A DNA stretch of 64,000 nt, taken from the sequence record OL631479.1. One strand, given 5' to 3'. The stretch comes from Escherichia phage ECML-10. The notes under the pieces are model-generated. The model had not been told where the DNA came from and searched no databases. It was given only the letters and a program-made list of their open reading frames with translations. Of this stretch, positions 1-64,000 are shown piece by piece (positions within the stretch are counted from its first letter, which is position 1; every line of letters begins with the position of its first letter). A program made the position numbers and the translations under genes.

Positions 1-1009
1 CTATCCACTCTGGGACAAACACTGATGGAAAATCTGTTTCAGAATACCCTTTGGTCGGACTAGTGAATCTGCCAGTTATTGTGTTGGATCTTTTGTCAAA
101 TGAGGCTTCCGGATAGATCTTTACCTCACCACAGACACAATCCTCACTCAGTGTCATTGTTGCCGGGCCATAATATGCACCGACCAGCAAACCATACTTA
201 CCAGCTACATAGCTGAGATCTGCTCCACAAGCTTTCAGCATTTCTGCCATAATACTTGCGGGAGCCTCATCCATGTCAAACTCACCGTTAATGGTGTAAC
301 GTCGCTCACTGGTTCCGTCAGCGTTTTTTACCGCCTCGTCGCATATGTTAGCAGCTTCCTTGAAGGACTCCCAGTTGATGGTTTCGTCAGGACATTTAAG
401 GTACGTTCTTAAATAGTCTAGGATCACCAAGGCCGCGTTATTGGTATACACCTCTTTACTGATACGAGGATCATAGCATTTTTTACCAACCTTGACGAGT
501 GTAACGTTTGGCAACCCAAAAGGAAACTTGTTAGGGTCAAACTTGAAGCTGGCACGTAGCCAACTGATCCCTCTACCTATCATGTCTGGTGACCACGATG
601 GACAGTGTGTCCCCATGAAAGGATCAGCTGTTTTTCTGTCGTTATGTAGCTCCCACGATACCAGATCTCCATACGAGGAAATAGGATTACCGTCGATGAG
701 TATGTCTTCTATACCTTCCAGAGGATGATTGGCAAGAACAATAGCACAGTGGAGAGTTCTGTCTCTATCCTGCTCCAAAAACGCAAGCAATCCGGATGTG
801 CGTGTCTTCCCATACACTACAGAGCAAGGTGCAGCAGAAGATCTGAGAAGCTTTTGTCTATCTTGCTGACTTCTGTAAGATTTGTTGCCCTCAAAAATCT
901 TATCCAGAGTTCTGGTGGTAACAGTGTTCAGGCTGTCAGCCAGAGCTGCCTTGGATGCGTTCCAGTCATAACTTGAAGATCTTGCAGAAGCAACGATGTT
1001 ATCAATCAT
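1..1009 (-). CDS. Tail tip / host-specificity-like protein, partial (runs off window start)
   Basis: Minus-strand ATG at 1009 (MIDNIVASARSSSYDWN...); manual translation stays open to position 1; last gene of the tail module. Not in ORF track because truncated. Confidence 0.35.
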   Translation of the reverse strand, partial: MIDNIVASARSSSYDWNASKAALADSLNTVTTRTLDKIFEGNKSYRSQQDRQKLLRSSAAPCSVVYGKTRTSGLLAFLEQDRDRTLHCAIVLANHPLEGIEDILIDGNPISSYGDLVSWELHNDRKTADPFMGTHCPSWSPDMIGRGISWLRASFKFDPNKFPFGLPNVTLVKVGKKCYDPRISKEVYTNNAALVILDYLRTYLKCPDETINWESFKEAANICDEAVKNADGTSERRYTINGEFDMDEAPASIMAEMLKACGADLSYVAGKYGLLVGAYYGPATMTLSEDCVCGEVKIYPEASFDKRSNTITGRFTSPTKGYSETDFPSVFVPEWI

Positions 1010-1020
1010 TGCAATTGGCA

Positions 1021-1458
1021 TTAATACCTCCAGACATCAACAACGACAGAATCTTTCATATCGAACATAAATACCCCTTTATCACCTTTCGCCCAAATCT
1101 GGTTGTTCCAGAACACACCAGCGGTGAGCCCGTTCAGACCTTCGAAGATAACAATATCTCCACGCTGAACCTGTTTAGGAGTATCCAGCCTAGTCATAAA
1201 GAGATCAAAAATAGTAGGCAGGTGTGTGGTTTTGAAACGGAGCATGCACCATCTTTTGCTTTCCAACTCCGTTTTATACGTTCCTTCGAAGTTAGAAAGA
1301 AAATCTGTTCCGTATTGGGCATCAACACACTTAGCTGCAAAGGTGCAACAATCGTGGAATCCCCATTCAAAAGGTATGGTGGCCTCTTCGTCAAATACTT
1401 TCCACAATCTTTCTTGCCAGTCCACTAGACGAGGATGTGTGCTCATTAAACCTCCCAA
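1021..1458 (-). CDS. Hypothetical tail-associated protein, possible Cys/His peptidase-like
   Basis: 145 aa; FHDCC motif; position in distal tail module. Confidence 0.3.
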   Translation of the reverse strand: MGGLMSTHPRLVDWQERLWKVFDEEATIPFEWGFHDCCTFAAKCVDAQYGTDFLSNFEGTYKTELESKRWCMLRFKTTHLPTIFDLFMTRLDTPKQVQRGDIVIFEGLNGLTAGVFWNNQIWAKGDKGVFMFDMKDSVVVDVWRY

Positions 1459-2012
1459 ATGATCGGGCGGCTCGCCACCTGATCCACATATTTAAAAAAT
1501 CTGTCATTATCGTTTCTTGAGCTGTGGCTTTCCTCCGTGTACCGATAAGGAAAACCTCTTAACCAACTGTTGAAGATGGAAGAGATGGATATGGACAAAG
1601 CACTATTCTCACCAGTCTGAATAGCCATATCTGTTATAAGGCCGTCAAACAAGCCATTAGTTGTAACAGGCAGACCATTCTCCATAGCGGTAATGTACAA
1701 CGTGGCACGACAACCAGAATACTCCGTCTTCAGCAGATCACCCACATACTTAGGATCAAACCCGTTCAATGTCGCTACCACAGATCCGAAGTTGGTGGCA
1801 TCTTTCTCAGACACAGCAGTTAATGTTGCTGATCCACCTATCCCTATAAAATGTTGCCCCTCAATTACTACAACACCAGTGCCTGAGCACACCCTGACAG
1901 TTCCTGTCGGTAGCTCCAGCTTTGCAGCAATTAAGATCTCAACACCATCAAGCTCCAGCTTTTCAAGAAATAAATTATCTAATGGCGCTCTGATCATCTT
2001 AGAAATCCTCAA
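1446..2012 (-). CDS. Hypothetical tail protein
   Basis: 188 aa ORF co-oriented and overlapping neighbours in tail module. Confidence 0.3.
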   Translation of the reverse strand: MRISKMIRAPLDNLFLEKLELDGVEILIAAKLELPTGTVRVCSGTGVVVIEGQHFIGIGGSATLTAVSEKDATNFGSVVATLNGFDPKYVGDLLKTEYSGCRATLYITAMENGLPVTTNGLFDGLITDMAIQTGENSALSISISSIFNSWLRGFPYRYTEESHSSRNDNDRFFKYVDQVASRPIIWEV

Positions 2013-2589
2013 AGAAGTTGATAACTATATTATCACCTTTTTGCATAGCATCGACTTTTTGCTTAATTTTGTAAATATCTCTGATATGAAACCTACCCTT
2101 CGGAGATTGAGTTATTATCTTCATGGTGTCCCCTGCGGCAATAGGTTTTCTAAGTCTTGGAGATATGCCTATAACAGCAGACCCAACACCATCACTACGC
2201 ACTGGAGCTGTTACCACTTTCAATTCATCATTGACAGATATTTTATCCCCAGCTCTGGCTATGTCTCTGTTTGGCTCCCACCCAACAGTCCTCAAAAAAT
2301 CATCGTTACCAGTAGGACCAAGGGCGATTGGCTCATTAGCTGTAACTGAGTGACCGTAAGTTTTAATAAGAAAGATGTTTCCATCTTTATACACCTGGTC
2401 AACAAAGCTCTTAAGCTCTAGCAACTGTGATTCGCTGATATTGGAAACCGTCAAAGTGCCTTTCCAGTTAGGTGTGGCATAGGTTACTTTTTGCGTTTTA
2501 CCTGTAAACGGACTTTTAAACGTAACAATATCTGCCAGCAGCTCCAATCTAATATCTGGAAGGTATCTAGGCCTTTCCCATAAAAACAT
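1999..2589 (-). CDS. Hypothetical tail protein
   Basis: 196 aa ORF directly downstream of the long tail fiber gene. Confidence 0.3.
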   Translation of the reverse strand: MFLWERPRYLPDIRLELLADIVTFKSPFTGKTQKVTYATPNWKGTLTVSNISESQLLELKSFVDQVYKDGNIFLIKTYGHSVTANEPIALGPTGNDDFLRTVGWEPNRDIARAGDKISVNDELKVVTAPVRSDGVGSAVIGISPRLRKPIAAGDTMKIITQSPKGRFHIRDIYKIKQKVDAMQKGDNIVINFFEDF

Positions 2590-2688
2590 TGTGCCTCCAG
2601 GTTAAACAATCATGATAGTTATTTTACCAGATTTTGAGTTAATACGCAATACAAACAAAAAGCCCCCGCCGAAGCGAGGGCAAAACAG

Positions 2689-5600
2689 TTACTTCAGTTT
2701 CTCTTGCAACCCAGTAACAACCTCTGTCAATTTTTTAACCTGCTCCTCAAGGGCGGTTATTTTATCGTCCTGTTCCCTGCAAACCTGGACAAGCAAGCCT
2801 GTTACGGCTGCGTAATCCACGCTGTAGAATCTTTCCTCTGTTATCAAAGGAGTTCCATCTTGATCAGGGTTTGGGATTTCCTTTCTTTGCACGAAAGAGC
2901 TAACTGCTTCCGGCAGCGCTTCAAGCACTTCTTGTGCTATAACACCTGCATAAGGCATACCGTTCTCTTTAAGAGTGTAAGTATAACCCTTCATCTTCCG
3001 GATAGCTTCTAACGCATCAGGAATAACAGATATGTTGTCTTTCAGGTCTCTGTCAGAGCTCTGATTGACAGATGTGCAATTCACAGCACCGTTTACAGAA
3101 AGATATCTTGATTTATCCGGCAAGGTACCGCAATGCCATACCCAATTTGCTTGAGACTCGTCAAGAACCTTAAACTCTAACACGTTTGGACGATCCCCTG
3201 TGCTGCCGTTACCCCAATAGTGCATATGGGCGGCATTAGCAGGCATGTTGCCACCGTTATTAGTAACATGGCTTCCAGAAATATATACCTTTAACTCTGA
3301 GGTCGGTATTTCCCCTTCGGGAGTTGTTCCTCCATATCTGAAGCTAACACCATTGCCACCTGTTTGGGTCCACGGGCCCCAAGTGAAGGTTTGTCTCACC
3401 ATATTACCATAACGTATAAATCTATCGCCGTGATAGGTAATATACTCTTGAACACACCCATTACCGTTATTGGCGTTATTCTGCAACACAATAAGTGTTC
3501 CAGCTTCATTTACCGGATAATGACGATCATATGTTGCATCATTATTTGCCGATTGATGGTAAATGCCTTCCCACAACCCATTATAGGTGTCAAGGTCTGA
3601 GGTACCGAGACCCTGACCCCTGTGCTGCATAGCCTTATTCCAGGGGTGGTGATTACCGCCTTCTATAGACCTGGTGTATAAGTTACTTTGTCTGCCAGCA
3701 ATCTGGAAAGCGTAGTTTCCCGAGAATCCTACAGATAAACCTCCTACAACCATGGTGTCTTGTGGACCGTTAACATTACCAGCCATTATTTTTGACGGGT
3801 TATTAGGCCCGAACTGGTTGTTCCAGTCTCCACCAGTATGACATACAAAACCACCTGGGGCTGAAAAAGTACCATCCTTATTGAAGTTGTAGAATCTATG
3901 AGCTGTGCCCACAACATCTCGAACAATAACTTGACCAGCCTCTGGAGTAGACCTGAACTCTGCTTGACCTTTAAGGCCAGCACCATTACCGCATTTAGAG
4001 GTAAACGTGCCGTTAGTTAGATCCTCTGTTCCATCTGATGCACACTGGAATCCTGCGTTAGAGAATAGCGCCTTTCTAGGACCACTGTAGCACAAATAGT
4101 CAAAACCGTCAGCCCATAGCTCTACTTTAGGCATGTTCATTTTGCTCATTATCGCATAGCGTTCAGCAGTGCCTATATAGTGCCACTGTGTGCCGCCGCC
4201 AGTGTAGAACCCAGAGGTACCTTTGAAGTCAACAATAGGTCTGGTGTTGGTATTGTTATCTCCGAGAACAGCCAGATTTAAATCTGCTGACTGGAGAGGT
4301 GCAACGAACTTAACACCGTCCTGATTGTCTGTTACAGAGCCAACCTGGTAATCTTGCTCCCTGGTAAACACCTCGACAACATTTCTACTTGCGTATATGC
4401 TGACAGGGAAAGCACGCGCCTCTGCATAGAAAGCAACATATTCTTGTTTACCCCTTGTTGGAGCAACCATCCCAAGAAGTGCTTTTTCATTCTGGTAGAA
4501 ATTTACTACCCCGTAGAAAGAGTCTCCTCTGTCTGTCCAACCACCAGTTCTATAGTGACACTGTAAGGTAGCACAGTTCATAGGGTCATTTCCAGATGAC
4601 GATCTGGTAACTATGGTAATATCAGTACCAGTTGCTGGAGCATAGTACGGATCTGTTCTAACGATGATCGGGTAGTATTTCCCATCTTCCATCCCTGCGG
4701 TTCTTGGCAGTGTTAAGAAGTCTTTCACACCTGCTGCTATAGGAACTTTGAACAGATTCTGAGCATCTGCTAGAGTTGTAGCCCCGGTGCCACCTGCGGC
4801 TTGAGGTAGAGGTTCCCACTTGGCCTTCCGGTTGTTATAAACACCCCATTCCAGAGTGCCGTTACCGGATTCGTCCATCCAGCCATCCCAGATAACCATC
4901 TTGGCGGCTTTCTTAGATCCCCAGAAGCCTCTTTCTGCTCCTGAACTACGTATCCACTCTCCAAGTCCCCAGTTTGTCAGCTGACCAGTAAGATCCCCAA
5001 CCTGCATGTATTTAGGGCAGTCTAATACACCGTCTTCGCGGAAACCCAAATATCTATGAGTTTCAGATCCTTTTGCACCTTTGTGGAGGTGGATTGTCAA
5101 CCAAGCCTTATTGTCGTTTCTTACCTCAGAGTAGATCCTATATCCATGCTCAAGGACACCGTCAGCGCTGTATTTGTCCCCGTTAACAATACCGGATGCT
5201 GACTTAACATCAGCAGAACTTTGAGACAGGTAAAGGTGCCCGAAGGTAGGAGAATTTCTAGACCCGAGACCGATGTGCGATCTAAAGGTATCATCGTTAC
5301 GAGGTCTAACCATCGGCTGCCATGCAGTCCACTGATTTGTGTTGGCCTGATAGGTTCTCAAATACCAAACATCTACGTTAGAGAATGGGTAGTATTCCTG
5401 ACGACAACCTGTACCGCCGTTAGCATTGTTCTGCCAAACAATCAAGTGACCAGCACCAGAACCTGCAGGGTAACCATTTGCCTCAGTTGCATAAGCAGTC
5501 ATCGGCTGGTAGTATACACCATCCTGATTACCAGTCAAGTTATTGATATTGAAATTTGGCTCAAGGGCTGCACGTTGCTTATAGAAAGCACCGATATTGA

Positions 5601-6501
5601 TACGGACTCCAGCGGCATCTCTAGCCCCTGTGCCGCCTTGCTCTATAGCAAGAGGTTGCCACGAAGCTGTTTGTTGGTTCCACATACCCCAACGGCCTGT
5701 TGCATCAAGCTGCAAGTACCCTGCCGTATTTAAATCATCTCCAGCACGGATAACTGTTCTTGTTGGGTTGTTTGCCTCTAGGCGTTTAAATTCATCACGA
5801 AGTGCTATTCTTTTCGTTGTTGCTACACCGTTGGTTACTGCAATGGTGTACATGGCTCCGGTGGTAGCGCCACGGAAAATACCATCAACAGTTGTAGTAT
5901 CACGGCGAGATACCACACCGTTCAGAAATTTTTCACCAGCTGCTACAGAAGGGTAGTTGGTGGTTCTTCCCTCTTCAATAACTGCAGGGCCAACAAAGTT
6001 ATCAAGGTGAATAACATCGCCTACGGTGTGCACTGTACCAAAATCTACACGCTGTGCAAGTGCTTTAGCATCGTTAGCTGTCTGAACAGTAACATCCATT
6101 ACATCCTGGACAGACTGCCCTTCGGCTGTCATGATCATAGATGCGCCAATGGTAGATTCCAGCTCCTCCCTTAAGGACGGGTCAGTATATACCATCCATG
6201 CAGCGTCAGTAATCCCACCATCAGCGTACGGTGAAGACAGTGCAGGAACAGTGTGCGGAAATTCACCTTTCCAACGCAGGTAGAGGTCTTCCTCTTCGAA
6301 GTAGGCAAAATCCATTGGGCCGTTTAACTTACCACCTTCCTTAAAGGAGATTACATGAGAAACAGTCCCATCCACATGGACAACATCGCCAATTTTTACA
6401 CGACGGGTCAGGTCTGGTTGCTGAACAACCAGGTAATCATCCTCTGTCACTGCGGTAGTGGCAGGAAGAGATTCAATTCTGACAACTTTAATATCAGCCA
6501 T
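2689..6501 (-). CDS. Long tail fiber protein with C-terminal intramolecular chaperone (peptidase S74-like) domain
   Basis: 1270 aa; internal repeats with W-x-P-L...GGTGA motif; C-terminus SDRDLKDNISVIPDALEAIRKMKGYTYTLKE resembles tail-fiber auto-cleaving chaperone domain; N-terminal ~100 aa shared with the 9136-9804 protein. Confidence 0.75.
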   Translation of the reverse strand: MADIKVVRIESLPATTAVTEDDYLVVQQPDLTRRVKIGDVVHVDGTVSHVISFKEGGKLNGPMDFAYFEEEDLYLRWKGEFPHTVPALSSPYADGGITDAAWMVYTDPSLREELESTIGASMIMTAEGQSVQDVMDVTVQTANDAKALAQRVDFGTVHTVGDVIHLDNFVGPAVIEEGRTTNYPSVAAGEKFLNGVVSRRDTTTVDGIFRGATTGAMYTIAVTNGVATTKRIALRDEFKRLEANNPTRTVIRAGDDLNTAGYLQLDATGRWGMWNQQTASWQPLAIEQGGTGARDAAGVRINIGAFYKQRAALEPNFNINNLTGNQDGVYYQPMTAYATEANGYPAGSGAGHLIVWQNNANGGTGCRQEYYPFSNVDVWYLRTYQANTNQWTAWQPMVRPRNDDTFRSHIGLGSRNSPTFGHLYLSQSSADVKSASGIVNGDKYSADGVLEHGYRIYSEVRNDNKAWLTIHLHKGAKGSETHRYLGFREDGVLDCPKYMQVGDLTGQLTNWGLGEWIRSSGAERGFWGSKKAAKMVIWDGWMDESGNGTLEWGVYNNRKAKWEPLPQAAGGTGATTLADAQNLFKVPIAAGVKDFLTLPRTAGMEDGKYYPIIVRTDPYYAPATGTDITIVTRSSSGNDPMNCATLQCHYRTGGWTDRGDSFYGVVNFYQNEKALLGMVAPTRGKQEYVAFYAEARAFPVSIYASRNVVEVFTREQDYQVGSVTDNQDGVKFVAPLQSADLNLAVLGDNNTNTRPIVDFKGTSGFYTGGGTQWHYIGTAERYAIMSKMNMPKVELWADGFDYLCYSGPRKALFSNAGFQCASDGTEDLTNGTFTSKCGNGAGLKGQAEFRSTPEAGQVIVRDVVGTAHRFYNFNKDGTFSAPGGFVCHTGGDWNNQFGPNNPSKIMAGNVNGPQDTMVVGGLSVGFSGNYAFQIAGRQSNLYTRSIEGGNHHPWNKAMQHRGQGLGTSDLDTYNGLWEGIYHQSANNDATYDRHYPVNEAGTLIVLQNNANNGNGCVQEYITYHGDRFIRYGNMVRQTFTWGPWTQTGGNGVSFRYGGTTPEGEIPTSELKVYISGSHVTNNGGNMPANAAHMHYWGNGSTGDRPNVLEFKVLDESQANWVWHCGTLPDKSRYLSVNGAVNCTSVNQSSDRDLKDNISVIPDALEAIRKMKGYTYTLKENGMPYAGVIAQEVLEALPEAVSSFVQRKEIPNPDQDGTPLITEERFYSVDYAAVTGLLVQVCREQDDKITALEEQVKKLTEVVTGLQEKLK

Positions 6502-6515
6502 TCTTTCTCCTGAAA

Positions 6516-6532
6516 GGGGGCAAACAGCCCCC
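6516..6532 (-). terminator. Hairpin (GGGGGCUGUUUGCCCCC on minus strand) between 865-aa gene and long fiber gene
   Basis: GC stem 5 nt after stop of 6537-9134 gene, followed by short U-run then RBS AGGAGAAAG of fiber gene. Confidence 0.4.
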
Positions 6533-6536
6533 TATG

Positions 6537-9134
6537 TTAAAGGTACAATCCACGGTATTGAGCATAAAGGCCCAGACCGCGAAGGATTTCGCCAGAGTGA
6601 TAGCCAACCGGATCAGAAACTGCCCAGCAGCCGTTTAAAATATTATCCCCATTAATGAAGTGGTGCTTTTGCAGTAGCTTCACACAGGCTTCTACAACAA
6701 TATCTATTTGAGGTATTGTCTCTGAATATCCGCACAGACCTAGCCAGCAGCAACCTGCAAGCCATTCACCTACCACCCACATCCTGTCTCCTCTGTCCTG
6801 ATAAGAATATCCCCCAGAGGTGTTAAAGTCTGTAGGCAGATTTCCTGAATGAGATGACTGGAATCTGTTGAGGAACCATGCCCATTTCTGGCAGAACAGG
6901 AATAGTCTTTCATCAACAGGTTCTTTATGTTTCTTGAGCTCATATATTGTGCGGCACGCAGCAACAAAAGATCTTGACTGGAGCTTAGAGTTATCTACCA
7001 TCTCCCACCAACCAGTCAACCCTTCATTACCTCTTTGCCATACATAACGTGAGGCAACTGGACCCTCTGTCTTAAATGTATTATTATACCAGACTTGAGC
7101 GTCATACAGAAAGCCTATTGTATTTGACAATCTATGGCGATCTATGTTTTCTGCACCCATGCAGTAGACTGCTGGGTATTGCATGCCAGGGTAGGGCCAA
7201 TTTGGCTTTTCCTCTAAGAGATAGTTTTCCTTATCTATCACCTTTCCGGCAGGGAACACACCCGGTGTGTGCCTGTATGCACCTTGCTTGTAGTTTCTGA
7301 CATAGCAATCTCCAACCTTAGCGGTTGATTCTGTCTTGCTTGCCATCCATACACTAAACCAGATTAGATAAGCATCCCTATCTGCAATATAGAATTGCGG
7401 CAGCGTGTTGACGCAATATAGATCAAACAAGCCATTACCTATCTGCCTGTCGCTTAGGCTGAAATCCACAGAGGTGAGCCCCTTAGGATTAGCAAAGAAA
7501 GGTTTAATCTCTTCTTCGGTGTGATGAGGTTGTGTCGGATCTAGTTTGAAATCTCCTAGAGTAAGAGTTTCTGTTATCCATTGTCCATTAGTGGCATATA
7601 GATCAGCATACCATAACCACCTGTCTTTGTCAAGAAATTTGACCCTTACCATCTCATCATCTGATCGATAAGTTACTGAGTTTAAAGAAATCTCTCTTCC
7701 AAAATTGAAAGTTACTTTACCTCTTGCTATATTACAACGGGTGAAGTTGTCAGAGTGGTTGTAAATGTCGGTATCATACTGCATACTGACACTAGCGCCA
7801 CCGCTCACGGCAATGTTTTCCTCTTTAGGTAAGAGATACGGATTACCGTCTTTACCAACCACCTCTACGAAATCGGTAACCTTGGCAACTATTTCTGTTA
7901 CCTCTGCCCCTCCAAAAGGAACCCCTATCCTGTACTGTTTTTTGTTATTGTTGCCATCATTAAGGATGAAATGTGGCTGGAACAGAACCCCTTCTCCTCC
8001 GAAATTCATAACAATTTCAGCATCTCTGCCTATTTTGTATGTAGTCCCTTTTTGGATTATTTCGCAAGGCTGGCGTGCGTTCATTCTAAAATTGATATAC
8101 CCGTCACTGTCCCTGCTCATGACAGGAACTGTTCCTGCAACAAGACAAGTACCATCTGTAAACGGTGCCTTAATCAACGTGGTCTTTCTAAACAGTTTGT
8201 CGTAGGCGTTTATATCACTGAAATTAAGCAACTTGTTGTAAGACTGTTCAAACGCGGTGTAATACTTTTCCTCACCTGTTAAGGTGTAGAGTTGATAACA
8301 AGCGTCACACCACATCTCTTCCCCGTCCAACTCTGGGGCTTGATTATCTGCAACCACGTTTATAGGATTTACAATTACAGGCGATCCTGCAGGTATCACC
8401 GATCCACCCTGCTCTTGGGGTAATCTTACACAATAGGTCACCTTGTGGCTGCCTGTAACACCCTTATCTTGTAATTGGATTGTGCCGAACTCTACAGACG
8501 TATGACCACTGTCGGCTATGCTACCGTTAGCCCAATAGCGGTTACCATCCCATGCTATATACCACTCAACCCACCAACTTAATCCAGATGTTGTCCAATC
8601 TGGGTTAGCATCTGTGCCGCCGTAAACATCAGCGTCTACAGTGTTTCTTCCTAACACACCGTTATATGCTTGGAAGGCCTTGTCCAGGTATTCTCCCCAT
8701 GTCGGAGATCCAGCTGGGATTTTTCCTCTACCGTTAGTAAAAGACACCACCACATCTTTAAACCCACCATGTGATGGGACCCCGTCTGTGGATAGAGGGT
8801 AGTGGGACAATCTTTGCATTTTACTTTCTACAGCATATGCGCCCAGAAGATGACTATTGTAAGCTTCCCAAGCATCTTTTGCCCTATCCAGATAGAAATC
8901 GCTTTTCGATGCCCTGTATGCTTCAATGTATCCCAGAATCAACACAGCTTGGGACTCATGCATTGCCCAATCATTATTTATCTTATTACCTGCCCACCCT
9001 GCAGCTATAAGACCATCAGGGTTTACTAGCTTATTTTGTGTAGGGGTGTTGGTAATACCTGTGTTGTTATCGAGGCACTTCCTGTGCCCCTCAATCATCT
9101 GAAATACGTTATCAATGTTGTGTTGAATACGCAT
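6537..9134 (-). CDS. Tail fiber/spike-like protein, possibly enzymatic (glycosidase-like)
   Basis: 865 aa, Trp/Gly/Tyr-rich, between two fiber genes; no recognised anchor domain. Confidence 0.45.
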   Translation of the reverse strand: MRIQHNIDNVFQMIEGHRKCLDNNTGITNTPTQNKLVNPDGLIAAGWAGNKINNDWAMHESQAVLILGYIEAYRASKSDFYLDRAKDAWEAYNSHLLGAYAVESKMQRLSHYPLSTDGVPSHGGFKDVVVSFTNGRGKIPAGSPTWGEYLDKAFQAYNGVLGRNTVDADVYGGTDANPDWTTSGLSWWVEWYIAWDGNRYWANGSIADSGHTSVEFGTIQLQDKGVTGSHKVTYCVRLPQEQGGSVIPAGSPVIVNPINVVADNQAPELDGEEMWCDACYQLYTLTGEEKYYTAFEQSYNKLLNFSDINAYDKLFRKTTLIKAPFTDGTCLVAGTVPVMSRDSDGYINFRMNARQPCEIIQKGTTYKIGRDAEIVMNFGGEGVLFQPHFILNDGNNNKKQYRIGVPFGGAEVTEIVAKVTDFVEVVGKDGNPYLLPKEENIAVSGGASVSMQYDTDIYNHSDNFTRCNIARGKVTFNFGREISLNSVTYRSDDEMVRVKFLDKDRWLWYADLYATNGQWITETLTLGDFKLDPTQPHHTEEEIKPFFANPKGLTSVDFSLSDRQIGNGLFDLYCVNTLPQFYIADRDAYLIWFSVWMASKTESTAKVGDCYVRNYKQGAYRHTPGVFPAGKVIDKENYLLEEKPNWPYPGMQYPAVYCMGAENIDRHRLSNTIGFLYDAQVWYNNTFKTEGPVASRYVWQRGNEGLTGWWEMVDNSKLQSRSFVAACRTIYELKKHKEPVDERLFLFCQKWAWFLNRFQSSHSGNLPTDFNTSGGYSYQDRGDRMWVVGEWLAGCCWLGLCGYSETIPQIDIVVEACVKLLQKHHFINGDNILNGCWAVSDPVGYHSGEILRGLGLYAQYRGLYL

Positions 9135-9135
9135 C

Positions 9136-9804
9136 TTAGATAGCTCCTGCGATAATCAGTGCCCCGTACCAAGTTAACCCGTTGTCGTAGGTTTCCAACT
9201 TGAAAATGTCTGTTGCACCAGCCGTGAATGTTAGGATAGGATCTCTTCCATAAGCCCATTTAACATTATCAGGCCAATAGACTTTGTTGCCGCCAGAGGT
9301 CTGCGTAATGCATACGGTTATAGTTCTCGCCACCCCTTCAAGACCTTCTGTTTGATTTTCAAAAGAGATTGTGGTATTTGAAGTTAGTCGAACTTTAAAG
9401 GTATCCGCAACTTCAAGATCCATATCAAGCTGACCACCGATAGATCCGTAATCAACTATTCTGCCAGAAGAAGTTGCAGCAAGCTCACCAAAAACAGACC
9501 AGGCATTTGCAGACACACCCCCAGCACCCTCTACAGTGGAGTCTGGGAGGATTATTTTAGGATAATCCCCGTTCCACGTGTAGTAGCGCTTAGTTTCGGG
9601 GTCGTAAGCAAAGTCCTTCTTGCTCTTAAGATAACCACCCTCTGTGAAATAGACTATCTTAGTAATGCTAAGATCGTTGACAACATCGTCAATCTTAGCC
9701 TTTCTTGTCCCATCAGTCTGGTTGACAACCAAGAAGTCATCACTCAGGACTGTTTCTGCATCTTCAAGATCTGGAATTGGTATTGTAGGATAAGCTACAG
9801 CCAT
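9136..9804 (-). CDS. Short tail fiber/spike protein sharing N-terminal anchor domain with long fiber
   Basis: 222 aa; N-terminus (DDFLVVNQTDGTRKAKIDDVV...YFTEGGYLKSKKDFAY) aligns with N-terminus of 2689-6501 product. Confidence 0.5.
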   Translation of the reverse strand: MAVAYPTIPIPDLEDAETVLSDDFLVVNQTDGTRKAKIDDVVNDLSITKIVYFTEGGYLKSKKDFAYDPETKRYYTWNGDYPKIILPDSTVEGAGGVSANAWSVFGELAATSSGRIVDYGSIGGQLDMDLEVADTFKVRLTSNTTISFENQTEGLEGVARTITVCITQTSGGNKVYWPDNVKWAYGRDPILTFTAGATDIFKLETYDNGLTWYGALIIAGAI

Positions 9805-9813
9805 GATTTCTCC

Positions 9814-10530
9814 TTAGTTAACATCAATAGCACGACCAGACTGGTTGGCAATAGCCTCATCGTTGGAGGTAGCAATAACACCAGAGTATTCGCGCTCATC
9901 TGGAGCAAGCGTCCAGGTATTGCGGTTAATGGTTTGTTCTGCCTCAGTCATCAGCAGATCTTTATCCTGAGTCAACAGAGAGCCTACAGGGATCGGGTTT
10001 TCCATCTCAGGACCAGCATACTGGTTCCACCATGTGGCATCTCCGGTTCTAGGCAACCTGAAGTTGATCAGATAGTACAGTTTATTAGCCCACTTAATCC
10101 AACCCTCATCATCACAGAGAGAGGTTGTCCCAGAATCAGGCTGTGGGTAGGTGAACTGATCAAGACCTACGAAAGCCAGTCTTACAATCTCGTTCTCTTT
10201 GGTAACAACCTCAAAGAACGCTTGGTATGTTCTCGATCTTCGATCCATGGTAGACTGGAAGTTTATGATGTTTAGCACATCCGGCTCTTGTCTTGCCACT
10301 TCCATGATCTTGTTATCAAGAACAGTCTTCATGACCTTCTTACTGAGAAAGTCCATATAAGGGAAGCCAAACAACTCGTCAAAGTACCAGCTCCCCTTCC
10401 ACGTATTAAACCTCATCCACAAGCGCTGGCGCAGACTTACCTGGTTTGAATCTATCAACTCAAGACCTTTGTCTATCGCCAAATCGCCTGTCTGTGGGTC
10501 CATCAATATATCACTATAAAGCGTAGCCAT
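9814..10530 (-). CDS. Putative baseplate protein
   Basis: 238 aa ORF between spike-like protein and fibers. Confidence 0.35.
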   Translation of the reverse strand: MATLYSDILMDPQTGDLAIDKGLELIDSNQVSLRQRLWMRFNTWKGSWYFDELFGFPYMDFLSKKVMKTVLDNKIMEVARQEPDVLNIINFQSTMDRRSRTYQAFFEVVTKENEIVRLAFVGLDQFTYPQPDSGTTSLCDDEGWIKWANKLYYLINFRLPRTGDATWWNQYAGPEMENPIPVGSLLTQDKDLLMTEAEQTINRNTWTLAPDEREYSGVIATSNDEAIANQSGRAIDVN

Positions 10531-10542
10531 GAAAGCCCTCTA

Positions 10543-11220
10543 TTAGTGCGGTCCACTTGTCTCGCCATCAGGGCAAGAGTGGGTATGACCTTTATATTCT
10601 GCATAGAATGAATCCAAATCCACACCAGCAGCAGTTATAATTCTACCAGATGGGTCTATTGTGGCACCATTCATTCTGATATTTCCATCCACAGCAGCTC
10701 GCAAATTGGCAGCCCCGTTAGTGAAAGAAAACTCCCCACTGCTGTCGCACCGTAATGTCCCACCAGGTGTTTGAAGCTCAAAATCGCCAGAAGGTGTCAG
10801 TTTAAAATAAACCCTATCATTCCATAACTCTACGTTATCAGGATCGATCTGTAAAGCGTTTGAGTCTGAATGAACAGAGGTGATTGCCCACCCTGGAAAC
10901 AGGCCGTGAGTTTGTTGATCGTCGTTATTGTTTTCATTTCTCTCTGAAAACTGCAATCCTACAACATCTCCGGCCTTAATAGGAAGTGTTAACCTTGCCT
11001 TTCCGCTGTTTGCGGACATCACTTGGATTGGAACGTCATAGATAAGAGGGTATCTCTCCACATCTCCGTCATCAAACGTGGTTTCAGCTATTGGCTGCAC
11101 GGCTGCAGAAGGTATACTGTAGTCAACACTGACAACTCTGGCCCTGATACTTGTGTGGTAGTCCCTCATCATTTTTTCTATGAAGGATCTTACAGCAGCA
11201 TCTTTCCTATTTATTGCCAT
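10543..11220 (-). CDS. Putative baseplate central spike protein
   Basis: 225 aa; Gly/Asn-rich beta-helix-like repeats and C-terminal His/Cys cluster (GHTHSCPDGETSGPH). Confidence 0.35.
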   Translation of the reverse strand: MAINRKDAAVRSFIEKMMRDYHTSIRARVVSVDYSIPSAAVQPIAETTFDDGDVERYPLIYDVPIQVMSANSGKARLTLPIKAGDVVGLQFSERNENNNDDQQTHGLFPGWAITSVHSDSNALQIDPDNVELWNDRVYFKLTPSGDFELQTPGGTLRCDSSGEFSFTNGAANLRAAVDGNIRMNGATIDPSGRIITAAGVDLDSFYAEYKGHTHSCPDGETSGPH

Positions 11221-12224
11221 TATACCTCCTCAGTTTTGTCAACAACTCCACCCACTGTTTCCCCAAGGCCAAGCTCTGTAGTGTAATCACCTCCTTCTAT
11301 GGTGCCCTTATGATGCACCGTGATCACCTTATAGAATCCTGTATATTGCTTGCTTTTAAGATAAATAGTGGACTCTGGGAGGATAGCTCCGTTAAGGCAG
11401 GTGGTTACAGTAAGGCCAACATCCTCTCTCGGGTTTTTCTTTTTCTTTTTAGATGTCGAACCACCTTTGGCAGCAGCTTTAGCTTTTCGTTTTTTAGCAG
11501 GTTCTGGGTTTTTAGGGGTAGGCGATCCGTGCATCCCAGACTCTGCACTTATTTCAAACACAGAGTCTTTGAACCTTTTTCCAACCTTGGTCCAATACAA
11601 AGCTCCATCCTGAACGCTAAATGTGGAGTTGGTCAGCCTTGCAAACCTGCGGAGGTTCTCTGCAGTGTTTCCAGAGAAAGCCATAGAGTATTGCAAAGTC
11701 TGGTTTCCAAAACCAACAACCCTACCTTTTGGCAAGTTCATATCCTTCAGTAGGTCATTAAGCACAGAGTTCAGAGGTGTGCCTTTCTGATAAGATCTTG
11801 TGCTTTGGCACTTAATGATGTTCTCAGTACCATCCCCGAAGATGAACTTAGTTTTTCTGGTCGGACCTTCCCATCTGTCTTCAACAAACTCTACAGTTCC
11901 GGAGAATATCAACTGGTTCTCATCATCATAGCCAGCTTCAAACATAACTGCAAGGGCATCAGCCTGATGCATATCCAGATAGTTAACTGTATCGTCAGAC
12001 AGGTTGTAAACTGTCACATAACCTTTGTTTGGCTCTTTGGTATTGTCCTTTTGTATGTCAAACTCTATATTGGCGGCACCAGTGTCTGAGCTAACTTCAT
12101 AAACTCCGGAATCACTCTCCCCTTTCTTTTCAACAGATTTTGGGATATTGGTTTTTGATTTACCGCCATGCTCTACCGGACGACCAAACAATAATCGCCA
12201 TGTTCTACGTCTGTACTCTGCCAT
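11220..12224 (-). CDS. Putative baseplate/tail hub protein
   Basis: 334 aa with Lys-rich internal linker; position after tape measure. Confidence 0.3.
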   Translation of the reverse strand: MAEYRRRTWRLLFGRPVEHGGKSKTNIPKSVEKKGESDSGVYEVSSDTGAANIEFDIQKDNTKEPNKGYVTVYNLSDDTVNYLDMHQADALAVMFEAGYDDENQLIFSGTVEFVEDRWEGPTRKTKFIFGDGTENIIKCQSTRSYQKGTPLNSVLNDLLKDMNLPKGRVVGFGNQTLQYSMAFSGNTAENLRRFARLTNSTFSVQDGALYWTKVGKRFKDSVFEISAESGMHGSPTPKNPEPAKKRKAKAAAKGGSTSKKKKKNPREDVGLTVTTCLNGAILPESTIYLKSKQYTGFYKVITVHHKGTIEGGDYTTELGLGETVGGVVDKTEEV

Positions 12225-12604
12225 TATTCTAACCCTTGCTGTTCCTTGTAAAGATCAACCGGGGTGCCGTATACAAGTTGTAGCTCAGATCTCGCCCCAA
12301 GGTTATATCTTCCAACCCTACCCCAATATTGATCGTCTTTAAACGACAGCGCCATCAGTCTACCTTTCGGTAAATCATCTCTGTAATGCAGTCCGTCTAA
12401 AATATCTTGACAAGCTGTTACTTTTCTGGTTACTAAAGGGCTGTCACCTACTGGACCAAGAGATAACCACCAGGACTCATCCCTCTCATTCCATTGCATA
12501 CGCATTTCATACGTTTCATTGTCTAAAACAACACGCATGGTTTGATCAGGAAAGCCGTCAATGTCCCACACAAAGGTAATTATGCACCAATCTTTAAGCT
12601 CCAT
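12224..12604 (-). CDS. Hypothetical tail protein
   Basis: 126 aa ORF in baseplate block. Confidence 0.3.
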   Translation of the reverse strand: MELKDWCIITFVWDIDGFPDQTMRVVLDNETYEMRMQWNERDESWWLSLGPVGDSPLVTRKVTACQDILDGLHYRDDLPKGRLMALSFKDDQYWGRVGRYNLGARSELQLVYGTPVDLYKEQQGLE

Positions 12605-12616
12605 TATACGCTCTCC

Positions 12617-13501
12617 TTATTTCCCGTTAACTTTGTTGTAGTTTCCCTGCTCAGAGGGGACTATGGTAGAAGGTCTTCCATATTCCTGATAATACCAATC
12701 CGCAGCCGATTGGGTAACACCGTTTTCATCTGTCCACATCATAGATTTGTATGGCTGCCACTCCTCTGCAGCGTTTGTGGATGCAGTGTCTGCGAATGCT
12801 CCTGTGTCCCTCTTGTTACCCACGTTACTGCCATTCTTACAGTCGTTGACAGCACCTTTTTGCTGGGTTTTGCCTACTTTCTTAGGATTGCTGTATACAG
12901 TTGCATTAACAACCTTATTCAAGTAGAATGTGCGGAACTCTGTAAGCTCTACATCAAACACCATTGCAGCGCCTTCACCAACAGACTTGTTGGCAGAAAG
13001 ACTGGTTATGATGTAGTTCTCAAGAAGTCTCTCCTCGGTAACCAAAGAAACCAACTGTCGCTTATTGATAATCTCAGTCAAAGCCTCCAATGCAGCGCCT
13101 GGTCGCATAGATGCTGCAGGGTTTTTAGAGTCAGTATTCCTATCAATGTAGTTTTGCTCATAAATTATGTGTGGGGATGTATTTACCCTACCAGTAAAAG
13201 AAAATACACCATCTTTAATTACAGCGTGGTCTGACAGGGTAGATTTATCTTCCACCGCAAACCCAGTCTTATCAACAGAATGTTTGAAAGAGTAATTCTC
13301 AACCTGATCGAAGATAATGGCAAGATCGTTAGTAAAGTTTTTACCCTTCATCTCCGTATTGCGACCGCCATAGTTAAGACCGCTGACAAACATAGTGTAC
13401 TTTACATCGCTTTCAGTTTGCTGCTCTGCCTTTTCAGCCTTTGGAGATTTAACCTCTTGAGGCTTGTACAGGTCTTTTTCATCAACTATATTGCTTGGCA
13501 T
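12617..13501 (-). CDS. Hypothetical tail/baseplate protein
   Basis: ORF trimmed to ATG at 13501 (RBS GGAGAGG) because promoter -10 lies at 13535-13540. Confidence 0.3.
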   Translation of the reverse strand: MPSNIVDEKDLYKPQEVKSPKAEKAEQQTESDVKYTMFVSGLNYGGRNTEMKGKNFTNDLAIIFDQVENYSFKHSVDKTGFAVEDKSTLSDHAVIKDGVFSFTGRVNTSPHIIYEQNYIDRNTDSKNPAASMRPGAALEALTEIINKRQLVSLVTEERLLENYIITSLSANKSVGEGAAMVFDVELTEFRTFYLNKVVNATVYSNPKKVGKTQQKGAVNDCKNGSNVGNKRDTGAFADTASTNAAEEWQPYKSMMWTDENGVTQSAADWYYQEYGRPSTIVPSEQGNYNKVNGK

Positions 13502-13534
13502 AACCTCTCCAGGACACTCCGATACCATCTAGAT

Positions 13535-13563
13535 ATTGTATCATAAAATAGCCGTTTTTACAA
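13535..13563 (-). promoter_or_regulatory. Sigma70-like promoter (TTGTAA-N17-TACAAT)
   Basis: Minus-strand hexamers with 17-nt spacer upstream of 13501 start. Confidence 0.4.
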
Positions 13564-13566
13564 CAC

Positions 13567-13594
13567 CGATAAAATAAAGGGGGCCGGAGCCCCC
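13567..13594 (-). terminator. Rho-independent terminator after tape measure gene
   Basis: Minus-strand GC hairpin (GGGGGGCUCCGGCCCCC) followed by UUUUAUUUU. Confidence 0.5.
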
Positions 13595-13606
13595 CTGCAC
13601 AGTTTA

Positions 13607-15943
13607 TTACCAAAGGTCGGTAGACATGAAGTTGATATCTTTATTGTTCTCCCACTCAAGTTTTGCATCAAATATTTTGTTAAACTCACCCTCATCTATT
13701 GAAATCGTGATTTTCCCATCACTGATCTCTAAAGGTAGCATTTCCATAGTTCTTAATTGAGAAGCAAAACCAGGGCCACCCGGCAACGGAAGAGTCCCGC
13801 CCGGTAAGGTGTCCAAAGGATTAACAAACCCGTTACCTCCCGATATGATATCTTTGCGAATCATATCGCTGATAGTATCCAGCTGCTGATTTCTTTCACT
13901 TAGTGGGTTGTAACGGTCATTAAATAATTCCCCGGCGCTTAGTATTGTACCGATAATGCCCAGCTTACCGAGCAGACCAACTTTGCCACCAGGTGTCTTG
14001 AGGCCACCTCCACCTTTTCCTGCCGGAGCTCCACCACCAGATCCTTCTGTAGTAGCGGCACCCGCTGCTCCAGCTGCACCCCTTAGAGAGTTAAGGAATT
14101 TAAAGGTTTTTACAAGCATAGATGCCATGACAAAACCTTTTGTTAGGGCGTTGACGACCAGCATGATGGCAGCAGCAAACCCTGCCCATTTAGCATAGCT
14201 AAAGGTGTCATGAAGCTCTTCAGAATATTCCTTCGTCTTGGCTGTTATGAACCCCCATTTAATCCCCCATTCAAGGAAAAACATGCGGATCTTGACTATA
14301 GTGTTGTTTAGTTCACCAACTACCCAGTTAAGGCCTCTCACAAACCCGCTAACAAAATCACCAGAGGCATCCCACACAAATTGCAGAGTCTCACCAGTGC
14401 GGATTAGTGTATAATAGAACTCTGTTAGTTCGTCAGACCAACGGGTGAACAGTTTCTGACGAGTCAGTTCGATAAAGGTTTTCAGTCTGTTTTCTGCCAG
14501 CACGTTAGACTTCTGCATTCTTTCATAACCAGCTGCAGATGCCTCGTTCATGTACTTAGCCACATACTTCATGATCTTGGCTGTTTTAACCTCGCCTTTC
14601 TTCATCATATCCATGAACTGATCCATGGAGAGTTCAGAAAGACCAAAAGCCTCTTTGGTGGCCTTGATAAAAGGTTCGTATGCACCAGGCAATGCTTCAG
14701 CAAGCTGTTGCTTCAGTTCCTCGGACATTACTTGTCCCTTGCCAAGCATCTGTTGGATTGCCATAATACCGCGCTGGTATTTTACCTCATCGGCACCATA
14801 AGCAGCAGCATACTGGGAGTATGCAGAAAACAGCTCATGCACTTCCTGATTTGTCATCTGGTTTTTGGCGTTTACCGACATCTGGGCGTAACCTTGAAGA
14901 CCAGATTTGAGATCAAAACCAAGACGCATAGCCTCTTGCTGGACAAACGCAACCTCACTGTTGGCTTTGTTTGGATCTCCAGTAACAGCAGTAAGAGCAG
15001 CACTTGCCCCCTCCATCATGTGACCGGATCTGTTAACCGCAGCAAATCCAGAAAAAGCTGTATACGCAGCTGTTGCATTAATAACAGATCTACGTAAGTC
15101 TCTCATGGCATCGCCTAGTGTAAGCGTTTGACTGGTGGCGCTTTTAAACCCAGACTGCAGCGCTGACAGGTGGGCGTTAAAGGTTGACTTCTTCATCTCC
15201 CCGCGAGCAAACCTGGACTCTAACTCTGAGTATCCTGGCAAGCTTCCACGGAATCCGGCCCCATACTTGGCAGAAAGTCTTATCGCGGAGTTGTAGAGGT
15301 GGGTTCTCCTTGCCTCACGATCCGACATAAGCCTATTATCCATACCAGCTTTACTGTCTCTTCTTAGCTGTCTATGATAACGATTCATAGCGGCTGTCTG
15401 AGCTTTCACAAGGTTAGGGTCGGAAGCCACACCACCCATATTAGGGTTACCGGGGATATATTTGAAAGATTTGGCATTAGCCAAAACTCTTGCCTTAGGT
15501 GCCTTATAACCACCGTAAGACACTGGTGCAGATTTGGCAGCCTTTTTGGCCTCTTTAGCTTGCTGCTGGTAGAACTTACGCATCCTAGCCATTTCTGGAT
15601 TTTTAGCGGTAAGATTACCTACAGCTTGTTTACGTCTCGCATTCTCCCTACGTTCTATTGCAGCCCTTACTGCAGCCTCTTTCTTGGCCTGTGCTACGCT
15701 CTCTCTGTGCAGTTTAGCATTTGCCTGAGATTGCTGTCTGGCAACCCTCTGCATTGTCTGCTGGGTTTTAACAGCTACCGCCTGCCATCTACTCATGGGG
15801 TTGGCTGAGTTAAAATCCTCGCCCAGTTTCCTGAACTCCCTCCCAATACTGCGAATTTTCTCTACAGCTTTTTTGTAGGAGGAGTTCTCTATCTCAAAGC
15901 CAATCTTGTTGACTGTTGTGGCAACTATTTTGTTTGTAGCCAT
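13607..15943 (-). CDS. Tail tape measure protein
   Basis: 778 aa, coiled-coil-rich with Gly-rich segment (GGGAPAGKGGGGLKTPGGKVG); between chaperone ORFs and baseplate genes. Confidence 0.7.
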   Translation of the reverse strand: MATNKIVATTVNKIGFEIENSSYKKAVEKIRSIGREFRKLGEDFNSANPMSRWQAVAVKTQQTMQRVARQQSQANAKLHRESVAQAKKEAAVRAAIERRENARRKQAVGNLTAKNPEMARMRKFYQQQAKEAKKAAKSAPVSYGGYKAPKARVLANAKSFKYIPGNPNMGGVASDPNLVKAQTAAMNRYHRQLRRDSKAGMDNRLMSDREARRTHLYNSAIRLSAKYGAGFRGSLPGYSELESRFARGEMKKSTFNAHLSALQSGFKSATSQTLTLGDAMRDLRRSVINATAAYTAFSGFAAVNRSGHMMEGASAALTAVTGDPNKANSEVAFVQQEAMRLGFDLKSGLQGYAQMSVNAKNQMTNQEVHELFSAYSQYAAAYGADEVKYQRGIMAIQQMLGKGQVMSEELKQQLAEALPGAYEPFIKATKEAFGLSELSMDQFMDMMKKGEVKTAKIMKYVAKYMNEASAAGYERMQKSNVLAENRLKTFIELTRQKLFTRWSDELTEFYYTLIRTGETLQFVWDASGDFVSGFVRGLNWVVGELNNTIVKIRMFFLEWGIKWGFITAKTKEYSEELHDTFSYAKWAGFAAAIMLVVNALTKGFVMASMLVKTFKFLNSLRGAAGAAGAATTEGSGGGAPAGKGGGGLKTPGGKVGLLGKLGIIGTILSAGELFNDRYNPLSERNQQLDTISDMIRKDIISGGNGFVNPLDTLPGGTLPLPGGPGFASQLRTMEMLPLEISDGKITISIDEGEFNKIFDAKLEWENNKDINFMSTDLW

Positions 15944-15997
15944 GGTTTCCTCATAATAAAAAGGGCCAGATCCCAGAAAAGGAATCCGGCCCTTAGA

Positions 15998-16246
15998 TTA
16001 TCCTCTCCTGCGCTTAGCTTTCGCAGCAGCTGCGGCAGCCTTCTGCTCCCGCTCCATTTCCCTGTTTTGGACGGTATCTAGGAATTCTTCGATATCAAGA
16101 TACTCACAGAGCTTCAGGAAATACGCCATATCTGCAAGATTTAGCGATTCAAAATTTTCCCCTTTGAAATTCTTGAGCACCCTGCACCAAAGAAAGTCGA
16201 ACCAGTTGAGTGAACTGTTCTTGGCTGCCCACTCACTGGCCCTCAC
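15998..16246 (-). CDS. Putative tail assembly chaperone (small)
   Basis: 82 aa ORF immediately upstream of tape measure. Confidence 0.35.
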   Translation of the reverse strand: MRASEWAAKNSSLNWFDFLWCRVLKNFKGENFESLNLADMAYFLKLCEYLDIEEFLDTVQNREMEREQKAAAAAAKAKRRRG

Positions 16247-16257
16247 AACAACCTTGC

Positions 16258-16731
16258 TTATTCCTGCTCTTCCGGAGTCTGATCCAGGTTGTTCACCTGC
16301 TGAATCATACCCATCTGCTGTAACATCTCCAGAAGGCTTCCTAAACCGTCTTGTGTGAAAAAACAGCCGTAGTTAACCTCCAGAACCTTACCTGCCAGCT
16401 TAATCATCTCCAGCAGATGCCCTGCAAACACAACATCCGGGTTAAGCTTATCCACACCATCTACGGTAATATCTTCGAACAAGATTTTAAATAGCTCTTC
16501 AATAGAGTTATCATCAAGTTCTTGGAACAGGTAAGCCAGAGCTGTAGGAAGGACCTCTGCCATGTTCTGACCGCCTGAGATAATAGATCCACCGATAGCA
16601 CCTAGCGGGACAGCCACAATCTTACCGATTTTAGGCATGTTTTTCATTGCTTTCATCGGTCCCCAGTGGGTGATCACAAAGTTGTGCCCTGCTAAATCAA
16701 TCTCTGTTGTAGGTCTAAAGTTTATAGCCAT
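16258..16731 (-). CDS. Putative tail assembly chaperone
   Basis: 157 aa acidic ORF between tube and tape measure genes. Confidence 0.35.
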   Translation of the reverse strand: MAINFRPTTEIDLAGHNFVITHWGPMKAMKNMPKIGKIVAVPLGAIGGSIISGGQNMAEVLPTALAYLFQELDDNSIEELFKILFEDITVDGVDKLNPDVVFAGHLLEMIKLAGKVLEVNYGCFFTQDGLGSLLEMLQQMGMIQQVNNLDQTPEEQE

Positions 16732-16774
16732 TTTATAGCATCCTTATTAGTCATGTTGTGCACCATATTTGTGT

Positions 16775-16803
16775 ATTTTACCATGATTATGGTGCATTGT
16801 CAA
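16775..16803 (-). promoter_or_regulatory. Sigma70-like promoter (TTGACA-N17-TAAAAT) flanked by inverted repeats
   Basis: Minus-strand hexamers upstream of 16731 start; GCACCAT / ATGGTGC inverted repeats flank the -10. Confidence 0.45.
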
Positions 16804-16852
16804 TTTAACCTTTCAAGCAATTCAAGAACGTGTGTCAAAACCATAAAAGCAA

Positions 16853-16884
16853 AAAGCCCCACCCGAAGGTGAGGCTTATGCTAA
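16853..16884 (-). terminator. Rho-independent terminator after tube gene
   Basis: Minus-strand 8-bp stem with UUCG tetraloop (GCCUCACC-UUCG-GGUGGGGC) followed by UUUUUGCUUUU. Confidence 0.6.
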
Positions 16885-16893
16885 AGTGTGCCC

Positions 16894-17367
16894 TTAGATA
16901 ATACCTGCAAGACCTGCGAGGCCAGTAAGAGCACCAGTGATGTTATCACGGTTGAGCCATGCATCCAGAATACCGATATCCCAGTCCAGCTGACCTACTT
17001 CGGTTCCGTAAGTCAGGTCAGGCTGTTTCTGGATCCAACCAATTGTGGAAATACCAGGGCCCTGGCTACCTTCCAGCAGAACCGGGAAGAATACCAGGCC
17101 AGTAATCGATGCCTGTTTCTGCCAGTCAGAAAGGTAAGCGTTCCATACAGAAGTGTTCTGCAAAGATACAGTCATAACACCAGATTGGTTACGAGACAGG
17201 GCAGCAGACATTTCGCCATCCACACCAACGTGAGGGTAGATGTTGTCTTCGTTTCTTGAAACAACGATCTTGGTGTCAGCAGCGAAGCCAGTGACACGCT
17301 GCTGCATCAGATACAGTTTGACCTTTTTAGGATCATAAGCATAAGGAGTTAAAATTTGAGTTTCCAT
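16894..17367 (-). CDS. Putative tail tube protein
   Basis: 157 aa ORF directly downstream of the putative sheath gene and followed by a strong terminator. Confidence 0.5.
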   Translation of the reverse strand: METQILTPYAYDPKKVKLYLMQQRVTGFAADTKIVVSRNEDNIYPHVGVDGEMSAALSRNQSGVMTVSLQNTSVWNAYLSDWQKQASITGLVFFPVLLEGSQGPGISTIGWIQKQPDLTYGTEVGQLDWDIGILDAWLNRDNITGALTGLAGLAGII

Positions 17368-17377
17368 CTAGTCTTCC

Positions 17378-18754
17378 TTATTCAGTCATTGCAACAGCAT
17401 TGGTGGATTTAGAACCAACTTTGTCCAGAAGGACGTTGATCCGGATACGAACGAAGTGCAGGGCGTTGTTATACACCAGTTCTACTTTCACACCTTCCAG
17501 AACACGAGCAGCCAACTGATTGGTTGGAATCTCTGCACGTTTAGGAACTGTGATGATCGGGTCGTAGAACACATTGTTGTCTTCGTCAAAACCTGTCAGG
17601 ATCGCACCATTCTTAATGCCAGTGTTGATTGGGTTGTTCATCAGGACAGACTTGATGACCGGAAGATCATCATCAGACATCTTCATGCTTAAACCCATGT
17701 TGGAGCGACGATGCATGTACCCAAACATAGATTCTTCAGATCTGAACTTGATCCAGTGTGCAAAACGAATAGCGTCTGCATACTGACCTGAAGCACACTT
17801 ACCTTCCCAGAAAGCGCCAACACCGTTAATCATTCTGTAGAAGTTAACGTGGTTTTCCCAAATAGCCATACGCTGAGTTAAAGTCAGAGACGGTGCAATC
17901 ACACCTGGCATCTGTTTTAAGTGCAAGCTGTCGCCGTAGGACGGATCGTTGGATGCCATAGCACCTATGATACCACCCTCCGGGAAGTCCTTATCTGCAC
18001 GAGGATCGTACATGCCAACACTGTCATATTGTGCAGCTTTCAGTTTGGTAGCGATGTTACTATCTTTGCCAGTCACATCTTCTGCAGTAGAGTAGACGTG
18101 CAGCTTGTAGTTGGCCTGAGCCCACTTAGCACATGCTTCAATGTCGGTGTGGTCTTCATGGCACAGGAAGTACCAATTGTCCCGCTCAGCATTGATCTTA
18201 TCAACTACTGTAGAAGGTTTTTCAGCATTGGCGATATTTTTAATTGTATAGTTACCAGTATGATAACCTACAGTGCAGTCACCAGTGATGGTGATAACAC
18301 CGTCTTCAGCCGCTACAGTGATATCGTCCAAGTTATCATCTGCTTCGATTTTAGTCTTCATGGACTCTGCGATCTGAGTTGCAGCTGTCCCACCAGAGAT
18401 AGGAACTATCAAAGAGGTATTGTAGCCACCTTTTGCAATAGTCATTACTACATCGGTATCAGCTGCGGCAGCAATACCTTTAAAATCTACAGTGGTTTTT
18501 TCTTTGGCCTGTCTGCCGATCATAACATATTGTGGAGGGAATACACCACCAAAAGCTTTTGCTGCAAACTCATACGCTGCAGAGCCTTGTGCGAAACCAT
18601 CTTCCACCATCTGATCCAGCTCCGCATATACGCGAGCTCGCTCAGTAAAGTTGTTGTGGATAGCGATGAACAGGGGAGTTTCGAAACCTACAGTGTCAAT
18701 AGGTTGGGTTCCGAGGTTAACTGTAACATCTACCACTTTATCTAAATATGGCAT
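17378..18754 (-). CDS. Putative tail sheath (major tail) protein
   Basis: 458 aa; sheath-tube-chaperone-tape measure gene order typical of contractile tails. Confidence 0.5.
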   Translation of the reverse strand: MPYLDKVVDVTVNLGTQPIDTVGFETPLFIAIHNNFTERARVYAELDQMVEDGFAQGSAAYEFAAKAFGGVFPPQYVMIGRQAKEKTTVDFKGIAAAADTDVVMTIAKGGYNTSLIVPISGGTAATQIAESMKTKIEADDNLDDITVAAEDGVITITGDCTVGYHTGNYTIKNIANAEKPSTVVDKINAERDNWYFLCHEDHTDIEACAKWAQANYKLHVYSTAEDVTGKDSNIATKLKAAQYDSVGMYDPRADKDFPEGGIIGAMASNDPSYGDSLHLKQMPGVIAPSLTLTQRMAIWENHVNFYRMINGVGAFWEGKCASGQYADAIRFAHWIKFRSEESMFGYMHRRSNMGLSMKMSDDDLPVIKSVLMNNPINTGIKNGAILTGFDEDNNVFYDPIITVPKRAEIPTNQLAARVLEGVKVELVYNNALHFVRIRINVLLDKVGSKSTNAVAMTE

Positions 18755-18826
18755 TTGTTTCCTCTTAATATCTGTGCACGGATATCAAACACGCAGTGTA
18801 ATCATTACACTACACAATTATAACGA

Positions 18827-19378
18827 TTACTGACCACTGTCTGTAACCGATTTATCAGAATTGGGTGAAGGGAAGTGTGTGGTTATTTCAGCCTTAATTC
18901 CCTGAAGATCCTCAAAAGCCCCAATGTCTGTCTCAACAAACCTTACGTTAAATGTCAGCATTACCGTGGCTCTATTTTCATACGTCTGCTTATTCAACGG
19001 CACTCTTTGAGGTGAGATTGTTGAATTGTTAGAGTAGGCAAAGCACGATCCCAGAGGGAAATACTTGTCATAAAACATTGGAAGGTTTATTGCTTGCAAT
19101 ACTCTGCTAAGTGCAGCATATGCCCTGCCGCGATAAGCTGTTAACAGATAAGTAACAGTGTAACTGTGGGTGACGTAAGCATTACCTTCCGCATCTTGAA
19201 ACTCATTATCTTCCCAAGTGGTGGGATTGATCGCCAGGGTTTGCAAAAGTACAAACTCACCTTCCGGCTTCGGTATGGTAGAGCTTTCTGCCAGAACTAC
19301 AGTTCTTCCTGTGGCAACCTTGACAAGCTTAGCGATGGTTGTTTCAAGATCAGAAAAAACTTTTTCGAAAGCTTCCAT
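18827..19378 (-). CDS. Hypothetical neck/tail-completion protein
   Basis: 183 aa ORF between capsid and tail genes. Confidence 0.3.
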   Translation of the reverse strand: MEAFEKVFSDLETTIAKLVKVATGRTVVLAESSTIPKPEGEFVLLQTLAINPTTWEDNEFQDAEGNAYVTHSYTVTYLLTAYRGRAYAALSRVLQAINLPMFYDKYFPLGSCFAYSNNSTISPQRVPLNKQTYENRATVMLTFNVRFVETDIGAFEDLQGIKAEITTHFPSPNSDKSVTDSGQ

Positions 19379-19803
19379 CAGTTTTCTCCTTCAGGCTCTT
19401 CTACCACAAAAAATCTATATCTTCCACCACCAGACGTGACATAAGCATCACATTTTAAAACGGTAAACCACTTCAGGTCACCACGGATGTCAGGCAGTTG
19501 AATTTGATCAGCCATTGCATATGTTCCTTCGTCTGGACTATACAACTTGGTTGAGGAGTAAACTGTAAAAGCCTCGTACTGTCTGTCACCCTCAGGATTT
19601 ATCTGGGAGGAGTAATCTTTAGCTGCCCTTCCTGTCAACGGCTGCACAACACACTCTAAGACATCAAACTCTTCATACTCAAGTTCTAACCCCTCGTTGG
19701 CAAAAGGGCCACCAACTGTTTTGTTATACACTCTGTGGCGACCTTTGAATGTTTTACGAGGTATTAGTCTGTTCTTTCCTATCAGCTTATAACCTGCTGC
19801 CAC
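19378..19803 (-). CDS. Hypothetical head-tail joining protein
   Basis: 141 aa ORF, start overlaps stop of upstream gene. Confidence 0.3.
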   Translation of the reverse strand: MAAGYKLIGKNRLIPRKTFKGRHRVYNKTVGGPFANEGLELEYEEFDVLECVVQPLTGRAAKDYSSQINPEGDRQYEAFTVYSSTKLYSPDEGTYAMADQIQLPDIRGDLKWFTVLKCDAYVTSGGGRYRFFVVEEPEGEN

Positions 19804-19819
19804 TCAACCCCCCTTATTT

Positions 19820-20290
19820 TTACTGTCCGATTTTAAAGGTTGCAGATTCAAGCAGCACATCGTAATGCCGCATAGCCTCGTTGAAGCCTTTCTCTTGTGC
19901 CCACTGCTCGCTAACAGTAGGATTACTAAACTGCCCAGCCTCAATAACAAACTGGATAGCTTTGGCCCCTGTGTCCCCCATCTGCTTAAGAATAGCCTCT
20001 GCACTCGATCCCCTAGCCATAGCTCTCAACAATTTTTCTGTCAAGGTCTGTAGTTGAGTACTATGAAATGCAAAAGCTGTCTCCATGAAATTGCGAACAG
20101 GCAGCCCGTTCCAACCGAAGTTGTGAATGGCTGCCAATGTTGCCATATTTAAGCCTGACGGGTGAGGTTCGTCATAAAAGCCGTAGGTTATTGTTTTACT
20201 TTCAAGTCTCACAAGCTCTTTGTAGAAGCGATCTAAACGCTTTAGGTTGAACCTTGTTTGACATTTAACCTTTAGCATTATATCCCTCAC
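19820..20290 (-). CDS. Hypothetical head-tail joining protein
   Basis: 156 aa ORF in connector region. Confidence 0.3.
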   Translation of the reverse strand: MRDIMLKVKCQTRFNLKRLDRFYKELVRLESKTITYGFYDEPHPSGLNMATLAAIHNFGWNGLPVRNFMETAFAFHSTQLQTLTEKLLRAMARGSSAEAILKQMGDTGAKAIQFVIEAGQFSNPTVSEQWAQEKGFNEAMRHYDVLLESATFKIGQ

Positions 20291-20331
20291 TAATGTATTT
20301 TACCACAAAGATGCATCAAAAGCAACAATTT

Positions 20332-21009
20332 TTAAAAACTGCGTTTGCGTCTTGGGTGGCGAGGAGGTTGGTTATTTAGACCACTGATAGGTGTAATCCC
20401 CTGGACATCGAACGGTCCGTTGCTGTTTTCATTAAATTTAACCCGAATTCCTTCGTCTACACGAACACCACCAATGATAATCATTCTGCTGTAAGCATCT
20501 AACTCAGAATCTACATAGTCTGGGTGTGCCAGCAGCCAATCAAGAAAATCCTTCCATTGGGCGTAGGAAGATCCACCACGAATCTCTATGGTCTCATCAC
20601 CTATTTTTTCCAGACGGGAAGTTATACTTGCATTACCACTGGACACTTCCTGCATCATCAGCCACCGCACAAGTTGCACAAGAACATTGTACTTAAGCAG
20701 CGGTAGCTTATCAGGATCTGCCGGATAATTTAGTTTCAACTTCTCCATGTCAAGGAATGTTTTAATTACCTCATCAGGGAGAGTTTCCTCATCAACATTG
20801 CCAAGCAATAACCTCATAATATCAATAAGAGGTTGGTCTGGATCAGGTTCCGGAGGCACAGGATCTTCTTTTGGTGGTTCTTCTGGGGTATCGACTACAC
20901 CATCATGGTTAGGCGGTGACGGGATAATCTCTTCATCTTCATACCATGCCATTTGAAAATACCTCGTAAAAATAAAGCCCCATTCCTGATTTGGAAGGGG
21001 CCTTAACAA
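20332..21009 (-). CDS. Hypothetical virion protein
   Basis: 225 aa with Pro/Glu-rich linker (PPEPDPDQP). Confidence 0.3.
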   Translation of the reverse strand: MLRPLPNQEWGFIFTRYFQMAWYEDEEIIPSPPNHDGVVDTPEEPPKEDPVPPEPDPDQPLIDIMRLLLGNVDEETLPDEVIKTFLDMEKLKLNYPADPDKLPLLKYNVLVQLVRWLMMQEVSSGNASITSRLEKIGDETIEIRGGSSYAQWKDFLDWLLAHPDYVDSELDAYSRMIIIGGVRVDEGIRVKFNENSNGPFDVQGITPISGLNNQPPRHPRRKRSF

Positions 21010-21011
21010 AA

Positions 21012-21839
21012 TTATGCCAGTGCAGCCTCAAAATCTTTCATCATATTTTGGAAAGTTTTTGCCTTACTTAAGGTAACACCGTACTCTTTAGCGAAGGTTT
21101 GGAGTGCATCTTTTGAACCACTTTTGTCATCTTCGTTGTTAAGAGCTGCGGCCTGTTTAAGGATTTCATCCTTATTCTCAACGGTTACAAATGAGGAAGA
21201 GGATACAGTCACATCTTGCGGATCTGCTACAGTAACTTCACCGTCACCACCAGGTTCAGTAGGACCTACAGGTGGCTCCGGCTCTGGTTCAGGCGGTGGA
21301 GCTATCGTAGAGACCAGTCCAAGATTTACAACCTGAGAACGTTTCTTAGGCCACTCAATGGTGAAAGTTTGGGTATCTTCTTCATAAACAATGTTGCATT
21401 GCTCATCGTTTATGGTCACTTTTTTAGGCATCCCTACAGGGTCCCATAGATGGCCCTCTGCCACGGAAACTTGGAAAGCCGCATCTACCTCTTTAAACAC
21501 TGACGGGGTGAGTGTGATATTGACATCACCGCTTTGCAGTGTTAAAGTGCTTTCATCAAGGTTCTCTGTGAAGAACAGAAGAATAACACCCATACGAATA
21601 GTTGAGATACCAGTATCAATTGGCAGGCCTGTGTGTTTTGCAATCTTCTCGAAGAAGTCTACAATCGTTCTGCACGGATAGTGAACACTGCCAATAACGA
21701 ATTCTGTTGGTGGCAGCAGGGCTGATAAACCAACATTGATTTCTGGATTGTATTGTGATAAAAATTGATAAAAACTTAACTGATTGTTGAAAACTCTTAA
21801 TAGAGGATCATACTCGACTGGATATACAGCTCTCTTCAC
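21012..21839 (-). CDS. Hypothetical virion protein
   Basis: 275 aa with Pro/Glu-rich linker (PPPEPEPEPPVGPTEPGG). Confidence 0.3.
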   Translation of the reverse strand: MKRAVYPVEYDPLLRVFNNQLSFYQFLSQYNPEINVGLSALLPPTEFVIGSVHYPCRTIVDFFEKIAKHTGLPIDTGISTIRMGVILLFFTENLDESTLTLQSGDVNITLTPSVFKEVDAAFQVSVAEGHLWDPVGMPKKVTINDEQCNIVYEEDTQTFTIEWPKKRSQVVNLGLVSTIAPPPEPEPEPPVGPTEPGGDGEVTVADPQDVTVSSSSFVTVENKDEILKQAAALNNEDDKSGSKDALQTFAKEYGVTLSKAKTFQNMMKDFEAALA

Positions 21840-21860
21840 GGGACACTCCTGTTAAACCCT

Positions 21861-21900
21861 AATAAATAAAAAGGGGAGGGGAGAACCCCCTCCCCCCCCC
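21861..21900 (-). terminator. Rho-independent terminator after major capsid gene
   Basis: Minus-strand long GC hairpin (GGGGGGGGGAGGGGGUUCUCCCCUCCCC) followed by UUUUUAUUUAUU. Confidence 0.55.
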
Positions 21901-21924
21901 ATATGGGATGAATCACCTTAGTGA

Positions 21925-22932
21925 TTATTCACTTTTCAGAGTTACTTTAACAACCAGCTCTGGACGGGTGTTAACTGCCAGCATAGAAGTTTCAGATTCA
22001 ATCTTCTCTTCACGCAGGTATGCAGAGTGTTTATACCACATGTACAGTTCCTGTGCTGGAGTGTTTGCTTCGTTAACATCGTCTGCCGGAGCAAAGTGCA
22101 GCTGGAACATCTGATCAATACCCATCGGCAGAATGCGAGCTTCTTTCTTAGGAATATTGCCAGAGATATCTTCGATAAAGGTGATACCTTTATGCTCAAA
22201 CACACGGTATACGCTGTCTTGACCGCCAGCACCCAGACGGCGACGCAGAGGTTCCTGAGCAGAGCCGTAATAGGTGTATGCCAGTTCTACCAGCGGGTGA
22301 TGAGTAACAGCACTGAAGAACTCCGGTGAGCACAGGGCTACAATGCGATAGCCAGCTGCGTTATCACCAGCTTGCAGTGCGATGTGCAGACGAGCTTCTT
22401 CCAGAACCTCCATAGGATCCTGATCTGCTTTTGCAGGGTCGATCTCAACAGACTTCTGAGACACACCCCACAGAGTGTAGTAATCATACTGGCAGGTAGC
22501 GTCACCAGGTGCATAGGATTTACCCAGAATAGCCTGGAACAGCGCTTTCTCACGCAGTGCTTCATGGGAAACACGGATACGGCGAACAACGCGGGTCACT
22601 ACGTCCTGAACAGTTTTCGGAGCATCAGGGGTGAAGTAACGACGGAAGTTCTGGACATCTGCAGCAGTGATGCCTTTATCCAGAGGGAAGAACGGGATGT
22701 TCAGGTTTTTAACCTGAGCACGTTCATTACCAACGTAGTTACGCTCACCACCACGACGGCGTGCTGGAATGTCGGTTACAACTTCATCAACACGCTCAAT
22801 CTGAGCAATTGTTGAGGTGCCGAGACGAGTTTCGAACAGATCCATACCGGTAATCAGGCGAAATTGACGCGGAACAAGGTCCAGAGTAGCACCTAAATCG
22901 ACAATGCCAAATTCATCTTTACGAGTAATCAT
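21925..22932 (-). CDS. Major capsid protein (lambda gpE-like)
   Basis: 335 aa; follows decoration gene and precedes strong terminator; resemblance to lambda E family from memory. Confidence 0.7.
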   Translation of the reverse strand: MITRKDEFGIVDLGATLDLVPRQFRLITGMDLFETRLGTSTIAQIERVDEVVTDIPARRRGGERNYVGNERAQVKNLNIPFFPLDKGITAADVQNFRRYFTPDAPKTVQDVVTRVVRRIRVSHEALREKALFQAILGKSYAPGDATCQYDYYTLWGVSQKSVEIDPAKADQDPMEVLEEARLHIALQAGDNAAGYRIVALCSPEFFSAVTHHPLVELAYTYYGSAQEPLRRRLGAGGQDSVYRVFEHKGITFIEDISGNIPKKEARILPMGIDQMFQLHFAPADDVNEANTPAQELYMWYKHSAYLREEKIESETSMLAVNTRPELVVKVTLKSE

Positions 22933-22984
22933 TTATTTCTCCAAAGTAAAACTTAAATATTTTTCCCGAACAATTTAGGGCTTA

Positions 22985-23371
22985 TTATTCACCAATAGTC
23001 TGGACGTGAACTTTGTTACCTAAAGCTTCCAACTTATCCAGAATTCTTTGGTCTGCTTTAGCTCCATCTGCACCTAACAGCATGTCTTTTGCAAAGGTGA
23101 CACCATGGACGGCAACAACCAGGTTATAGGATTGTCCTACTTCTAACGGTTTTGCAAGATGAACCGTACCAGCATCTTTGACAAGAGCACGGTCAACAAG
23201 AACGCCGTACACATCAGAACCGTCTGCGTTAGCGATGGTACCTGTTTTTGTTACAACAGTGCCAGCGTGGTGATGCTCTGTCAGTGTTACCTTAATCTCT
23301 TTAAAATTGTAGCCAGCATCGCTAGAATCAACTTTGCCGAGCACGATATCAGAATATTGAGCGGTAATCAT
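22985..23371 (-). CDS. Head decoration protein (lambda gpD-like)
   Basis: 128 aa ORF immediately upstream of major capsid gene. Confidence 0.5.
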   Translation of the reverse strand: MITAQYSDIVLGKVDSSDAGYNFKEIKVTLTEHHHAGTVVTKTGTIANADGSDVYGVLVDRALVKDAGTVHLAKPLEVGQSYNLVVAVHGVTFAKDMLLGADGAKADQRILDKLEALGNKVHVQTIGE

Positions 23372-23391
23372 TTATTTCCCCCGTTAATGTC

Positions 23392-24369
23392 TTATTTGTT
23401 AGATTCTGCACGTGCACGAGCAAGTGCTTTTGCAACGTTTTCAGCAAGAATTTCTTCTGCGGATTTTGCAATATCATCCACAACAGGTTCGCCATCATTA
23501 CCATGTTCAGTGGTGGCAAACTCTTCTTTAGTTTTATGCACCTCTGCTTCCAGCTCTTCAATTTTTGCTTGAGCTTTCTCCAGCATAGCTACGATAGGTT
23601 CGTTAGCTTTTTCCAGCATGAAGTCAACCAGGGTTGCGTGATCTTCTTCACCAACAAAGCTTAAAGCTTGAGCCTTAGTCAGCATTTTAGCTTTTTCAAC
23701 TTCAACCTGGGCCTTGATGATTTCTTCAGCTTTACTCTGGGTTGCTTTCAGCTCTTCTACTTGCTTCAGCAGATCCAGATACTCTTTAGTTTTGGTTACG
23801 TCCACCGGATTCTCCTCGGTATTTGCGGATTTTGCAACATCATCCACCTCGGTAGTTTTATCCACCTCAGCAGGTTCCTGTACCGCCTTGATCAGGTTCC
23901 CTTCTTTATCGAAGAGATCAGCGGTTACTTGTTCAAAAATCTGTTGTGTTTTTAACAGGCTGTACTGATCTACCACACTAAGCTGCTTGCCTTCTTTTGC
24001 AGCCTTATGAATGGTCACGTTATCACAACGCTCTTCCAGCCATGCAATACAAGACTCTGCGTCAGCTTGCGCCCATTCCCAATCAGGATGCTCTTTAGCC
24101 CAAGCCTCCTCTTCAATCTCAAAACCAAGCATGTGTGCAAGTGCTTTAGCATCATCATACCACATATCGAAGAAACGACGCAGGTATTCTTCAAAACTAA
24201 GCTCCACAGTAACTTGGCGAAGTGCCTTAACAATATCGTCTGTTAACTGCTCAGGCTTAAGATCACTCTTCATCAAAAGAGATACAGGTCTATTGTTAGC
24301 GCTATAGCCTTGCGCCTTGTGGCACAGGGCAATCCCCTTCTCTTTAATAGTAATCGTTTTTTCAGACAT
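23392..24369 (-). CDS. Putative scaffolding protein
   Basis: 325 aa with Glu/Lys-rich coiled-coil C-terminal half; between portal and capsid genes. Confidence 0.45.
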   Translation of the reverse strand: MSEKTITIKEKGIALCHKAQGYSANNRPVSLLMKSDLKPEQLTDDIVKALRQVTVELSFEEYLRRFFDMWYDDAKALAHMLGFEIEEEAWAKEHPDWEWAQADAESCIAWLEERCDNVTIHKAAKEGKQLSVVDQYSLLKTQQIFEQVTADLFDKEGNLIKAVQEPAEVDKTTEVDDVAKSANTEENPVDVTKTKEYLDLLKQVEELKATQSKAEEIIKAQVEVEKAKMLTKAQALSFVGEEDHATLVDFMLEKANEPIVAMLEKAQAKIEELEAEVHKTKEEFATTEHGNDGEPVVDDIAKSAEEILAENVAKALARARAESNK

Positions 24370-24800
24370 TATTCATTGCCCTCTTCTACAACACTGATCC
24401 CGAAGTTTACGTTGGTAATTTCACCAGTTTCTTCATCAACATTACCTGTTGCCTGAATGCTTAGGCCACCAACAATGCCAGCCTTCTTAGCTTCCCATAG
24501 TTCAGGATTATTGTATTTAACTTTAGCAACCCAAGAGCCAGCCTTGATGACCTGCTCAGTGCCAATCACTACAACATCAAACTCTTCTTGAATCCACGTC
24601 TTTTCAATGGTGAAAGCATCTGTAGAGGTCAAGTGGAAAAGGTTCTCAGAAACTAGGCCTGCGGCGTATGCTGCGTCCCAGTTATCTTTGGCCTTTTTGA
24701 TGGTGTCTTTACTCATCCACTCCCCGTGAGCATCTTTAGTGTCAGGTTCGTAGATGATTTCGTAGGAAATCATTTCTTCCTGTGGCATCTTATTCCCCAT
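24369..24800 (-). CDS. Hypothetical head morphogenesis protein
   Basis: ORF trimmed to internal ATG (24800 or 24788) to avoid overlap with portal. Confidence 0.3.
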   Translation of the reverse strand: MGNKMPQEEMISYEIIYEPDTKDAHGEWMSKDTIKKAKDNWDAAYAAGLVSENLFHLTSTDAFTIEKTWIQEEFDVVVIGTEQVIKAGSWVAKVKYNNPELWEAKKAGIVGGLSIQATGNVDEETGEITNVNFGISVVEEGNE

Positions 24801-24855
24801 GTGGATTATTTTATCACGCCAAAGGAGGTTTTGCAACCCCCTGTGTTGATAATTT

Positions 24856-26412
24856 TTAATTTTCCATGTTGGATATGGAATTATCTCTGGTTGATGACAT
24901 CTTAGAAGTGCCGTTGCCAGTGGATCCTGCAGCCATTCCATCACCAGCCCTACTGATGTCCTGGCCCAAGAGCTTCATCAGCTCTTCCTGATCCATGTCC
25001 TCGTCAAATCTTTCATCAAACCCGCCTACTTCAAGAATCTTATTAATTACTGCAGGAGTTTTTGGCAAGTAACCTACAGCACCGATCCTCTGGACAAACT
25101 TGGAGAAGCTCTCCATGTCCACTTCTTCAATCAGACCAGGTTTCAGTTTAGGCATATCATCATCCTCAAGGATGATACCATTCAATGCCAGAAGCTGTGG
25201 AATAAGATCTTTATTGAAGGCCTCAGTGATAATATCTATATCACGCTGAACAAAATGACCATGAATAGATTGTTTTGACTCAGACAGAGAGAAGGATCCA
25301 ACGTTATCGTTACCAAGGTTAATAAAGCCAGCACCGAAACGGTCAAGAATCGCCTTCTTACGGGCATCAATCAAATCTTTAGTGGAATACTGCTTACCCA
25401 TACCGTCAACCCCCTTCAGGGTCATGGAGTAAAGCTCTTTACCAGACTTATCTCTATCAGACGGAAGTATAAAGAAACTTTGCTCACCACTATGGGCGTT
25501 TGCTGCGTCAAGCATAAGGTCTGCAACCATTCTCCCTTCCATTGAATTCGGGTCAATGCTGGCCTTGTTCAAAATATTGGAAGGAATTTTCAGCTCAAGC
25601 ACACCACCAAGGTCTTTGGAACAGCCAACAACCTCAAGGTTTTCAATCAGAACTTTCTCACGGAAAGATCTGTAGCAACCTATCATCGGTGACACACCTG
25701 CAGGGTTAGATTCTGTTCCTGACAGGGTCATGAGCATAAGCTTTTTAGCAGGGATGAAAATTTCAGGCTCATTAAAGCCTTTTGAAGGCATTGCAGCAAG
25801 AGGTCCAGCCCAGCGTGCATTCTGAGTGTTTAGAAATGCATTAGGTGACTGATAAATACCTGTCAGTGTTCTACTATTCTTGTCAAAGACAAACGGCTCT
25901 GATCTGGACAAACTGGCCTGAGGTCGGAATGCAATTTTATCAATAAGAAGCATCCCGGCATATTTACCTTCTTTCTCTCTGCGGTATACTTTCTCAAACA
26001 GTGAAAAACCATACTCGTTAAAGGTAGCTGCGCTTCTTGCAATATCTCGAAGAGTTTGTTGGTTTGCCAAATTACGCAAAGAATACTCTATAAGCTCGGC
26101 AGCTTTCTTAGAGTCTTCACTTTTAACATTGTAAAGGATCTTAAAATCATTGAATGCTTTCGTGATGAAAACATATTTTGTATCTAAGGCAGTAGCAACT
26201 GTGGAATCACATTTCATAGTCTCCACTGTGGCAATCAGCTGAGGCCAACGCAATTCCTCAACCATCATAGATTGCGATTCTGCCATAATTTGGGAAAGTG
26301 CGCCAGAACCGATCTCACTCATACGAACATTATGAGTTGGTGCGCCTGCGTTCCCAGATTTATTCACAGTTTTGGCTGTGGCGTTGTGTTTCCTGCGGTT
26401 CTTTTTGGACAC
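24856..26412 (-). CDS. Portal protein
   Basis: 518 aa ORF immediately downstream of terminase, upstream of scaffold/capsid genes. Confidence 0.6.
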   Translation of the reverse strand: MSKKNRRKHNATAKTVNKSGNAGAPTHNVRMSEIGSGALSQIMAESQSMMVEELRWPQLIATVETMKCDSTVATALDTKYVFITKAFNDFKILYNVKSEDSKKAAELIEYSLRNLANQQTLRDIARSAATFNEYGFSLFEKVYRREKEGKYAGMLLIDKIAFRPQASLSRSEPFVFDKNSRTLTGIYQSPNAFLNTQNARWAGPLAAMPSKGFNEPEIFIPAKKLMLMTLSGTESNPAGVSPMIGCYRSFREKVLIENLEVVGCSKDLGGVLELKIPSNILNKASIDPNSMEGRMVADLMLDAANAHSGEQSFFILPSDRDKSGKELYSMTLKGVDGMGKQYSTKDLIDARKKAILDRFGAGFINLGNDNVGSFSLSESKQSIHGHFVQRDIDIITEAFNKDLIPQLLALNGIILEDDDMPKLKPGLIEEVDMESFSKFVQRIGAVGYLPKTPAVINKILEVGGFDERFDEDMDQEELMKLLGQDISRAGDGMAAGSTGNGTSKMSSTRDNSISNMEN

Positions 26413-26436
26413 AAGCTTTACCCCTCAAAACAGTAT

Positions 26437-26463
26437 AACAAAATAGCCCTCGTGTTAGAGGGC
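26437..26463 (-). terminator. Hairpin terminator between terminase and portal genes
   Basis: Minus-strand GCCCUC-UAACAC-GAGGGC stem-loop followed by UAUUUUGUU. Confidence 0.45.
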
Positions 26464-26514
26464 CAGTATCTCCGATTACTCTATTCTACCACATCTAATT
26501 AAGATTGGCAACAC

Positions 26515-27321
26515 TTAGATAAAACGCTTGAACATAGAAGGTGATGAGATTGATGGAATCACACAAGGAAGTGCTACCTCCTCTTTCTCCAGGAAATTAA
26601 TCGCAGAAGCTACACAGTCGGCCCAGTCGTCTTTCCTGTTAAATGTTGATCTTTCCCCGTTGAATTTTTCAAGTTCAGTCAGAAATGCTTCCAGAGTATC
26701 AGGATGGAAACTGGATTTTACAATCCTAACCATTCCTTGTTGGGCAAGATTGGCAAAAGGTGAGAACCTTGTCAGTTTAGATTTGTTGGAAGGCATTGGG
26801 TCTTCTTCAACCCTAAACCCTTCGGCGAGCAAGGATCTGGAGGATGTTAAGAACTCACTCTTACCTGCCTGACCAGGGTCCACAGAGAATACGATTATAC
26901 AATCATCACCATCAAACTGCGCCTGTTTCCTGATGATCACATCTCGTTCACCAGCCTTTTTACAGAACTTACCTTCCAGACCTGTGGAATACCTCCCGTC
27001 ATCAACGTTCTCAGGACAATAATCACCGGACAGGTAATAAAAGCCGTCGCTATCCTTACTTACCTTAACACTGGCTGTAAAGTCAGGAAATTTATTACCG
27101 GAAGTTCTCTCGGTTCCTGCCTTATCCCATGCCCTGCAAGATACTGATCCAAGGGGTACTCTATCGGCATCACGAAGGAAAGATCTTTGAAAATAGTTTG
27201 CACCCTCAGGCTTTGCAAACCAGTTGCCATGAAGAAGCTGGGCTTTTTCAAGCTCGGGCAGACCTTCAAGAAAAGCAAGGTATTCTGGGTTGTCTCTTAA
27301 GCAGACAGGATTATCGAATCC
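26515..27321 (-). CDS. terL: Terminase large subunit, C-terminal nuclease part (putative exon 2)
   Basis: Frame open from 27321 to 26515 (269 codons, longer than the 141-aa track ORF); RAWDKAGT and DFTAS motifs typical of terminase nuclease domain. Confidence 0.65.
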   Translation of the reverse strand, partial: GFDNPVCLRDNPEYLAFLEGLPELEKAQLLHGNWFAKPEGANYFQRSFLRDADRVPLGSVSCRAWDKAGTERTSGNKFPDFTASVKVSKDSDGFYYLSGDYCPENVDDGRYSTGLEGKFCKKAGERDVIIRKQAQFDGDDCIIVFSVDPGQAGKSEFLTSSRSLLAEGFRVEEDPMPSNKSKLTRFSPFANLAQQGMVRIVKSSFHPDTLEAFLTELEKFNGERSTFNRKDDWADCVASAINFLEKEEVALPCVIPSISSPSMFKRFI

Positions 27322-28291
27322 TTATATTCAAAGGTGGTCGCAACACCACCTTCCGCACCTTTACGTGCTGCTGCATGTTACCATGCAGAGTAGACTATAT
27401 CACCACCCATTTCAGGGTGCTTCGCTTTTCGAGCGCCATAAGCTTGCGCCCTACTCCCTCTCGGGATAGTCGTTGAACTACATTACCAATCGTAATTGTT
27501 TGAAATATAGGTGTAAGTCTTACGGTCTTTTATTCCTTTAACAACACTAAAACTTACTCCCCACTTCTTAGCTATTTTATTTACACACAAGACCTTATCA
27601 CTAAGATCCTCGCAGATACCTATTATCTTGTGCTCACTTATCCGATTAGAGGTTGGCACTTTTCTAAAGTTAAACTCTTTAGAAATATCTGGGTATACTG
27701 AGCCATTCTTTATACCACTTACAAGTGGTTGATTGACACCAAACATTTCACAAATGTCTTTTACCCTTGCGCCTTGCTCTAACAGCCTACATATTTCAAG
27801 AGCAGTGGCATCATCCAGAGACCTGTATTTATTGACATAGTCCTTTTTAAGTCCCATTTCATGAGCGTGATGTGTGTTTTCCTCAGGCGTTGTCCACTCA
27901 AGGTTCCATGCGGCGTTATTCAACTTATTACCATCTAGGTGGTTTACTTGAGTTTTTACGCTGGGATTGTCATTATCAACAAAAGTCATAGCAATCACTC
28001 TGTGAACGAGCACTTGGAACTTTTTACCGTCCTCGCACAAAGTTACCATAGCATAGCCAGTCTTTTTCTGCACATTAGGATGGAGGAATTTATTAGAATA
28101 CAGACTGTAAATTCTGCCATCGTATGTAGCACAATAATGATTGTAGCCTAAAAAGCCTAAATTTTTCATTTCAAACATCTCCCTACTACAGGTTCGGAAG
28201 GGTAATTATAGCTGCTGATTGTCCGTTTAGCAATCGGATTTCCCAGCAATTAACGAAGTTATTCGACGTGCATTTCTGCACGAAGCCACTA
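27322..28291 (-). other. Intervening sequence in terL, putative group I intron carrying an HNH ORF
   Basis: ~970 bp between the two terminase halves; same-strand HNH ORF; 3' part contains a GATATAGTCT-like element. Boundaries approximate. Confidence 0.45.
27483..28178 (-). CDS. HNH homing endonuclease
   Basis: 231 aa; HNH motif VNHLDGNKLNNAAWNLEWTTPEEN; located inside interrupted terminase gene. Confidence 0.8.
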   Translation of the reverse strand: MFEMKNLGFLGYNHYCATYDGRIYSLYSNKFLHPNVQKKTGYAMVTLCEDGKKFQVLVHRVIAMTFVDNDNPSVKTQVNHLDGNKLNNAAWNLEWTTPEENTHHAHEMGLKKDYVNKYRSLDDATALEICRLLEQGARVKDICEMFGVNQPLVSGIKNGSVYPDISKEFNFRKVPTSNRISEHKIIGICEDLSDKVLCVNKIAKKWGVSFSVVKGIKDRKTYTYISNNYDW

Positions 28292-29041
28292 TCATTTAAT
28301 GGTTGCGCCTATGAACGAGAATGACAACGGTCTTGGCTTGATCTCTACACCCAGTCCGTTAACCGTGGTGTATTTCTCTATCAACTCTTCTTTAGAGTCT
28401 CCCCATATAAATTCACCGTCGCGTCGGATAAAATATCTTTTCTTACCGCATTTCTCCGGATCTGGATACCCTTCATCGTCCAACCACCATCTAACCAGTT
28501 TGGCAAGCATGTGTTCTGAATCGGGGTTACAGCTGATAACCATTCTTGATGGATACTTTGACTGAGATCGCAGACGAGACATCAGATAGTCTATCTGCTC
28601 CCATTCGAACTGCGTGCCCTCATCGAAGCAAACCATGGTGTACTCAAGCCCCTGATGGTTAAGCTTATCTTGTACATACTCCATGTGGCAGTATTTTACA
28701 ACAGCTCCCTTTTTGCTTCTATCCCACTTGCCAGTGCTCGGATCAAACCGTGGAAAAATGAACTTATGATCCTTCTCTCTGAACTTTGGCTTAATGTTTT
28801 CAGGCAGATCACTATAAATAGCTACTGCTTTAGGCCATAGTCCACCCTCACCTTCCAACTGTGGGGTTGTTCTTCGGAACATAACCACAGAGCTGTGGGG
28901 GTCATCAATAATTTTAAGTGGCATCAACTGCAAGAGGAACGACTTGCCAGACCCTGCGGCACCGCCGATTACCAAAATATCTGCATCGTTTTCTAGGATC
29001 ATCTTCTGCTTTTCAGAACACGGTCCGTAAATCTTAGACAT
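28292..29041 (-). CDS. terL: Terminase large subunit, N-terminal ATPase part (putative exon 1)
   Basis: Walker A GGAAGSGKS, Walker B-like VCFDEG; 249 aa. Confidence 0.75.
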   Translation of the reverse strand: MSKIYGPCSEKQKMILENDADILVIGGAAGSGKSFLLQLMPLKIIDDPHSSVVMFRRTTPQLEGEGGLWPKAVAIYSDLPENIKPKFREKDHKFIFPRFDPSTGKWDRSKKGAVVKYCHMEYVQDKLNHQGLEYTMVCFDEGTQFEWEQIDYLMSRLRSQSKYPSRMVISCNPDSEHMLAKLVRWWLDDEGYPDPEKCGKKRYFIRRDGEFIWGDSKEELIEKYTTVNGLGVEIKPRPLSFSFIGATIK

Positions 29042-29328
29042 TAACCTCTCTCCTTTGGAAACAGTGTTCTAATATAGTCTTGCAAAATGATCAATTTAGC
29101 TCTATCATTGCTACAAGACAGATTATTATCCCTCATAATGCCAGAGTTCACTGCATCTGGCGCACCTTTCTTCAAAGGCATAGCTTTAGCAGGTGGTTTC
29201 ATGGCACCTTCTGGGGGTTTAACAATCAACCTTCCTACATCTGGAGGGTCAATCTTGTATTCTTTCTCAACACTGGTTGCACACCCACATAATAACAAGC
29301 ACGCAATAAACAGTGTAGCAACTCTCAT
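29041..29328 (-). CDS. Putative o-spanin (outer-membrane lipoprotein)
   Basis: 95 aa; N-terminal signal with Cys cluster (FIACLLLCGC), Pro-rich mature region; follows i-spanin-like gene with 4-nt overlap. Confidence 0.5.
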   Translation of the reverse strand: MRVATLFIACLLLCGCATSVEKEYKIDPPDVGRLIVKPPEGAMKPPAKAMPLKKGAPDAVNSGIMRDNNLSCSNDRAKLIILQDYIRTLFPKERG

Positions 29329-29723
29329 CGATCCTCCTGATTGATACTCTCATTATAAATATCTATAAGCTGATCAGGAAGTGTTGACTTCTTACCTTCA
29401 GGTGATTGGAGGTAGATAATCTGCTTTTCTCTACCTGCCCTCTCAGCTATATTTAATTTATCCTGCAAATCAGAAAGAGATTTTTCAAGGTTTTTAACCT
29501 CCTCTGCGTGGCCCATTTTAATTTTGTCGGCCTGCTTTTGTTGCTGATCAAGGATCCGTTCCCACTTTAACTCTGTTGCTGACACACCCTCTTGGTAGGC
29601 ATCATTAAGCTTAGAGTTAAACCAATACACGGCCCCAAGATAAGCTGCACCTATAGCCGCTGCAAAAACTAAACCTTTTATGATCCCTTTATACCTACTC
29701 AGCCATGTTAAAACTGAAATCAT
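29325..29723 (-). CDS. Putative i-spanin
   Basis: 132 aa; N-terminal TM helix (GLVFAAAIGAAYLGAVYWF) followed by charged coiled-coil region. Confidence 0.5.
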   Translation of the reverse strand: MISVLTWLSRYKGIIKGLVFAAAIGAAYLGAVYWFNSKLNDAYQEGVSATELKWERILDQQQKQADKIKMGHAEEVKNLEKSLSDLQDKLNIAERAGREKQIIYLQSPEGKKSTLPDQLIDIYNESINQEDR

Positions 29724-29828
29724 TTTAAGGCTCCAGAAACGAAAAAACCCCGCAGCTATGCAGCTAACGGGGCGGGTTAAAATTGAGTAACCTAAATAGA
29801 TCGAAACTAACTAAAAGGAGACTAATAC

Positions 29829-30098
29829 TTATCGAGGCACTCGGTGGATGATTCTAACAGTAACTGCATTTTCATTCATCAAGTATGCATCTACATCTCT
29901 GTAAATATAAAACTTCTGCTCACTATCAACAACACAAGCTACCGCCCCTTCAGAGTTGTCTTCAAAAAAGACCACCACTGCATCGCAGCTGAGTTCATGA
30001 TATGACTCTCGAAGATTTACAGCCAGAGGATTGAAATCGTCACGAAAATCTACGGTATGGGTTGGATTTACACGCTCTACAATTTTAAGTGTATACAT
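29829..30098 (-). CDS. Hypothetical protein
   Basis: Track ORF 29829-30188 trimmed to ATG at 30098 (RBS AAAGGAAC) because upstream part overlaps tRNA-Pro. Confidence 0.3.
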   Translation of the reverse strand: MYTLKIVERVNPTHTVDFRDDFNPLAVNLRESYHELSCDAVVVFFEDNSEGAVACVVDSEQKFYIYRDVDAYLMNENAVTVRIIHRVPR

Positions 30099-30143
30099 TT
30101 TAAAGGTTCCTTTTGTTTGTATATGTTTAAAGTATAACTGAAA

Positions 30144-30221
30144 GTGGTCTCCACGGAGTGATTCGAACACTCGACCTCCTGATCCCAAATCAGGCGCTCT
30201 ACCAAGCTGAGCTACGCGGAG
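30144..30221 (-). tRNA. tRNA-Pro (anticodon UGG)
   Basis: Hand-folded cloverleaf: 7-bp acceptor, T-loop TTCGAAT, anticodon loop UUUGGGA, encoded CCA. Confidence 0.75.
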
Positions 30222-30232
30222 TATTCATTATT

Positions 30233-30307
30233 TGGTGGCCCTGGGTGGAATTGAACCACCGTCTGGCGATTATGAGTCGCTTGCTTGAACCTTCCAGCTA
30301 CAGGGCC
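30233..30307 (-). tRNA. tRNA-Met (anticodon CAU; could be Ile-lysidine type)
   Basis: Acceptor GGCCCTG/CAGGGCC, T-loop TTCAATT, anticodon loop CUCAUAA, CCA encoded. Confidence 0.7.
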
Positions 30308-30308
30308 A

Positions 30309-30384
30309 TGGTGCTGATGGCAGGACTTGAACCTGCAACCTATTGATTACAAATCAATTGCACTACCAATTGTGCTACATCAGC
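30309..30384 (-). tRNA. tRNA-Thr (anticodon UGU)
   Basis: Acceptor GCTGATG/CATCAGC, D-stem GCAC/GTGC, anticodon loop UUUGUAA, T-loop TTCAAGT, CCA encoded. Confidence 0.7.
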
Positions 30385-30390
30385 AAAAAG

Positions 30391-30488
30391 GTGCTAGGTG
30401 ATGGAATCGAACCACCTATGTATTCAACGACTACCTCGTCTATTTTCAGGATTAAAAATCCTCGCCCTTGCCAAAGGGCTTACCTAGC
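30391..30488 (-). tRNA. Atypical tRNA-like gene (~98 nt), isotype unresolved
   Basis: Perfect 7-bp acceptor and 4-bp D-stem, T-loop TTCGATT; anticodon arm has only 4 bp with loop UUUUUAA (UUU) and a ~30-nt variable region. Confidence 0.4.
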
Positions 30489-30596
30489 TCAGTATGTTGA
30501 CCATGTTGCTAGTCGGCGATGACGACTGTAACATTTGATAATCCGGTTCTGCTTCCGGCTTTCGCTTAATTACAAGGTCAACAATATGGCAGAGGA

Positions 30597-30686
30597 TAAT
30601 GGAATCGAACCATCATCGAGTCATCCTCAACGGGACGGTTTTCAAGACCGCTTGAGCACCATTGCTCCCTACCCTCTTTTATAAAC
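30597..30686 (-). tRNA. tRNA-Ser (anticodon UGA)
   Basis: Type II tRNA with long variable arm; anticodon loop CUUGAAA; T-loop TTCGATT; CCA encoded. Confidence 0.65.
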
Positions 30687-30791
30687 AATACTGATAATGA
30701 CACTGATTTTCGAGCAGTTAGTGACTAGTATAAACGACGATAAATATCAATGCCATTATCTGTATGATTTATGCATTTAAAAATATAAATT

Positions 30792-30879
30792 TGGTGGTGA
30801 GTGATGGAGTCGAACCACCAGAATCGCAATGATAACAGATTTACAGTCTGCCCCGCTACCCCTACGGAATTAACTCACC
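30792..30879 (-). tRNA. tRNA-Tyr (anticodon GUA)
   Basis: Acceptor GGTGAGT/ACTCACC, anticodon loop CUGUAAA, long variable arm, T-loop TTCGACT, CCA encoded. Confidence 0.7.
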
Positions 30880-31009
30880 TAAATACTAATATTTAAATTC
30901 TTTTTAAAATAGCTAGTGTTCTCACCACTAACTATGAGGTATCGGTAAAGTGGTTACCGCCACTTGCCGAAGATTTACTCTGCTAAAGTAAGCTACATTA
31001 AAAAGAACT

Positions 31010-31084
31010 TGGCACCCCGTACTGGACTCGAACCAGTGTCAACGGCTTAGAAGGCCGCTGCTTTATCCACTAAGCTAACAGGGC
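31010..31084 (-). tRNA. tRNA-Arg (anticodon UCU)
   Basis: Acceptor with two G-U pairs, D-stem GCTT/AAGC, anticodon loop CUUCUAA, T-loop TTCGAGT, CCA encoded. Confidence 0.65.
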
Positions 31085-31180
31085 ACTGGGTGGCTTTCTT
31101 TTACACCTTAGCCGCCAGAAAAGGTGGGAGACCATGTTTACAATATTACACTGTTAAGCAAAGTTTGTCAAGAAAATATT

Positions 31181-31516
31181 TTAGCTATTGCTAACAGGCT
31201 GTATTTCTGTAGTAAATGGCATAAAAGGTGCTGGTTTTTCAGCCTCTTCCACTACCATCTCTTCCTCTTCACCAAACATCTCATCATATTCTTCCTGCAT
31301 TCGGTCTGCCTTATCAAGAACATACTCTGCAATGCTTTGACGAATATTTTGTTTGGTTTTCGGGTCCAACATCATCTCTCTTAAAACTTTGTGAGCTTCT
31401 GGAACCATCGCTATAAAAGATTCCTTCATATCAAGGATGTTCTTCTCTAGCTGAATGGCGTTGGACTCCTCTTTCAGAGGTCTGCCTCTACGGCGACGCT
31501 TTTTAGTTGTATCCGC
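31181..31516 (-). CDS. Hypothetical protein with basic AT-hook-like N-terminus
   Basis: Start chosen at MADTTKKRRRRGRPLK; acidic C-terminus. Confidence 0.3.
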   Translation of the reverse strand, partial: ADTTKKRRRRGRPLKEESNAIQLEKNILDMKESFIAMVPEAHKVLREMMLDPKTKQNIRQSIAEYVLDKADRMQEEYDEMFGEEEEMVVEEAEKPAPFMPFTTEIQPVSNS

Positions 31517-31865
31517 CATGTTTCCTCCATTATCACGTGATAGGTGGATTTTATCATAGCAAATACTGATTGTCAAGTTCGCCGCAGGGTGGTATTCCCT
31601 GCGACTTGTCCAGCGTCCTGGACCAGCAAGACCCAACAAGTGGGTTACCAGAGGCCTATTACCCGCGCTTCGGCTCGACCTTGTTACAGGTTGGCTGGGG
31701 TCACATCGTCATGTGCTGGCTGCCCCTACCATTTTAAGTGTGGTGCACTATCAAGCCCTCTAAGGGGAACTCAGTCTTCTCCGAACCCTGTTTCAAAGCA
31801 TCCGGAGATAAAGCCATCAAATTCATCTTTAAATTGGATATTCATCATGATACACGAAAACAACC

Positions 31866-32108
31866 TCATTGTAAAGCACAAATAAATAAAACATACTTAA
31901 TTTGTTTGTTATCAGGCTCAGGGTAGAAGTAGAAGATCTTGCTATCACCGATCTGAACACCACCATCCCAACAGCATAGCCCATAACCTGTATTCATACA
32001 AGCTAAGTCGTTGGCAAAATCTATTGCATCATCCAGTGCACGAAATTCACCTTCATCTTCTAAATAATCCTCATTCATGGAACGAAAAACGAGCTTAACC
32101 TTAAACAT
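31866..32108 (-). CDS. Hypothetical protein
   Basis: 80 aa ORF, co-oriented. Confidence 0.25.
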   Translation of the reverse strand: MFKVKLVFRSMNEDYLEDEGEFRALDDAIDFANDLACMNTGYGLCCWDGGVQIGDSKIFYFYPEPDNKQIKYVLFICALQ

Positions 32109-32184
32109 AGCATTACCTGTAGACCTCGTAAGTTAAAATTGTAGCACATCATATTGCAGATCTTATCAGGTAACATTATTTTTG

Positions 32185-32394
32185 TCAACAGATTCCGGCC
32201 TTATCTCGCCTGTCTGCGTATTCTTTAATCGCAACCTCATCTGCATTAGTGACCAGGTCTTCAAAGTAACTCTCAAGCTCCTCGTCAATGTCAGGAGACC
32301 AGCTCTTTTTCCTGTCAGTGTGAATTGCAGACTTGTTGAACTTATTACAGTTCTTTGCTACCGGATTATTCATTAAGCGCTCCTCAGCGTTCAT
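32185..32394 (-). CDS. Hypothetical protein
   Basis: 69 aa ORF overlapping upstream gene end. Confidence 0.25.
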   Translation of the reverse strand: MNAEERLMNNPVAKNCNKFNKSAIHTDRKKSWSPDIDEELESYFEDLVTNADEVAIKEYADRRDKAGIC

Positions 32395-32962
32395 AGTAAA
32401 TTTTATTTAACATTACCTCATCCTTTGCAGAAAGAATACCGAGATATGCATCACCGAATCTACCTGCAACAACCTCTGCGTGATACATCACTTCGTTAAT
32501 ATCGTCAAGAGTGATAACTGGATGACCGTATCTCTCTGAGTATTGTCTCAGAGTGCGATGTAGGGAGTCATCATCATAGGCAGACTTTTTAATATCACAA
32601 ACACGACGAATAGCCTTGATGTCGAAAAACCCTGTACGATACCAACCAAGAAAAAGGTTTCGTGCAGTGTCAACATCTACATCAATACCATCAAGAACCT
32701 TATCTACAAGATAGCTGTCATCCTTTGGACCTGCTTCCTTAGTGCGAATGTAGTTGCCATCTTTTCCAGGTGACAGCTCCTTCTCATCACCAACCTGAAT
32801 GCCATCATTTGGCGGTGTTAACCACTTATCCGGATGCTTACGATCACGAGCGTTAGAATGATTACGCTGGAAACCTGGCTTCCACTTGAAAGTTTTCTCC
32901 ATCTGTTCTTCATTCTGATAACGTTTTGCAATCTTTTCACGGTCATCTTTGCGTGAGCTCAT
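32384..32962 (-). CDS. Hypothetical protein
   Basis: 192 aa ORF downstream of the non-coding repeat region. Confidence 0.3.
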   Translation of the reverse strand: MSSRKDDREKIAKRYQNEEQMEKTFKWKPGFQRNHSNARDRKHPDKWLTPPNDGIQVGDEKELSPGKDGNYIRTKEAGPKDDSYLVDKVLDGIDVDVDTARNLFLGWYRTGFFDIKAIRRVCDIKKSAYDDDSLHRTLRQYSERYGHPVITLDDINEVMYHAEVVAGRFGDAYLGILSAKDEVMLNKIYYER

Positions 32963-33465
32963 AGCTGCCTCCTCTTCAAGTTATAGAAAAACTCACTGTA
33001 TCGCTTTGTAACGAGCTTTTCTATCAAACTGGTGCGATTGCATTACTTGGTATGGTTTATACAGCTGTGGAGCGATTTAGGGGCCTCATTATCCGTTTCC
33101 ACACATAAACTTTATCCAAACTCGCGCGGGAGTCTCTCAACCGACTCCTTACGGCGCTGGCAAGCTTTCGTCGGTGGCCCACATTAGTGCTCGGCCTTTG
33201 GCCTGCGCTATCGCTTCGCTCCCACACATGTTAACAGACCTGCATGTATGCACTTCTGTTATTGTGTGCACTATGGAGGCCCGGCATCTCGCCCCCTCGT
33301 AGGCGAGTGCCAATGAAGGGCCGACACTACCTATAGAAAGTAATAAATTTAAAACATGGTACTTAGGATCTAGTATATTCTACATAAGTTAAGTATATGT
33401 ACTTAGTACCATAAGTACTAGATCTTTTATTTTTTATTATTTAGTTATTTTAGTTATATTCTTTA

Positions 33466-33549
33466 TGTGTCCGTATCACGGACAGTTAGTGTCCGTATTA
33501 CGGGCAGATGTGTCCGCGTGACGGACAGTAGTGTCCGTATCACGGACAG
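33466..33549. repeat. Four tandem 21-bp palindromic repeats (consensus TGTCCGT-NNN-ACGGACA), candidate iterons/operators
   Basis: Units at ~33466, 33487, 33508, 33529, each an internal inverted repeat; preceded by AT-rich tract 33421-33465. Confidence 0.7.
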
Positions 33550-33623
33550 TTACTAGCCTCTGTTCCAGGGCGAACATAAAACATACGAATCCTTATAGTA
33601 CAGATATTTAAGTTTTTACTGGT

Positions 33624-33974
33624 CTAACCAGTTGTTGACATCCGAATAACTTCTTCTGGTGGCAAAACTTTGGAAAATGTGCATCTTTTACCTCTCCCTT
33701 GTGTGGATATTTCAACCACTCCCGCACATTCTAAAGTTTTAACGCACGCTGCTGCTTTTGTTTTCTTTATCCCAACATCTGCTGCAATTTTCCTTGTGCT
33801 GGGTGTGAAGCGTGAATTTCCTCCAAGCTTATACCAGTTGTGCAGGTAGCAGTATACAATCTTGTCATACAAGTCAAGAACAACAACCTCTCCAGTTGTG
33901 TCATTCAAAACTTTTGACATAGACAGTATTTCAAGGGGGACTTTAAGATATAGCAGCTTATCCCCATCTTTCAT
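33624..33974 (-). CDS. Hypothetical protein, possible DNA-binding
   Basis: 116 aa ORF ending ~75 bp upstream of the palindromic repeat array; basic segment RKIAADVGIKKTKAAACVKTLE. Confidence 0.3.
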   Translation of the reverse strand: MKDGDKLLYLKVPLEILSMSKVLNDTTGEVVVLDLYDKIVYCYLHNWYKLGGNSRFTPSTRKIAADVGIKKTKAAACVKTLECAGVVEISTQGRGKRCTFSKVLPPEEVIRMSTTG

Positions 33975-34021
33975 ATCTCCTGATTCTCCTTGTGTGGCAA
34001 TTTTCTTTAAAATAGCAGGGA

Positions 34022-34576
34022 TTACTCCCCGCTGTCAATAGCAAGACTCATTGCAATACGGTATGCCTCTTCTAATGGTAAGAGTCTCCCCCACACATCC
34101 CAACCGACATCAAGCTGCCTGCCAAACAACTGTTGTGTGGTTCCGTGAGCATGACCGAACAGTTGGACTGATCCATGAGGCTTTCTGTTCCACTTTGCAA
34201 ACTGGTAATGGCTCATACAGATCAAATTCTTGTTGTGGCGAAGCTCGTAATAATCTACAACCTCGTGATAGAACTCTTTCATAATTCTGACAGTCGTCCT
34301 TGTGTCATGGTTGCCACGAACAAGAATAATATGTCCGTTCAACATATTTAGAATATCCGGGAGTAAGTTGTTGATATTCTTATCATTAGTGCACGCAATA
34401 TCTCCCAAGTGGAACACAGTGTCTGCAGGTGACACAACAGAGTTCCACTCGGCGATGATTCCTGCATTCATACTGTCAAGATTGTGATCATACTGAGATC
34501 TGTGTTTTTGACATGAATCAAACTCCATGACCCGCTGGTGGAGAAAGTGTGTGTCGCTTGTTACAAAGTATTTCAT
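34022..34576 (-). CDS. Calcineurin-like metallophosphoesterase
   Basis: Motifs GDIACTND, GNHD, GHAHG; start at ATG 34576 (RBS GAGGAA) just after kinase gene stop. Confidence 0.65.
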   Translation of the reverse strand: MKYFVTSDTHFLHQRVMEFDSCQKHRSQYDHNLDSMNAGIIAEWNSVVSPADTVFHLGDIACTNDKNINNLLPDILNMLNGHIILVRGNHDTRTTVRIMKEFYHEVVDYYELRHNKNLICMSHYQFAKWNRKPHGSVQLFGHAHGTTQQLFGRQLDVGWDVWGRLLPLEEAYRIAMSLAIDSGE

Positions 34577-34583
34577 ACATTCC

Positions 34584-34994
34584 TCATTTAAGTTTAATGC
34601 AGTTTTTAAGCTGGCGTTCCATACGATCCACAACCCTGTCTGGAACATCATGAATGCTTTTATTACCGTGGCGGTTTTCAACCACGATCACGGTATAACT
34701 ATACCCATGACTGATTGCCATGTCAATATATTCTTGCACATGTTTTTCTTTTGTAAACGTATTACTTACCACGATACGGTCGTATCCCATACGCATCATA
34801 TCTTCTACGTTATCTTTGCACCATTTTGCTGCAAGTGTTACTTTACTTGCATCCCAGTTGTAATTTCCGTCATCGTCGTACCAGAACATGTCGTTCTCAA
34901 AATGTGGATACAGACCTTCTAAAGATAGAGCATTTGCCAGTGTTGATTTGCCAGACCCTGGTATACCACGCACGATATATAGCATTTTAGACAT
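34584..34994 (-). CDS. P-loop polynucleotide kinase-like protein
   Basis: Walker A GIPGSGKST near N-terminus like T4 Pnk kinase domain; start ATG 34994 with RBS GGGGGA. Confidence 0.5.
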   Translation of the reverse strand: MSKMLYIVRGIPGSGKSTLANALSLEGLYPHFENDMFWYDDDGNYNWDASKVTLAAKWCKDNVEDMMRMGYDRIVVSNTFTKEKHVQEYIDMAISHGYSYTVIVVENRHGNKSIHDVPDRVVDRMERQLKNCIKLK

Positions 34995-35022
34995 AGCAAT
35001 CCCCCGTTTTAATTTTAATGAT

Positions 35023-35051
35023 AGTATACCTAACTGTTTTGTTAATTTCAA
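35023..35051 (-). promoter_or_regulatory. Sigma70-like promoter (TTGAAA-N17-TATACT) for kinase/phosphoesterase genes
   Basis: Minus-strand hexamers in divergent intergenic region. Confidence 0.4.
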
Positions 35052-35054
35052 GTG

Positions 35055-35084
35055 TTGACACTAGGTTGTTTGTGTGGCAGGATA
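35055..35084 (+). promoter_or_regulatory. Candidate promoter for RNA ligase operon (TTGACA, weak -10)
   Basis: TTGACA at 35055-35060; -10 region diverged; shares leading GTTGACA with other plus-strand promoters. Confidence 0.3.
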
Positions 35085-35094
35085 GACTGACAAA

Positions 35095-36030
35095 ATGACA
35101 AATGAGGAACGTATGATGAAGTATTTTAATGCAGACGATCTAGTTGACAAAGGTCTTGTAACCAGTCGATATTATCCAGATCTTGGATTAAAGATCTATA
35201 AATATGCCAGAAAAGTATTCTACAACAATCTGTGGCATTTGTCCCCTCGTTTGCTGGAGTGCCGAGGCATTGTTGTCGGTAATGAAGGAAATGTTGTGGC
35301 ATGGCCCTTCACAAAAGTGTTTAACTTGGGAGAAAATCACACCAACCTGCCTGACAATAAGCTTGTGACGGCGGTAGAGAAAAAGAACGGATTCCTCGGC
35401 GTGGTGTCATCTCATAAAGGTGAACTATTGTTCTCAACAACCGGATCTCTTGATTCCCCATATTGTAACCTCGCAAAGGAAACCATCCGGGAGCAATGTG
35501 GTAATTTAGATCTTATCAAGAAGGTTATGGGCAATGAAAACATGACATTCATGTTTGAAATTTGTCACCCTTCAGATCCGCATATTGTTCAGGAAGATCA
35601 TGGCGCATATTTGATAGGTTGCAGATATAATGATTCTGGAATAATGCTGCCAGAAGCAGCTTTAGATGGGATTGCCAAATACCTTGGCGCAAAACGTCCT
35701 CACACTGTGCGTGAAATTCCGTTCAGCTATGCAAAAGAATTGGCTGCAGAAACAAGAGGTGAAGGGTATATGATTCGTAAGCCTTACTACCCTTATGATC
35801 TGCAGCTGAAGATCAAGTCTCCATACTATCTGGCACGGAAGGCCGTAATGAGGGGTAAAGCTTGGAAGATTTGGGATGATGATATCTTTAAACGTGTTGA
35901 CGAAGAGTTTTACGGCATGGTAAACTTCATTCGTAGCAATTACACAGAAGATGTGTGGAACTGCCTACTGGAGCAGGAACGCAGGGAGATACTCGACCAC
36001 TATTTCCACAACGAGGACTATATGCAATGA
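35095..36030 (+). CDS. rnlA: RNA ligase 1 (T4 RnlA-like)
   Basis: LLECRGIVV, FTKVFNLGEN, VEKKNGFLGVV (motif I), GEGYMIRK (motif IV), LKIKS (motif V); matches T4 Rnl1 as recalled. Alternative start ATG 35113. Confidence 0.7.
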   Translation: MTNEERMMKYFNADDLVDKGLVTSRYYPDLGLKIYKYARKVFYNNLWHLSPRLLECRGIVVGNEGNVVAWPFTKVFNLGENHTNLPDNKLVTAVEKKNGFLGVVSSHKGELLFSTTGSLDSPYCNLAKETIREQCGNLDLIKKVMGNENMTFMFEICHPSDPHIVQEDHGAYLIGCRYNDSGIMLPEAALDGIAKYLGAKRPHTVREIPFSYAKELAAETRGEGYMIRKPYYPYDLQLKIKSPYYLARKAVMRGKAWKIWDDDIFKRVDEEFYGMVNFIRSNYTEDVWNCLLEQERREILDHYFHNEDYMQ

Positions 36031-36377
36031 AGAAGTTGATTGTGTGGCTGGATGATTTGAGAGATCCGTCAAATTATGGACTCCCAGACGCTGTTTGGCT
36101 GAAGAATTCCTCCGAGTTTATGGATTTTATTAACGATAAGGGAAAGCTCTACAGACGCGTTTCTGAGTGGCATATGGACAACGACTTAGGAGAAGTATTC
36201 GAAGGATATGATTGCCTATCCATGTTGGAGGAAAAATTTGTATTCGGTAAGCCTCCAGTGGTTGACAACGTGAAGATTTTCGTACATACTTCTAATCCAT
36301 CAGCGGCTCGTAAATTCATGCTTGCAGCTGACTCGTTTAAAAAGTTTGGAATAGAGATTAAACAAAACATCTACTGA
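36027..36377 (+). CDS. Hypothetical protein (receiver-like N-terminus), translationally coupled to rnl and sir2
   Basis: ATG overlaps rnl stop (ATGA); begins MKKLIVWLDDLRDP. Confidence 0.3.
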   Translation: MKKLIVWLDDLRDPSNYGLPDAVWLKNSSEFMDFINDKGKLYRRVSEWHMDNDLGEVFEGYDCLSMLEEKFVFGKPPVVDNVKIFVHTSNPSAARKFMLAADSFKKFGIEIKQNIY

Positions 36378-36385
36378 GGACACTT

Positions 36386-37147
36386 ATGCGACGACTGATT
36401 ATTATCTCCGGTGCTGGTTTGAGCGCTGAATCTGGTATTCCCACTTTCCGATCTGGTAGCACTGCAATGTGGGAGAATTTCAGCATCGATGAGGTGTGCA
36501 ACATCCACACCTTTGCCAAGAACTACTATAAGGTGCATGACTTTTACAATGCACGTCGTGTAGCTCTGGGCAGTGTTGATCCTAACCTTGCACATCTTCG
36601 GATCGCTGAGTGGTATTCCCGCTGGTCTGGTCGTGTGATCAACCTTACCACCAATGTAGATGATTTGCTGGAGCGTGCTGGTGTAAAACATGAAGATATT
36701 TTACATGTCCACGGGTATTTGCCTGAAATCACCTACGAAGATGCTGAAGGTAATGATGTAATTAAAAATATCGGATACACGGAGGTAGATACAGGTAAGT
36801 ATACCTGGGTTAAGCCCAATGTAGTGTTCTTCGGTGAGGTTGCTCCTAAGTATACAGACATGTATGACCTGTTGACATCTCTCACAAGCAATGATATGGT
36901 GATCCTGGTAGGTTGTTCTAACACAGTTATTAATTTTAACTGGGAATTGTTTCCTGCTACTTGTAAAGGCACAAAACTGCTGATTGTAAACAAGTATGAT
37001 TCGCAGAGTGCAGATGGAAGTGGCATTTCACGTAGCGACCTTTATCAATATGAGGATCGCGGGATCCCTGTATGGTTTAACGGTGCTGTTGACGCTTTCT
37101 CTGATAAAGTATTTATTGAAACTGTAGAAAACTTTATGGAACTTTAA
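36386..37147 (+). CDS. Sir2-family NAD-dependent protein (sirtuin-like, no zinc ribbon)
   Basis: GAGLSAESGIPTFR, TTNVDDL, HVHGY, VVFFGE, LVGCSNTV motifs; no CxxC pairs. Confidence 0.75.
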   Translation: MRRLIIISGAGLSAESGIPTFRSGSTAMWENFSIDEVCNIHTFAKNYYKVHDFYNARRVALGSVDPNLAHLRIAEWYSRWSGRVINLTTNVDDLLERAGVKHEDILHVHGYLPEITYEDAEGNDVIKNIGYTEVDTGKYTWVKPNVVFFGEVAPKYTDMYDLLTSLTSNDMVILVGCSNTVINFNWELFPATCKGTKLLIVNKYDSQSADGSGISRSDLYQYEDRGIPVWFNGAVDAFSDKVFIETVENFMEL

Positions 37148-37160
37148 AAGGAGACCTTTA

Positions 37161-37874
37161 ATGCTGAATACTAAACTGATCGACAACCTGGAAAAACTGT
37201 CTCAGCCTGAAAACTACCTTTGGTCTGCCAACTGGGTGGAAAACTGGAACCGTGTGGCAGCTAAGGTGAAAAAATCATACACACCATTCGAATTACAGCT
37301 TAGCTTCATTGAGGAAGAGTTCAATGAAGTTTTGGAAGAGCTGGAGAAAGGTGATGGTGGAGATCACTTGCTAAAAGAGGCCTGCGATCTTCATGTTGTC
37401 ACAAGTTATGCCGCTTATCTTGTTAATGACAATCACGAAAAGTGGTCAAACCTGTTTGATAATCCACGAGGTATTAAGTTCAAGATTGGTGAGTTCTATG
37501 ATACACTGATCGCTGCGAAAAACACCTCTAAGCAAAGAGCGTCTGCTTACCGCTTAGCAGAGTTGTCAACAGCTTTGCTGTTCCAGCTTCGCGGTGATGT
37601 GTGCGGGATGATGCGTAAGGTTCTCAAATCGAATGACAGCAAGTTTGCACGGGTCAACCATCTACGGTATTCACACGGTGCCAGTGCAGATATGCCTGCT
37701 GAACAACTCATCGAGTTGGAGATTAAAGATCTTGAGCGACGCTTTGATGGTCGATATGAAGGTTTTGTTGCCAAGGAAGAATTCTACAACGGTAATAAAG
37801 TTATCATATTCCTTGACAGTAAAGGTAAGATCATGAAGCCTTCAAGCTTCAAGGATGTAACAGAGTATATTTAA
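37161..37874 (+). CDS. Hypothetical protein, possibly MazG-like nucleotide pyrophosphohydrolase
   Basis: Glu-rich helix IEEEFNEVLEELEKGD; assignment tentative. Confidence 0.3.
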   Translation: MLNTKLIDNLEKLSQPENYLWSANWVENWNRVAAKVKKSYTPFELQLSFIEEEFNEVLEELEKGDGGDHLLKEACDLHVVTSYAAYLVNDNHEKWSNLFDNPRGIKFKIGEFYDTLIAAKNTSKQRASAYRLAELSTALLFQLRGDVCGMMRKVLKSNDSKFARVNHLRYSHGASADMPAEQLIELEIKDLERRFDGRYEGFVAKEEFYNGNKVIIFLDSKGKIMKPSSFKDVTEYI

Positions 37875-37880
37875 CAACAT

Positions 37881-37905
37881 AGCCGGGTGATCCCGGCTTT
37901 ACTTG
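37881..37905 (+). terminator. Rho-independent terminator ending the rnl-sir2 operon
   Basis: Hairpin AGCCGGG-UGAU-CCCGGCU followed by UUACUUGUUG. Confidence 0.45.
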
Positions 37906-37937
37906 TTGTGGAAAGTATGCAAGTGAGGCAGATAGTT

Positions 37938-38246
37938 ATGTACAAGCACTCTAGAGATCTTGAAAACGATGCTGTGTTTGGGGATCAGATGAAAGAGTTG
38001 GTTAAACTCATAGACAGGATAGAGGATAAGTTTGACACTAAGATCTACATCGACAGCAAAGTATTCAACCACAAAATATGGACAAATCTGTGTGTTGGGC
38101 TACATGGTGATAAAGATATTGTAAATTTGGTTGTAATAAAGTTCATAGTGTGGCAGAATAAGACTATACGTTATTCCGATCCACACTTACTTGTTTATCC
38201 TATAAAAGACCTACTACAGAAGGAGGACTGCAATGCCGTTATTTAA
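37938..38246 (+). CDS. Hypothetical protein
   Basis: Start trimmed to ATG 37938 (RBS GAGG) downstream of terminator. Confidence 0.3.
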   Translation: MYKHSRDLENDAVFGDQMKELVKLIDRIEDKFDTKIYIDSKVFNHKIWTNLCVGLHGDKDIVNLVVIKFIVWQNKTIRYSDPHLLVYPIKDLLQKEDCNAVI

Positions 38247-38502
38247 TCTTGCTAAACCTGTAGAAGCCCACCAGTTTGACGGAAGCTCTTCATCAGTATC
38301 TGATCTGCAACGGTGGATTGATACAGGTGTGTTTACATCGTCACCTGTTCGGACCAGAGATCTTCGTCGCATGTGTGAGCTTGTCGAGCCTTTTGGTAAC
38401 CTTGTCTTGTACCAGGGAGATTGGCTAGTTGACTTTATGGGAGACTGGTTGGTAATGAGTAAAGAAGAGATGTTTAAAATTTTTAAGGAAGAGGCCGAGT
38501 AA
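38233..38502 (+). CDS. Hypothetical protein
   Basis: 89 aa ORF, overlaps neighbours by a few nt. Confidence 0.3.
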   Translation: MPLFNLAKPVEAHQFDGSSSSVSDLQRWIDTGVFTSSPVRTRDLRRMCELVEPFGNLVLYQGDWLVDFMGDWLVMSKEEMFKIFKEEAE

Positions 38503-39785
38503 TGCATCAAATCAAAACAACACTGTACGCACTGAACAAAGATGGCAGCTACCAACAGTGGAAAGTATTCACTGATGGCGAAAAGGTTATCGTAGAGTTT
38601 GGCAAGCTTGACGGTAAATTGCAGTACAAAGAGACGGTATGCACACCTAAGAACGTAGGTCGTGCCAATGAGACTACAGCTGAGCAACAGGCCGAGCTTG
38701 AGGCTATCAGCAAGTGGGAAAAACAAGTCCGTCTGGGGTATGTTGAAAACATGGAAGATTGCGAGCAGGGTGTTGATCTTTTACCCATGCTGGTGCATGA
38801 CTACCTGAAGCGTGGCAAGGCACTTAAATTACCTTGCTGGATCTTGCGTAAGTTAGATGGCCTTCGTCTGCTTGTTGTTTTCCAAAATGGTGAGCCTAAA
38901 TTTATTTCCCGTGGTAATAAGTCCTATCCTATTCAAGGAAAGCTTTTAGAGCAACTTCGTTCTTTCCATTCTACCACTGGGATTAAACAACTTGATGGGG
39001 AACTATACATTCATGGTCTTCCTTTGCAGAAAATAGTGTCTCTTGCTAAACGGTGGCGCACACAGGAAGAGATTCAGGCCGAGATCGATAAAGACTATGA
39101 GGCAGATAAAAAACGCCGTCATGCCGCAATTAAGGCAGGCTTATCAACATACAAAAACTTCAACAAGGTAGATATTCCTGTCGATGTTGAGCCTGTTCGT
39201 GATGATTTGCGTTACGGTGGGTACTGTAGCTACGATCTTGAGTATCACATTTTTGATATTCCTAGCGACAAGGTGTGGTGGGATCCAGAAACAGAGTCTG
39301 GACGCTGCAAGGATCTTATGGATGCAGAGGATACCGTTACCACTCTGATGCTTGACCATATCAAGGTTGTTGACGCAGAGCTTGCGTACACAGTTGATCA
39401 TTGCGAAGAATCTGTTGGTATATTCATGTCCGAAGGATATGAAGGTACCATTATGCGTAACTTCTGTGGTAAATATGAGTATGGTCAGCGAACATCTGAA
39501 GCATTGAAATGGAAAAAGTTCAACGACGCAGAGGTGAAAGTTATTGACGTTGAGAAAGATAAGAATGATGAAGGTGTTCTTATCTGTGTTGACAAGGAAG
39601 GTGTTGTTGTTAAAATGAAGATGAAAGGCACGCACGAGGAGCGTAGCTATGACAGGATGCAGAAAATGATCGGCAAGTTTGTCACCTTCAAATATCAAGC
39701 AAGGACAGAAGACAACAACTACCAATTCCCTGTCGGTATCTGCGTCCGAAATGTTAACCCAGACACTTGGGAGGTTCTGGAATGA
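38502..39785 (+). CDS. ATP-dependent DNA ligase
   Basis: 427 aa; motif I RKLDGLR (KxDG), DGELYIHG, EGTIMRN; nucleotidyltransferase layout. Confidence 0.65.
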   Translation: MHQIKTTLYALNKDGSYQQWKVFTDGEKVIVEFGKLDGKLQYKETVCTPKNVGRANETTAEQQAELEAISKWEKQVRLGYVENMEDCEQGVDLLPMLVHDYLKRGKALKLPCWILRKLDGLRLLVVFQNGEPKFISRGNKSYPIQGKLLEQLRSFHSTTGIKQLDGELYIHGLPLQKIVSLAKRWRTQEEIQAEIDKDYEADKKRRHAAIKAGLSTYKNFNKVDIPVDVEPVRDDLRYGGYCSYDLEYHIFDIPSDKVWWDPETESGRCKDLMDAEDTVTTLMLDHIKVVDAELAYTVDHCEESVGIFMSEGYEGTIMRNFCGKYEYGQRTSEALKWKKFNDAEVKVIDVEKDKNDEGVLICVDKEGVVVKMKMKGTHEERSYDRMQKMIGKFVTFKYQARTEDNNYQFPVGICVRNVNPDTWEVLE

Positions 39786-39912
39786 TGTAGGATGGTTTAG
39801 TAGATAACGGTAGCCAATTGAATGATGGTTTTTCAATTGGCACCTACATAACCACACTATGCAGTGTTGTTGTTGATCGGGTTAGTTATGAGTAAACTGG
39901 AGAGTATGAAAA

Positions 39913-40410
39913 ATGAAACTTGATAAAAATGTTCAACGAAAAGCTTTCTTGGATCTTATTGGCTGGGCAGAGGGAACAACAACCCACCCTGCCACCAAAT
40001 GTGGAGGATACGATGTTGTAGCATACGGGATGGACGGAAAACCTGAAATCTTTACAGATTTTTCTACGCACCCTTTTGCAAACGGTCGCCCTGGTAAAGT
40101 GTTTAACTCAAAAGGGCAAAGAACTACAGCCTGCGGTAAATATCAATTTCTTGTCAAATACTGGGAACACTACAAAAAACAGCTTAAGTTGCCGGATTTT
40201 GGACCAGATAGCCAGGATAAGTGGGCAATCCAGTTGATCAGGGAACGTAAAGCACTTGAAGACATAGATAACGGTCATATTAAATCTGCTATACGTAAGA
40301 CCTCAAATATTTGGGCTTCGTTCCCATACAACCAGTACGACCAAAATCCAAAAACCATTGACAAGTTGCTTAAGAAATTTGTAGAGTTTGGAGGTGTTGT
40401 TCTGGATTAA
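39913..40410 (+). CDS. Endolysin, lambda R-like lytic transglycosylase
   Basis: 165 aa; QRKAFLD, EGT, GYDV, GKYQ, SQDKWAIQLIRERKAL, NIWAS align with lambda R as recalled. Confidence 0.85.
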   Translation: MKLDKNVQRKAFLDLIGWAEGTTTHPATKCGGYDVVAYGMDGKPEIFTDFSTHPFANGRPGKVFNSKGQRTTACGKYQFLVKYWEHYKKQLKLPDFGPDSQDKWAIQLIRERKALEDIDNGHIKSAIRKTSNIWASFPYNQYDQNPKTIDKLLKKFVEFGGVVLD

Positions 40411-40464
40411 TGATCAAAAGGTAGGCCACTCGCCTACCTTTCTACACCAGAGGTGTGTTGAGAT

Positions 40465-41226
40465 ATGAAGATACATTTCTTTTTTAATGATCACTATCCT
40501 TATTGGTACAAGGATGGTGATCTAATCTTTTGGAAACCTGGCTACAGTAGGAATGGAAATAGGGCTGGACACTACAACAAAAAGACTGGATATTTCCAAG
40601 TGTACAATAAGCTGACAAATGTTAAACGTGGCAGACATAGGGAAATTTTTGACATGTTTTACGGATGTGTCACAGATACTTGGCATATCGATCATATCGT
40701 CTCTAAGAAAAATTCTACTAACGGAGTGCCTGTAGACAAGATAGAAAACCTTCAAATGTTGAAGCCTTGGGATAACTACTGTAAGAGAGCCTTGGAAAAT
40801 GTGCAAAGCAATAACACCTCTACAGTGACTGGTGTGGTATGGCTGAAAAGAGAGGGTAAGTGGAGGGCAAGTAGAAGGATAAATAGGGTAAATGTTAGGT
40901 TGGGAGATTTTGACACTTTCGAAGAGGCTAAGTCTAGGGTTGAATGGTCAATAGCCAACCCGGAAGAGGCTTTAAAGATAGTTCCAAACCCGCACAAGAA
41001 TAATATCCTGCCAGGTATTGATTGGTCTAAGAAAGATACCTGTTGGAGGGCACGAGATAACAAAGGAAGAAACTTAAGATGCTTCAACGACAGGAAGTGG
41101 CTAAATCCGTGGTGGGAGGCAGTTTGTGCAAGAAAGTCTTGGGAAGTAAACTGTCTCTACGGAGGGATGTCACTAACTGAGTGGAAGTTATCCAGAGGCT
41201 ATCCAAGACCTTGTGTTGAGGATTGA
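40465..41226 (+). CDS. HNH homing endonuclease with AP2-like DNA-binding domain (free-standing)
   Basis: HNH motif WHIDHIVSKKNSTNG...NLQML; AP2-like segment GVVWLKREGKWRASRRINRVNVRLGDFDTFEEA. Confidence 0.75.
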   Translation: MKIHFFFNDHYPYWYKDGDLIFWKPGYSRNGNRAGHYNKKTGYFQVYNKLTNVKRGRHREIFDMFYGCVTDTWHIDHIVSKKNSTNGVPVDKIENLQMLKPWDNYCKRALENVQSNNTSTVTGVVWLKREGKWRASRRINRVNVRLGDFDTFEEAKSRVEWSIANPEEALKIVPNPHKNNILPGIDWSKKDTCWRARDNKGRNLRCFNDRKWLNPWWEAVCARKSWEVNCLYGGMSLTEWKLSRGYPRPCVED

Positions 41227-41289
41227 TCATTGACATAACCACACGGACGTGGTACTGTTACCTCATAAAATGTTTGAGGGGGTTTAACC

Positions 41290-41496
41290 ATGAAAGATTT
41301 TCTGTTGGCAATTTTGTTCATGGCGGCATGTCTGGCCTGTGGTGTCGTGTTTGCAGGTGAAACAGCGTATCTTGTCGATGTATATCGTGACAATGGTAAA
41401 CGTATTTGCCTTTATGAGACAAGCCAAGGTGAGCTCTACGAGCTTGTGAAACAAGGTGAGGCAGGTTCCTGCCCTCGCACCAATTTCTTTGAATGA
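41290..41496 (+). CDS. Small signal-peptide protein
   Basis: 68 aa; hydrophobic N-terminus LLAILFMAACLACGVVFA. Confidence 0.35.
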   Translation: MKDFLLAILFMAACLACGVVFAGETAYLVDVYRDNGKRICLYETSQGELYELVKQGEAGSCPRTNFFE

Positions 41497-41505
41497 GGGA
41501 GAACA

Positions 41506-41971
41506 CGTGGAAGACGGACGTTTAATGAAGTCTGAACGAAGGCTTATTGTGCAACTGATCCCAGAAACAGCTTGGTATAATAACCTCCGAAACGCTGTGA
41601 AGAAGAGTGAGTGGGATAAGATCCGCAAGAAGTGCTATAGAGAAGCCAACTACACCTGTGAGGTGTGCGGCGGTAAAGGCAGCAAACACCCAGTGGAGTG
41701 TCATGAACTTTACACTTTCGAAGAGGGAGTGATCCGGCTTGTCGGACTGATAGCACTGTGCCCGGATTGTCACACATCGGTGCATCCTGGGTTAGCAAAT
41801 ATCCGTGGAAAGTATGCTCAGGCAGTTAATCAGTTGGCTAAGGTGAATAAGATCACCAAGAGTATGGCAGAGGCGTATTACCGAGACTGCTTTGCAGAGT
41901 GGCGTGAGCTTAGTAAAGTTCCAGAATGGAAGACTGACTTTTCGTGGATAGAGGGTTACCTTGATGGCTAA
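41506..41971 (+). CDS. Zinc-finger protein, possible HNH-like nuclease
   Basis: GTG 41506 preceded by RBS GAGGGAG; CEVCG...ECHEL...CPDCH pattern. Confidence 0.3.
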
Positions 41972-42254
41972 GAGACCTGTAAAAGAGAAATTCGATAAGA
42001 CAGCTTTTGTATTCGATACACCTCTGGACGACATCATTAGAGGTATGCAATCATTGTATCGGAAGGCTGAATCTGAGCAGCTGTCGGAATCAGAACTTTA
42101 CTGGCTCGGTTGGTGGGAGTTAAACCTGCCTAAAGCTGAAAGTTCTTCTCTGAGAACTGTTAAAACGTGCGCCCAAGAAAACGCTGCACTTGGAATCTAC
42201 CACAAAAGGAAAAGATCAACAAAAAGCTCTCCAAGAAAGACTAAAAAGTCTTGA
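41961..42254 (+). CDS. Hypothetical protein
   Basis: 97 aa ORF with basic C-terminus. Confidence 0.25.
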   Translation: MMAKRPVKEKFDKTAFVFDTPLDDIIRGMQSLYRKAESEQLSESELYWLGWWELNLPKAESSSLRTVKTCAQENAALGIYHKRKRSTKSSPRKTKKS

Positions 42255-42280
42255 CAAAAGTGTTATTAATCTGATATTAT
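42251..42280 (+). promoter_or_regulatory. Sigma70-like promoter (TTGACA-N18-TATTAT)
   Basis: Consensus -35; member of recurring GTTGACAAA...AGATATTATCGG family. Confidence 0.5.
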
Positions 42281-42313
42281 CGGTCAGATATCTATAAACT
42301 AGGAGAACTAGAT

Positions 42314-42622
42314 ATGCTTAAAATTTTTATTGTTGAAGATAAAGATATTGTCCAGTTGTATGCAAACGAGAATCATAAAGGTATGATTCTGAAGAAGGCA
42401 AGCAACCTTCATGAAAACACAATTCAACCTGGCGATGTAATTAAGATCTGTGGTTATATGATACCAGACTCCTTGATGAAAATAACCCACCACTGGGGGT
42501 CTAATCCGTTCCTTTTTGAAAAGTATTGGGATGTTGAGTCACTTATTGCAGAGAGTGATGATGCATTCCATTACAGCATCCAACCATCTTGCAGAATAAC
42601 TAACAGGAGGGTCTTTGAGTAG
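42314..42622 (+). CDS. Hypothetical protein
   Basis: 102 aa ORF with RBS AGGAGAA. Confidence 0.3.
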   Translation: MLKIFIVEDKDIVQLYANENHKGMILKKASNLHENTIQPGDVIKICGYMIPDSLMKITHHWGSNPFLFEKYWDVESLIAESDDAFHYSIQPSCRITNRRVFE

Positions 42623-43754
42623 AGAATATCCACTTATTGAGTCCATAGATTGTCTGGCTGATCTTCTTGAACCTGACGCTATAGTTTATTATGACTTCGA
42701 TCAGGTTGCATATCAAGCTGCAGCAAGTTGTGAAAAAAGGACAATTGAGGTAACACACAAAGCCTCCGGACGTAAGAAGATGTTTAAAACACGAACAGAG
42801 TTCTGGGGGCGGCAGAAGAACACAGTTGGTGGTTGGTTAAAAGCTGAGAATACCAACCGTGAAGCTGCATGTAAAAAGGCTGGCAAGGAGTTTATTCCGT
42901 GGACACGAGAAGATTTCGATGTCTTGGATATCCAAACCCCTGATCCTGTAGAGAACTGCTTGCACACAATTAAGTGTAAAGCGAATGCAGTCCTTAATTA
43001 TCTCGGTATTCCGGAAGATCGGTGCGTGGGGGTACTTGGAGGCACAGGTAATTTCAGACTAGATCTTCCCATGCCGGAAAGATATAAAGCCAACCGTAAC
43101 AATACTCTTCGACCACTGCTGCTTGGAGATGCAAGACAGTATCTCCAAAAGCAGTATAATGCTCAAGTGATCAACGGTATCGAGGCTGACGACTGGTTAG
43201 CTATCCAGCAATTTGAAGGTTGGAACCACTACCAAAAAACAGGTAAGTTCAACAAGTTTATTATCTCTATTGATAAGGACCAAAGAACACTGCCGGGGCT
43301 TGTGTTCGATCCCATGCGAAACGATAAGGGAGATTTTGTAAGGGAAACCCCTATGCTGATCGATAACGGTATGGGGAACATCTTCATGAAGCCTAATGGA
43401 GAGGTTGGTGGTTACGGAATGCTGTTCTTCGGATACCAAATGCTGTGTGGTGACTCTGCCGACAATATCAAGCCGTATCAAGGACTTATCGGTAAGGGTA
43501 AGTTCGGGGATGCCTCAGCATTCTACCTACTGTCTCAGTGCAGCACTCCAAAGGAGATGTGGGTGGCTATTATTGATCAGTACAAGAAGTGGTTCCCGAA
43601 AGGTGTTGTTAAGTATACTGACTTCAATGGTGTTGATCGTAGAATTTCCGTAGGTCAATGGATGAGTATAATTTTTGACTGTTTGTATATGAAGCGAACA
43701 TTCAATGATCAAACAAAACTTGTTAACGTTCTTAGAAATGTTGGAGCAATTTGA
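42615..43754 (+). CDS. 5'-3' exonuclease / flap endonuclease
   Basis: GIEADDWLA and LCGDSADNIKPYQGLIGKGKFGDAS (H3TH-like) motifs. Confidence 0.65.
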   Translation: MSREYPLIESIDCLADLLEPDAIVYYDFDQVAYQAAASCEKRTIEVTHKASGRKKMFKTRTEFWGRQKNTVGGWLKAENTNREAACKKAGKEFIPWTREDFDVLDIQTPDPVENCLHTIKCKANAVLNYLGIPEDRCVGVLGGTGNFRLDLPMPERYKANRNNTLRPLLLGDARQYLQKQYNAQVINGIEADDWLAIQQFEGWNHYQKTGKFNKFIISIDKDQRTLPGLVFDPMRNDKGDFVRETPMLIDNGMGNIFMKPNGEVGGYGMLFFGYQMLCGDSADNIKPYQGLIGKGKFGDASAFYLLSQCSTPKEMWVAIIDQYKKWFPKGVVKYTDFNGVDRRISVGQWMSIIFDCLYMKRTFNDQTKLVNVLRNVGAI

Positions 43755-44086
43755 TGACTAAAAATTCTGTAGATAGTGCAATTATGGAAGCTGTTTTTGA
43801 GGATGATCATACAACAGGGACACTTAAAACAAAAAATACATTCGTTGTTGCCACAGGTATGTGGCGGTTGTATGAAGATGACACCATTTCATACATCCTG
43901 TACACTGATGATTACGCAGATGACCGTGTATGGTCTGCTGTTTTAAAAGAGGATTGTGAACTGATTGAGGGCGAGCGGTTATGCATGTTCCCCAGTGTGG
44001 AAACAGATGTTAAGCTTTGCTCTCTCGTCTTGTTCAAAGATAAGGCTTATGCTCCTGATGAAGGAGAGGAGGATGAGGAAGTATGA
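43751..44086 (+). CDS. Hypothetical acidic protein
   Basis: 111 aa ORF, overlapping start/stop with neighbours. Confidence 0.25.
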   Translation: MMTKNSVDSAIMEAVFEDDHTTGTLKTKNTFVVATGMWRLYEDDTISYILYTDDYADDRVWSAVLKEDCELIEGERLCMFPSVETDVKLCSLVLFKDKAYAPDEGEEDEEV

Positions 44087-44712
44087 GAGAGCGTCTATTA
44101 TCCATAGACCAGTCGTTGACACACACAGCTTGCGTTGTATGGGACGATGGAAAGCCTGTTCATAAGGTTGTGTTACGAACTCAAAGCTCATCTGCAAAAG
44201 AGAAGAAACCAGGGACGGTTTCTTTTGCAACAGCTGCTGAGCGTATTGACTGGATCTGCAAACAGGTCAGATATTATATCCACACGCACGGAGTTGACAC
44301 CGTGGTTATGGAAGGACTTTCCTTCGGATCTCGCGGGGATGCCACACGTGAACTGGCTGGGTTGTTTTACGGTCTCGAAGTTATGCTTTGGGATGCTTTA
44401 GCTGATTGTGAAAATGACGGCCTGTTTAAGGTTCACACAGTGACACCAACAACTGCCAAAAAGTTTGCTCGTAGTCATCTTCCTGAAGAACTTGCTTTTG
44501 AGGAGAAGAAAAAGCTTGACAAAAAGACAGGTAAAGAGCATACTGTGAAGAAACCTGTTACGATGGATAAAAAGTTGATGGTTAAGGCCTGCGAAGTATC
44601 TGAACCAGGGTTCCTAGATGGGATCAATTTGGTACAAGGTAAGGCCGATCTCGCAGATGCTTATTGGATAGGCAGGGCGCATCTGGAGGGGTTATCGCAA
44701 AGCGTAAAATAA
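44083..44712 (+). CDS. RuvC-like Holliday junction resolvase
   Basis: N-terminal LLSIDQSLTHTACVVWDDGK and C-terminal KADLADAYWIGRAH resemble RuvC motifs. Confidence 0.5.
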   Translation: MRERLLSIDQSLTHTACVVWDDGKPVHKVVLRTQSSSAKEKKPGTVSFATAAERIDWICKQVRYYIHTHGVDTVVMEGLSFGSRGDATRELAGLFYGLEVMLWDALADCENDGLFKVHTVTPTTAKKFARSHLPEELAFEEKKKLDKKTGKEHTVKKPVTMDKKLMVKACEVSEPGFLDGINLVQGKADLADAYWIGRAHLEGLSQSVK

Positions 44713-45269
44713 GAAAGAAAGCTGTCAAAGCCCCCGTTCATAGCGGGTGGCTAAAAGATTCTAAGGACATAGCCAACTTTCGAAAAGAATTGTCAGAGGA
44801 GCAGGATGGTCTTGATCCGATCTTGTGCGAGCCACTTCGTAAGCCTTGTTTAGATCATGATCATCTGACTGGTCGTTGCAGGGGTGTTTTGTCTCAGTGC
44901 ACTAATACCTTTGAGGGGTATGTGCTTAAATACTGGATGAAATACTGTAACGAGTATACAGATTGCAGTTTATCAGAGGCGTTGCGCCGGATGGCTGACT
45001 ATCTGGAGAAAGACTACAGCGACTTCCCGCTCCACAAAAACTACAGAGATGATATGACAAAGTTCTTGAGGAGATGCTCTAAAGCTACGATTATTGCACG
45101 AGCAGAATCAGATCTCAATCTTGTCATTAATCCAGAGTGCACCAAGCATGAGGCTATTGAGTCCTACATGCAGGAGTTTATAAAGAAAACTGAGGAGAGA
45201 GATTTCTATGGGGATGAAAAAGGTATTCAATCCTTGCGACTCAGTCCTGATCAGGATGAAATACCGTAA
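44664..45269 (+). CDS. Endonuclease VII-like (T4 gp49-type) resolvase
   Basis: CLDHDHLTGRCRGVLSQCTN motif; start uncertain (TTG 44664 overlapping upstream gene, no early in-frame ATG). Confidence 0.65.
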   Translation: MDRQGASGGVIAKRKIRKKAVKAPVHSGWLKDSKDIANFRKELSEEQDGLDPILCEPLRKPCLDHDHLTGRCRGVLSQCTNTFEGYVLKYWMKYCNEYTDCSLSEALRRMADYLEKDYSDFPLHKNYRDDMTKFLRRCSKATIIARAESDLNLVINPECTKHEAIESYMQEFIKKTEERDFYGDEKGIQSLRLSPDQDEIP

Positions 45270-45429
45270 CTGGAAAGGTGTTGTTGCAGATCGCTGCGTT
45301 ACTGAGCCTAATTTATGGTTTGGCTCTACAGAGTATCATAAAGAAGAGCAGTGGTTGATGCATGCCTTTGATGTAGACAAGGGCGAATATCGTGACTTCG
45401 CTTTAAAAGACATTCTTCAGTTTTACTAA
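45208..45429 (+). CDS. Hypothetical small protein
   Basis: 73 aa ORF overlapping 3' end of preceding gene in another frame. Confidence 0.2.
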   Translation: MGMKKVFNPCDSVLIRMKYRNWKGVVADRCVTEPNLWFGSTEYHKEEQWLMHAFDVDKGEYRDFALKDILQFY

Positions 45430-45441
45430 GGAATTTTGACG

Positions 45442-46425
45442 ATGATGGCAAAGTTAACTCTTGAGCAAATTTTAACACTAAAGCAGCAGGGATACACTAA
45501 TAGACAAATTGCTCGTGAATTTTTAGGCCGTGAGTCACGTGAGAGTTGGATCCGACTACAGCTTAAACGTGCACAAGAGAATATGTCAGAGATTGTAGGA
45601 GAAGCAACGGAGCGCTTCCTTGAAGAACACAAAGGAGCTAAAGTTTGGGTGTATGATACAGAAACATCACCAACAAACGGCTGGTTCTTTGGGCACTATA
45701 AGACCAACATTCAAACCTGCGGTATTGAAATTATGCCCTATATGCTAACTTTCGCAGGTAAGTGGTTAGACAGTCCTAGTGTGGTTGACTGCGCTCTTCC
45801 CGATTACAAAATGTGGGATGAGGATATTCACAATGACCTCGAATTGATTCAGGACTTGTGGTATTATCTGGATAAATGTGATGTCGCAGTAGCCCACAAT
45901 TCAGGTTTTGACTGTGGGTGGGCAAACCAACGATTTGCATTTCACGGGTTGCCTCCAACAAGCCCATACAAAGAGGTTGACACCCTTAAAATGATCAAGA
46001 AGGCATTCCGTTTGAATGCAAACACTTTGGAGTATGCATGCAAATACTTCCAACTTGCCAGACAGAAACTGATTGACCACACATTTGAAATGTGGATCAA
46101 GTGTGTTCATGGTGATCTTGAGGCGTTTAAACAGATGCGGGAGTACAATGTTGGTGATATCCTATCTCTGGAAGGCCTGTATTTGCTGGCACGCCCGTTT
46201 GCTAAGCAGCACCCCAACATGTCATTGTACTACCAGGATGAGGAGCCAAAAGTTCGTTGCCCACGCTGCGGTGGAGAACACCTTCACGAGGAAGAAGCTT
46301 TGGCGTATACTCAACTGAGTGCATTTAAAACATATCGCTGCGAAGGTTGTGGATCTGTTGTTCGTGACCGTAACAACATCCGTACCAGAGAAGAAATGAA
46401 AAACACCCTGATTCAGATAATCTAA
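45442..46425 (+). CDS. HTH / DEDD-family 3'-5' exonuclease / Zn-ribbon fusion protein
   Basis: N-terminal HTH-like LKQQGYTNRQIAREF; VWVYDTETSP, AHNSGFD, EYNVGD exonuclease motifs; C-terminal CPRCG...CEGCG. Confidence 0.5.
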   Translation: MMAKLTLEQILTLKQQGYTNRQIAREFLGRESRESWIRLQLKRAQENMSEIVGEATERFLEEHKGAKVWVYDTETSPTNGWFFGHYKTNIQTCGIEIMPYMLTFAGKWLDSPSVVDCALPDYKMWDEDIHNDLELIQDLWYYLDKCDVAVAHNSGFDCGWANQRFAFHGLPPTSPYKEVDTLKMIKKAFRLNANTLEYACKYFQLARQKLIDHTFEMWIKCVHGDLEAFKQMREYNVGDILSLEGLYLLARPFAKQHPNMSLYYQDEEPKVRCPRCGGEHLHEEEALAYTQLSAFKTYRCEGCGSVVRDRNNIRTREEMKNTLIQII

Positions 46426-46434
46426 TCAAGTATA

Positions 46435-46462
46435 GGGAGGCTTGCGCCTCCCTTTTCCTTTT
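46435..46462 (+). terminator. Rho-independent terminator
   Basis: Hairpin GGGAGGC-UUGC-GCCUCCC followed by UUUUCCUUUU. Confidence 0.5.
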
Positions 46463-46471
46463 GGAGGCACT

Positions 46472-47290
46472 TTGAGCAAGAAAGAGTCCAACGACAAATA
46501 TTACACAAACCCTGAGTATGCAGAATATCTTGTTGGTAAAGTAAAAGATAAGTATGGAAATTGTGCATACGTTGAGCCTTCTGCTGGAAGGGGTTCTTTT
46601 TCAAAACTATTTTCAGAGATACTGTCTTACGATCTAGTACCAGATCCTGAATTTGAAGGACCAACACCGTGCATTCAGGCAAACTTCTTGGAGGTGCATC
46701 CCAAGGCAGATGTCTTCATAGGTAACCCACCATTTGGCAAGAATTCATCTTTAGCTTGCAAATTCTTTAACCATTGTGCATCATTGCTAGAGCTTGGAGG
46801 GGCTATAGCCTTCATCTTGCCACGGACATTTGAAAAAATATTTTTTGCAAACAAACTGGACATGTCGATGCACCTTGTCTACAGTGAAAGGTGCCCTAAG
46901 AACTCGTTTCTACTTAATGGCAAACCTTATGACGTGCCGTGTGTTTTCCAAATTTGGGAGAAAAAGGCGTGCAACAGGGATCCTGTAGAGATTGGGGAGA
47001 ATAAGTTATTTTCTTTTAGCACTCCAGATGACTACGACTTCTGTGTAAGACGTGTTGGGTATAATGCTGGAAAAGTATTGGGGGAGGATGACCCAAAATC
47101 TGAAGAATCAACATATTTCATAAAATCTTTAGTTGACGGTGTTGACAGAGTGTTTGCTGAATGCTATTCTTCTTTTCAAGAAGAAGCAGGTAAGACTGCC
47201 GGAATGAAGAGTATAGGTAAGAAAGAACTACAATACATTTTGGAGACTAGGTATGATCAAAAGCATAGACTTGACCAAAGAACTTACTGA
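46472..47290 (+). CDS. N6-adenine DNA methyltransferase
   Basis: Motif I-like VEPSAGRGSF and motif IV NPPFG; start TTG 46472 after GGAGG (no early in-frame ATG). Confidence 0.6.
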   Translation: MSKKESNDKYYTNPEYAEYLVGKVKDKYGNCAYVEPSAGRGSFSKLFSEILSYDLVPDPEFEGPTPCIQANFLEVHPKADVFIGNPPFGKNSSLACKFFNHCASLLELGGAIAFILPRTFEKIFFANKLDMSMHLVYSERCPKNSFLLNGKPYDVPCVFQIWEKKACNRDPVEIGENKLFSFSTPDDYDFCVRRVGYNAGKVLGEDDPKSEESTYFIKSLVDGVDRVFAECYSSFQEEAGKTAGMKSIGKKELQYILETRYDQKHRLDQRTY

Positions 47291-47711
47291 TGCAAAAGCT
47301 TTTGGTGAGACAGCGGTACAAAGGGGGCAGGCGATGGGACTGGCACTACCTTTCGTATTAAAAGAGCACTTTACAGATTTTCAACTTATCAAGGGTGATA
47401 AGGGAATGCTTATCCTGGAGCATAAGTTGAGTAAGAAACGCTATAAAGTTGTTTTTAATTCTAAAGCTCCAACAAAACTGGGATTCAGAACTTACAATCT
47501 TAACCCATCCTACACTAAGGGTGTTGGAAGGGTAGAACAACAGCATTTCAGTGCCAGAGCTTCTTTAGCCCCTTTGATGCTAAATTTCTCAGGGGTGGCT
47601 TTAGGATACCTTGATAAGAAAAGAGTTCTTCATGTCCGTTTCACAGACTTTGTAACGCTTCTAGCCAACAACGAGGTTGATGAAAAGGGACGTGTAAAAA
47701 CAAACTTCTAA
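47253..47711 (+). CDS. Hypothetical protein
   Basis: 152 aa ORF overlapping end of methyltransferase gene. Confidence 0.3.
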   Translation: MIKSIDLTKELTDAKAFGETAVQRGQAMGLALPFVLKEHFTDFQLIKGDKGMLILEHKLSKKRYKVVFNSKAPTKLGFRTYNLNPSYTKGVGRVEQQHFSARASLAPLMLNFSGVALGYLDKKRVLHVRFTDFVTLLANNEVDEKGRVKTNF

Positions 47712-47738
47712 TAACGCATAGTATGATTGGAGAACGCA

Positions 47739-47930
47739 ATGACACTAAAGTTAACAATTCCAGACAGCTTTTCAGAAGACTTTATCCCAGAAATGATGGG
47801 TAAGATGCGATCATTGCTTGATCAGATCGAGGAAGCTGTTTGGGAAGACGATGCTGTAGTGGCTAACGAGCTGGTAGATAAGTGTAAAAGTATTATTGAT
47901 GCAGTTGAAGAATACCACGGAGGTTTTTGA
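47739..47930 (+). CDS. Hypothetical small acidic protein
   Basis: ATG 47739 with RBS GGAGAA. Confidence 0.25.
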   Translation: MTLKLTIPDSFSEDFIPEMMGKMRSLLDQIEEAVWEDDAVVANELVDKCKSIIDAVEEYHGGF

Positions 47931-48544
47931 TGGATATTATTGTTCTTAACGCCCCACCCAGCAGTGGTAAGGATCACATTGCAGATCTCTTGTTGGAAGC
48001 TATTCCTAACTCACACCACCGTGAGGTTAAGGAGATGCTCTTCAGTGTGGCAATTAAGGCAGCTGGTGTAACTCCTCAACTCTGGAATGCACTTTATGAC
48101 CGCCACTACAAAGAAGAGCCTTGCCCTTTCTTAATGATAGACGGCAAGCATGTTTCTCCGCGAGAATGGATGATCCATTGTAGTGAAAATCTGATTAAAC
48201 CTATCTTTGGTGAAGATGCTTTCGGTAAAGCCGCAGTCGCATCTTTGAAGAAAGATTTCCCTAAAGGTAAAGGGGTTGTTGTTTACTCCGATGGTGGATT
48301 CAAAGAGGAGCTGGCATGCCTTAGCGAGTACGCGTACAGCACAGGTGGAGATCTGTTGTTGTTCCGTATTCACCGTGTCGGATATGACTGGGGAAATGAT
48401 TCCAGAACCTATCTAAGTCTGGAAAAGAACGGAATAAAAGGAATTGAGTTCGATGTTGTAAACCCTGAAGGTGCACCTTGGGAATGTGCATCGGAGATTG
48501 TGTGCAAGTATATTGATGCTAAAGAGGCCCAAGAAGAATGTTAA
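47930..48544 (+). CDS. Putative deoxynucleoside monophosphate kinase
   Basis: N-terminal P-loop variant NAPPSSGKD resembling T4 gp1-type kinases; RBS GGAGG. Confidence 0.4.
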   Translation: MDIIVLNAPPSSGKDHIADLLLEAIPNSHHREVKEMLFSVAIKAAGVTPQLWNALYDRHYKEEPCPFLMIDGKHVSPREWMIHCSENLIKPIFGEDAFGKAAVASLKKDFPKGKGVVVYSDGGFKEELACLSEYAYSTGGDLLLFRIHRVGYDWGNDSRTYLSLEKNGIKGIEFDVVNPEGAPWECASEIVCKYIDAKEAQEEC

Positions 48545-49131
48545 TCGGTATTGATGTAGATTTGACACTGGTAGATTCAGGAACAGCATGGTGGGAGTGG
48601 TTGGAGCGTTTATATGGTCCAGCCAGTAAGACAGTCACTAAACCTTCTAATGGGTTAATGTATTACGATCTGTCAAAGTATTGGCCTGATCGCCCCAAAG
48701 AAAACATCATAGGGCCTTTTGATTTCTGGAGTGACCCGTTCCTCTACGACTTTCTTAAGCCTGAAGAGGGGGCTATTGAGGTTATGAAAGATTTGGTGGC
48801 TCGTGGTCACAAGCTTGCATTTATCTCGGTATGCAAGAAAGGTCACCTTGCATCTAAATCAAGGTTCTTAAAGCGTTGGACTAGTGATTTTATGGATCTG
48901 GACGATCACACCCAGGGTCACGGCTTCTACGCCACGCATTTCAAGGGAAATGTGGCTGTAGATGTTATAATTGACGACAGGCATGAATACCTGAACCAAT
49001 TCGCTTCACGCCCTGAAGTTATTAAAATCCTAAAAGATACGCCTTATGAGCAATTTGAGGAGTTAAAGGTTAGTGTTGACTATACCGCTAATAGCTGGTA
49101 TAAAATAGGAAAGTTTTTAGAAGGTATTTGA
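48538..49131 (+). CDS. HAD-family phosphatase / 5'-nucleotidase-like
   Basis: N-terminal HAD motif I IGIDVDLTLV. Confidence 0.45.
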   Translation: MLIGIDVDLTLVDSGTAWWEWLERLYGPASKTVTKPSNGLMYYDLSKYWPDRPKENIIGPFDFWSDPFLYDFLKPEEGAIEVMKDLVARGHKLAFISVCKKGHLASKSRFLKRWTSDFMDLDDHTQGHGFYATHFKGNVAVDVIIDDRHEYLNQFASRPEVIKILKDTPYEQFEELKVSVDYTANSWYKIGKFLEGI

Positions 49132-49132
49132 A

Positions 49133-49333
49133 ATGGGCAGATGTTCTAAAGGTGGCGATCCTGTAGTCAGATACGGTGACTGGCTAGAGGTGTATGATCT
49201 GGGAGGTAAGCTGGTGTATGCCTCCAGGATCACCCAAGACATGTGCTCCGATATGTTCAACAGATACCTTGCATTTAAGGCCAACATAAACCCAGACGAA
49301 ATTTCCAAAATTAAAACAAGGAGAGCTAAATAA
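49133..49333 (+). CDS. Hypothetical small protein
   Basis: 66 aa ORF tightly packed between neighbours. Confidence 0.25.
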   Translation: MGRCSKGGDPVVRYGDWLEVYDLGGKLVYASRITQDMCSDMFNRYLAFKANINPDEISKIKTRRAK

Positions 49334-50316
49334 TGCTAAAACTGTGCACTGCAAAGATCATTGCTGACAGCATTTCCGAGAAAGGTAAGCGCATCACAAC
49401 TTTTGAGCTAGAGTATCCTCGAATTATTCACTCAGAGCTTATGACGCACCGAGTGTTCAGCCGAAACGCCATGTCTTCCCGTGCAGTGCCTGTCGGAAAG
49501 ATGCTGCAACAGATTGTGGAGAATCCGGCAATGCCAGTTCGCTTCGGTGTAAATAAGCGAGGAATGGAAGATGGTGGGGAACACGATCAAAAGATCCGTG
49601 TAGAGTACACTGATATGGAGCTAACTCCGGAAGAGTTTTGGAAAGAAGCTGCAAAAAACGCCGCTTGGCATGCAGAGAAGTTTGCCCTTGCTGGTTACCA
49701 TAAGCAAGTATGTAACCGCTTAGTGGAGCCTTTTCAGCGCATGAAAACAGTTGTAACAAGCACCGAGTGGAATAATTTTTTCCACCTCCGTTGCTGGCAC
49801 GATGCGGATCCTACGATTCAGATGTTAGCTAATTGTATGTGGGAGGCTCTTGTGAATAGCACTCCTGAAATCCTTAAACCGGGTCAATGGCACACTCCAT
49901 ATGTAGAGCACGTTTATTTGGACGGGGAGTTTAACTACGCTGTACGTGACACAGAAGGAAAGCTCTGCATTCTCGATACTAAAGAAGCTCTGTCTATCAG
50001 TGCTAGTTGCTGTGCACAAGTATCTTATCGAAATATTGACAGCACGTTTGAAAAGGCAGACAGTGTGGCTAAAAAATTGATTGGTGGGGATCGTATTCAT
50101 GCAAGCCCTTACGAGCACCAGGCAACACCTATGGATCACGATAACGCAATGGAACGTTTAAACTACTACCTGTCTTCATGTGAAATCACACAAGACATCA
50201 GTACTTGGCAGGAAGGTGTAACCCATCAAGACCGTGATGGTAAATTCTGGTCTGCCAACTTTTGTGGGTGGGTTCAGCACAGACAACTGCTTAATAACCA
50301 CTTCGTGAAAGGTTAA
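49333..50316 (+). CDS. thyX: Flavin-dependent thymidylate synthase ThyX
   Basis: SELMTHRVFSRNAMSSRA matches ThyX signature (ELVRHRxxSxxxxSxR) as recalled. Confidence 0.7.
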   Translation: MLKLCTAKIIADSISEKGKRITTFELEYPRIIHSELMTHRVFSRNAMSSRAVPVGKMLQQIVENPAMPVRFGVNKRGMEDGGEHDQKIRVEYTDMELTPEEFWKEAAKNAAWHAEKFALAGYHKQVCNRLVEPFQRMKTVVTSTEWNNFFHLRCWHDADPTIQMLANCMWEALVNSTPEILKPGQWHTPYVEHVYLDGEFNYAVRDTEGKLCILDTKEALSISASCCAQVSYRNIDSTFEKADSVAKKLIGGDRIHASPYEHQATPMDHDNAMERLNYYLSSCEITQDISTWQEGVTHQDRDGKFWSANFCGWVQHRQLLNNHFVKG

Positions 50317-50317
50317 T

Positions 50318-50344
50318 CCTATCACAGCGATAGGTAACTTTTGT
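50318..50344 (+). terminator. Hairpin after thyX
   Basis: CCTATC-ACAGC-GATAGG stem-loop followed by TAACTTTTGTG. Confidence 0.35.
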
Positions 50345-50345
50345 G

Positions 50346-50374
50346 TTGACTAATAGTATTAGATAATCTATAAT
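50346..50374 (+). promoter_or_regulatory. Sigma70-like promoter (TTGACT-N17-TATAAT)
   Basis: Near-consensus hexamers with 17-nt spacer. Confidence 0.6.
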
Positions 50375-50414
50375 AATGGCTCACTTTGTTGGTGAGCCAG
50401 AAATGGAGACAGAT

Positions 50415-50876
50415 ATGAGTAATGTTATGATTCCTAAAAAGACATTTATTTCAGTTACTTTGGATTTCCTATCTACCGTTCCCGGGTTTAACGTTCGCAC
50501 ACGAAACGGTCTCCGAGCTGCACTCTTTGCCGTAGGGTTTGATTTAAAAAGTATTGATGTTCTTCGTGGAAAAAACGTTCGATGCAAAAATAAGCCAACA
50601 CATTATCGAAAGGCAGATGTATTTGCTGGTGTCATGCGTGCAGACTTTAGATACCCGCAAATGTATAACGGTGTAGATATTTTAGATGTGGATAAAGCAC
50701 CTGGTGAGGCAATGCTTGTTCAAGATCTTCCGTATGATATTCCTGTAGAGGATCGTGTTAATGTAAGAAAGTATACAAAACAATCTGAAAAGGCTGAAGA
50801 TATTCATATTGTTGATGAACCTTTCAATTTTGAAGATCTGCATCGCCTGGAAAAATTATTCGGTATTGAAAGCTAA
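50415..50876 (+). CDS. Hypothetical protein
   Basis: Track ORF trimmed to ATG 50415 because promoter -10 ends at 50374. Confidence 0.3.
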   Translation: MSNVMIPKKTFISVTLDFLSTVPGFNVRTRNGLRAALFAVGFDLKSIDVLRGKNVRCKNKPTHYRKADVFAGVMRADFRYPQMYNGVDILDVDKAPGEAMLVQDLPYDIPVEDRVNVRKYTKQSEKAEDIHIVDEPFNFEDLHRLEKLFGIES

Positions 50877-50886
50877 GGTGGTGAAG

Positions 50887-51117
50887 ATGAGTCATAACTC
50901 CAAGTGGAAGGATCTTGGTTTTGCAAGTCGGTCAGAGTATGTTGGTTGGCTTTGGTTCAACGGCCTGACAAATGATATTAAAATGTATGATGATGTTTAT
51001 TATGACGAGTATACAGGCAAAATTATAAATATCTCTGTAGAAGAGGATACCTTTATCCAGCAAGATACTGATACCTGCCTTGATAAATACGTTGATGAAG
51101 TGGAGGAAGCAAATTGA
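50887..51117 (+). CDS. Hypothetical small protein
   Basis: ATG 50887 with RBS AAGGTGGTG; stop overlaps nrdA start. Confidence 0.25.
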   Translation: MSHNSKWKDLGFASRSEYVGWLWFNGLTNDIKMYDDVYYDEYTGKIINISVEEDTFIQQDTDTCLDKYVDEVEEAN

Positions 51118-53429
51118 TCACCAAGGTAATTAAAAGCAACGGATGTGAAGTGGCATTCGATCCAGAACGTTTAAATAAGGCAGCTATTTTCGGTGACGAC
51201 GGTAACGGCAATTGGTCACATATTGCACTGGATGCATACAAACGACTGTATGATGGATGTACAACCAAAGAAGTTAACCAAGCTATCATAGACTCCTGTG
51301 TTAGCCGTAAAGACGAAGCACATTCCTGTATGGCTGGTCGTGTTCTTATTGGTCAGATTTATAAAGAGGCTTTTGGAGGGTTTACAAAGATCCCTTCCTT
51401 ACCATCATTTTACAACGACATGGTTGAGAAAGGGTATTGGGAGGATATGGGATATAGCTTTACCGAGCTAAACACTTTAGACGCTGTTATTGACCACAGT
51501 AAAGATCTCGGTTATGGCTATGCAGTCCTTAAACAGTTTCGCGACAAATACGGGATCAAGGATACTCTTAAAGACACCTTGTTTGAATCTCCCCAGATGA
51601 TGTTTATGGGGATAGCAATGGCTGTCATGAAGAATATGCCGAAAGAACGTCGTATCAACGATGTTGTAAAATTATACACTTATCTGTCCGACTTAAAGAT
51701 CAATGCCCCGACACCGTACTTAAACGGGCTGCGCACAGGTAAGACAGGGTATGCATCTTGTTGTGTAATAAAAGCTGACGATACAGCAAAATCTATTGGT
51801 GTGGCACGTGAAGTTGCGTACACAATGACGGTTAACCAAGCAGGTATCGGCTACTATTTATCATCAAGATCTGCAGGTGATGGTGTTCGCGGTAACACTA
51901 TTAAACACATGGGTAAGATTCCATATTATCGAGGTATTGACGCTGGGGTTAAGGAGAACAGGCAACAATCACGTGGCGGTTCTGCAACAGTATCATTCCT
52001 TGCACTAGACCCGCAGATTGATGAGCTAATCCGCTTGAGAAACCCTATGACTGTTGCTTCAAAAAGAATCAACACCATGGACTACTCCATCGGTATTAAT
52101 AGGTCGTTTATCAACCGTGTGGCTAAGAATTTAGATTGGATGCTTGTTTCTTATAAGCACGCTCCTCAACTGCATGAGGGTATCTTCACCATGTCTATGG
52201 AGGAGTTTGATGCAGAGGTTGATCGTATTGCTAAAGATGACAGTATCCCTAAAACATGGATCCGAGCCAGAGATCTTGCTGTTGAACTGATCACGCAGCG
52301 TACTGAGGTGGGAAGGCTGTATGTATACTGGACAGATGAGATGAATAGACATACACCTTTTAAAGATGTGATCTATTCAAGTAACCTGTGTGCAGAAATA
52401 GCCCTCCCTACAAAAGGCTATTCAGATATGCGTAATATCTTCAAGTACGATGCTGATGATGGAGAGGTTGCATTGTGCTTCCTGTCATCTCTTGTAGCTG
52501 GAAGGGTTACTCCAGAGGAGTATGAGGATGTTGCATACTACACGGTGCTTATGATTGACAATGTTATGGAAATCATGACATATCCGTATGAAAATATGGA
52601 AAGCACAGTTAAAAAACGCAGATCCATCGGGGTTGGCCTTACCAATGTTGCACATTTTATTGCCAGCCACAAGGTTACTTACGGATCTCCTGAAAGTAAA
52701 CAGCTTGTTCACGATCTTGCAGAACTTCACAGCTACAGCTTGCATAAGGCAAGTTTACGGTTGGCAAAAGAGCGTGGTGTCTGCGAGTGGATGCATAAAA
52801 CAAAATATCCAGAAGGTTGGTTACCAATCGACACCTATAACAAAGAGGTCGATAGCGTGGTGAAAGATCCTTCTCTTAAACAGGATTGGGAAGGGTTACG
52901 TAAAGAAATTATTGAAAATGGTGGGCTACGTAATAGCGTTCTTGAAGCATATATGCCTAATGAAAGCTCTTCGCTGGCAACAAACACCACTAACGGGGTT
53001 TATCCTGTCCGTGAGCACATTATCTTTAAAAAGTCGCCACAAGGGCAGGTGCTGTTTATCGTTCCTGACTATGATGAGTTGAAAGAGTATTACACCTCGG
53101 CTTGGGACGTTGATACTAACGACATGATCGATATGTATGCTGTGATTCAAAAATTTACAGGTCAGGCAATCAGCGCGGATTTATACATAGACTACACCAA
53201 GTTGAAAGATGGTAAAATTTCAATGAAGGAGCAGCTAGGGTACCTTATCCGTGCCACTAAATTCGGGATGAAGACATGGTATTATTTAAACTCCAGGGTT
53301 GGTGCTGGTGACTCATTGGCAGAGGAACTTCATGCCAAGAAACAGGCTGAAGATGAAACCAGAAAGAACTACCCTTTGATTGCAGATAGTTCGGTTGAAG
53401 ATCCGTATTGCGAAAGTTGTGCACTATAA
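51114..53429 (+). CDS. nrdA: Ribonucleotide reductase class Ia alpha subunit NrdA
   Basis: 771 aa; ATP-cone N-terminus, NLCAEIALPT active-site motif, C-terminal CESCAL; TTG start after RBS GGAGGAAG. Confidence 0.9.
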   Translation: MITKVIKSNGCEVAFDPERLNKAAIFGDDGNGNWSHIALDAYKRLYDGCTTKEVNQAIIDSCVSRKDEAHSCMAGRVLIGQIYKEAFGGFTKIPSLPSFYNDMVEKGYWEDMGYSFTELNTLDAVIDHSKDLGYGYAVLKQFRDKYGIKDTLKDTLFESPQMMFMGIAMAVMKNMPKERRINDVVKLYTYLSDLKINAPTPYLNGLRTGKTGYASCCVIKADDTAKSIGVAREVAYTMTVNQAGIGYYLSSRSAGDGVRGNTIKHMGKIPYYRGIDAGVKENRQQSRGGSATVSFLALDPQIDELIRLRNPMTVASKRINTMDYSIGINRSFINRVAKNLDWMLVSYKHAPQLHEGIFTMSMEEFDAEVDRIAKDDSIPKTWIRARDLAVELITQRTEVGRLYVYWTDEMNRHTPFKDVIYSSNLCAEIALPTKGYSDMRNIFKYDADDGEVALCFLSSLVAGRVTPEEYEDVAYYTVLMIDNVMEIMTYPYENMESTVKKRRSIGVGLTNVAHFIASHKVTYGSPESKQLVHDLAELHSYSLHKASLRLAKERGVCEWMHKTKYPEGWLPIDTYNKEVDSVVKDPSLKQDWEGLRKEIIENGGLRNSVLEAYMPNESSSLATNTTNGVYPVREHIIFKKSPQGQVLFIVPDYDELKEYYTSAWDVDTNDMIDMYAVIQKFTGQAISADLYIDYTKLKDGKISMKEQLGYLIRATKFGMKTWYYLNSRVGAGDSLAEELHAKKQAEDETRKNYPLIADSSVEDPYCESCAL

Positions 53430-53436
53430 TTTTAAA

Positions 53437-53456
53437 GGGGCTTCGGCCCCATTTTA
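53437..53456 (+). terminator. Hairpin after nrdA (GGGGC-UUCG-GCCCC + AUUUUA)
   Basis: Short GC stem with UUCG loop and U-rich tail between nrdA and nrdB. Confidence 0.45.
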
Positions 53457-53468
53457 GAGGTTAGAATA

Positions 53469-54557
53469 ATGGCTGTATTTAATGCTGAGAACACCGCTCA
53501 TAAAACTGGTGACTATCCGCTGTTTCTAGGACAGCAAATGGGTATGTATGACTCTATCAACAAAAAATATCCACAACTGTTTGAACTATACAAAAAACAA
53601 AAAGAGCAAGATTGGGCAGAGGATGAAGTGGATTTGTCGCAATCTATTTCAGATTTTGTAACATGCTCCAAGTCAACTTATGACGTGATGGTGCAGACCT
53701 TGATGTGGCAATGGGAGGCTGATAGCGTTGCGGCAAGATCGATCATCTGCCTCTTTTCACCATTCATCACTAATAGTGAGCTTTTCACTCTATTGATGAA
53801 ACAGTCAGAGATTGAAGTTCTTCACGCACTAACTTACTCAGAGATTGTTAGACAATGCCTCCCCAATGCCCGTGAGATTATAGAAGAGATTCAGGAAAAC
53901 CAAAACGTTCTGAGCAGATCTGGCGTTATTGTCAAATACATGCAAGAGCTCGAGGTTATTGGTGCAAAATACCGACTGGATCCTTCTAGTGTTGAAGAAG
54001 ATGTTGTGCGGAAATGCATTCTTAGAGCGCTTTTTGCACTTTTAGCCCTGGAAAGTATTGAGTTTATTGCAAGTTTTGCATGCACTTTCGCAGTAGCTGA
54101 ACAGGGTATCTTTGTTCAGGTGGCGCAGCTTGTTCAAAAAATCATGCTTGACGAAATGCTACATTCGAAAGGTGATTTTGCCATCATTGATATCCTGCTT
54201 AATGATCCCACATGGGAGAAAAGCTTCCTTGAGATAAAGGGGGAGTTAAAAGAGATTCTTGATGAAGTACGAACCAAAGAGTACGGTTGGAGTGACTATA
54301 TTTTCAGCGAAGGAAGGGCGATTATAGGTCTTAACTCACCGTTGCTTAAAGAATGGGTTGACTATAACTGCTCACCGATTTATGATTACTACGACATCGA
54401 CAAAGACTTTGTGCCGCCAACAAAGGACCCGCTACCGTTTATGCAGGTGTGGATGAAACCTTCATTGCAACAGACGGCGAACCAAGAAATGTCGAACACT
54501 GACTACCGCGTCAACACAACTGTTAACGACGCTGAAGAAGAAATTTGGGAGTTTTAA
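53469..54557 (+). CDS. nrdB: Ribonucleotide reductase class Ia beta subunit NrdB
   Basis: 362 aa ferritin-like protein directly after nrdA; acidic aromatic C-terminal tail (EEEIWEF). Confidence 0.85.
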   Translation: MAVFNAENTAHKTGDYPLFLGQQMGMYDSINKKYPQLFELYKKQKEQDWAEDEVDLSQSISDFVTCSKSTYDVMVQTLMWQWEADSVAARSIICLFSPFITNSELFTLLMKQSEIEVLHALTYSEIVRQCLPNAREIIEEIQENQNVLSRSGVIVKYMQELEVIGAKYRLDPSSVEEDVVRKCILRALFALLALESIEFIASFACTFAVAEQGIFVQVAQLVQKIMLDEMLHSKGDFAIIDILLNDPTWEKSFLEIKGELKEILDEVRTKEYGWSDYIFSEGRAIIGLNSPLLKEWVDYNCSPIYDYYDIDKDFVPPTKDPLPFMQVWMKPSLQQTANQEMSNTDYRVNTTVNDAEEEIWEF

Positions 54558-54560
54558 TAT

Positions 54561-54839
54561 ATGAGCTGCGAAAAATCTTTTTTCATCATCATTTACGGTA
54601 AGGATAACTGCCCACATTGTGTCAGAGCAAAAGAATTTGCAATCAGCAAAGGTCTGCCTTTTGTATATAAGACACTTGGCGAGGGCTACACAAAAGAAGA
54701 GCTTATTGAGAAGTGTAGTCCAATCGTCCCCCGAACGTTGCCGCAGATCTTCTTAGAAAGCGATCTTGACAGTATCCATATAGGCGGTGCCGACGATTTC
54801 ATCTCTTTTGTTAAGAATGGTTTTGGAGAGAAAAAGTGA
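54561..54839 (+). CDS. Glutaredoxin-like protein
   Basis: 92 aa; CPHC redox motif; between nrdB and nrdD. Confidence 0.75.
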   Translation: MSCEKSFFIIIYGKDNCPHCVRAKEFAISKGLPFVYKTLGEGYTKEELIEKCSPIVPRTLPQIFLESDLDSIHIGGADDFISFVKNGFGEKK

Positions 54840-55699
54840 AAGTTGTAAAACGGGACGGTAGAGAAGAGTTCTATAACGGAATTAAGGTGATCAAGGCGGC
54901 AGAGTCCGCCTTATTTGAGTCTGGACATACTGAAGAAGAAGCTTACCGGATCGCCTGCGAGGTTAATGAAGTTGTTGCTAACAATCTACCAACCGACCAG
55001 TGCACGATCTCTGTAAAAAATATCCATATCCTTGTTGAAGACGCTCTTATGGATATGGGTTTAAAATGTGCAGCCAGAGAATACATCCAGTATAGGCAGA
55101 CAAGAGATAATAACAGAGAGGCAGGTGGAAAACTGCTCGCAGATATTAGTGGCTTCTTGGATCGCACTTGTGATGAATTTACAAAAGAAAACGCAAATAA
55201 GCCTACCAATCATGTACACACTCATCGTGACCTGCTTGCAGGCATCCTTAGCAAACACCTTGCATCAACACAGATCCTGCCAGACCGTGTCTCAGAAGAG
55301 CACAATAAAGGCTTCATCCATGTGCATGATCTTGACTACTTGATCAGTCCGTTAACAAACTGTTGTTTGGTAAATTATCCAGATATGTTGGAAAACGGAT
55401 TCAACATTGGTAACGCCCATGTCAGTAAGCCGAAGTCAATAGGGGTTGCAACAACAATCCTTAGCCAAATCTCTAGTGCGGTAGCTAGTGCTCAATATGG
55501 GGGTCAGACTATGAGCCATATTGATCATTATCTGGCACAGTATGCTGAAGCGACCTATGAGAAGAACCTTAAATTTTGCCAGGAACATTGGTTGCCAGAT
55601 GCTGAGACTGTTGCAATGCAAATGACAGATAAAGACGTATTTGACAGTATGCAGACATTACTTTATCAAATCAACACGTTAACCTCTGTCAACGGTTAA
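54836..55699 (+). CDS. nrdD: Anaerobic ribonucleotide reductase NrdD, N-terminal part (putative exon 1)
   Basis: ATP-cone-like N-terminus MKVVKRDGREEFYNGIKV; ORF ends at in-frame stop presumably inside intron. Confidence 0.75.
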   Translation: MKVVKRDGREEFYNGIKVIKAAESALFESGHTEEEAYRIACEVNEVVANNLPTDQCTISVKNIHILVEDALMDMGLKCAAREYIQYRQTRDNNREAGGKLLADISGFLDRTCDEFTKENANKPTNHVHTHRDLLAGILSKHLASTQILPDRVSEEHNKGFIHVHDLDYLISPLTNCCLVNYPDMLENGFNIGNAHVSKPKSIGVATTILSQISSAVASAQYGGQTMSHIDHYLAQYAEATYEKNLKFCQEHWLPDAETVAMQMTDKDVFDSMQTLLYQINTLTSVNG

Positions 55700-56547
55700 C
55701 AAACTGGCCGTTGTAAAACTCTCCTAACCTCATAAGAGGGGTCGGTAAATCCGGCTAACGGGGAACGCTAAGGCGAAAGCTATGCCAATCCCGTGACTAG
55801 TTCTTACAGGAGTTGGAACGGTTGTAACGACTAACGAAAGGCAGAGATGCTTGACAAACATTTCTGAACCAAGTAGTGTAGGGGTTAGTTGAAATACTAA
55901 CTTCGAAATGGAGAGGCTCTATGAAAAAGATCATTCTTAATGGTGAAGAATCAAACTATGTGATTGATGAGGTTGGAAACGTATACGGAAAACGTGGAAT
56001 GCTACACCCAATATTGTGGGGAGGTTATGGAAAAGGTAACAAGCATGTTAAACGCCGTTATATGTACTCTTTCAACCACAAAGGTAAAAAGATTCGAATC
56101 CAAACCTCAAGGATTGTTGCCTTGTATTGTTTGCCGGATGTCCCAGAAGACCCTGAAAACTGGGAAGTGAATCATAAAGATGGCAATACATTGAATGATC
56201 ATCCGTCTAACCTAGAGTGGGTTTTGCCGGAAGATAATAAGAGACATGCTTTCCGAACAGGACTTTGTCCAGGTAAGTGCTATAGGAAAGTGCAGGCATA
56301 CAAAGGGAAAACCTTGGTGGGTGAATATCCTTCACTCTATGCCTGTGCAAAAGCCTTAAATTTGAACGTAGGTAACGTTCATAGGGCTATCGAAGGAAAT
56401 GCCGAAGGTAAGCATCTCACAATAAAGGGTTATTATCTTATTGAAGTAGAGTAAGAGATAGTCTGGCCCTGTGGAAACACAGGGAGGAGACAGCAGACTC
56501 CATTCATCACATTAAGTTTAGGACTGGATACCTCGGTCTTTGGTAGA
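55700..56547 (+). other. Putative group I intron in nrdD carrying an HNH ORF
   Basis: ~850 bp between the two nrdD parts with ~220 nt structured leader before the HNH ORF. Boundaries approximate. Confidence 0.5.
55921..56454 (+). CDS. HNH homing endonuclease (intron-encoded)
   Basis: 177 aa; HNH motif VNHKDGNTLNDHPSNLEWVLPEDN. Confidence 0.8.
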   Translation: MKKIILNGEESNYVIDEVGNVYGKRGMLHPILWGGYGKGNKHVKRRYMYSFNHKGKKIRIQTSRIVALYCLPDVPEDPENWEVNHKDGNTLNDHPSNLEWVLPEDNKRHAFRTGLCPGKCYRKVQAYKGKTLVGEYPSLYACAKALNLNVGNVHRAIEGNAEGKHLTIKGYYLIEVE

Positions 56548-57756
56548 ATGATTACCAAAAACTACTTGAAAGTCCACAAAATGGGTCTTGGTGAAGAACG
56601 TATCACACCTGTGTTCCCTAAAGTGCTGTTCTTCCTAGAAGAGGGTGTCAACATGAACCCTGGAGATCCTAACTATGATTTGAAACGATTAGCTCTGGAA
56701 TGCTCTGCAGAGCGGATTTATCCTGACTTTGTTTCTGTTCCACTAAATCGTAAAGTGACAGGCTCGACAGATGGTAAAGTAACGAGCATGGGTTGCCGGA
56801 GTTTTCTTAGCAAATACAATGACTTGGAAACAGGCGAGGAGAAATACCTTGGTAGATTTAACTTAGGCGTTGTTAGCCTTAACCTGCCAATGATTGCGGC
56901 AAAAGCTAAGACGGAAGGTGTTGATTTCTTTGCCGTTCTTGACGAGTATCTGGATTTGGCATATGAAGCTCACCTTGTAAGGGTTAACCGTCTGAAAGGC
57001 ACCAAAGCAGGGCAGAACCCTATCATGTGGTGTGAAGGCGCTCTTGCTCGCCTGGATCCTGAAGAGAGTATTGATAAACTCTTCTATGACGGGTACGCTT
57101 CCATCAGTATTGGGTATATTGGTGTGTATGAAACCTGTCAGATTTTGGGCAGGGAGGGTGACAAGGCTTTAGCTCTTGGAATACTTCAGCACATGAGAGA
57201 TGCTTGTGAGCGATACAAGAAGGAAAGTAGACTAGCGTTTAGCTTGTACGGCACCCCTTCTGAGAGTCTATGCTATAAAGCTGCAACCTGTCTGGATCGT
57301 GAATATCCTGAAGTGTTGAAGCACGAGCATGAATATCTCACCAACAGTTTCCATCAGCCAGTATGGATCAATAGCTCTCCTTTTGATAAGTGGGAGTATG
57401 AGGAAGGTTTTGCTATGATCTCCTCTGGTGGCAACATCGGATACGTAGAGACACCAAATCTGAAAAACAACTTAGATGCTTTGGAAGCTCTTGTTGATTT
57501 CGGATATAAACACATTATGTATTTTGGTATCAACCAGCCTGTGGATAAATGTCTCAAGTGTGGTTTCTCTGGTGAGTTCAGTGCAACAGCTAAAGGCTTT
57601 GTATGCCCAGAGTGCGGAAACCATGAAGAGGGAACGATCAGCGTAATTCGACGTGTGTCTGGATACCTTTCCAGTCCTAACTCTCGTCCTTACAATAAAG
57701 GTAAGCAAGCGGAAGTTATCGAGCGAGTTAAGCACTACGGAAGTTGTGGTTGCTGA
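56548..57756 (+). CDS. nrdD: Anaerobic ribonucleotide reductase NrdD, C-terminal part (putative exon 2)
   Basis: Glycyl-radical motif RRVSGYLS near C-terminus; Zn-ribbon CLKCG...CPECG. Confidence 0.8.
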   Translation: MITKNYLKVHKMGLGEERITPVFPKVLFFLEEGVNMNPGDPNYDLKRLALECSAERIYPDFVSVPLNRKVTGSTDGKVTSMGCRSFLSKYNDLETGEEKYLGRFNLGVVSLNLPMIAAKAKTEGVDFFAVLDEYLDLAYEAHLVRVNRLKGTKAGQNPIMWCEGALARLDPEESIDKLFYDGYASISIGYIGVYETCQILGREGDKALALGILQHMRDACERYKKESRLAFSLYGTPSESLCYKAATCLDREYPEVLKHEHEYLTNSFHQPVWINSSPFDKWEYEEGFAMISSGGNIGYVETPNLKNNLDALEALVDFGYKHIMYFGINQPVDKCLKCGFSGEFSATAKGFVCPECGNHEEGTISVIRRVSGYLSSPNSRPYNKGKQAEVIERVKHYGSCGC

Positions 57757-57822
57757 TACTTGACAAAAGCCACAAGGATGTGGCACACTTAGTTCAAAGA
57801 TTAGAGCTAAGAAGGTTCAGCA

Positions 57823-58950
57823 GTGTCCAGAAAACTTACAACAGATGAGTTTATAAAGAGGGCAAAAGCAGTTCATGGAGATAAGTATGATTACTCTAAG
57901 GTTGAGTATGTAAATGCCTGCACCAAGGTTATAATTATCTGCCCATATCATGGAGAATTTGAACAAGCTACCCACCAACACCTTGCAGGACGAGGCTGCC
58001 GGGAATGTGGAAAGCTAAAAATGGCACAAAGCCACATTATACCACATAAGGAGTGGTTGAATGTTATCCAAGAGGTCAATCCTTATGTCGAAGTGATTGG
58101 AGAAATAATAAGCTGCAGAACAAAAGTGCCGTGCCGCTGCAAAATTTGCAGTCATGAATGGTCAGCAATGCCTTATCTTCTTAAACAAGGACATGGGTGC
58201 CCTAGATGCGGCAAGCTAAAATTCGCACAAAGCAGAGCTATAGCCCATACCGAGTGGGTCGAGGACATAACGAAGAAAAATACATATATTGAAATAGTAG
58301 AAAGGGTTAAAAATAGCGATACACCAGTATTGGCACGATGCAAAATTTGTAGTCATGAATGGTTAGCAAGACCATCCCATCTTAAACGAGGGCATGGGTG
58401 CCCTAGATGTAAAGGCAATGCAAAGAGATCCCATGTGGAATGGGTAGGGCATATAAAGGTTGTCAATCCAAGTATTAAAGTGCTTGGAAAAATTAAAAAC
58501 GGCAGTGCAAAAGTATTATGTAGGTGTAAGATTTGTGATTATGAATGGTCTCCTGCTCCTATTAGGCTCAAGCAAGGACATGGGTGCCCTAGATGTGCTA
58601 ACTACGGCTTTTTATCGTACAATCACGGCAAACTTTACATTATGGTTGATGACTTAGAAGTACCAACACTTATGAAGATCGGTATTAGCGTCAGTGTCGA
58701 AGAGAGAAAAGATAGGATATTGAAAAGTGCCAAAAGGGCAGGGGTAGGTATTTATGATCTCTACCTGGCGAAAACGTGGGAAGGATCAACTCAAAACATG
58801 GCAGATTTAGAAAAATCTGTGCATAAGGCCTTCAGCAAGTATAAAATAAACTTCCCTGTAAAATTTGATGGTAGCACAGAATTCTTCTACTACAGGCCTG
58901 AAGTGTTTGACACGGTGGAAGAAGTATACAGGAAGATTTGTGGTAAATGA
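57823..58950 (+). CDS. Zinc-finger repeat protein with C-terminal GIY-YIG/T5orf172-like domain (putative nuclease)
   Basis: Four ~60-aa repeats (C-x-C-K-I-C...HEW...GHGCPRC) also visible as nucleotide repeats; C-terminal KLYIMVDD...MKIGIS; GTG start. Confidence 0.35.
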   Translation: MSRKLTTDEFIKRAKAVHGDKYDYSKVEYVNACTKVIIICPYHGEFEQATHQHLAGRGCRECGKLKMAQSHIIPHKEWLNVIQEVNPYVEVIGEIISCRTKVPCRCKICSHEWSAMPYLLKQGHGCPRCGKLKFAQSRAIAHTEWVEDITKKNTYIEIVERVKNSDTPVLARCKICSHEWLARPSHLKRGHGCPRCKGNAKRSHVEWVGHIKVVNPSIKVLGKIKNGSAKVLCRCKICDYEWSPAPIRLKQGHGCPRCANYGFLSYNHGKLYIMVDDLEVPTLMKIGISVSVEERKDRILKSAKRAGVGIYDLYLAKTWEGSTQNMADLEKSVHKAFSKYKINFPVKFDGSTEFFYYRPEVFDTVEEVYRKICGK

Positions 58951-59002
58951 TCGTAGAAAGATATGCATATCTTAAATATGCTATTAACTAAGGAGGTTCA
59001 GT

Positions 59003-59119
59003 ATGTCATCGGGTATCTATAAAATCTGCAAGTGCGGTTGTCATTGTAATCTTCGTTGGTGCAAGGCACTGGACGATTTTATTTGGCATTGCCCTAAATG
59101 TGATGCGGAGTATCTATGA
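59003..59119 (+). CDS. Small Cys-rich zinc-ribbon-like protein (38 aa), not in ORF track
   Basis: RBS AAGGAGG 7 nt before ATG; MSSGIYKICKCGCHCNLRWCKALDDFIWHCPKCDAEYL; stop overlaps nrdG ATG. Confidence 0.4.
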   Translation: MSSGIYKICKCGCHCNLRWCKALDDFIWHCPKCDAEYL

Positions 59120-59589
59120 ACATTGCCGGATACACAGAAATATCTTACACCGAAGGGCCAGGTATTAGAACTGCCTTATGGGTATCTGGGTGCCCACACG
59201 CCTGCCCTGGTTGCTTTAATCAGGCATTTTGGTCAAAAGATAAAGGAAGAGAGTTCACTGAAGAAGACTTGCAAAAAATCTTGTCAGATTTAGATAACCC
59301 GTCTGTGTGCGGTATCTCTCTGCTGGGTGGAGAACCCTTAGCATACTATAATGAGCCAGATATTATTAACCTGATGGAGAAAATTAAGGAAAAATTTGGT
59401 GACAAGAAAACTATTCTTGTATATACTGGGTTCACATTTGACCATATCTCTAGCGATGTTCTTAAACTGGCTGATATCATCATTGACGGTAAGTATGTAA
59501 AAGATTTACCAACCAAGAAACCGTTCCGAGGTAGCGATAACCAAAGAATGTTTAAAAAAGTATCAGGCGGTTGGGTTCAGGTAGACTAG
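59116..59589 (+). CDS. nrdG: Anaerobic ribonucleotide reductase activating protein NrdG
   Basis: 157 aa; radical-SAM CxxxCxxC motif CPHACPGC. Confidence 0.8.
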   Translation: MNIAGYTEISYTEGPGIRTALWVSGCPHACPGCFNQAFWSKDKGREFTEEDLQKILSDLDNPSVCGISLLGGEPLAYYNEPDIINLMEKIKEKFGDKKTILVYTGFTFDHISSDVLKLADIIIDGKYVKDLPTKKPFRGSDNQRMFKKVSGGWVQVD

Positions 59590-59592
59590 TTG

Positions 59593-59622
59593 TTGACAAA
59601 GCTTTGTTTAGATAGGTATAAT
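59593..59622 (+). promoter_or_regulatory. Sigma70-like promoter (TTGACA-N18-TATAAT)
   Basis: Consensus hexamers; same family as 42251, 50346, 60986. Confidence 0.6.
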
Positions 59623-59653
59623 TATCGTAAAATGAAAGCAGAGGAGGTGCCAA

Positions 59654-59767
59654 ATGGCTAAAAAAGCCTTGAAGAAGGCGTACAAGAAAGAGATTGCGCT
59701 TGAGCTTAAGAAAAAACACAAGCGTGAAAAGAAACATCATGAGGATGAAGAGGGGGTGCAACAGTGA
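59654..59767 (+). CDS. Small Lys-rich basic protein (37 aa), not in ORF track
   Basis: RBS GAGGAGG; MAKKALKKAYKKEIALELKKKHKREKKHHEDEEGVQQ; stop overlaps GTG start of next ORF. Confidence 0.35.
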   Translation: MAKKALKKAYKKEIALELKKKHKREKKHHEDEEGVQQ

Positions 59768-60114
59768 CACAAGAACGTATCGATTTGGCTAATAAGTTTG
59801 TAGATCTCATTTTGCCACGGTTAGTTACTCAACATGCAGACGCTATTTCTACTAATCTTGATGGCTTACGTCTAATGCTAAATCGCACAGATGACCCTCG
59901 TATTCGGGCTGATTTAGAAGCCTCTGCCAACAAACTGGAAAAGTTCTTGCAAGTAGATACGCAAGAAGCCTTACACAAGATTATGGTGGAAGGTTTCTCT
60001 AAAGAATTTACCATTAAAGAGCTTAAGGAGCTGATCCACCAAGAAGAGATGAATATCCGAGTTCAGGCTGTTGCAAGCAGCATGGAGGCGGCTATTGAAA
60101 AACTGTTGCAGTAA
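59764..60114 (+). CDS. Hypothetical protein
   Basis: 116 aa helical ORF, GTG start. Confidence 0.3.
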   Translation: MTQERIDLANKFVDLILPRLVTQHADAISTNLDGLRLMLNRTDDPRIRADLEASANKLEKFLQVDTQEALHKIMVEGFSKEFTIKELKELIHQEEMNIRVQAVASSMEAAIEKLLQ

Positions 60115-60152
60115 AAGTACTTGGCACATCTCAATCTGAAAGGAGTCCCAAC

Positions 60153-60941
60153 ATGGGTCGAGCTAAAGAAACAAAACGCATGCGTGATGAAGCTAGAGAG
60201 GCTCGCAAATCTGATCGCCTGCGTAAGGCTGCTGAGAAATTTGCTGACGAACGAGAGCACACCGCTCCAGCTCTCCGACCAATGAATAAAAAGCAGCAAA
60301 AGTATCTTGATTATCTAGGGTCACGTAAGATTATTATTGTAAACGGTGTGTTTGGATCCGGTAAGACATTCATGGCATCTGCATATGCAGGTGATCTTCT
60401 GCGTAAGAATGAGATTGATAAGATCATTGTTGCACGTCCTTATGTACAGACCGGAAAATCAAGCGGATACAAACCGGGAACGTCAATGCAGAAGCTTTGG
60501 CCTTACCTTCGTAGTATGATGGACACGATTTGTCGTCGTGTTGGCAAAGGTGCTTTTGCCGCAATGCTGGGAGACGGTCAGAACAGCCGTATCGAGATTT
60601 GTGAAGTTGAAAGCATTCGTGGTCGTAGTTTCGATGAGCGATGCTTTGTCCTGATTGACGAGGCACAGCAAACTAACCCTGAAGAAATGTTGTCAATTAT
60701 CACAAGGATCTCTGATCAGGCCACCCTTGTAATTATGGGCGATAATAGCCAACGTGACATCCCTGGTAAATCTGGCCTTGCATGGGTGACGGATTTCTTT
60801 ACTCGTCATCCAGATCCTGAGGTTGGAATGATCAGCTTTGATAGTCCAGACGATGTCGTTCGTTCCGGGTTGGGTCGTCAGATTGCACTCAATCTTATTG
60901 AGGATCGTGCAAATCATATTTGGACCCCTGTTTCCGAGTAA
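60153..60941 (+). CDS. phoH: PhoH-like ATPase
   Basis: 262 aa; Walker A GVFGSGKTF and PhoH-like downstream motifs. Confidence 0.85.
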   Translation: MGRAKETKRMRDEAREARKSDRLRKAAEKFADEREHTAPALRPMNKKQQKYLDYLGSRKIIIVNGVFGSGKTFMASAYAGDLLRKNEIDKIIVARPYVQTGKSSGYKPGTSMQKLWPYLRSMMDTICRRVGKGAFAAMLGDGQNSRIEICEVESIRGRSFDERCFVLIDEAQQTNPEEMLSIITRISDQATLVIMGDNSQRDIPGKSGLAWVTDFFTRHPDPEVGMISFDSPDDVVRSGLGRQIALNLIEDRANHIWTPVSE

Positions 60942-60985
60942 TACAGAAGGGTGGTTATTCCACCCTTAAATATCTAAAACAGTTG

Positions 60986-61014
60986 TTGACAAATAGGCAA
61001 GCTTTAGATATTAT
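60986..61014 (+). promoter_or_regulatory. Sigma70-like promoter (TTGACA-N17-TATTAT)
   Basis: Follows hairpin 60947-60967; -10 context GATATTATTATCGG resembles promoter at 42251. Confidence 0.55.
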
Positions 61015-61041
61015 TATCGGACAAAACAAGGAGAAGGACAG

Positions 61042-61354
61042 TATGGCCACAATACAAGAGAAACTGAATAAAATATACTGCCTGTTTGTCTATAACGGCG
61101 AGACAATTTTGGCATATAAAGGATCCAAGAATGTATGGATCAAGGACAGTGGTGGTAATATAATCAATTTAGCGTTGCTACGTGAGCGCCGACACAGATT
61201 CTTTATCGAGTCTAGAATTATTGAAAGTAGTACCTGCTACAGAACAGGCGATAAAGTAATTGTTGACAATGATACGTGGTATGTGGTAGACTGGCAATCA
61301 TTGAGCTGTGATGCTTCTGACAATCGTAAGTACTCTATAGTGATTGCTAAATAA
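61042..61354 (+). CDS. Hypothetical protein
   Basis: Start ATG 61042 with RBS AAGGAGAAGG downstream of promoter. Confidence 0.3.
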
Positions 61355-61414
61355 AGGTAAATGTGAATCAGGTTTAAATAAATAGCTTTCAACTTCCAAT
61401 ATTAAGGATTTCTC

Positions 61415-62464
61415 ATGAATTTAACACCTCGCAGCACCATGGTACACGGCATGAAAGAAAAACAGAACGGTTTCGAACCTATGAGTAATAAAATGTTCGG
61501 TATGCCGGGTGGTATTATGGAAACATACAGCTACCCAACACCAGTTGTTGACCACGTTCTTTATATCGACGATTTGGAAGACTTACAAGATCATATGTCT
61601 CGTCTGCAGACGATCCGTATGGCTCAGCCGGAAGAAAGCATTCGGGTGATCATCAATAGCCCTGGGGGTTGCGTGCACATTGCAATGGCTTATCTGCAGG
61701 CATTCCGCGAGTCTCAGGCAAGCGTTGTTGCACATGCTGAAGGGATGTGTTGCTCTGCTGGAACAATCTTATGGCTTGGTTGCAAAGAACGTACTGTGGC
61801 TCCGGACACAGAATTTATGTTCCACTACTATCAAGGTGGCACTTATGGTAACGGTGTGAACATGAATACTCAGGTCAGCTACTGGAAAAAACGTTTTGAA
61901 CGCCTGATCGAAAAATACTACGGTGAGGTGCTGACAGAAGATGAGATCGCATCCATCACAGCTGGTGGCGAAGTGTGGTTGGACGGAGAAGAGCTGGCAG
62001 CACGCACTGGAGCTATTATTCTGGATGAAGGCAACATACAACGCATCCAGAACGGACAAAAACCGAAAAAGCTTCTGGCAAAAGGTGATGAGGAAGGCGT
62101 GTTAGGTGAAGCAGGTCTTCCGGAGATTCACCAGTGCACATCTTTAGATGAGTTAGTTCATGCTGTTGAATCTGCAAAAGAGGGTGGTTCGAAAGGTGAT
62201 GTTCACACTGTGTTCCTGAATCTGCAGATGGAAAGTGGCGAGACCGTCCGAATTGCCCTGGGTGAGATTACTTCAGAAGATCTGCAGAGATTCTCTGTCG
62301 TTGAACTTCAGGATATTCTGTCTCAATTGAAGACCACTCTGAACGGCGGTGAAGAGGTTAAGGTGAAAGATAAGACTCGCAAGCGTCTTGTGGACAATAT
62401 TATTAAAACAGCAAAAGAGCTCAATGAAAAAATCCTGGGTGCAGGAATTGTCGAAGAAGCTTAA
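61415..62464 (+). CDS. ClpP-like serine protease (S14 family) with C-terminal extension
   Basis: VIINSPGGCVHIAMA and HAEGMCCSAGT (catalytic Ser context); ~150 aa Glu-rich C-terminal extension. Confidence 0.7.
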   Translation: MNLTPRSTMVHGMKEKQNGFEPMSNKMFGMPGGIMETYSYPTPVVDHVLYIDDLEDLQDHMSRLQTIRMAQPEESIRVIINSPGGCVHIAMAYLQAFRESQASVVAHAEGMCCSAGTILWLGCKERTVAPDTEFMFHYYQGGTYGNGVNMNTQVSYWKKRFERLIEKYYGEVLTEDEIASITAGGEVWLDGEELAARTGAIILDEGNIQRIQNGQKPKKLLAKGDEEGVLGEAGLPEIHQCTSLDELVHAVESAKEGGSKGDVHTVFLNLQMESGETVRIALGEITSEDLQRFSVVELQDILSQLKTTLNGGEEVKVKDKTRKRLVDNIIKTAKELNEKILGAGIVEEA

Positions 62465-62476
62465 ACATTAATTCTA

Positions 62477-62500
62477 AAGCCCTCTTCGGAGGGCTTTTAT
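62477..62500 (+). terminator. Rho-independent terminator after ClpP-like gene
   Basis: Hairpin AAGCCCUC-UUCG-GAGGGCUU followed by UUAU. Confidence 0.55.
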
Positions 62501-62515
62501 GATCTGGAGATTTGC

Positions 62516-63049
62516 ATGACTTGTGCTAGAAAACCTGATGAACAACGTAACGCATACGATGAGTATGTGACACCGGAGTGGTGTGCAGAAGGGCTGTATG
62601 ACCTCATTCCGTTCCCAGAAGATTGGACCTATTTGGAGCCTTGCAGAAATAGCGCCTCAGGCGTGTTCTACTCCCGTATGCCGTTAGGATCTGCATGGGG
62701 AGAAATCCAAGAAGGTGTTGACTATCTGAATACAGAATACAACCATGTTGACTGTATTATCACCAACCCACCGTACAGCTTGGCTCGTGAGTTTGTAGAC
62801 AAGGCGTTGAAAGATGCTGACGTAGTTATTATGCTTTTGCGTCTTAATTTTCTGGAAAGCAAAGCCAGATTTGAATGGTGGCTTGATAATGCACCTACCA
62901 CTGTGATCACAATATCTAAGCGTCCATCATTCCAATCGAATGGCAGAACTGACGGGCAAGCATATGCATATTTTGTATGGGACAAGAAAAACCGTCTAGA
63001 CTTGCCGCCATTTATGTGGTTGGCACCACCAGAGGCAGATTTGAAATGA
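62516..63049 (+). CDS. Small N6-adenine methyltransferase-like protein
   Basis: 177 aa; DCIITNPPY (motif IV) and EPCRNSASGVF (motif I-like). Confidence 0.4.
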   Translation: MTCARKPDEQRNAYDEYVTPEWCAEGLYDLIPFPEDWTYLEPCRNSASGVFYSRMPLGSAWGEIQEGVDYLNTEYNHVDCIITNPPYSLAREFVDKALKDADVVIMLLRLNFLESKARFEWWLDNAPTTVITISKRPSFQSNGRTDGQAYAYFVWDKKNRLDLPPFMWLAPPEADLK

Positions 63050-63330
63050 AAATGAGTGCTAAGGACAAGTTGCACCAGTTAGCGCTAAAACGTCCTGTAA
63101 CGCTCCCTGACGAGCTTAACTCCATTTATGATGCGATTGTAGGGGAGATACAAAATAAAGCGTTAGCAGGCTTTCTGGGATGCGGATTTTCGATAAATCT
63201 ACCCTCACATCTCTCAGATTACTTCCCGCATATTGTTGGGGATTTGAGGGCAGGAGGTCTGCAGGTAGATGTTGTTGGCATCTCTCCAGAGAAAAATAAC
63301 ACGGTTGCCTACTTGACAGTAACCTGGTAG
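63046..63330 (+). CDS. Hypothetical protein
   Basis: ATG overlaps upstream stop (ATGA). Confidence 0.25.
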   Translation: MKMSAKDKLHQLALKRPVTLPDELNSIYDAIVGEIQNKALAGFLGCGFSINLPSHLSDYFPHIVGDLRAGGLQVDVVGISPEKNNTVAYLTVTW

Positions 63331-63364
63331 TTGTGTATTGTTGTTATCAACAAGGGGGTCATTT

Positions 63365-63604
63365 ATGTACAAGTCATTTTCAATTTACTCAAGACAGGCG
63401 AAACACTACACAGAGATCCTGATTACTCAGAAAAAATCTGTAGAGGGTGAGTGGGAGTATCACCATAAAATGTTGCGTCCAGCTTGGGTTTTTGATAGAC
63501 TTATTGCTATGATCCCTCTTGGAGAAGTATACCCTCTGACAGGTCATAGGGATGCTTGGGATTTAATTGATTACATAGATTCATTTAAGGAGCCCAGTGT
63601 ATGA
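63365..63604 (+). CDS. Hypothetical protein
   Basis: ATG 63365 with RBS AAGGGGG. Confidence 0.25.
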   Translation: MYKSFSIYSRQAKHYTEILITQKKSVEGEWEYHHKMLRPAWVFDRLIAMIPLGEVYPLTGHRDAWDLIDYIDSFKEPSV

Positions 63605-63999
63605 AGATTGAGATCACTAAAGAAGGTAAGAAAGTGTCTGGAGACTATGCAACAGTAATTCGAGATTTAATGTTTGAAACCACCAAGTTCGGCACATCTA
63701 AAGTTGGTCAAACGGTGAGTGTGCAAGGTAATATCACCTCAGGAGAGAAGATAATCATCGTGATCAAAGGACAAGATCCTGTGGAAGGAACAGTGGGCCG
63801 AGGAGGCTACCTGTGCATTTCTGAAGAACCGCGCATGCTGGTTGCTGATGACTCCACAGGTAAAAAGCGGGTATGTAACACTGACGAGGTGATGATTATC
63901 TATCCAGTCAACCCAGATGATCCTGCAACATGGATTGTGGGGAATGAAATCTTCTCTTTAGAAGAGTTATCCTTCCCAGCTCCGCGCTCTGTTCAGTAA
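63601..63999 (+). CDS. Hypothetical protein
   Basis: 132 aa ORF, start overlaps upstream stop. Confidence 0.25.
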   Translation: MKIEITKEGKKVSGDYATVIRDLMFETTKFGTSKVGQTVSVQGNITSGEKIIIVIKGQDPVEGTVGRGGYLCISEEPRMLVADDSTGKKRVCNTDEVMIIYPVNPDDPATWIVGNEIFSLEELSFPAPRSVQ

Positions 64000-64000
64000 T

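Follow-up and report, generated by a model that had tools for sequence, protein, structure and literature searches.

A TTG-initiated methyltransferase gene of an rV5-like coliphage forms part of a two-gene cassette probably derived from a Type II restriction-modification system

Introduction

The open reading frame (ORF) at positions 46472-47290 (+ strand) of the DNA studied here, a window of 64,000 nucleotides from an rV5-like virulent coliphage of the genus Vequintavirus, raises the question of what kind of methyltransferase a phage would translate from a TTG codon placed directly behind a terminator-like hairpin, and to what end. A first-pass annotation, made from the sequence, had called the product an N6-adenine methyltransferase, had taken the start context as a sign of low, regulated expression and had proposed protection of the phage against host restriction.

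We find that 46472-47290 is a genuine gene with a correctly placed start and that it is already annotated. Exactly this CDS appears in the GenBank records of phages ime, CarlMeissner, EdH4, rV5 and Murica, most of which label it 'putative DNA N6-adenine methyltransferase', and the methyltransferase call is therefore not new. The records of EdH4 and Murica also mark a terminator and an RBS, and that of phage BP9 labels the product 'RNA methylase'. What the present analysis adds is the conservation of the weak start and the presence of a partner gene apparently derived from a restriction enzyme, with which the methyltransferase gene forms a two-gene cassette of restriction-modification (R-M) origin that was absent from the earlier reading.

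The 3.2 kb around the gene share 99.9% identity with phages EdH4, HdK5, ime and CarlMeissner, and 117 of the 120 matching phage records span at least 80% of this 3.2-kb query. All local genes lie on the + strand, in a block devoted to replication and nucleotide metabolism: an EndoVII-like nuclease and a DnaQ-like exonuclease (45442-46425) precede the methyltransferase, which is followed by a 152-aa ORF, a 67-aa ORF, a dNMP kinase, a 5'(3')-deoxyribonucleotidase and ThyX. An Rfam scan of 45000-48500 gave nothing above threshold, and a search for annotated homologues among plasmids and E. coli genomes yielded only hypothetical proteins and one phage genome under a wrong label. Our literature search found no methylome, restriction-digest or enzyme-activity data for the 46472-47290 methyltransferase or for members of its family.

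Motifs, family and fold of the methyltransferase

The 272-aa product has the linear motif order of the gamma class of SAM-dependent amino-methyltransferases. In an alignment of 49 homologues, motif X (DKYYT, residues 8-12; 46493-46507), motif I (EPSAGRGSF, residues 35-43; 46574-46600), the acidic residue D54 (46631-46633) and motif IV (GNPPFG, residues 84-89; 46721-46738) follow one another in this order and are invariant or nearly so, and the two motifs on which the first-pass annotation had relied, the motif I-like EPSAGRGSF and NPPFG, lie where it had placed them. All residues that are invariant in the family, namely E35, P36, G39, G41, F43, D54 and G84-N-P-P-F-G89, are kept in the phage protein, as are the C-terminal R194, G196, G200, G244, S247 and E252. 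The latter belong to a C-terminal subdomain of about 100 aa that starts near 46964 in an ORF whose stop codon lies at 47288-47290.

The AlphaFold model of the protein (pLDDT 93.2) has a Class I Rossmann-like methyltransferase fold and superposes on solved gamma-class members, its longest structural alignments being those to M.BseCI, MmeI, CamA and M.TaqI. The resemblance is distant, since M.TaqI, M.BseCI, CamA and the MmeI methyltransferase domain share 14-21% identity with the phage protein, at TM-scores of 0.4-0.5. M.TaqI-type enzymes are moreover 380-560 aa or longer and have a large separate target-recognition domain, whereas the phage protein has only its roughly 100 C-terminal residues, modelled as strands (180-219) followed by helices (224-270) and matching neither TaqI_C nor Methylase_S.

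Profile searches gave a match to PHROG 5172 (E 1.5e-129), which is labelled 'unknown function', and to the PADLOC MTase_II model PDLC03255 (E 1.3e-33), where residues 8-253 align with profile positions 2-249 of 269; a second PADLOC model, PDLC03256, matches at 4e-25, the PADLOC labels being themselves largely predictions. The Pfam families Eco57I (PF07669; 16.0 bits against a cutoff of 25.3) and MTS (PF05175; 13.8 bits against a cutoff of 23) remained below threshold, and neither NCBIfam nor a single-sequence search of the PDB returned a match. A word-indexed search collected 791 homologues in which both motifs are invariant, and in an exhaustive search the number of matching clusters at 50% identity came to 1,582 for E<=1e-30 and to 5,481 for E<=1e-3. 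The family, 250-290 aa in length and typically about 260 aa, is spread over bacteria, phages and giant-virus metagenome-assembled genomes (MAGs), and carries inconsistent database labels (DNA methylase, RNA methylase, SAM-dependent methyltransferase, unknown).

The dN/dS of the gene, measured against other copies of the cassette described below, is 0.04-0.08; with the PHROG and PADLOC matches, the 791 homologues and the invariant motifs, this establishes the gene as real beyond chance. The retention of every family-invariant residue, the confident model and its structural alignments to DNA methyltransferases support the earlier assignment, in that the protein would be an intact amino-methyltransferase of the N6-adenine (NPPF) type.

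A weak start conserved behind a terminator-like hairpin

No ATG occurs in frame before codon 131 (46862), and the first-pass annotation was right to look for a start elsewhere: the TTG that it proposed (46472-46474) follows a Shine-Dalgarno (SD) sequence, GGAGG (46463-46467, + strand), at a spacing of 4 nt. This SD sequence is invariant in an alignment of vequintaviruses and is the one marked as RBS in Murica. Several lines of evidence place the start at this codon. The N-termini of homologues (MSKK...) line up with residue 1 of the protein that begins at TTG 46472; GGAGG and TTG are unchanged in all 7 aligned vequintaviruses; and two cassette copies at other loci (L178 and L180; 84-86% amino acid identity, dS 1.2 to >2) retain GGAGG-N4-TTG while the codons that follow the TTG have been altered synonymously. 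The phAPEC8 homologue (54% identity) starts with AGGAGG-acta-TTG, and a Vibrio phage homologue (42% identity) with GTG. Just one further codon, the TTG at 46442, came into question as a start; it was rejected because it lies in the loop of the hairpin and is missing from BP9 and D1, whose loops are GCAA.

Of 152 related loci, 94 have an ATG near the conserved DxFYT motif; in 26, the stretch from the upstream stop to this motif contains no in-frame ATG. Among the viral loci whose product is at least 42% identical to the phage protein, 18 in number, non-ATG initiation is obligate in 11 (10 TTG and 1 GTG). The weak start is thus a conserved trait of the phage lineage, not of the whole family. Because the conserved start is a TTG it has been mis-annotated repeatedly: the gene is begun at M133 in VB-EcoM-WM and at the loop TTG in S127 BCL3, and the CDS of the Vibrio phage homologue begins 22 codons late.

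The strong hairpin reported in the first-pass annotation immediately upstream of the TTG is likewise real. It occupies 46434-46462 on the + strand together with its T-rich tract, with arms at 46434-46441 and 46446-46453, and reads AGGGAGGC-TTGC-GCCTCCCT (46434-46453) followed by TTTCCTTTT (46454-46462). With a stem of 8 bp, 6 of them G-C, a TTGC loop and a folding energy of -15.2 to -15.7 kcal/mol for the hairpin alone, it has the features of a Rho-independent terminator, and a terminator scan ranked it as the best terminator-like + strand site in 44-50 kb. The stem is invariant in the 7 vequintaviruses, and the loop is either TTGC or its inverse GCAA (BP9 and D1). The distance from the hairpin to the TTG is about 18-19 nt; in a gap of only 18 nt no promoter fits, and the methyltransferase mRNA must therefore arise from terminator read-through. 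We also considered whether the 3' arm of the hairpin could sequester the SD sequence, a pairing that is possible but not favoured (-10.2 against -15.7 kcal/mol).

From read-through, the TTG codon and the short 4-nt SD spacer, we infer that the output of methyltransferase would be low. The low expression read earlier from the start context is thus plausible, the TTG and 4-nt spacer being kept at dS >1 and in phAPEC8, whereas its regulation would be conjectural, and the conservation of the TTG suggests selection for a low methyltransferase dosage.

A two-gene cassette

The methyltransferase gene overlaps by 38 nt the 152-aa ORF that follows it (47253-47711, + strand; ATG start, PHROG 9938), which we refer to as the partner. 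Its RBS, GGAG (47242-47245, + strand), lies inside the 3' end of the methyltransferase gene and is conserved among cassette copies. Hairpin, methyltransferase and partner form one cassette of 1.28 kb (46434-47711), given that nucleotide homology to the loci L178-L180 extends exactly from 46434, the first base of the hairpin, to 47711, the partner stop. The flanks are unrelated: L178-L180 share neither the exonuclease gene on one side nor the genes on the other, and their cassette copies follow divergently transcribed RNA-ligase genes. The hairpin is degenerate in those copies. As homology with the other copies begins at its first base, the hairpin is, judging from this alignment, part of the mobile unit and thus of the cassette, and more than a terminator for the gene before it.

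Both proteins are maintained, as judged from strong purifying selection (dN/dS 0.03-0.08 overall; 0.03-0.07 for the partner). In phAPEC8 (gp077), Vibrio phage IBT_VpB-34 and two further loci (L094 and L106), homologues of the partner lie directly upstream of the methyltransferase, with gaps of -7 to +10 nt. The two genes have stayed together in Vequintavirus, Phapecoctavirus, a Vibrio phage and metagenomic phages, although their order has changed and the partners are only 25-30% identical.

The partner may also have transcription signals of its own. A promoter scan found a candidate sigma-70-like promoter within the methyltransferase ORF (47142-47170, + strand), about 85 nt before the partner ATG, composed of TTGACA, a 17-nt spacer and TGcTATTCT (10/12 matches, extended -10). 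Its -35 element is invariant in 5 cassette copies and its -10 element is weakened in L178 and L179. Synonymous change is suppressed in the stretch 47162-47221 (+ strand), which contains the palindrome CTTCTT-TTCA-AGAAG: identity at third codon positions is 0.90 to L178 and 0.87 to L180 in this stretch, against 0.59 gene-wide. A promoter-like site with synonymous constraint just downstream hints at a separate transcript or leader for the partner.

Linkage of the family to Type II R-M systems

The neighbourhoods of related methyltransferases were collected at 80 bacterial loci (from 228 GTDB species matches) and 80 viral loci (from more than 543 IMG/VR matches, many of them giant-virus MAGs), and the neighbouring ORFs were clustered into families. 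At 77 of 167 related loci a small ORF is directly adjacent to the methyltransferase, with a median gap of 10-22 nt; in the other 90 there is no recognised partner family. The most frequent neighbour, cluster 0 (about 210 aa), is found at 42 loci (14 bacterial, 28 viral) and matches the PADLOC model REase_II PDLC03460 (7.7e-11). Cluster 1 (about 163 aa; 16 loci) matches REase_II PDLC03550 (2e-12), which brings the loci with a REase_II-type neighbour to 58; cluster 10 (about 290 aa; 6 loci) has an invariant PD...ExK, and cluster 11 (about 220 aa; 6 loci) gave no PADLOC match for the one member scanned. The phage partner type (about 140 aa) accounts for 7 loci.

Fusions occur in both orders (methyltransferase with cluster 0, cluster 0 with methyltransferase, cluster 1 with methyltransferase), and there are further fusions to N6_N4_Mtase and to Eco57I plus N6_Mtase domains. 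Homologues of the methyltransferase are either fused to proteins that match the REase models of the PADLOC Type II pairs (PDLC03550 and PDLC03460) or separated from them by 2-27 nt. On the strength of these neighbourhoods, the family appears to supply the methyltransferase component of Type II R-M systems. The phage cassette differs from the PADLOC pairs in that its partner is without D...(D/E)xK and matches no REase model, and in that its carrier is a virulent phage.

A partner resembling a restriction endonuclease

Comparisons of the partner and its neighbour proteins with Pfam, NCBIfam and PDB sequences gave no informative match, and pairwise BLASTP of the partner against the bacterial neighbours was negative; homology emerged only with profiles. 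When alignments were compared by hhalign, the partner matched cluster 1, the REase_II PDLC03550 family, with a probability of 95.3%, which rose to 96.5% (E 9e-10, 110 columns) when the alignment was deepened; no relation was found to the cluster-0 REase family. The partner motif PSYTKGVGR contains a PSxxxGxGR pattern shared with cluster 1. In the model of the partner (pLDDT 86.6), a core alpha-beta-beta-beta-alpha-beta (helix 25-39, strands 43-47, 53-57 and 63-68, helix 101-111 and strand 114-120) follows the order of PD-(D/E)xK nucleases. When 143 family methyltransferases were placed in a neighbour-joining tree, the 7 that have the phage partner type formed one block nested among the cluster-1-linked ones, which fits descent of the partner from a cluster-1 endonuclease within the same cassette.

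The canonical PD-(D/E)xK catalytic residues are absent from the partner. In alignments that comprise only 13-20 sequences, the invariant Asp, (D/E)xK and helix Glu of cluster 1 align to Leu, Lys-Val-Val and Pro, respectively; the (D/E)xK columns of the partner family as a whole read K/R-V-x, and the replacement of E by K and of K by V gives the motif YKV. No PADLOC REase model matched any of 20 partner homologues. Going by these replacements, the partner appears to have lost nuclease activity.

Our preferred reading, to which we give a probability of roughly 0.68, is that the gene encodes a weakly expressed gamma-class methyltransferase of Type II R-M ancestry which is accompanied by a non-cutting, REase-derived partner and serves a narrow role. 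The methyltransferase would most likely methylate one short specific sequence in double-stranded DNA, using an active site to which DKYYT in the N-terminal helix, EPSAGRGSF in the SAM loop, D54 and the catalytic NPPF loop all contribute, and the C-terminal subdomain of about 100 aa would act as a compact target-recognition region. The partner would descend from the cognate Type II endonuclease family, having kept the fold and the PSxxxGxGR loop while D...(D/E)xK was replaced. Methyltransferase output would be held low by hairpin read-through, the TTG codon and the short SD spacer, and the partner would be expressed from its own ATG and GGAG, possibly with the help of the internal promoter. Marked recognition sites on the phage DNA would then provide immunity to the cognate enzymes of related cassettes in hosts or in competing phages. 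In the 64-kb window GTAC (O/E 0.51) and CTAG (0.58) are depleted, values that do not identify the target site.

The cassette could instead be a complete and active phage-borne Type II R-M system, in which the partner cuts unmethylated DNA of the host or of competing phages and the methyltransferase guards the phage genome, but we consider this unlikely. It would agree with the homology of the partner to a REase_II family of matching core topology, with the strong purifying selection acting on it and with the fact that it always travels with the methyltransferase, as well as with the 28 viral loci that combine the methyltransferase with an intact cluster-0 REase and the existence of viral cluster-1 REases. 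Moreover, variants of the PD-(D/E)xK fold can relocate catalytic residues, as in Cfr10I and BamHI, a precedent for activity in a protein such as the partner, whose family keeps the polar residues E/D56, K65, D82 and K89; these could form a non-canonical active site, as far as the alignments allow. However, one of these four, the near-invariant D82, is Asn (N) in the source phage. The replacement of all cluster-1 catalytic positions and the lack of any PADLOC REase match also argue against cutting, and a weakly translated methyltransferase upstream of a better-started nuclease would endanger the phage's own DNA.

DNA rather than RNA as substrate

Since homologues adjoin or are fused to Type II REase families and to other DNA methyltransferases, the substrate of the methyltransferase, as deduced from these associations, is probably DNA rather than RNA. 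Some of the evidence points in the other direction, that is, towards an enzyme like METTL5 (COG2263) whose substrate during infection would be rRNA, tRNA or mRNA. The best profile-to-PDB sequence matches are Ta1320 (E 4.7e-4) and METTL5 (0.045), and L(D/E)Q(F/Y)xT and NPPFG are common to these proteins and the phage protein. Besides the 'RNA methylase' of the BP9 record, some homologues are labelled 'predicted RNA methylase', and one matches RrnaAD. Many homologues also have weak precomputed matches to the methyltransferase-like domain of plant EDM2 (PF26055, Mtase_EDM2). EDM2 is a eukaryotic chromatin protein for which, to our knowledge, enzymatic activity is unproven, and no paper mentioning PF26055 was found in the literature.

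Nevertheless, the METTL5-type matches are confined to some 150 residues in the Rossmann core, whereas the whole protein with its C-terminal subdomain superposes only on DNA methyltransferases and matches the PADLOC Type II model over its full length (E 1e-33). METTL5, Ta1320 and PH1948, the COG2263 rRNA m6A enzymes, are about 200 aa long, are without the C-terminal subdomain and are not nuclease-linked, and METTL5-type enzymes act on 18S rRNA with TRMT112, according to PDB entry titles. The phage protein shares NPPFG with them but has an extra conserved C-terminal subdomain and comes from a family with REase linkage. An RNA methyltransferase is thus, in our judgement, quite improbable. This large uncharacterised family, with its conflicting database labels, can accordingly be interpreted as a set of Type II R-M enzymes that methylate DNA.

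Biological role of the cassette

The DNA specificity and the biological role of the cassette are matters that we infer from the comparisons above. The protection against host restriction proposed in the first-pass annotation finds no support as a general role, since the Vequintavirinae of the BASEL study were found to be exceptionally susceptible to RM systems and seemed to have no effective protection (PMC8594841). This published sensitivity leaves broad anti-restriction unsupported; a narrow protection, against cognate enzymes only, is possible.

That the gene is a stand-alone orphan anti-restriction methyltransferase with an unrelated ORF downstream seems scarcely credible to us: phage orphan methyltransferases are common, the gene sits within a replication and nucleotide-metabolism module and 90 of the 167 related loci show no recognised partner, but the partner has been co-inherited across phage genera despite rearrangement and deep divergence, L178-L180 share the two genes alone, and Vequintavirinae are exceptionally sensitive to R-M.

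Other virus-encoded enzymes offer only partial parallels. T4 Dam is, like the phage protein, a small adenine methyltransferase encoded by a virus, but it belongs to the alpha class, has DPPY and is without a nuclease-like partner. Chloroviruses carry pairs of methyltransferase and endonuclease, as the phage cassette does in form, but their endonucleases are active.

The cassette may represent a domesticated Type II R-M module in which a REase descendant, deprived of its canonical cutting residues but kept by strong purifying selection and always inherited together with the methyltransferase, has become a new kind of methyltransferase accessory protein, a tentative suggestion about which we have considerable doubts. 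Such a partner could bind DNA sequence-specifically and thereby guide, gate or sense methylation at the site common to both proteins; alternatively, it could occupy that site and block cognate nucleases. One possibility is that the internal promoter and the constrained leader in the methyltransferase ORF set the ratio of the two proteins. Should the partner indeed be a non-cutting REase descendant, the cassette would provide a tractable example of the domestication of R-M genes in a virulent phage. The compact combination of methyltransferase and putative ex-nuclease is carried by widely used phages, among them rV5, phAPEC8 and phages of the BASEL collection.

A candidate promoter within the methyltransferase gene

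Inside the ORF of the putative N6-adenine methyltransferase (MTase; 46472-47290, + strand) we found a sigma-70-like promoter (TTGACA, a 17-nt spacer and TGcTATTCT) with a conserved stretch downstream, together spanning 47142-47221. Synonymous sites just after this candidate promoter are almost frozen, with a third-position identity of 0.90 against 0.59 gene-wide, and the palindrome CTTCTT-TTCA-AGAAG lies within the stretch of low synonymous change. The promoter-like site and the frozen stretch may correspond to a transcript or leader specific to the partner ORF (47253-47711, + strand), a remote restriction-endonuclease homologue which overlaps the MTase ORF. The MTase match falls into two pieces in the phage records OV101294 (Alma) and KY683736 (V18), which suggests a frameshift, whether through an error in sequencing or because the gene has become a pseudogene.

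Hairpins at the edges of the cassette

The terminator-like hairpin directly upstream of the MTase (46434-46453) has the loop TTGC (46442-46445) in most vequintaviruses; phages BP9 and D1 keep the same stem but carry the loop exactly inverted, as GCAA (loci L174 and L177). This difference looks like an inversion of the loop within the palindrome. At the 3' end of the two divergent cassette copies found in unrelated flanks (L178 and L180, at about 3460-3510), the partner stop codon is followed by a strong hairpin and a T-run resembling a terminator. No counterpart was seen in the short stretch examined after the partner stop in the window. There, a 67-aa ORF (47727-47930; PHROG 7393, unknown function) begins 15 nt past the partner.

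Palindrome usage

Of the 4-bp palindromes across the whole window, GTAC (O/E 0.51, z -6.9) and CTAG (O/E 0.58) show the strongest depletion, and several GC-rich 6-bp palindromes are missing from it. GATC and TTAA occur in the window at the expected frequency, and AGCT slightly above expectation.

Distant homologues and database records

Giant-virus MAG contigs (GVMAG; IMG/VR loci L112-L170) hold many MTase homologues, often with a partner of cluster 0 (REase_II-matching, ~210 aa) or cluster 11 (~220 aa). Together with weak matches to Pfam Mtase_EDM2, these homologues prompt one to ask whether the plant EDM2 domain was acquired by way of viruses. Around the Sphingomonas homologues (L016-L021, L012-L013), synteny is lineage-specific and includes no recognised nuclease partner. 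These homologues lack an ATG close to the conserved N-terminal motif; the only ATGs lie 17-57 codons upstream, which implies N-terminal extensions or unrecognised starts.

Approximately 20 "Campylobacter phage" records (GenBank MG0656xx, for example L177) share 95-99% identity with E. coli vequintaviruses, and their host label probably stems from an error or from contamination; the single such record examined, MG065646, carries an UNVERIFIED flag. The E. coli "plasmid" CP057073.1 in PLSDB (hit H111) matches the MTase at 98.9% amino acid identity and, at 137,565 bp, is about as long as a vequintavirus genome; it is therefore probably one. Lastly, a "Proteobacteria" MAG contig (L010, JAEZZU010000159.1) contains phAPEC8-like phage DNA and encodes an identical partner protein.

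Follow-up and report, generated by a model that had tools for sequence, protein, structure and literature searches.

A probable mobile, T4-like group IA2 intron with an HNH endonuclease gene in nrdD of a Vequintavirus

The nrdD gene of Escherichia phage ECML-10, an rV5/FFH2-like Vequintavirus, is interrupted by an insertion that is very probably a mobile, T4-like group IA2 intron with an HNH endonuclease gene. The insertion was analyzed in a window of 64,000 nucleotides (record OL631479.1); all coordinates refer to this window, and all features lie on its plus strand. Among the selfish elements of phages, group I introns with an HNH homing-endonuclease gene of their own are commonplace. The first-pass annotation had proposed that nrdD is split by a putative group I intron with an HNH endonuclease. 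This reading is the best supported because of the exact boundaries defined by comparison of alleles, the canonical splice sites, the IA2 core with its elements in the expected order, the covarying and foldable helices, and the match to a covariance model built from T4 introns only. The interruption, estimated earlier at ~850 bp, is refined here to 797 nt (55697..56493).

Exon 1 of nrdD (54836..55696) starts with a GTG codon overlapping the stop codon of the glutaredoxin gene, encodes the ATP-cone and the N-terminal part of the NRDD domain, and ends with ...GUC AAC GGU (V-N-G). Exon 2 (56494..57756, stop codon included) begins with CAG ACU CCA UUC (Q-T-P-F) and contains the catalytic cysteine region, the glycyl-radical motif RRVSGYLS, and the Zn ribbon (CLKC...CPEC). 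The three open reading frames described in the first-pass annotation are all present. However, the ends of the frames are not the ends of the exons. The 287-residue frame at 54836-55699, with the Pfam ATP-cone at residues 1-91 and positions 1-154 of the NRDD profile, closes with a TAA (55697-55699) formed by the first three bases of the intron. The NRDD profile resumes in the frame at 56548-57756 (positions 156 to 562), which also contains the Gly_radical domain, and exon 2 starts 54 nt upstream of the first ATG of this frame (56548).

Joining of the exons gives a 707-residue NrdD with the sequence ...SVNG-QTPF... at the junction, containing the ATP-cone, NRDD barrel, and C-terminal glycyl-radical domain with Zn ribbon. 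Alignment of the deduced spliced protein, one of the checks suggested with the first-pass annotation, covers the full length of T4 NrdD (1h78, E 3e-167) and 9d3x and is gap-free through the junction between NG and QTPF. The spliced alleles are all exactly 2124 nt long, which is the length of the intron-less genes, and the synonymous to non-synonymous codon changes among them number 42:4, 76:4, 76:11, and 51:8. Excision of the insertion restores an uninterrupted, conserved nrdD frame.

The intron begins with UAACAAACUG and ends with ...GAGACAG, the last base of which, G56493, is ωG. After in silico joining of the exons, 300 of the 300 nucleotides around the spliced junction are matched as one uninterrupted piece in many sister phages, and therefore the arrangement is not a product of chance. 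In other sister phages, the junction is matched in two pieces spanning 557 nt, which corresponds to a 257-nt intron without an ORF at the same site. A rough tally of records gives ~74 intron-less alleles, 14 with the ORF-less intron, and 27 with the HNH form. The empty, ORF-less, and ORF-containing alleles meet at one identical base and constitute a presence/absence polymorphism among close relatives. Such a polymorphism at one fixed site is a signature of mobility. A search of IMG/VR with the P4-P5 string identified only one further contig, of Vequintavirus size, and no divergent relatives.

The base at position -1 is U only in the intron-bearing alleles and G in the intron-less alleles. The ωG is kept in both intron forms (G56493 in the window and G2618 in phage AlexBoehm), and the bases preceding it differ (ACAG vs ACCG). 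Both forms retain the splice-site U and ωG, while the neighboring bases vary. A boundary positioned one base further to the left, which would match the intron-less alleles without a substitution, was rejected because the bases that it would place at -1 and ω (G, and A or C) differ between the two intron forms. The insertion is not an intein, since its first three bases (55697-99) are TAA and the length of the ORF-less form, 257 nt, is not a multiple of three. A group II intron was rejected because the core is that of group I.

Most GenBank records of these phages contain two separate nrdD coding sequences, which could reflect a split without splicing, in which an endonuclease cassette cut nrdD into two independently translated genes with products that assemble. 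There is a precedent in the nrdA gene of Aeromonas phage Aeh1, which is split by mobE and the products of which form an active enzyme (cited in PMC3653736, PMC7344957). However, exon 2 of ECML-10 does not contain an in-frame start before 56548, and translation from there would lose 18 conserved residues (QTPFITLSLGLDTSVFGR). The 257-nt form contains no gene, yet it breaks the frame at the same base. Furthermore, the intervening RNA includes a complete and covarying group I core. We consider a split into two functional genes highly improbable.

The preferred reading, a spliced group I intron, is supported by the structure of the intervening RNA. It contains the conserved core (P3-P8, P4-P6, P7 pseudoknot, and J8/7), and every helix from P1 to P9 can be verified base by base. 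P1 (55690..55713) is formed by the exon sequence CAACGGU (55690-55696) and the internal guide GCCGUUG (55707-55713), with the wobble pair U55696•G55707 at the 5' splice site. The bases CUG 55704-55706 can pair with CAG 56494-56496 of exon 2 to form P10. P1 is followed by UAAAA and then directly by P3, so that P2 is absent. P2 between P1 and P3 is usual in IA2 introns, but not obligatory. The 5' strand of P3, CUCUCC (55719..55724), pairs with GGAGAG (55910-55915), and the position of this 3' strand is homologous to that in the td, nrdB, and sunY introns. Two extra hairpins, CCUC-AUAA-GAGG (55728-55739) and GUCGG-UAAAU-CCGGC (55741-55755), are located in J3/4 (55728..55755). The P4-P5-P6 domain (55758..55819) is composed of P4 (ACGGGG/UCCCGU), P5/P5a capped by a GAAA loop, and P6 (GUUCUUAC/GUUGGAAC), and its string CUAACGGGGAAC...CAAUCCCGUG is nearly identical to that of T4 td.

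The 5' strand of P7, GACUA (55829..55833), is part of the sequence AACGACUA; it pairs with UAGUC 56459-56463 and forms a pseudoknot with P3. This P7 motif is common to td, nrdB, and sunY. Another GACUA, at 55795, was dismissed as the P7 strand, since homology points to 55829 instead. The segment 55842..55909 contains P7.1 (CAGAGAUG/CAUUUCUG, 55842-66) and P7.2 (GUUAGU/ACUAAC, 55884-901), and the flanking motifs GUAGGG and CGAAAU are also those of the T4 introns. P7.1 and P7.2 at this location, preceded by P7 and followed by the 3' strand of P3, are a hallmark of subgroup IA. The 3' strand of P3 and the 5' strand of P8, CUCUAU, can be read directly from the sequence at 55910..55922. The 3' part of the intron (56446..56493) comprises the 3' strand of P8, GUAGAG (56446-56451), J8/7 with the sequence UAAGAGA, the 3' strand of P7 (56459-56463), P9 (CCCUGUG-GAAA-CACAGGG, 56467-56484), and a short tail ending with ωG. 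The strings characteristic of td, nrdB, and sunY follow one another in the same order. The ORF-free leader of ~220 nt noticed in the first-pass annotation exists (221 nt, 55700-55920) and makes up the 5' two-thirds of the ribozyme core. The fold departs from that of typical IA2 introns: P2 is missing, and the extra hairpins add ~28 nt to J3/4, which normally has only 3-5 nt and makes tertiary contacts with P6.

The fold is conserved between the two intron forms, which differ by compensatory double changes in P1, P3, P6, P9, and the second J3/4 hairpin. In the ORF-less form, a synonymous substitution in the exon (GUC to GUA) turns the outermost C-G pair of P1 into A-U. P3 of AlexBoehm is CUCUGC/GCAGGG, with a C-G to G-C swap, and the 3' strand is GCAGAG in phages A147 and navn. 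The ORF-less form has GUCAGC/GCUGGC as its second J3/4 stem. P7.1, P7.2, and P8 have wholly different sequences in the two forms, with helices at corresponding positions. In the eight allele variants, no substitution breaks a pair. Unconstrained minimum free energy folding produces the same helices, including P1, P3, and the J3/4 hairpins (z = -3.7 and -5.7, with no shuffled sequence as stable).

With the covariance model RF00028 from Rfam, the window reaches 27.7 bits (E 9e-5) and the ORF-less allele 29.8 bits (E 9e-6), in both cases below the gathering score of 50, and a scan of the whole window at the Rfam gathering score identified no intron. In a control, RF00028 scored T4 sunY at 105 bits and missed the proven T4 introns td and nrdB, whose ORFs interrupt the core. 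The sub-threshold result is not evidence of absence, because these two proven introns are also missed. A model constructed from three T4 introns only (td, nrdB, and sunY; JEP1 intron 2 was left out because it was misaligned) matches the ORF-less allele over its full length with a score of 32.2 bits (E 1.7e-6) and ends exactly at ωG. The ORF-interrupted copy in the window scores only 12.5 bits (E 0.32), and the match ends at 56493. The search with group I covariance models, which had been suggested with the first-pass annotation, gives a significant match to the ORF-less allele with the T4-only model, a weak one to the window copy, and scores below the gathering score with RF00028. The Rfam alignment of the window copy puts P1-P6 inside the HNH ORF, which is wrong, and only its 3' end is right. 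The P3 that Rfam assigns in the ORF-less allele (CGCUG/CAGGG) is mismatched and not conserved in the window, and the covarying CUCUCC/GGAGAG was preferred.

The Rfam scores under the threshold and the atypical insertion in J3/4 might indicate that the intron is a decayed relic that does not splice, in which case nrdD would effectively be a pseudogene in the intron-bearing phages. Since nrdD is dispensable in aerobic laboratory growth, phage viability alone is no proof of splicing. However, the exons constitute one stop-free frame with strongly synonymous-biased divergence in the intron-bearing alleles, the core helices are unbroken in all eight variants with compensatory changes within them, and the splice-site U and ωG are maintained in both forms while their neighbors vary. 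It is very improbable that the intron is such a relic, and we infer that it splices.

The loop of P8 is filled by an ORF of 177 codons (55921..56454) that encodes a putative I-HmuI-like HNH homing endonuclease (phrog_59; Pfam HNH_3 with 29.3 bits vs a cutoff of 24.8). The Shine-Dalgarno sequence of the ORF is the 3' strand of P3, GGAGAG, the AU of its start codon belongs to the 5' strand of P8, and its stop codon UAA provides the first bases of J8/7. A σ70-like promoter noticed by eye in the loop of P7.1 (TTGACA-17-TAGTGT) was discarded, as a consensus scan gives it no support. Residues 8-160 of the protein align with residues 8-159 of I-HmuI (1u3e, E 2.7e-4), and PF22083, which describes a NUMOD-like C-terminus, scores 18.4 bits, under the cutoff of 27. 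The protein has the HNH motif of the ββα-Me type: its histidine aligns with His75 and its asparagine with Asn96 of I-HmuI, and another asparagine replaces Asp74. We take Asp74 to be the metal-binding residue of I-HmuI, the adjacent His75 to be catalytic, and Asn96 to be the distal residue of the motif. The numbers of synonymous to non-synonymous codon changes in the ORF (15:2, 5:0, 5:0, and 3:1) indicate that it is under purifying selection.

The replacement of Asp74 by asparagine raises the question of whether the ribozyme splices but mobility is not driven, or no longer driven, by the HNH protein, which might be inactive, an inefficient nickase only, or dependent on another endonuclease acting in trans. 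The T4 endonuclease mobE acts in trans for the nrdB intron. Other endonuclease-like genes are located nearby, namely a 375-residue T5orf172 ORF at 57823-58950, and the ORF-less intron is also widespread, with its 14 records. However, the HNH ORF is intact in 27 records with at least 98.9% amino-acid identity, its codon changes are 15:2 in favor of synonymous ones, the catalytic histidine and distal asparagine are conserved, and the ORF is found in this intron only. We consider it unlikely that mobility is not driven by the HNH protein.

The proposed cycle of a mobile group I intron with an active endonuclease starts with the folding of nrdD pre-mRNA into the ribozyme, as expected from group I chemistry. 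An external guanosine would attack after U55696, held in P1 by the guide 55707-55713, and the freed end of exon 1 would then attack after ωG56493, with P10 aligning exon 2. The ligation of ...AACGGU to CAGACU... would produce the message for the 707-residue NrdD. By analogy with its family, the I-HmuI-like HNH protein may nick or cut, close to the insertion site, the intron-less nrdD of co-infecting relatives. During recombinational repair, the intron would be copied into the cleaved gene (homing), and the flanking exon bases would be converted too. Folding of the ribozyme and translation of the endonuclease should be mutually exclusive, because P3 uses the Shine-Dalgarno sequence as its 3' strand and P8 contains the AUG. 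Between the two intron forms, the entire P7.1-P8 segment is exchanged, with matching changes in the distant 5' strand of P3, which points to a joint arrival of the endonuclease and a piece of another ribozyme. It is possible, albeit doubtful, that the ribozyme represents a structurally distinct IA2 variant without P2 and with covarying J3/4 hairpins, in which splicing and endonuclease translation are strictly alternative and the endonuclease came with a portion of another ribozyme.

The nrdD (sunY) intron of T4, which encodes I-TevII, interrupts the same conserved stretch of the same host gene, belongs to the same ribozyme subtype, and is likewise a mobile intron combined with an endonuclease. 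The two introns have in common AACGACUA, GUAGGG...CGAAAY, GAKAUAGUCUG, and the P9 hairpin. Between nrdD and nrdG, T4 also contains mobC, a free-standing endonuclease gene. The first-pass annotation anticipated that the splice boundaries and endonuclease family may differ from those of T4, and they do: the T4 site, between QAYE-Y and EVN, is 32 nt upstream of the ECML-10 site between SVNG and QTPF, and the T4 endonuclease is of the GIY-YIG family and is encoded 3' of the core, whereas that of ECML-10 is HNH and is encoded in the P8 loop. No DNA similarity to the T4 nrdD intron was detected outside the short core motifs. The introns are not orthologous because of these differences in site and in the family and position of the endonuclease, and because the similarity is limited to the core motifs.

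The introns of T4 td and JEP1 nrdD (intron 2 of this Vequintavirus) have a nearly identical J3/4-P4...P4' string, CUAA(A)CGGGGAA...CAAUCCCGUG, and the same order of elements P7/P7.1/P7.2/P3'/P8/P7'/P9. JEP1 intron 2 also proceeds from P1 through UAAA to P3 without P2, as in ECML-10. In contrast, P3 in both introns adjoins J3/4-P4 (P3, UAAA, P4), where ECML-10 has the two covarying hairpins of ~28 nt, and their ORFs are positioned upstream of P7 instead of in L8. The DNA-polymerase intron of Bacillus phage SPO1 likewise contains its endonuclease, I-HmuI (1u3e), within a phage group I intron. I-HmuI has 174 residues, compared to 177 here, and is collinear over residues 8-160, which include the N-terminal DNA-binding part, HNH motif, and NUMOD-like C-terminus. 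However, the similarity is only distant, the host gene and host phylum differ, and I-HmuI has aspartate in front of the catalytic histidine, where the ECML-10 protein has asparagine.

The insertion has already been annotated as an intron in near-identical published genomes, and it reveals no new mechanism. Vequintavirus records of the BASEL collection (WalterGehring, MaxBurger, EmilHeitz, AlexBoehm, and others; Maffei et al. 2021, PMC8594841) contain the same element with 97-98% identity and list nrdD as a two-piece joined coding sequence with a 'putative homing endonuclease' inside. In these records, the span of nrdD minus the intron is 1911 nt in both intron forms, which equals the intron-less coding sequence and fits the boundaries determined here. 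The BASEL coding sequences start 213 nt downstream, omitting most of the ATP-cone, and their annotation is from comparative genomics only; neither the class nor the fold of the ribozyme, nor splice-site rules or an allele series, was found described there. Literature searches found no paper describing the Vequintavirus nrdD intron. Certrevirus CB7, which also belongs to the Vequintavirinae, has HNH introns in terL, pol, nrdA, and nrdB, with splicing shown by RT-PCR (PMC7344957). These introns are similarly located in nucleotide-metabolism and terminase genes; however, nrdD of CB7 is uninterrupted, and thus the introns and sites differ from those of ECML-10.

The main value of the finding is the correct annotation of the locus, given in most GenBank records of these phages as two nrdD fragments plus a stray HNH gene, as one 707-residue enzyme and a mobile intron. 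The phages concerned include widely used E. coli O157 phages and candidates for phage therapy. The Vequintavirus alleles form a natural series at a single base, composed of the empty site, the ORF-less intron, and the endonuclease-bearing intron, and this series is convenient for studies of the homing cycle, co-conversion, and the invasion of introns by endonuclease genes. Some Vequintavirus genomes contain a second nrdD intron, at the codon of the active-site cysteine. The insertion described here is the third distinct intron site in phage nrdD and supports the repeated targeting of conserved catalytic motifs of ribonucleotide reductase.

The nrdD gene of ECML-10 is interrupted by a group I intron carrying an HNH endonuclease gene; the first-pass annotation was correct on this point, and the element is real. 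According to reading frames and Pfam matches, the region at 53.4–59.6 kb encodes nrdB, glutaredoxin, nrdD, an extra 375-residue ORF, a 38-residue ORF, and nrdG. This DNA shares 94–98% identity with genomes of Vequintavirus phages, magaca, FFH2, and FV3 among them. The three ORFs previously described at nrdD were all found, on the plus strand. The first (54836–55699) encodes the N-terminal part of NrdD, with a Pfam ATP-cone at residues 1–91 and a match to positions 1–154 of the NRDD profile. The second (55921–56454) encodes a Pfam HNH_3 protein, and the third (56548–57756) the C-terminal part of NrdD, matching positions 156–562 of the NRDD profile and the glycyl-radical domain. The family profile thus runs on from one NrdD piece to the other with no part missing. 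Joining 54836–55696 to 56494–57756 in silico, which takes out a 797-nt intron, produces a 2124-nt frame encoding a 707-residue protein, which aligns without gaps through ...SVNG-QTPFITLS... (hyphen at the junction) with NrdD of T4 (1h78, E = 3e-167), and likewise across the junction with a bacterial NrdD (9d3x).

It could be argued that nrdD is a split gene, with two independently translated pieces, or a pseudogene. However, the first in-frame start of exon 2 is at 56548, and independent translation would cost 18 conserved residues. All spliced and intron-less alleles examined are 2124 nt long with one stop, at the end, and codon changes among nrdD alleles are mostly synonymous (synonymous to non-synonymous 42:4, 76:4, 76:11, and 51:8). 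The intact host gene and the 18 residues otherwise lost argue against both alternatives to an intron-interrupted nrdD. In several public records (BASEL phages, Pr121LW), nrdD starts at an ATG at ~55049, 213 nt downstream of 54836, which would remove most of the ATP-cone. The GTG-initiated ORF at 54836 overlaps the glutaredoxin stop, and the Pfam ATP-cone match begins at its residue 1, making the upstream GTG the more likely start.

Sister phages were compared using a 300-nt in silico spliced junction as the query. It matched as a single unbroken piece in many of them, including Pr121LW, JES2013, PMBT16, and EduardKellenberger, and as two pieces spanning 557 nt in others, including AlexBoehm, bov22_2, CM1, and nom, which contain a 257-nt insertion without an ORF at the same base as the window intron. 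About 74 records are intron-less, 14 have the ORF-less intron, and 27 the intron with the HNH ORF; nrdD of rV5 is intron-less. Direct inspection of the junctions showed that both intron forms start with UAACAAACUGGCCGUU immediately 3' of ...AACGGU and have their final G immediately 5' of CA(A/G)AC.... The predicted ligated junction of the window nrdD joins ...GUCAACGGU to CAGACUCCA.... Alignment alone places the junction to within one base, as intron-less alleles read AACGGG-CAA. Group I introns are preceded by U at position −1 and end with G at ω; the register used here was chosen because it is the only one with both features in both intron forms. The alleles differ at window positions 55696 and 56496: the junction is GGU-CA(G/A) in every intron-bearing allele examined and GGG-CAA in both intron-less alleles inspected. 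The U at −1 is needed for P1. Each of the 74 intron-less records differs from the 60-nt spliced junction by three or more mismatches. The two bases may mark co-conversion or represent variants of the target site.

Group I covariance models were applied, as proposed earlier. The generic Rfam model RF00028 stayed under its gathering score both in the window (27.7 bits, E = 9e-5) and on the ORF-less allele (29.8 bits, E = 9e-6, full length). In control searches it scored 105 bits on the T4 nrdD intron, which has its ORF outside the core, and missed the proven td and nrdB introns, which have theirs inside; the sub-threshold score therefore weighs little. Model R1, built from the P7–P9 domain of only the T4 introns td, nrdB, and sunY, matched the ORF-less allele at full length with 32.2 bits (E about 2e-6), and this match stops at the very base predicted as ωG. 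On the window copy it scored 12.5 bits (E 0.32), which is not significant alone, and ended likewise at 56493; on JEP1 intron 2, the second nrdD intron of phage JEP1, it scored 88.5 bits.

Since the Rfam model is insensitive here, the structure was worked out from its homologues td, nrdB, sunY, and JEP1 intron 2, and every pair was checked by script. The intron RNA belongs to the T4-type (IA2) group I ribozymes and is encoded on the plus strand. P1 pairs CAACGGU (55690–55696) with GCCGUUG (55707–55713), including the U55696•G55707 wobble, P10 pairs CUG (55704–55706) with CAG (56494–56496), and P3 pairs CUCUCC (55719–55724) with GGAGAG (55910–55915). The P4-P5-P6 domain occupies 55758–55819. P7 is formed by GACUA (55829–55833) and UAGUC (56459–56463), and P7.1 (55842–55866) and P7.2 (55884–55901) are flanked by GUAGGG and CGAAAU. 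P8 pairs CUCUAU (55917–55922) with GUAGAG (56446–56451) and is followed by J8/7 (UAAGAGA, 56452–56458), the P9 hairpin with a GAAA cap (56467–56484), and the terminal ωG (56493). The order CUAACGGGGAAC...CAAUCCCGUG, AACGACUA, GUAGGG...CGAAAY, and GAGAUAGUCUG plus hairpin is common to the window intron and the three T4 introns. The window intron resembles JEP1 intron 2 in lacking P2, with UAAAA and P3 coming next after P1. It differs from that intron and from td, in which P3 leads directly into UAAA-P4, by having two hairpins (55728–55739 and 55741–55755) between P3-UAA and UAA-P4. MFE folding supports both hairpins, as do changes that preserve pairs or compensate for one another. A J3/4 insertion of this kind was not found described, the comparison comprising a handful of introns.

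Several observations indicate selection on the fold. Between the HNH and ORF-less forms, identity is 86% from P1 to P7; the stretch from P7.1 to P8 cannot be aligned, yet both forms have helices there in matching positions. Where the two differ inside helices, the changes compensate for each other. In P1, C-G of the HNH form is A-U in the ORF-less form, the exon partner being a synonymous GUC/GUA change; in P3, C-G and U-A are replaced by G-C and U•G, the latter reverting to A-U in A147 and navn; U-A in P6 becomes C-G, and C-G in P9 becomes U-A. The second J3/4 hairpin is GUCGG/CCGGC in the HNH form and GUCAGC/GCUGGC in the ORF-less form. Eight allele variants contain no pair-breaking substitution, and all six variable non-ORF sites of the HNH form are outside helices. 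When the ORF-less intron and a mini-intron made from the window copy by deleting the P8 loop were folded by MFE without constraints, P1, the long-range P3, P4-P6, P7.1/7.2, P8, and P9 were recovered, with z-scores of −3.7 and −5.7 and no equally stable shuffle.

The unalignable segment comprises P7.1-P7.2-P3'-P8 (window 55836–56452; 2503–2576 of L001, an ORF-less-form sequence), and 86% identity resumes from J8/7 on. The distant 5' strand of P3 is altered to match the swapped segment. Simple insertion of an ORF into the ORF-less form, or the reverse, therefore does not explain the HNH form, which suggests that the two differ by module exchange with another intron. The P4-P5-P4' segment of L001 (2422–2471, equivalent to window 55754–55803) is 88% identical over 50 nt to Bacillus phage S4-2 (PQ069204, 21172–21221), presumably marking a related intron in a distant phage.

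The 177-residue ORF sits in the P8 loop. The 3' strand of P3 supplies its GGAG Shine-Dalgarno sequence, P8 contains the A and U of its AUG, its final two sense codons make up the P8 3' strand, and J8/7 begins with its UAA stop. The protein passes Pfam HNH_3, belongs to phrog_59, and aligns over residues 8–160 with I-HmuI (1u3e, E = 2.7e-4), an HNH nickase encoded by an intron of Bacillus phage SPO1. It retains the catalytic His as well as the distal Asn of I-HmuI and has Asn at the position of Asp74. In phages the ORF is confined to this intron, with 27 records of at least 98.9% identity, the next relatives being below 40%. Its mostly synonymous divergence (synonymous to non-synonymous 15:2, 5:0, 5:0, and 3:1) shows that the gene is maintained.

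The caution that boundaries and endonuclease family may differ from those of T4 was borne out. The T4 nrdD intron splices after GAGU and between a final G and AUGAAG, within QAYE-Y-EVN, 32 nt upstream of the position homologous to the window site. Its endonuclease is I-TevII, a GIY-YIG enzyme encoded 3' of the core, whereas the window intron has an HNH gene in the P8 loop. The two introns are thus distinct elements that interrupt one conserved stretch. A second td-like intron is present in JEP1, phita32, and 'Campylobacter phage C2', an element of about 760–800 nt in nrdD exon 2 (3459–4255 of L002, a sequence with this intron), inserted between TSMG and CRSF immediately 5' of a conserved Cys codon; its HNH ORF is different (29% identical). 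This intron is absent from the window, where 56793 and 56794 flank the empty site. With the T4 site included, phage nrdD therefore has three distinct intron sites. About 20 'UNVERIFIED: Campylobacter phage' records in GenBank (MG0656xx, for example L011) are Vequintavirus genomes, 93–99% identical to E. coli phages at the nrdD locus; their host label is probably wrong.

A td-like group I intron is also present in the large terminase gene (27361–29041, minus strand), where an N-terminal TerL ORF (29041–28292), a 231-residue HNH ORF (28178–27483), a P7–P9 core (27482–27361; R1 78.8 bits, E = 7e-19), and a further TerL piece (26940–26515) lie on the same strand. The Rfam gathering scan of the window missed this intron and identified a cluster of six tRNA genes (30148–31084, minus strand). 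The terL intron corresponds to those reported for rV5, for which terminase introns only were described (PMC3606486). Between nrdD and the 38-residue ORF and nrdG, a 1.2-kb cassette (57786–58990) takes the place of 22 nt of FFH2 and AlexBoehm; WalterGehring and JEP1 have diverged versions at the same spot. Its ORF (57823–58950, plus strand) encodes 375 residues with repeated DUF4379/CapR treble-clef zinc fingers and a C-terminal T5orf172/MUG113 (GIY-YIG-like) domain, is assigned to phrog_559/681 'endonuclease', and looks like a free-standing homing-endonuclease gene, paralleling mobC between nrdD and nrdG of T4.

A literature search for the structure or activity of the window nrdD intron found no paper. 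In the related Certrevirus CB7, introns were shown to splice by RT-PCR, none of them in nrdD (PMC7344957). Near-identical copies in the BASEL collection have nrdD annotated as a two-piece join around a 'putative homing endonuclease', with boundaries set by comparative genomics (PMC8594841), and 2708 − 797 = 2168 − 257 = 1911 nt, the intron-less CDS length. Splicing, endonuclease activity, and homing would be expected from the anatomy of the element and the behavior of its family. The intron is a typical member of a familiar class, already recognized in database annotation.

Follow-up and report, generated by a model that had tools for sequence, protein, structure and literature searches.

A probable T5orf172-family homing endonuclease gene with a repeated zinc-module array between nrdD and nrdG of a Vequintavirus coliphage

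Homing endonuclease genes of the T5orf172 family are known to combine a nuclease domain with small zinc-binding modules: 87% of them have CapR, DUF723, or DUF4379 fingers, many of them several, arranged as "beads on a string" (Barth, Dunham and Seed, 2023; PMC10448857). These genes contain degenerate nucleotide repeats, recombination of which changes copy number and swaps domains, and RNR genes are present in 33% of their gene neighborhoods (PMC10448857). In gp53, gp121, gp130, gp165, and gp174 of phage ICP1, and in the T5orf172 genes of other phages, the modules of the CapR, DUF723, or DUF4379 type are N-terminal and the T5orf172 domain is C-terminal, the same order as in the gene described here (Netter, 2021, PMC8096241; PMC10448857). 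Binding of DNA by CapR requires four cysteines (PMC8096241). In vitro cleavage of DNA is reported for the T5orf172 protein Odn and is abolished by the mutation E180A; Odn is the sole T5orf172 member named in the cited literature with both in vitro cleavage and a catalytic glutamate mutant (PMC8263062). The main text of PMC10448857 makes no mention of the genus Vequintavirus.

The gene that we describe lies in a window of 64,000 nucleotides, the whole stretch of DNA analyzed, from Escherichia phage ECML-10 (sequence record OL631479.1). Judged by its sequence, the phage is a Vequintavirus, that is, an rV5-like phage of E. coli, and 120 phage records match the flanks of the cassette that carries the gene with 90 to 99% identity. 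The gene is very probably a free-standing homing endonuclease gene of the T5orf172 family, located in the nrdD–nrdG intergenic region. Its parts and its surroundings are listed in Table 1.

Table 1. Coordinates of the gene, its modules and its flanking features in the window.
Feature	Position	Strand	Details
nrdD exon 2, left flank	56493..57756	+	encodes glycyl-radical and Zn-ribbon region
Hairpin GCCACAAGGATGTGGC	57769..57784	+	just 3' of nrdD stop; left junction of cassette immediately 3' of hairpin
Cassette (absent from empty-site relatives)	57786..58990	+	blastn against EdH4 and HdK5: homology ends at 57785, resumes at 58991
Shine-Dalgarno-like AAGAAGG	57809..57815	+	GTG start 7 nt downstream
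Probable homing endonuclease ORF (stop codon included)	57823..58950	+	375 aa, GTG start
Zn module 1, type A, DUF723-like	57823..58032 (aa 1-70)	+	HGDKYDYS..CPYHGEF..GRGCREC; Pfam DUF723 E 0.012, below cut-off
Zn module 2, type B (DUF4379/CapR)	58033..58233 (aa 71-137)	+	CRCKICSHEW..GHGCPRC; DUF4379 26.6 bits, CapR 24.5 bits, both above cut-offs
Zn module 3, type B	58234..58428 (aa 138-202)	+	Pfam DUF4379 37.7 bits, CapR 27.4 bits; passes both cut-offs
Zn module 4, type B	58429..58608 (aa 203-262)	+	DUF4379 22.3 bits when scanned alone, just under cut-off of 24.5
Three degenerate 134-nt direct DNA repeats	58075-58208, 58276-58409, 58462-58595 (span 58075..58595)	+	repeat search
T5orf172 (GIY-YIG superfamily) nuclease domain, predicted	58609..58947 (aa 263-375)	+	invariant Y272, K285, G287, R295, E330, H334, E353
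38-aa Cys-rich ORF (MSSGIYKICKCGCHCNLRWCKALDDFIWHCPKCDAEYL), right flank	59003..59119	+	overlaps nrdG start (ATGA); its ribosome-binding site is the right junction
nrdG (anaerobic RNR activase)	59116..59589	+	Pfam Fer4_12 E 8.6e-43, Radical_SAM

The ORF is intergenic, has its own Shine-Dalgarno-like signal, and lies outside any intron or intein. Every minus-strand ORF over the same region is shorter than 60 aa, an Rfam scan gave no match overlapping the ORF, and the GC content at the cassette shows no compositional island. With tblastn, no paralog of the 375-aa protein was found elsewhere in the window. Junction alignments show that the leader and the GTG start are kept in the TP14, SophiaRose, and JEP1 alleles. 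A promoter scan remained at background level and predicted no promoter belonging to the ORF; therefore, the gene is probably transcribed by read-through from nrdD.

The encoded protein consists of four modules of 60 to 70 aa each, followed by a C-terminal domain of 113 aa. Pfam searches with the whole protein detected DUF4379 (E 3.3e-16, 59.7 bits), which Pfam describes as a "probable treble clef zinc finger", and the CapR homology domain (E 2.3e-12). Scanning each module separately confirmed the repeated zinc-finger modules that a preliminary description of this DNA had proposed, and resolved them into one DUF723-like module (type A) and modules of the DUF4379/CapR type (type B), an array written here as ABBB. 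The preliminary description had counted four copies of C-x-C-K-I-C..HEW..GHGCPRC. There are indeed four zinc modules, but the motif, CKIC-x-[HY]EW...GHGCPRC, is found by regular expression three times, in modules 2 to 4, and the array is one plus three. Modules 2 to 4 have pairwise identities of 52 to 58% (shuffle z 26 to 29), and module 1 bears a distant likeness to them (shuffle z 3.4 to 8.8). The putative zinc ligands, as read from the sequence, are C-x2-C..C-x2-C in modules 2 to 4 and C-x2-H..C-x2-C in module 1. The module cysteines are invariant or almost so across homologs, and in module 1 the residues V36, C40, G58, C59, and C62 are invariant in the 35 homologs aligned. A sequence search matched module 3 to the DUF4379 domain of mt-SAF33 (PDB 6sga_Fd, E 3.4e-4), the sole solved sequence relative being the DUF4379 domain of a trypanosome mitoribosomal assembly factor.

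The C-terminal domain, where the stretch KLYIMVDD..MKIGIS..EFF had been singled out as GIY-YIG/T5orf172-like, matches Pfam T5orf172 (PF10544, GIY-YIG clan) with 43.6 bits against a cut-off of 20 (E 4.5e-11). This match extends over residues 272 to 372 and over profile positions 4 to 100 of 101, and the isolated domain scores 31.5 bits. Among the PHROGs, the 375-aa protein matches 559 ("HNH endonuclease", E 1e-75) and 681 ("endonuclease", E 1e-67). An AlphaFold model of the whole protein, calculated from 35 homologs, has a mean pLDDT of 86.5 and comprises four repeated helix-plus-hairpin units followed by a beta-beta-alpha-beta-alpha-beta-alpha domain. The model of this C-terminal domain, with a pLDDT of 93.6, is predicted to have the alpha/beta fold of GIY-YIG nucleases. 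The model places the residues that are invariant in the 35 homologs in beta1, beta2, helix 1, helix 2, and the final strand, with Y272 in beta1, K285 and G287 in beta2, R295 in helix 1, and E353 in the last strand, as expected for the arrangement GIY..YIG..R..E. By analogy with E180 of Odn and with I-TevI (PMC8263062), Y272, R295, and E353 are putative catalytic residues. The domain and structure searches that the preliminary description had recommended were run, and they yielded a predicted nuclease fold and conservation of modules 2 to 4 at the protein level. A Foldseek search of the PDB with the whole protein was uninformative, NCBIfam held no meaningful family for it, and alignment of the family profile to an approximate sequence of the I-TevI catalytic domain with hhalign returned nothing.

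The repetition of the modules is also visible in the DNA. A 20-mer, GGACATGGGTGCCCTAGATG, had been reported to recur at ~58190, ~58390, and ~58575, and we find it at 58189, 58390 (with 1 mismatch), and 58576, where 0 matches were expected and none occurred in 100 shuffles. The direct repeats listed in Table 1 are 68 to 70% identical and in register, with spacings of 201 and 186 bp. All four modules had been described as visible as ~190-bp DNA repeats; the repeats are three 134-nt copies and represent only modules 2 to 4. Tandem Repeats Finder reported no array at the ORF because the copies, at this level of identity, are too divergent for it, and it is the repeat search and direct alignment that reveal them.

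The limits of the cassette are set by comparison with EdH4 and HdK5, in which the break in homology indicates that a 1.2-kb cassette stands in place of ~22 bp. In EdH4, the ~22 bp at the cassette position are a short filler of unrelated sequence. The left junction is the same in 8 of the 8 occupied genomes where it was located (window included). The hairpin next to it is likewise common to the window and the seven other occupied genomes, is also present in both empty-site genomes that were aligned, and gave a terminator-like match solely on the minus strand. The six occupied genomes in which the right junction was located share its position at the ribosome-binding site of the 38-aa ORF, and the leader and trailer of the cassette are also common to several genomes. 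The placement of the gene between nrdD and nrdG in the preliminary description is correct, and the 38-aa ORF lies between these two genes as well. This small ORF is kept in both empty-site and cassette-bearing genomes and is variously mis-annotated as an RNR fragment.

Other insertions are present within nrdD. Compared with the intact nrdD of EdH4, the window gene is interrupted by a precise 797-bp insertion (55696-56492) that holds an HNH_3 / I-HmuI-NUMOD-like ORF (55921-56454) and a sub-threshold Rfam match to a group I intron (56197-56484, 27.7 bits, E 3.8e-4). The end of the 5' exon, CAACGGT, can pair with GCCGTTG just inside the insert to form a P1 helix whose splice site has a U.G pair, and the last base of the insert is G. 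With the intron match, the P1 pairing, and the terminal G, the insert has the appearance of a group I intron that carries an HNH homing endonuclease, and JEP1 and Bas51 annotate the nrdD insert as such. L014, a sister genome with the ABBB allele, does not have the 797-bp intron but has another insertion of ~770 bp (1209-1980, at window 56793/56803) with a 169-aa ORF. Because this insertion is at a different position in nrdD, there are at least two intron/endonuclease insertion sites in the nrdD of this phage group.

Occupancy of the nrdD–nrdG site was determined in a sample spread evenly over the Vequintavirus records (60 of 120, with 58 usable). The cassette was present in 13 genomes and missing from about 45, with the site contiguous and empty in ~35 and occupied by extra small ORFs only, as in HdK5, in ~10. 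Among related Vequintavirus genomes, the cassette is therefore polymorphic, present or absent, at one exact position flanked by conserved genes. This fixed intergenic site and the common junctions argue for the free-standing homing endonuclease that had been suggested when the gene was first noticed. Among the records that match the locus, 19 labeled as Campylobacter jejuni phages (GenBank MG065644-MG065690, 'Campylobacter phage', UNVERIFIED) are ~93 to 97% identical to E. coli Vequintavirus there and are classified as Vequintavirus; their host labels look doubtful.

Ten alleles at the nrdD–nrdG site have three or four modules each, in the arrays AAA, AAAA, ABA, AABA, AAB, and ABBB (window). 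Their T5orf172 parts are 76 to 89% identical in nucleotide sequence, and the overall protein identity of the site-mates to the window allele is 40 to 50%. In the GenBank phage collection, the protein has its best match at 60% identity across 78% of the query, and the ABBB allele was not found there. However, a protein with 99% identity (P0001) is encoded on six further contigs of 50 to 200 kb. The three of these that were read (135 to 139 kb) have an intact ABBB allele at the same site, with 8 to 9 nt and 2 aa differences, and no change in copy number within the ABBB allele was seen among the contigs read. A wider homolog search gave 2,784 matches, including proteins of unrelated phages and prophages, and among the best 120 homologs those that bear T5orf172 have two to seven modules, with BBBB the commonest array. 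The preliminary description had advised comparing repeat number among related phages, and the number does vary, both at this site and among these homologs. In the BFVD collection, 250 viral proteins resemble the 375-aa protein in structure, under the names T5orf172, CapR-homology, or treble-clef.

Several further observations concern the alleles and their relatives. In the navn (L009, ~935-1080) and A140 (L004) alleles, a terminator-like hairpin with a T-run and a promoter-like element, TTGACT-N17-TATAGT, precede the cassette, and the nrdD C-terminus is different; the window allele has neither this hairpin nor the element. The B modules have their nearest relatives in lambdoid phages of the mEp type and in E. 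coli prophages, such as phage mEp021 (MH706966.1), which alone has nine matching places, and the E. coli prophage proteins P0028, P0031, and P0043. To judge from these sequence matches, temperate phages may be a reservoir of B modules. Many other strong homologs (P0008, P0010, P0026, P0027, P0045, P0079, and others) are ~420 to 655 aa long with six to eight type-A modules and, by a crude motif test, no T5orf172, and a few homologs with type-A arrays carry PF04480 (DUF559/Vsr-like endonuclease) instead. The same finger array thus seems to occur together with other nuclease domains, or without any.

The T5orf172 domain could also serve in a weapon, a domesticated nuclease kept because it cuts a competitor such as another phage, a satellite, or rival cassette alleles at the locus, and not for its own spread. 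ICP1 Odn sets the precedent, and such co-option of T5orf172 domains is known from ICP1 and is probable for some coliphages (PMC8263062, PMC10448857). The marked differences between the binding arrays found at this one locus would be in line with alleles directed against each other or against different haplotypes, and the ABBB allele is conserved in seven genomes (window included) and intact in those read. Even so, we consider this explanation unlikely. Proteins of the Odn type have a RepA_N domain that mimics the satellite initiator and not the zinc-finger array that is typical of homing endonuclease genes (PMC10448857), and the pattern of presence and absence at one fixed intergenic position is the one classically associated with homing endonuclease genes. 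A PADLOC search gave one marginal match alone (PDC-S57, E 0.0011), which leaves a reading of the gene as a defense system without support.

The flanking nrdD sequence was compared for traces of cassette movement. A divergent nrdD 3' tract, with ~34% nucleotide divergence that is largely synonymous, is present in 36 of the 120 Vequintavirus records. It occupies the part of nrdD that codes for the Zn-ribbon and glycyl-radical region (window 57597-57756), with a single left breakpoint, at window 57597, and right ends at three different positions (seen in L004, L005, L009, L010, and L011). In the sampled genomes the tract occurs in 10 of 13 that are occupied versus 7 of 44 that are unoccupied (Fisher p 8e-5, a value that ignores relatedness). 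This enrichment fits gene conversion around the cassette but is suggestive only, because the tract, which is also carried by some empty-site genomes, does not track allele type and because the window has the standard nrdD 3' haplotype, with flanks 99.5% identical to those of empty-site genomes. That identity means that a co-conversion signature is absent for the window allele. We rejected the tract as an allele-specific mark of immunity, since identical alleles are found with either haplotype (TP14 versus SophiaRose, nom versus WalterGehring) and the tract occurs in some empty genomes as well.

The missing co-conversion signature would be in keeping with an inactive relic, or with a protein that has lost cleavage and only binds DNA, for example a CapR-like regulator of nrdG or of the nrd operon. 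CapR is an example of such fingers working as a repressor in a protein that has no nuclease (PMC8096241), and the gene lies inside the operon, upstream of nrdG, with no predicted promoter of its own. However, the nuclease domain is full-length with a high-confidence model, all residues invariant in the family are intact, including the putative catalytic Y272, R295, and E353, and six of the eight substitutions relative to sister genomes are synonymous, which together make a relic or regulator very unlikely. Finally, although presence and absence alone do not give the direction of events, it is hardly credible that this is an ordinary core phage gene whose absences are deletions in some lineages and not a result of mobility, given that the empty state is the majority, contiguous, and marked by short unrelated filler, that the occupied genomes carry alleles with only 40 to 50% protein identity and shuffled modules, and that there are homologs in unrelated phages and prophages.

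As the product of a homing endonuclease gene, the 375-aa protein would bind DNA, cleave it at a target site, and bring about homing. The four treble-clef zinc modules of ~60 to 70 aa, as beads on a string, would jointly recognize a long DNA site, as extrapolated from CapR, and the C-terminal T5orf172 domain with its GIY-YIG fold would cut near the recognized site, as extrapolated from Odn. nrdD exon 2 is a candidate location of this target site. In a mixed infection with a cassette-free relative, the break would be repaired from the cassette-bearing genome, and repair would transfer to the recipient both the cassette and adjoining nrd sequence of variable length. Recombination between the degenerate repeats in the module-coding DNA could reshuffle the number and type of modules and thereby change specificity.

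The allelic series at the nrdD–nrdG site, in which one nuclease at one site is joined to at least six arrays, allows a more speculative proposal. It might record ongoing retargeting or competition between cassette alleles, with ABBB having arisen by import of B modules from prophage-type BBBB endonucleases, although we regard this as rather unlikely. Competing alleles could displace one another or could chase variants of the target site, such as the two nrdD 3' haplotypes. Should each module type correspond in a simple way to a DNA subsite, the series would offer a natural key to a modular recognition code for this finger class. The locus is well sampled among coliphages, with ~120 genomes and at least six array variants, and the published idea of retargeting by repeat-mediated shuffling of modules is experimentally accessible here in E. 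coli. For annotation, the gene and its site-mates, mostly recorded as 'hypothetical protein', can be named T5orf172-family homing endonucleases. Phylogenies of rV5-like phages should allow for a recombination-prone nrd region, as the authors of the BASEL collection have already advised (PMC8594841).

The closest counterparts of the gene are its site-mates bas51_0186 of Bas51 WalterGehring ('putative homing endonuclease') and SophiaRose_117 ('putative GIY-YIG nuclease family protein'), as named in GenBank, which have the same junctions and the same T5orf172 domain as the window gene but the arrays AAB and AAAA, respectively, in place of ABBB. The ICP1-type genes likewise have repeat-encoded modules, the number of which is altered by recombination, and essential genes, including those for RNR, as neighbors. 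The gene described here differs from them in its Vequintavirus lineage, its array of one DUF723-like and three DUF4379/CapR modules, and its nrdD–nrdG site. PLE CapR, the capsid-operon repressor of a Vibrio cholerae phage satellite, has a homologous finger, and modules 2 and 3 pass the Pfam cut-off for CapR. In contrast to the window protein, with its four modules and nuclease domain, PLE CapR is a transcriptional repressor with a single module and no nuclease. ICP1 Odn (Gp88, origin-directed nuclease) has the T5orf172 domain in common with the window protein, but it has a RepA_N DNA-binding domain and is an anti-satellite weapon, not the product of a homing endonuclease gene. In I-TevI and SegA-G of phage T4 the nuclease is N-terminal, whereas in the window protein it is C-terminal and its second motif reads KIG and not YIG. 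The preliminary description had called the repeated array unusual, but repeated zinc-finger arrays are what the literature reports as normal for homing endonuclease genes of the T5orf172 family (PMC10448857). The gene is a typical representative of this known class of selfish genes and not a new kind of system, and what is specific to it is the phage lineage, the insertion site, and the ABBB array.

Follow-up and report, generated by a model that had tools for sequence, protein, structure and literature searches.

Behind a consensus promoter in Escherichia phage ECML-10, between the genes for an anaerobic ribonucleotide reductase activase and a PhoH-like ATPase, lies an ORF of only 37 codons. 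The question raised by this locus is whether the ORF encodes a small protein that acts through its amino acid sequence or is a leader whose translation serves the gene that follows. The window analyzed is a stretch of 64,000 nucleotides from this phage (OL631479.1), which is of the rV5-like coliphage type (Vequintavirus), and coordinates refer to this window unless another genome is named.

The ORF is gene 118 of the rV5-like phages

The ORF occupies 59654-59767 on the plus strand and encodes a small basic protein, MAKKALKKAYKKEIALELKKKHKREKKHHEDEEGVQQ. A Shine-Dalgarno (SD) sequence, GAGGAGG (59641-59647, plus strand), is read directly 6 nt before the ATG and is annotated as the ribosome-binding site in phage Murica. 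The TGA stop codon (59765-59767) overlaps the GTG start codon (59764-59766) of the next ORF, which encodes 116 residues (59764-60114), as GTGA. The first-pass annotation had described the ORF, a promoter at 59593-59622, the SD sequence, and the overlap of stop and start codons, and all four are present in the sequence.

It had also called the ORF unannotated, which is not the case. The identical 37-residue protein is annotated in many Vequintavirus records, including those of Murica (gp173, YP_009593950), JES2013 (ORF110, AGM12499), and AlexBoehm (bas56_0177, QXV75728), where it is a hypothetical protein, and the 37-residue protein is annotated also in S127 BCL3, HdK5, and FV3 (ORF110). The rV5 genome paper lists gene 118 at 88875-88988 with a product of 37 residues (4482 Da, pI 9.8), followed by gene 119 (116 residues) and gene 120 (PhoH-like) (Kropinski et al. 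2013, PMC3606486). Its promoter table, compiled by visual inspection, includes P118 at 88816-88845, TTGACAAAGCTTTGTTAAGTTGGTTATAAT (PMC3606486, Additional file 4). The ORF is already known: it is rV5 gp118, a member of the PHROG 7670 family, behind the published P118. The window gene and rV5 gene 118 have the same length, the same place between nrdG and gp119/PhoH, and the same promoter architecture. Nothing material differs between them; the differences are a few bases in the promoter spacer (TTGACAAAGCTTTGTTAAGTTGGTTATAAT in rV5 against ...TTTAGATAGG... in the window).

The locus returned 120 matches among phage records at 90-99% nucleotide identity, nearly all of them to Escherichia phages of the genus Vequintavirus (rV5, Murica, JES2013, FFH2, FV3, and the BASEL phages Bas48-59). 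A set of 19 records within MG065635-MG065684 ("Campylobacter phage A142, C12, D1 …") is labelled as Campylobacter jejuni phages and is 97-98% identical to the E. coli rV5-like phages here. The host label is doubtful because the records are flagged UNVERIFIED and carry no annotation, and it is probably wrong or the result of contamination.

Literature searches for Vequintavirus and Vequintavirinae found no transcriptome or ribosome-profiling data, and a search on the functional genomics of phage EdH4 found nothing on the gp118 gene. With virion-internal or DNA-condensing basic peptides in mind, the rV5 virion mass spectrometry lists were consulted; the protein is absent from them, where the trypsin fragments of a protein so rich in lysine would mostly be too short to detect. 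Beyond the existing annotation, the present analysis adds only evidence of selection and a domain layout: strong purifying selection on the peptide and its three-part architecture, set within the subfamily-wide distribution of the gene and the recurrence of its promoter.

A consensus promoter precedes gp118

The upstream neighbor is nrdG (59116-59589, plus strand), which encodes the anaerobic ribonucleotide reductase activase and whose stop codon ends 3 nt before the -35 hexamer of the gp118 promoter. The promoter (TTGACA-18-TATAAT, 59593-59622, plus strand) matches the sigma-70 consensus at 12 of 12 positions and is the equivalent of rV5 P118. It is the only perfect match in the 64-kb window, where 0.03 are expected, and one or more such matches arose in 3 of 100 dinucleotide shuffles. 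Transcription is predicted to start near 59629-59630, which would leave a 5'UTR of about 24 nt. The -35 hexamer, the -10 hexamer, and the SD sequence are invariant among eight Vequintavirus genomes, which differ from one another at no fewer than seven positions in the spacer and the beginning of the 5'UTR. Invariant hexamers around a varying spacer are the pattern expected of a working promoter.

The comparison was extended to the homologous genes of eight lineages. A promoter-like site with at least 10 of 12 matches lies upstream of the small gene in five of them. At the Seunavirus-like locus a promoter-like site is found inside the nrdG coding sequence, and the Hena1-like phages (the Henunavirus copies) have no promoter upstream of the small gene. 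The SD sequence is of the AGGAG type in seven of the eight lineages and is GAGGA in the IMG/VR contig L007.

No terminator-like hairpin was found between nrdG and the promoter or on the plus strand between 59622 and 60941, the end of phoH. A long rightward transcription unit comprising genes 82-163 has been proposed for rV5. Because a promoter is present and terminators are absent around the gp118 gene, the gene would belong both to this long unit and, as the first cistron, to an internal promoter-driven unit of gp118, gp119, and phoH. The PhoH-like ATPase gene (60153-60941, plus strand), annotated as PhoH-like in relatives, is probably the third cistron of the internal unit.

Other signals were seen around this unit. 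In Proteus phage Mydo (L004, 2271-2295) a 7-bp GC-rich hairpin, CCTGCCG…CGGCAGG, lies between the -10 hexamer and the SD sequence of the small gene, and a hairpin of the same length, also GC-rich, CCCGGCC…GGCCGGG, occupies this position in metagenomic contig L014 (~2951-2975). This element, which is not present in the Vequintavirus 5'UTR, could stabilize or process the mRNA. Just 3' of phoH are a near-consensus sigma-70 promoter (60986-61014, TTGACA-17-TATTAT, 11 of 12 matches) and a second promoter with an extended -10 TG (61263-61292, TTGACA-18-TAGACT, 10 of 12), which suggests that the region is split into several short promoter-driven units.

Neighboring genes

Genes at the locus run in the order split nrdD, an endonuclease-like ORF, a 38-residue cysteine-rich ORF, nrdG, gp118, the 116-residue ORF, the PhoH-like ATPase, and a ClpP-like protease. 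The nrdD gene (54836-57756) is apparently divided into an N-terminal ORF (54836-55699) and a C-terminal ORF (56548-57756) about 850 bp apart. The gap contains a 177-residue ORF (55921-56454) and a sub-threshold Rfam match to a group I intron (56197-56484; 27.7 bits against a gathering score of 50, E = 7e-4), and the AlexBoehm nrdD CDS is annotated as a join of two pieces. The nrdD gene of phage T4 carries a group I intron with a homing-endonuclease ORF, and the split seen here is likely an arrangement of this type.

Between nrdD and the 38-residue ORF, a 375-residue ORF (57823-58950) fills about 1.2 kb; the same two genes are about 63 nt apart in Murica, JES2013, and AlexBoehm. It has three treble-clef zinc-finger repeats of the DUF4379/CapR type (Pfam E = 3e-16) and a C-terminal T5orf172 domain (4.5e-11), and probably represents a mobile, free-standing gene, similar to those of homing endonucleases, that was inserted into the window phage. 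The 38-residue ORF itself (59003-59119, MSSGIYKICKCGCHCNLRWCKALDDFIWHCPKCDAEYL) has eight cysteines, the look of a zinc ribbon, and a stop codon that overlaps the nrdG start. It is a hypothetical protein in JES2013 and AlexBoehm; Murica has a terminator annotated there and no gene. A Pfam search with it gave no match.

Selection acts on the gp118 peptide

The gp118 sequence matches phrog_7670 (E = 2e-20), with residues 1-37 aligned to profile positions 1-37 of 46. Homologues of 32-52 residues occur across the Vequintavirinae genera, in phages of Escherichia, Klebsiella, Proteus, Salmonella, Cronobacter, and Erwinia. When 5.8 billion proteins were searched with a profile whose first sequence was a 46-residue member, 29 homologues of 37-52 residues were returned. 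Eight hits, all of them stand-alone proteins of 32-49 residues, were the whole yield of an HMM scan run exhaustively on 1.84 billion cluster representatives; the family is thus narrow and is never fused to a larger protein. A tblastn search with the 46-residue member located the gene in 73 further phage records, whose hosts are Klebsiella, Salmonella (PVP-SE1 gene 144), Cronobacter, Erwinia, Enterobacter, Raoultella, and Proteus. In Mydo a 46-residue ORF (MSKKALRKAYTKELALELR…) stands directly before the gp119 homologue, as does a 49-residue ORF (MSKRTLRKAYQKELAMALR…) in Hena1. The L007 copy is more divergent (MSKKSRKAKRAYDKEFKLEIKR…) and overlaps the gp119 homologue as ATGA.

A 37-codon ORF is not significant by itself because the surrounding 7 kb contains 101 ORFs of at least 25 residues. 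Its significance comes from conservation, in that the frame is open in all eight lineages and the peptide is kept although third codon positions are saturated. In codons 2-20 of seven lineages, all 19 third positions vary, compared with nine first and nine second positions. Synonymous divergence over these codons (pS = 0.33-1.0) is at or near saturation, compared with a pN of 0.02-0.35. The sense frame is the only frame open in all eight lineages; an antisense ORF of 72 residues (59552-59770) is open in the window and interrupted in four of the eight. No Rfam family matches the locus at E values up to 0.1. The saturated synonymous sites, the sense-only open frame, and the negative Rfam result indicate that selection acts on the peptide rather than on an RNA or DNA element. 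The first-pass annotation had proposed conservation as a check on the ORF; it is conserved across the Vequintavirinae genera, with selection at the protein level. The ORF is almost certainly a real, translated gene, and the peptide sequence itself is very probably its functional product.

gp118 consists of a conserved, predicted helix and a variable tail

The family alignment divides into three parts: an N-terminal segment, a Lys/Arg cluster, and an acidic cluster followed by a variable tail. The N-terminal segment (codons 1-20, 59654-59713, plus strand; family consensus MSKKTLRKAYQKELALELR) is under the strongest selection. Its motif, M-[AS]-K-[KR]-x-L-[KR]-K-A-Y-x-K-E-[IL]-A-[LM]-x-L-[KR], is matched by the window sequence MAKKALKKAYKKEIALELK, and Leu6, Lys8, Ala9, Lys12, Glu13, Ala15, and Leu18 are invariant in alignments of 26-27 members. 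The C-terminal part (codons 21-37, 59714-59764, plus strand) is variable and consists of a basic cluster, KHKREKKHH, then an acidic tail, EDEEGVQQ, with an A6 run prone to insertions and deletions. The variable tail beyond the acidic cluster is not present in the Vequintavirus copies. Every lineage has a net charge of +5 to +7, with about +10 over residues 1-29 followed by -1 to -4.

Given the family alignment, AlphaFold2 models the peptide as one continuous helix, with pLDDT values of about 90 for residues 1-20 and of 65 and then 53 beyond them. The short basic helix of the first-pass annotation is supported by this prediction. Leu6, Tyr10, Ile/Leu14, and Leu18 form a hydrophobic i/i+4 stripe along the N-terminal helix. 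Three of four representatives have a hydrophobic moment that does not significantly exceed that of shuffled versions (p ~0.2 for the window peptide), and the label of amphipathic helix was dropped for this reason.

Other members of PHROG 7670 have the same layout. Mydo gp133 (46 residues), Erwinia phage Hena1 gp045 (49 residues), Salmonella phage PVP-SE1 gene 144, and GEC_vB_MG gp156 (46 residues) share with gp118 the N-terminal 20 residues, the basic and then acidic clusters, a net charge of about +6, and a site after ribonucleotide reductase/glutaredoxin genes and directly before a PHROG 7650 protein. They differ in an extra C-terminal segment of 9-15 residues (…LMQLVADAAARGxY or …DFGFVxQxxxNQWxxxxG) that the Vequintavirus copies lack and, in their genera, in a GH19 endolysin between the partner ORF and PhoH.

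The A6 run (59703-59714, in AAGAAAAAACAC) is the site of two variants in public assemblies. P0019 has two additional lysines and a length of 39 residues. P0029 is frameshifted into the +1 frame, ends in RTYRFG at 45 residues, and occurs in contigs of up to 137.8 kb. These may be homopolymer sequencing errors, or natural slippage or loss-of-function alleles that lose the basic/acidic tail. The frameshifted variants, together with the Vequintavirus copies that lack the C-terminal segment, suggest that part of gp118 is dispensable or that the gene is non-essential. Fusion of the helix to gp119 by a programmed -1/+1 frameshift at the A6 run was rejected, since the gp119 frame contains seven stop codons before the GTG and the other frame ends at 59792.

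Searches of Pfam (E up to 10) and NCBIfam with gp118 gave no match, and no known family of small basic nucleic acid-binding or ribosomal proteins in Pfam, NCBIfam, or the PDB matched significantly. A likeness to the C-terminal extension of the RXR DNA-binding domain (YQKELA(L/M)…R…ER) was the best PDB profile hit at E = 0.47 and was judged to be chance. Sequence comparison found no homologue of known function for either gp118 or gp119.

gp118 is coupled in position to gp119 and is better conserved

The 116-residue ORF downstream of gp118 (59764-60114, plus strand, GTG start) encodes an acidic, all-helical homologue of rV5 gp119 and belongs to phrog_7650 (E = 2.5e-57). AlphaFold2 predicts four helices with a pLDDT of 93.8, and a fold search with this model gave no informative match. 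One helix of gp119 carries a conserved LAxEFxxLxxPR motif. Pfam near-hits (tail chaperone, S30AE, and others) had E values of 0.016 or worse, far below cut-offs, and were discarded. The label "calcyclin-binding protein" attached to the gp119 homologue of phage Mangalyan was likewise set aside, the PDB match having a non-credible E value of 0.29. The Klebsiella and Proteus phages of Mydovirus and the Erwinia phages of Henunavirus encode distant homologues with 26-29% identity.

The order of ribonucleotide reductase/glutaredoxin genes, small gene, PHROG 7650 gene, and PhoH gene is found in the window, Mydo, Hena1, L007, and L013-L015. Seven of the eight lineages have a gp119 homologue next to the small gene, and the helical ORF in this position encodes about 110-140 residues. 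In every lineage PhoH comes after the gene pair; in all but Vequintavirus and L007 a GH19 endolysin separates the two. The junction between the small gene and the downstream ORF is tight throughout, between the extremes of an 11-nt overlap and a 10-nt gap, and the net charge of the downstream protein is -1 to -10 across lineages.

The eighth lineage, metagenomic contig L016, has a 109-residue ORF (3155-3484) at the gp119 position. Its product is helical and acidic and is not detectably a member of PHROG 7650 (hhalign probability 1.5%). Over residues 1-20 the L016 peptide shares 95% identity with the Seunavirus-type peptide. Pairwise identity between lineages is 0.44-0.95 for the first 20 residues of gp118 compared with 0.19-0.54 for gp119.

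Proposed role of gp118

We lean toward the view that gp118 is not a mere leader but a real small protein, with its conserved N-terminal helix as the functional binding element. In the mechanism that we propose, the consensus host sigma-70 promoter directly after the ribonucleotide reductase genes would drive the short gp118-gp119-phoH unit, and the near-ideal SD sequence would probably make gp118 abundant while host sigma-70 RNA polymerase is in use, in early/middle infection. The protein would work as a peptide, a single helix with a specific, strongly constrained binding surface made up of its first ~20 residues. This surface would be the Leu6-Tyr10-Leu/Ile14-Leu18 stripe flanked by Lys/Arg side chains, with the Lys/Arg cluster and the acidic tail free to vary. 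The helix would dock on a macromolecule that is conserved across enterobacterial hosts or across the phages themselves, be it a nucleic acid or nucleoprotein machine or a conserved phage protein, and the basic patch would add electrostatic affinity. gp118 may then work with the co-translated, acidic, helical gp119 and possibly with the PhoH-like ATPase.

Two options are live for the binding partner. gp118 could be a small subunit or cofactor of gp119, and perhaps of PhoH, which is favored by their adjacency in the other seven lineages and by the complementary charges of the two proteins. Alternatively, it could bind a conserved host or nucleic acid target independently. This second option is somewhat favored because residues 1-20 are much more conserved than gp119 and because the peptide is kept in L016, where the neighbor has no detectable homology to gp119; this L016 neighbor also speaks against the two proteins forming an obligate complex. 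Joint action with gp119, in a complex or module, is advanced as a tentative possibility. The charge alone makes direct binding to nucleic acid, which the first-pass annotation had also suggested, plausible; homology lends it no support, and we regard it as doubtful.

An effector of host takeover would go further along the independent route: the helix would modulate a conserved host machine, such as the ribosome, RNA polymerase, a nucleoid protein, a protease, or a division protein, without gp119. Lambda CIII, lambda Kil, and T7 gp0.4 are small early phage proteins that form a single helix and act on host machinery. gp118 resembles them in size range, predicted single helix, and host-type promoter; there is no detectable sequence relationship, and the analogy is a lead and not a result. 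A helix far more conserved than the neighboring phage protein in phages of at least six host genera, kept where the neighbor gene is replaced, and made as a stand-alone small protein free of fusions from a strong host-type promoter and SD sequence would suit such a role. The absence of similarity to known effectors in Pfam, NCBIfam, and the PDB weighs against it, and the conserved adjacency to the downstream ORF suggests instead a role internal to the phage. We judge this reading to be rather unlikely, and the narrower form in which the N-terminal helix is a new kind of minimal effector acting on an Enterobacterales-conserved machine (e.g. the ribosome, RNA polymerase, or a nucleoid protein) to be a little less likely still.

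Translational coupling of overlapping ORFs is common in phage operons. The first-pass annotation had offered this as the second role for gp118, a leader peptide coupled to the next gene, and such a peptide would itself be functionless: the strong SD would deliver ribosomes to the gp119 GTG through the GTGA and so set the expression of gp119 and PhoH. The gp118 ORF is like coupled upstream ORFs and leaders in being short, in its strong SD, and in the 4-nt overlap with a weak GTG start, and the junction stays tight in all lineages. Leader peptides that act by translation only, however, have unconstrained amino acid sequences, and a pure coupling ORF does not need the strong purifying selection seen on residues 1-20. 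A role that is independent of sequence is unlikely because these residues are nearly invariant even though synonymous sites are saturated. An SD-like GAGGGGG (59750-59756) belonging to gp119 lies 7 nt upstream of the GTG. The ORFs of L013 and L016 are separated by 8-10 nt, with a separate ribosome-binding site for the downstream gene, and the L016 peptide is kept though the downstream ORF differs. Attenuation leaders have a terminator/antiterminator or stalling structure, whereas the plus strand has no terminator-like hairpin between 59622 and 60153, and the 4-nt overlap leaves no room for an attenuator between gp118 and gp119. In regulatory leaders the peptide is free to vary, or only the regulatory codons or an arrest motif are kept; in gp118, 19 consecutive residues are kept across genera. 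The pure leader reading is disfavored on these grounds and is, in our estimate, quite improbable. gp118 may nevertheless couple translation in addition to its function as a peptide; a role as an arrest peptide is formally conceivable.

An incidental frame in a spacer rich in A and lysine codons, or an RNA or DNA site such as a 5'UTR or regulatory element, could be entertained given the 101 ORFs in 7 kb and the open antisense frame, but by sequence criteria this reading is effectively refuted by the codon-position pattern, with nucleotides diverging at every third position and the peptide kept, and by the frame comparison, in which the antisense frame is broken in half of the lineages, together with the negative Rfam search and an SD conserved at the right distance.

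The preferred reading, a small protein with a conserved binding helix, bears on a group of phages in practical use. Cocktails for biocontrol and therapy make wide use of the Vequintavirinae (rV5, PVP-SE1, the Klebsiella Mydovirus group), phages in which the majority of genes lack a functional assignment. If true, the minimal-effector form of the proposal would explain both why the helix evolves more slowly than gp119 and why it persists where gp119 has been replaced. The gp118 gene is a subfamily-wide core gene with the best promoter in the region, and its 20-residue segment is more conserved than most of the neighboring proteins. Because a 20-residue synthetic peptide is cheap to make and test, gp118 offers a tractable entry to what may be a new phage-host or phage-internal interaction.
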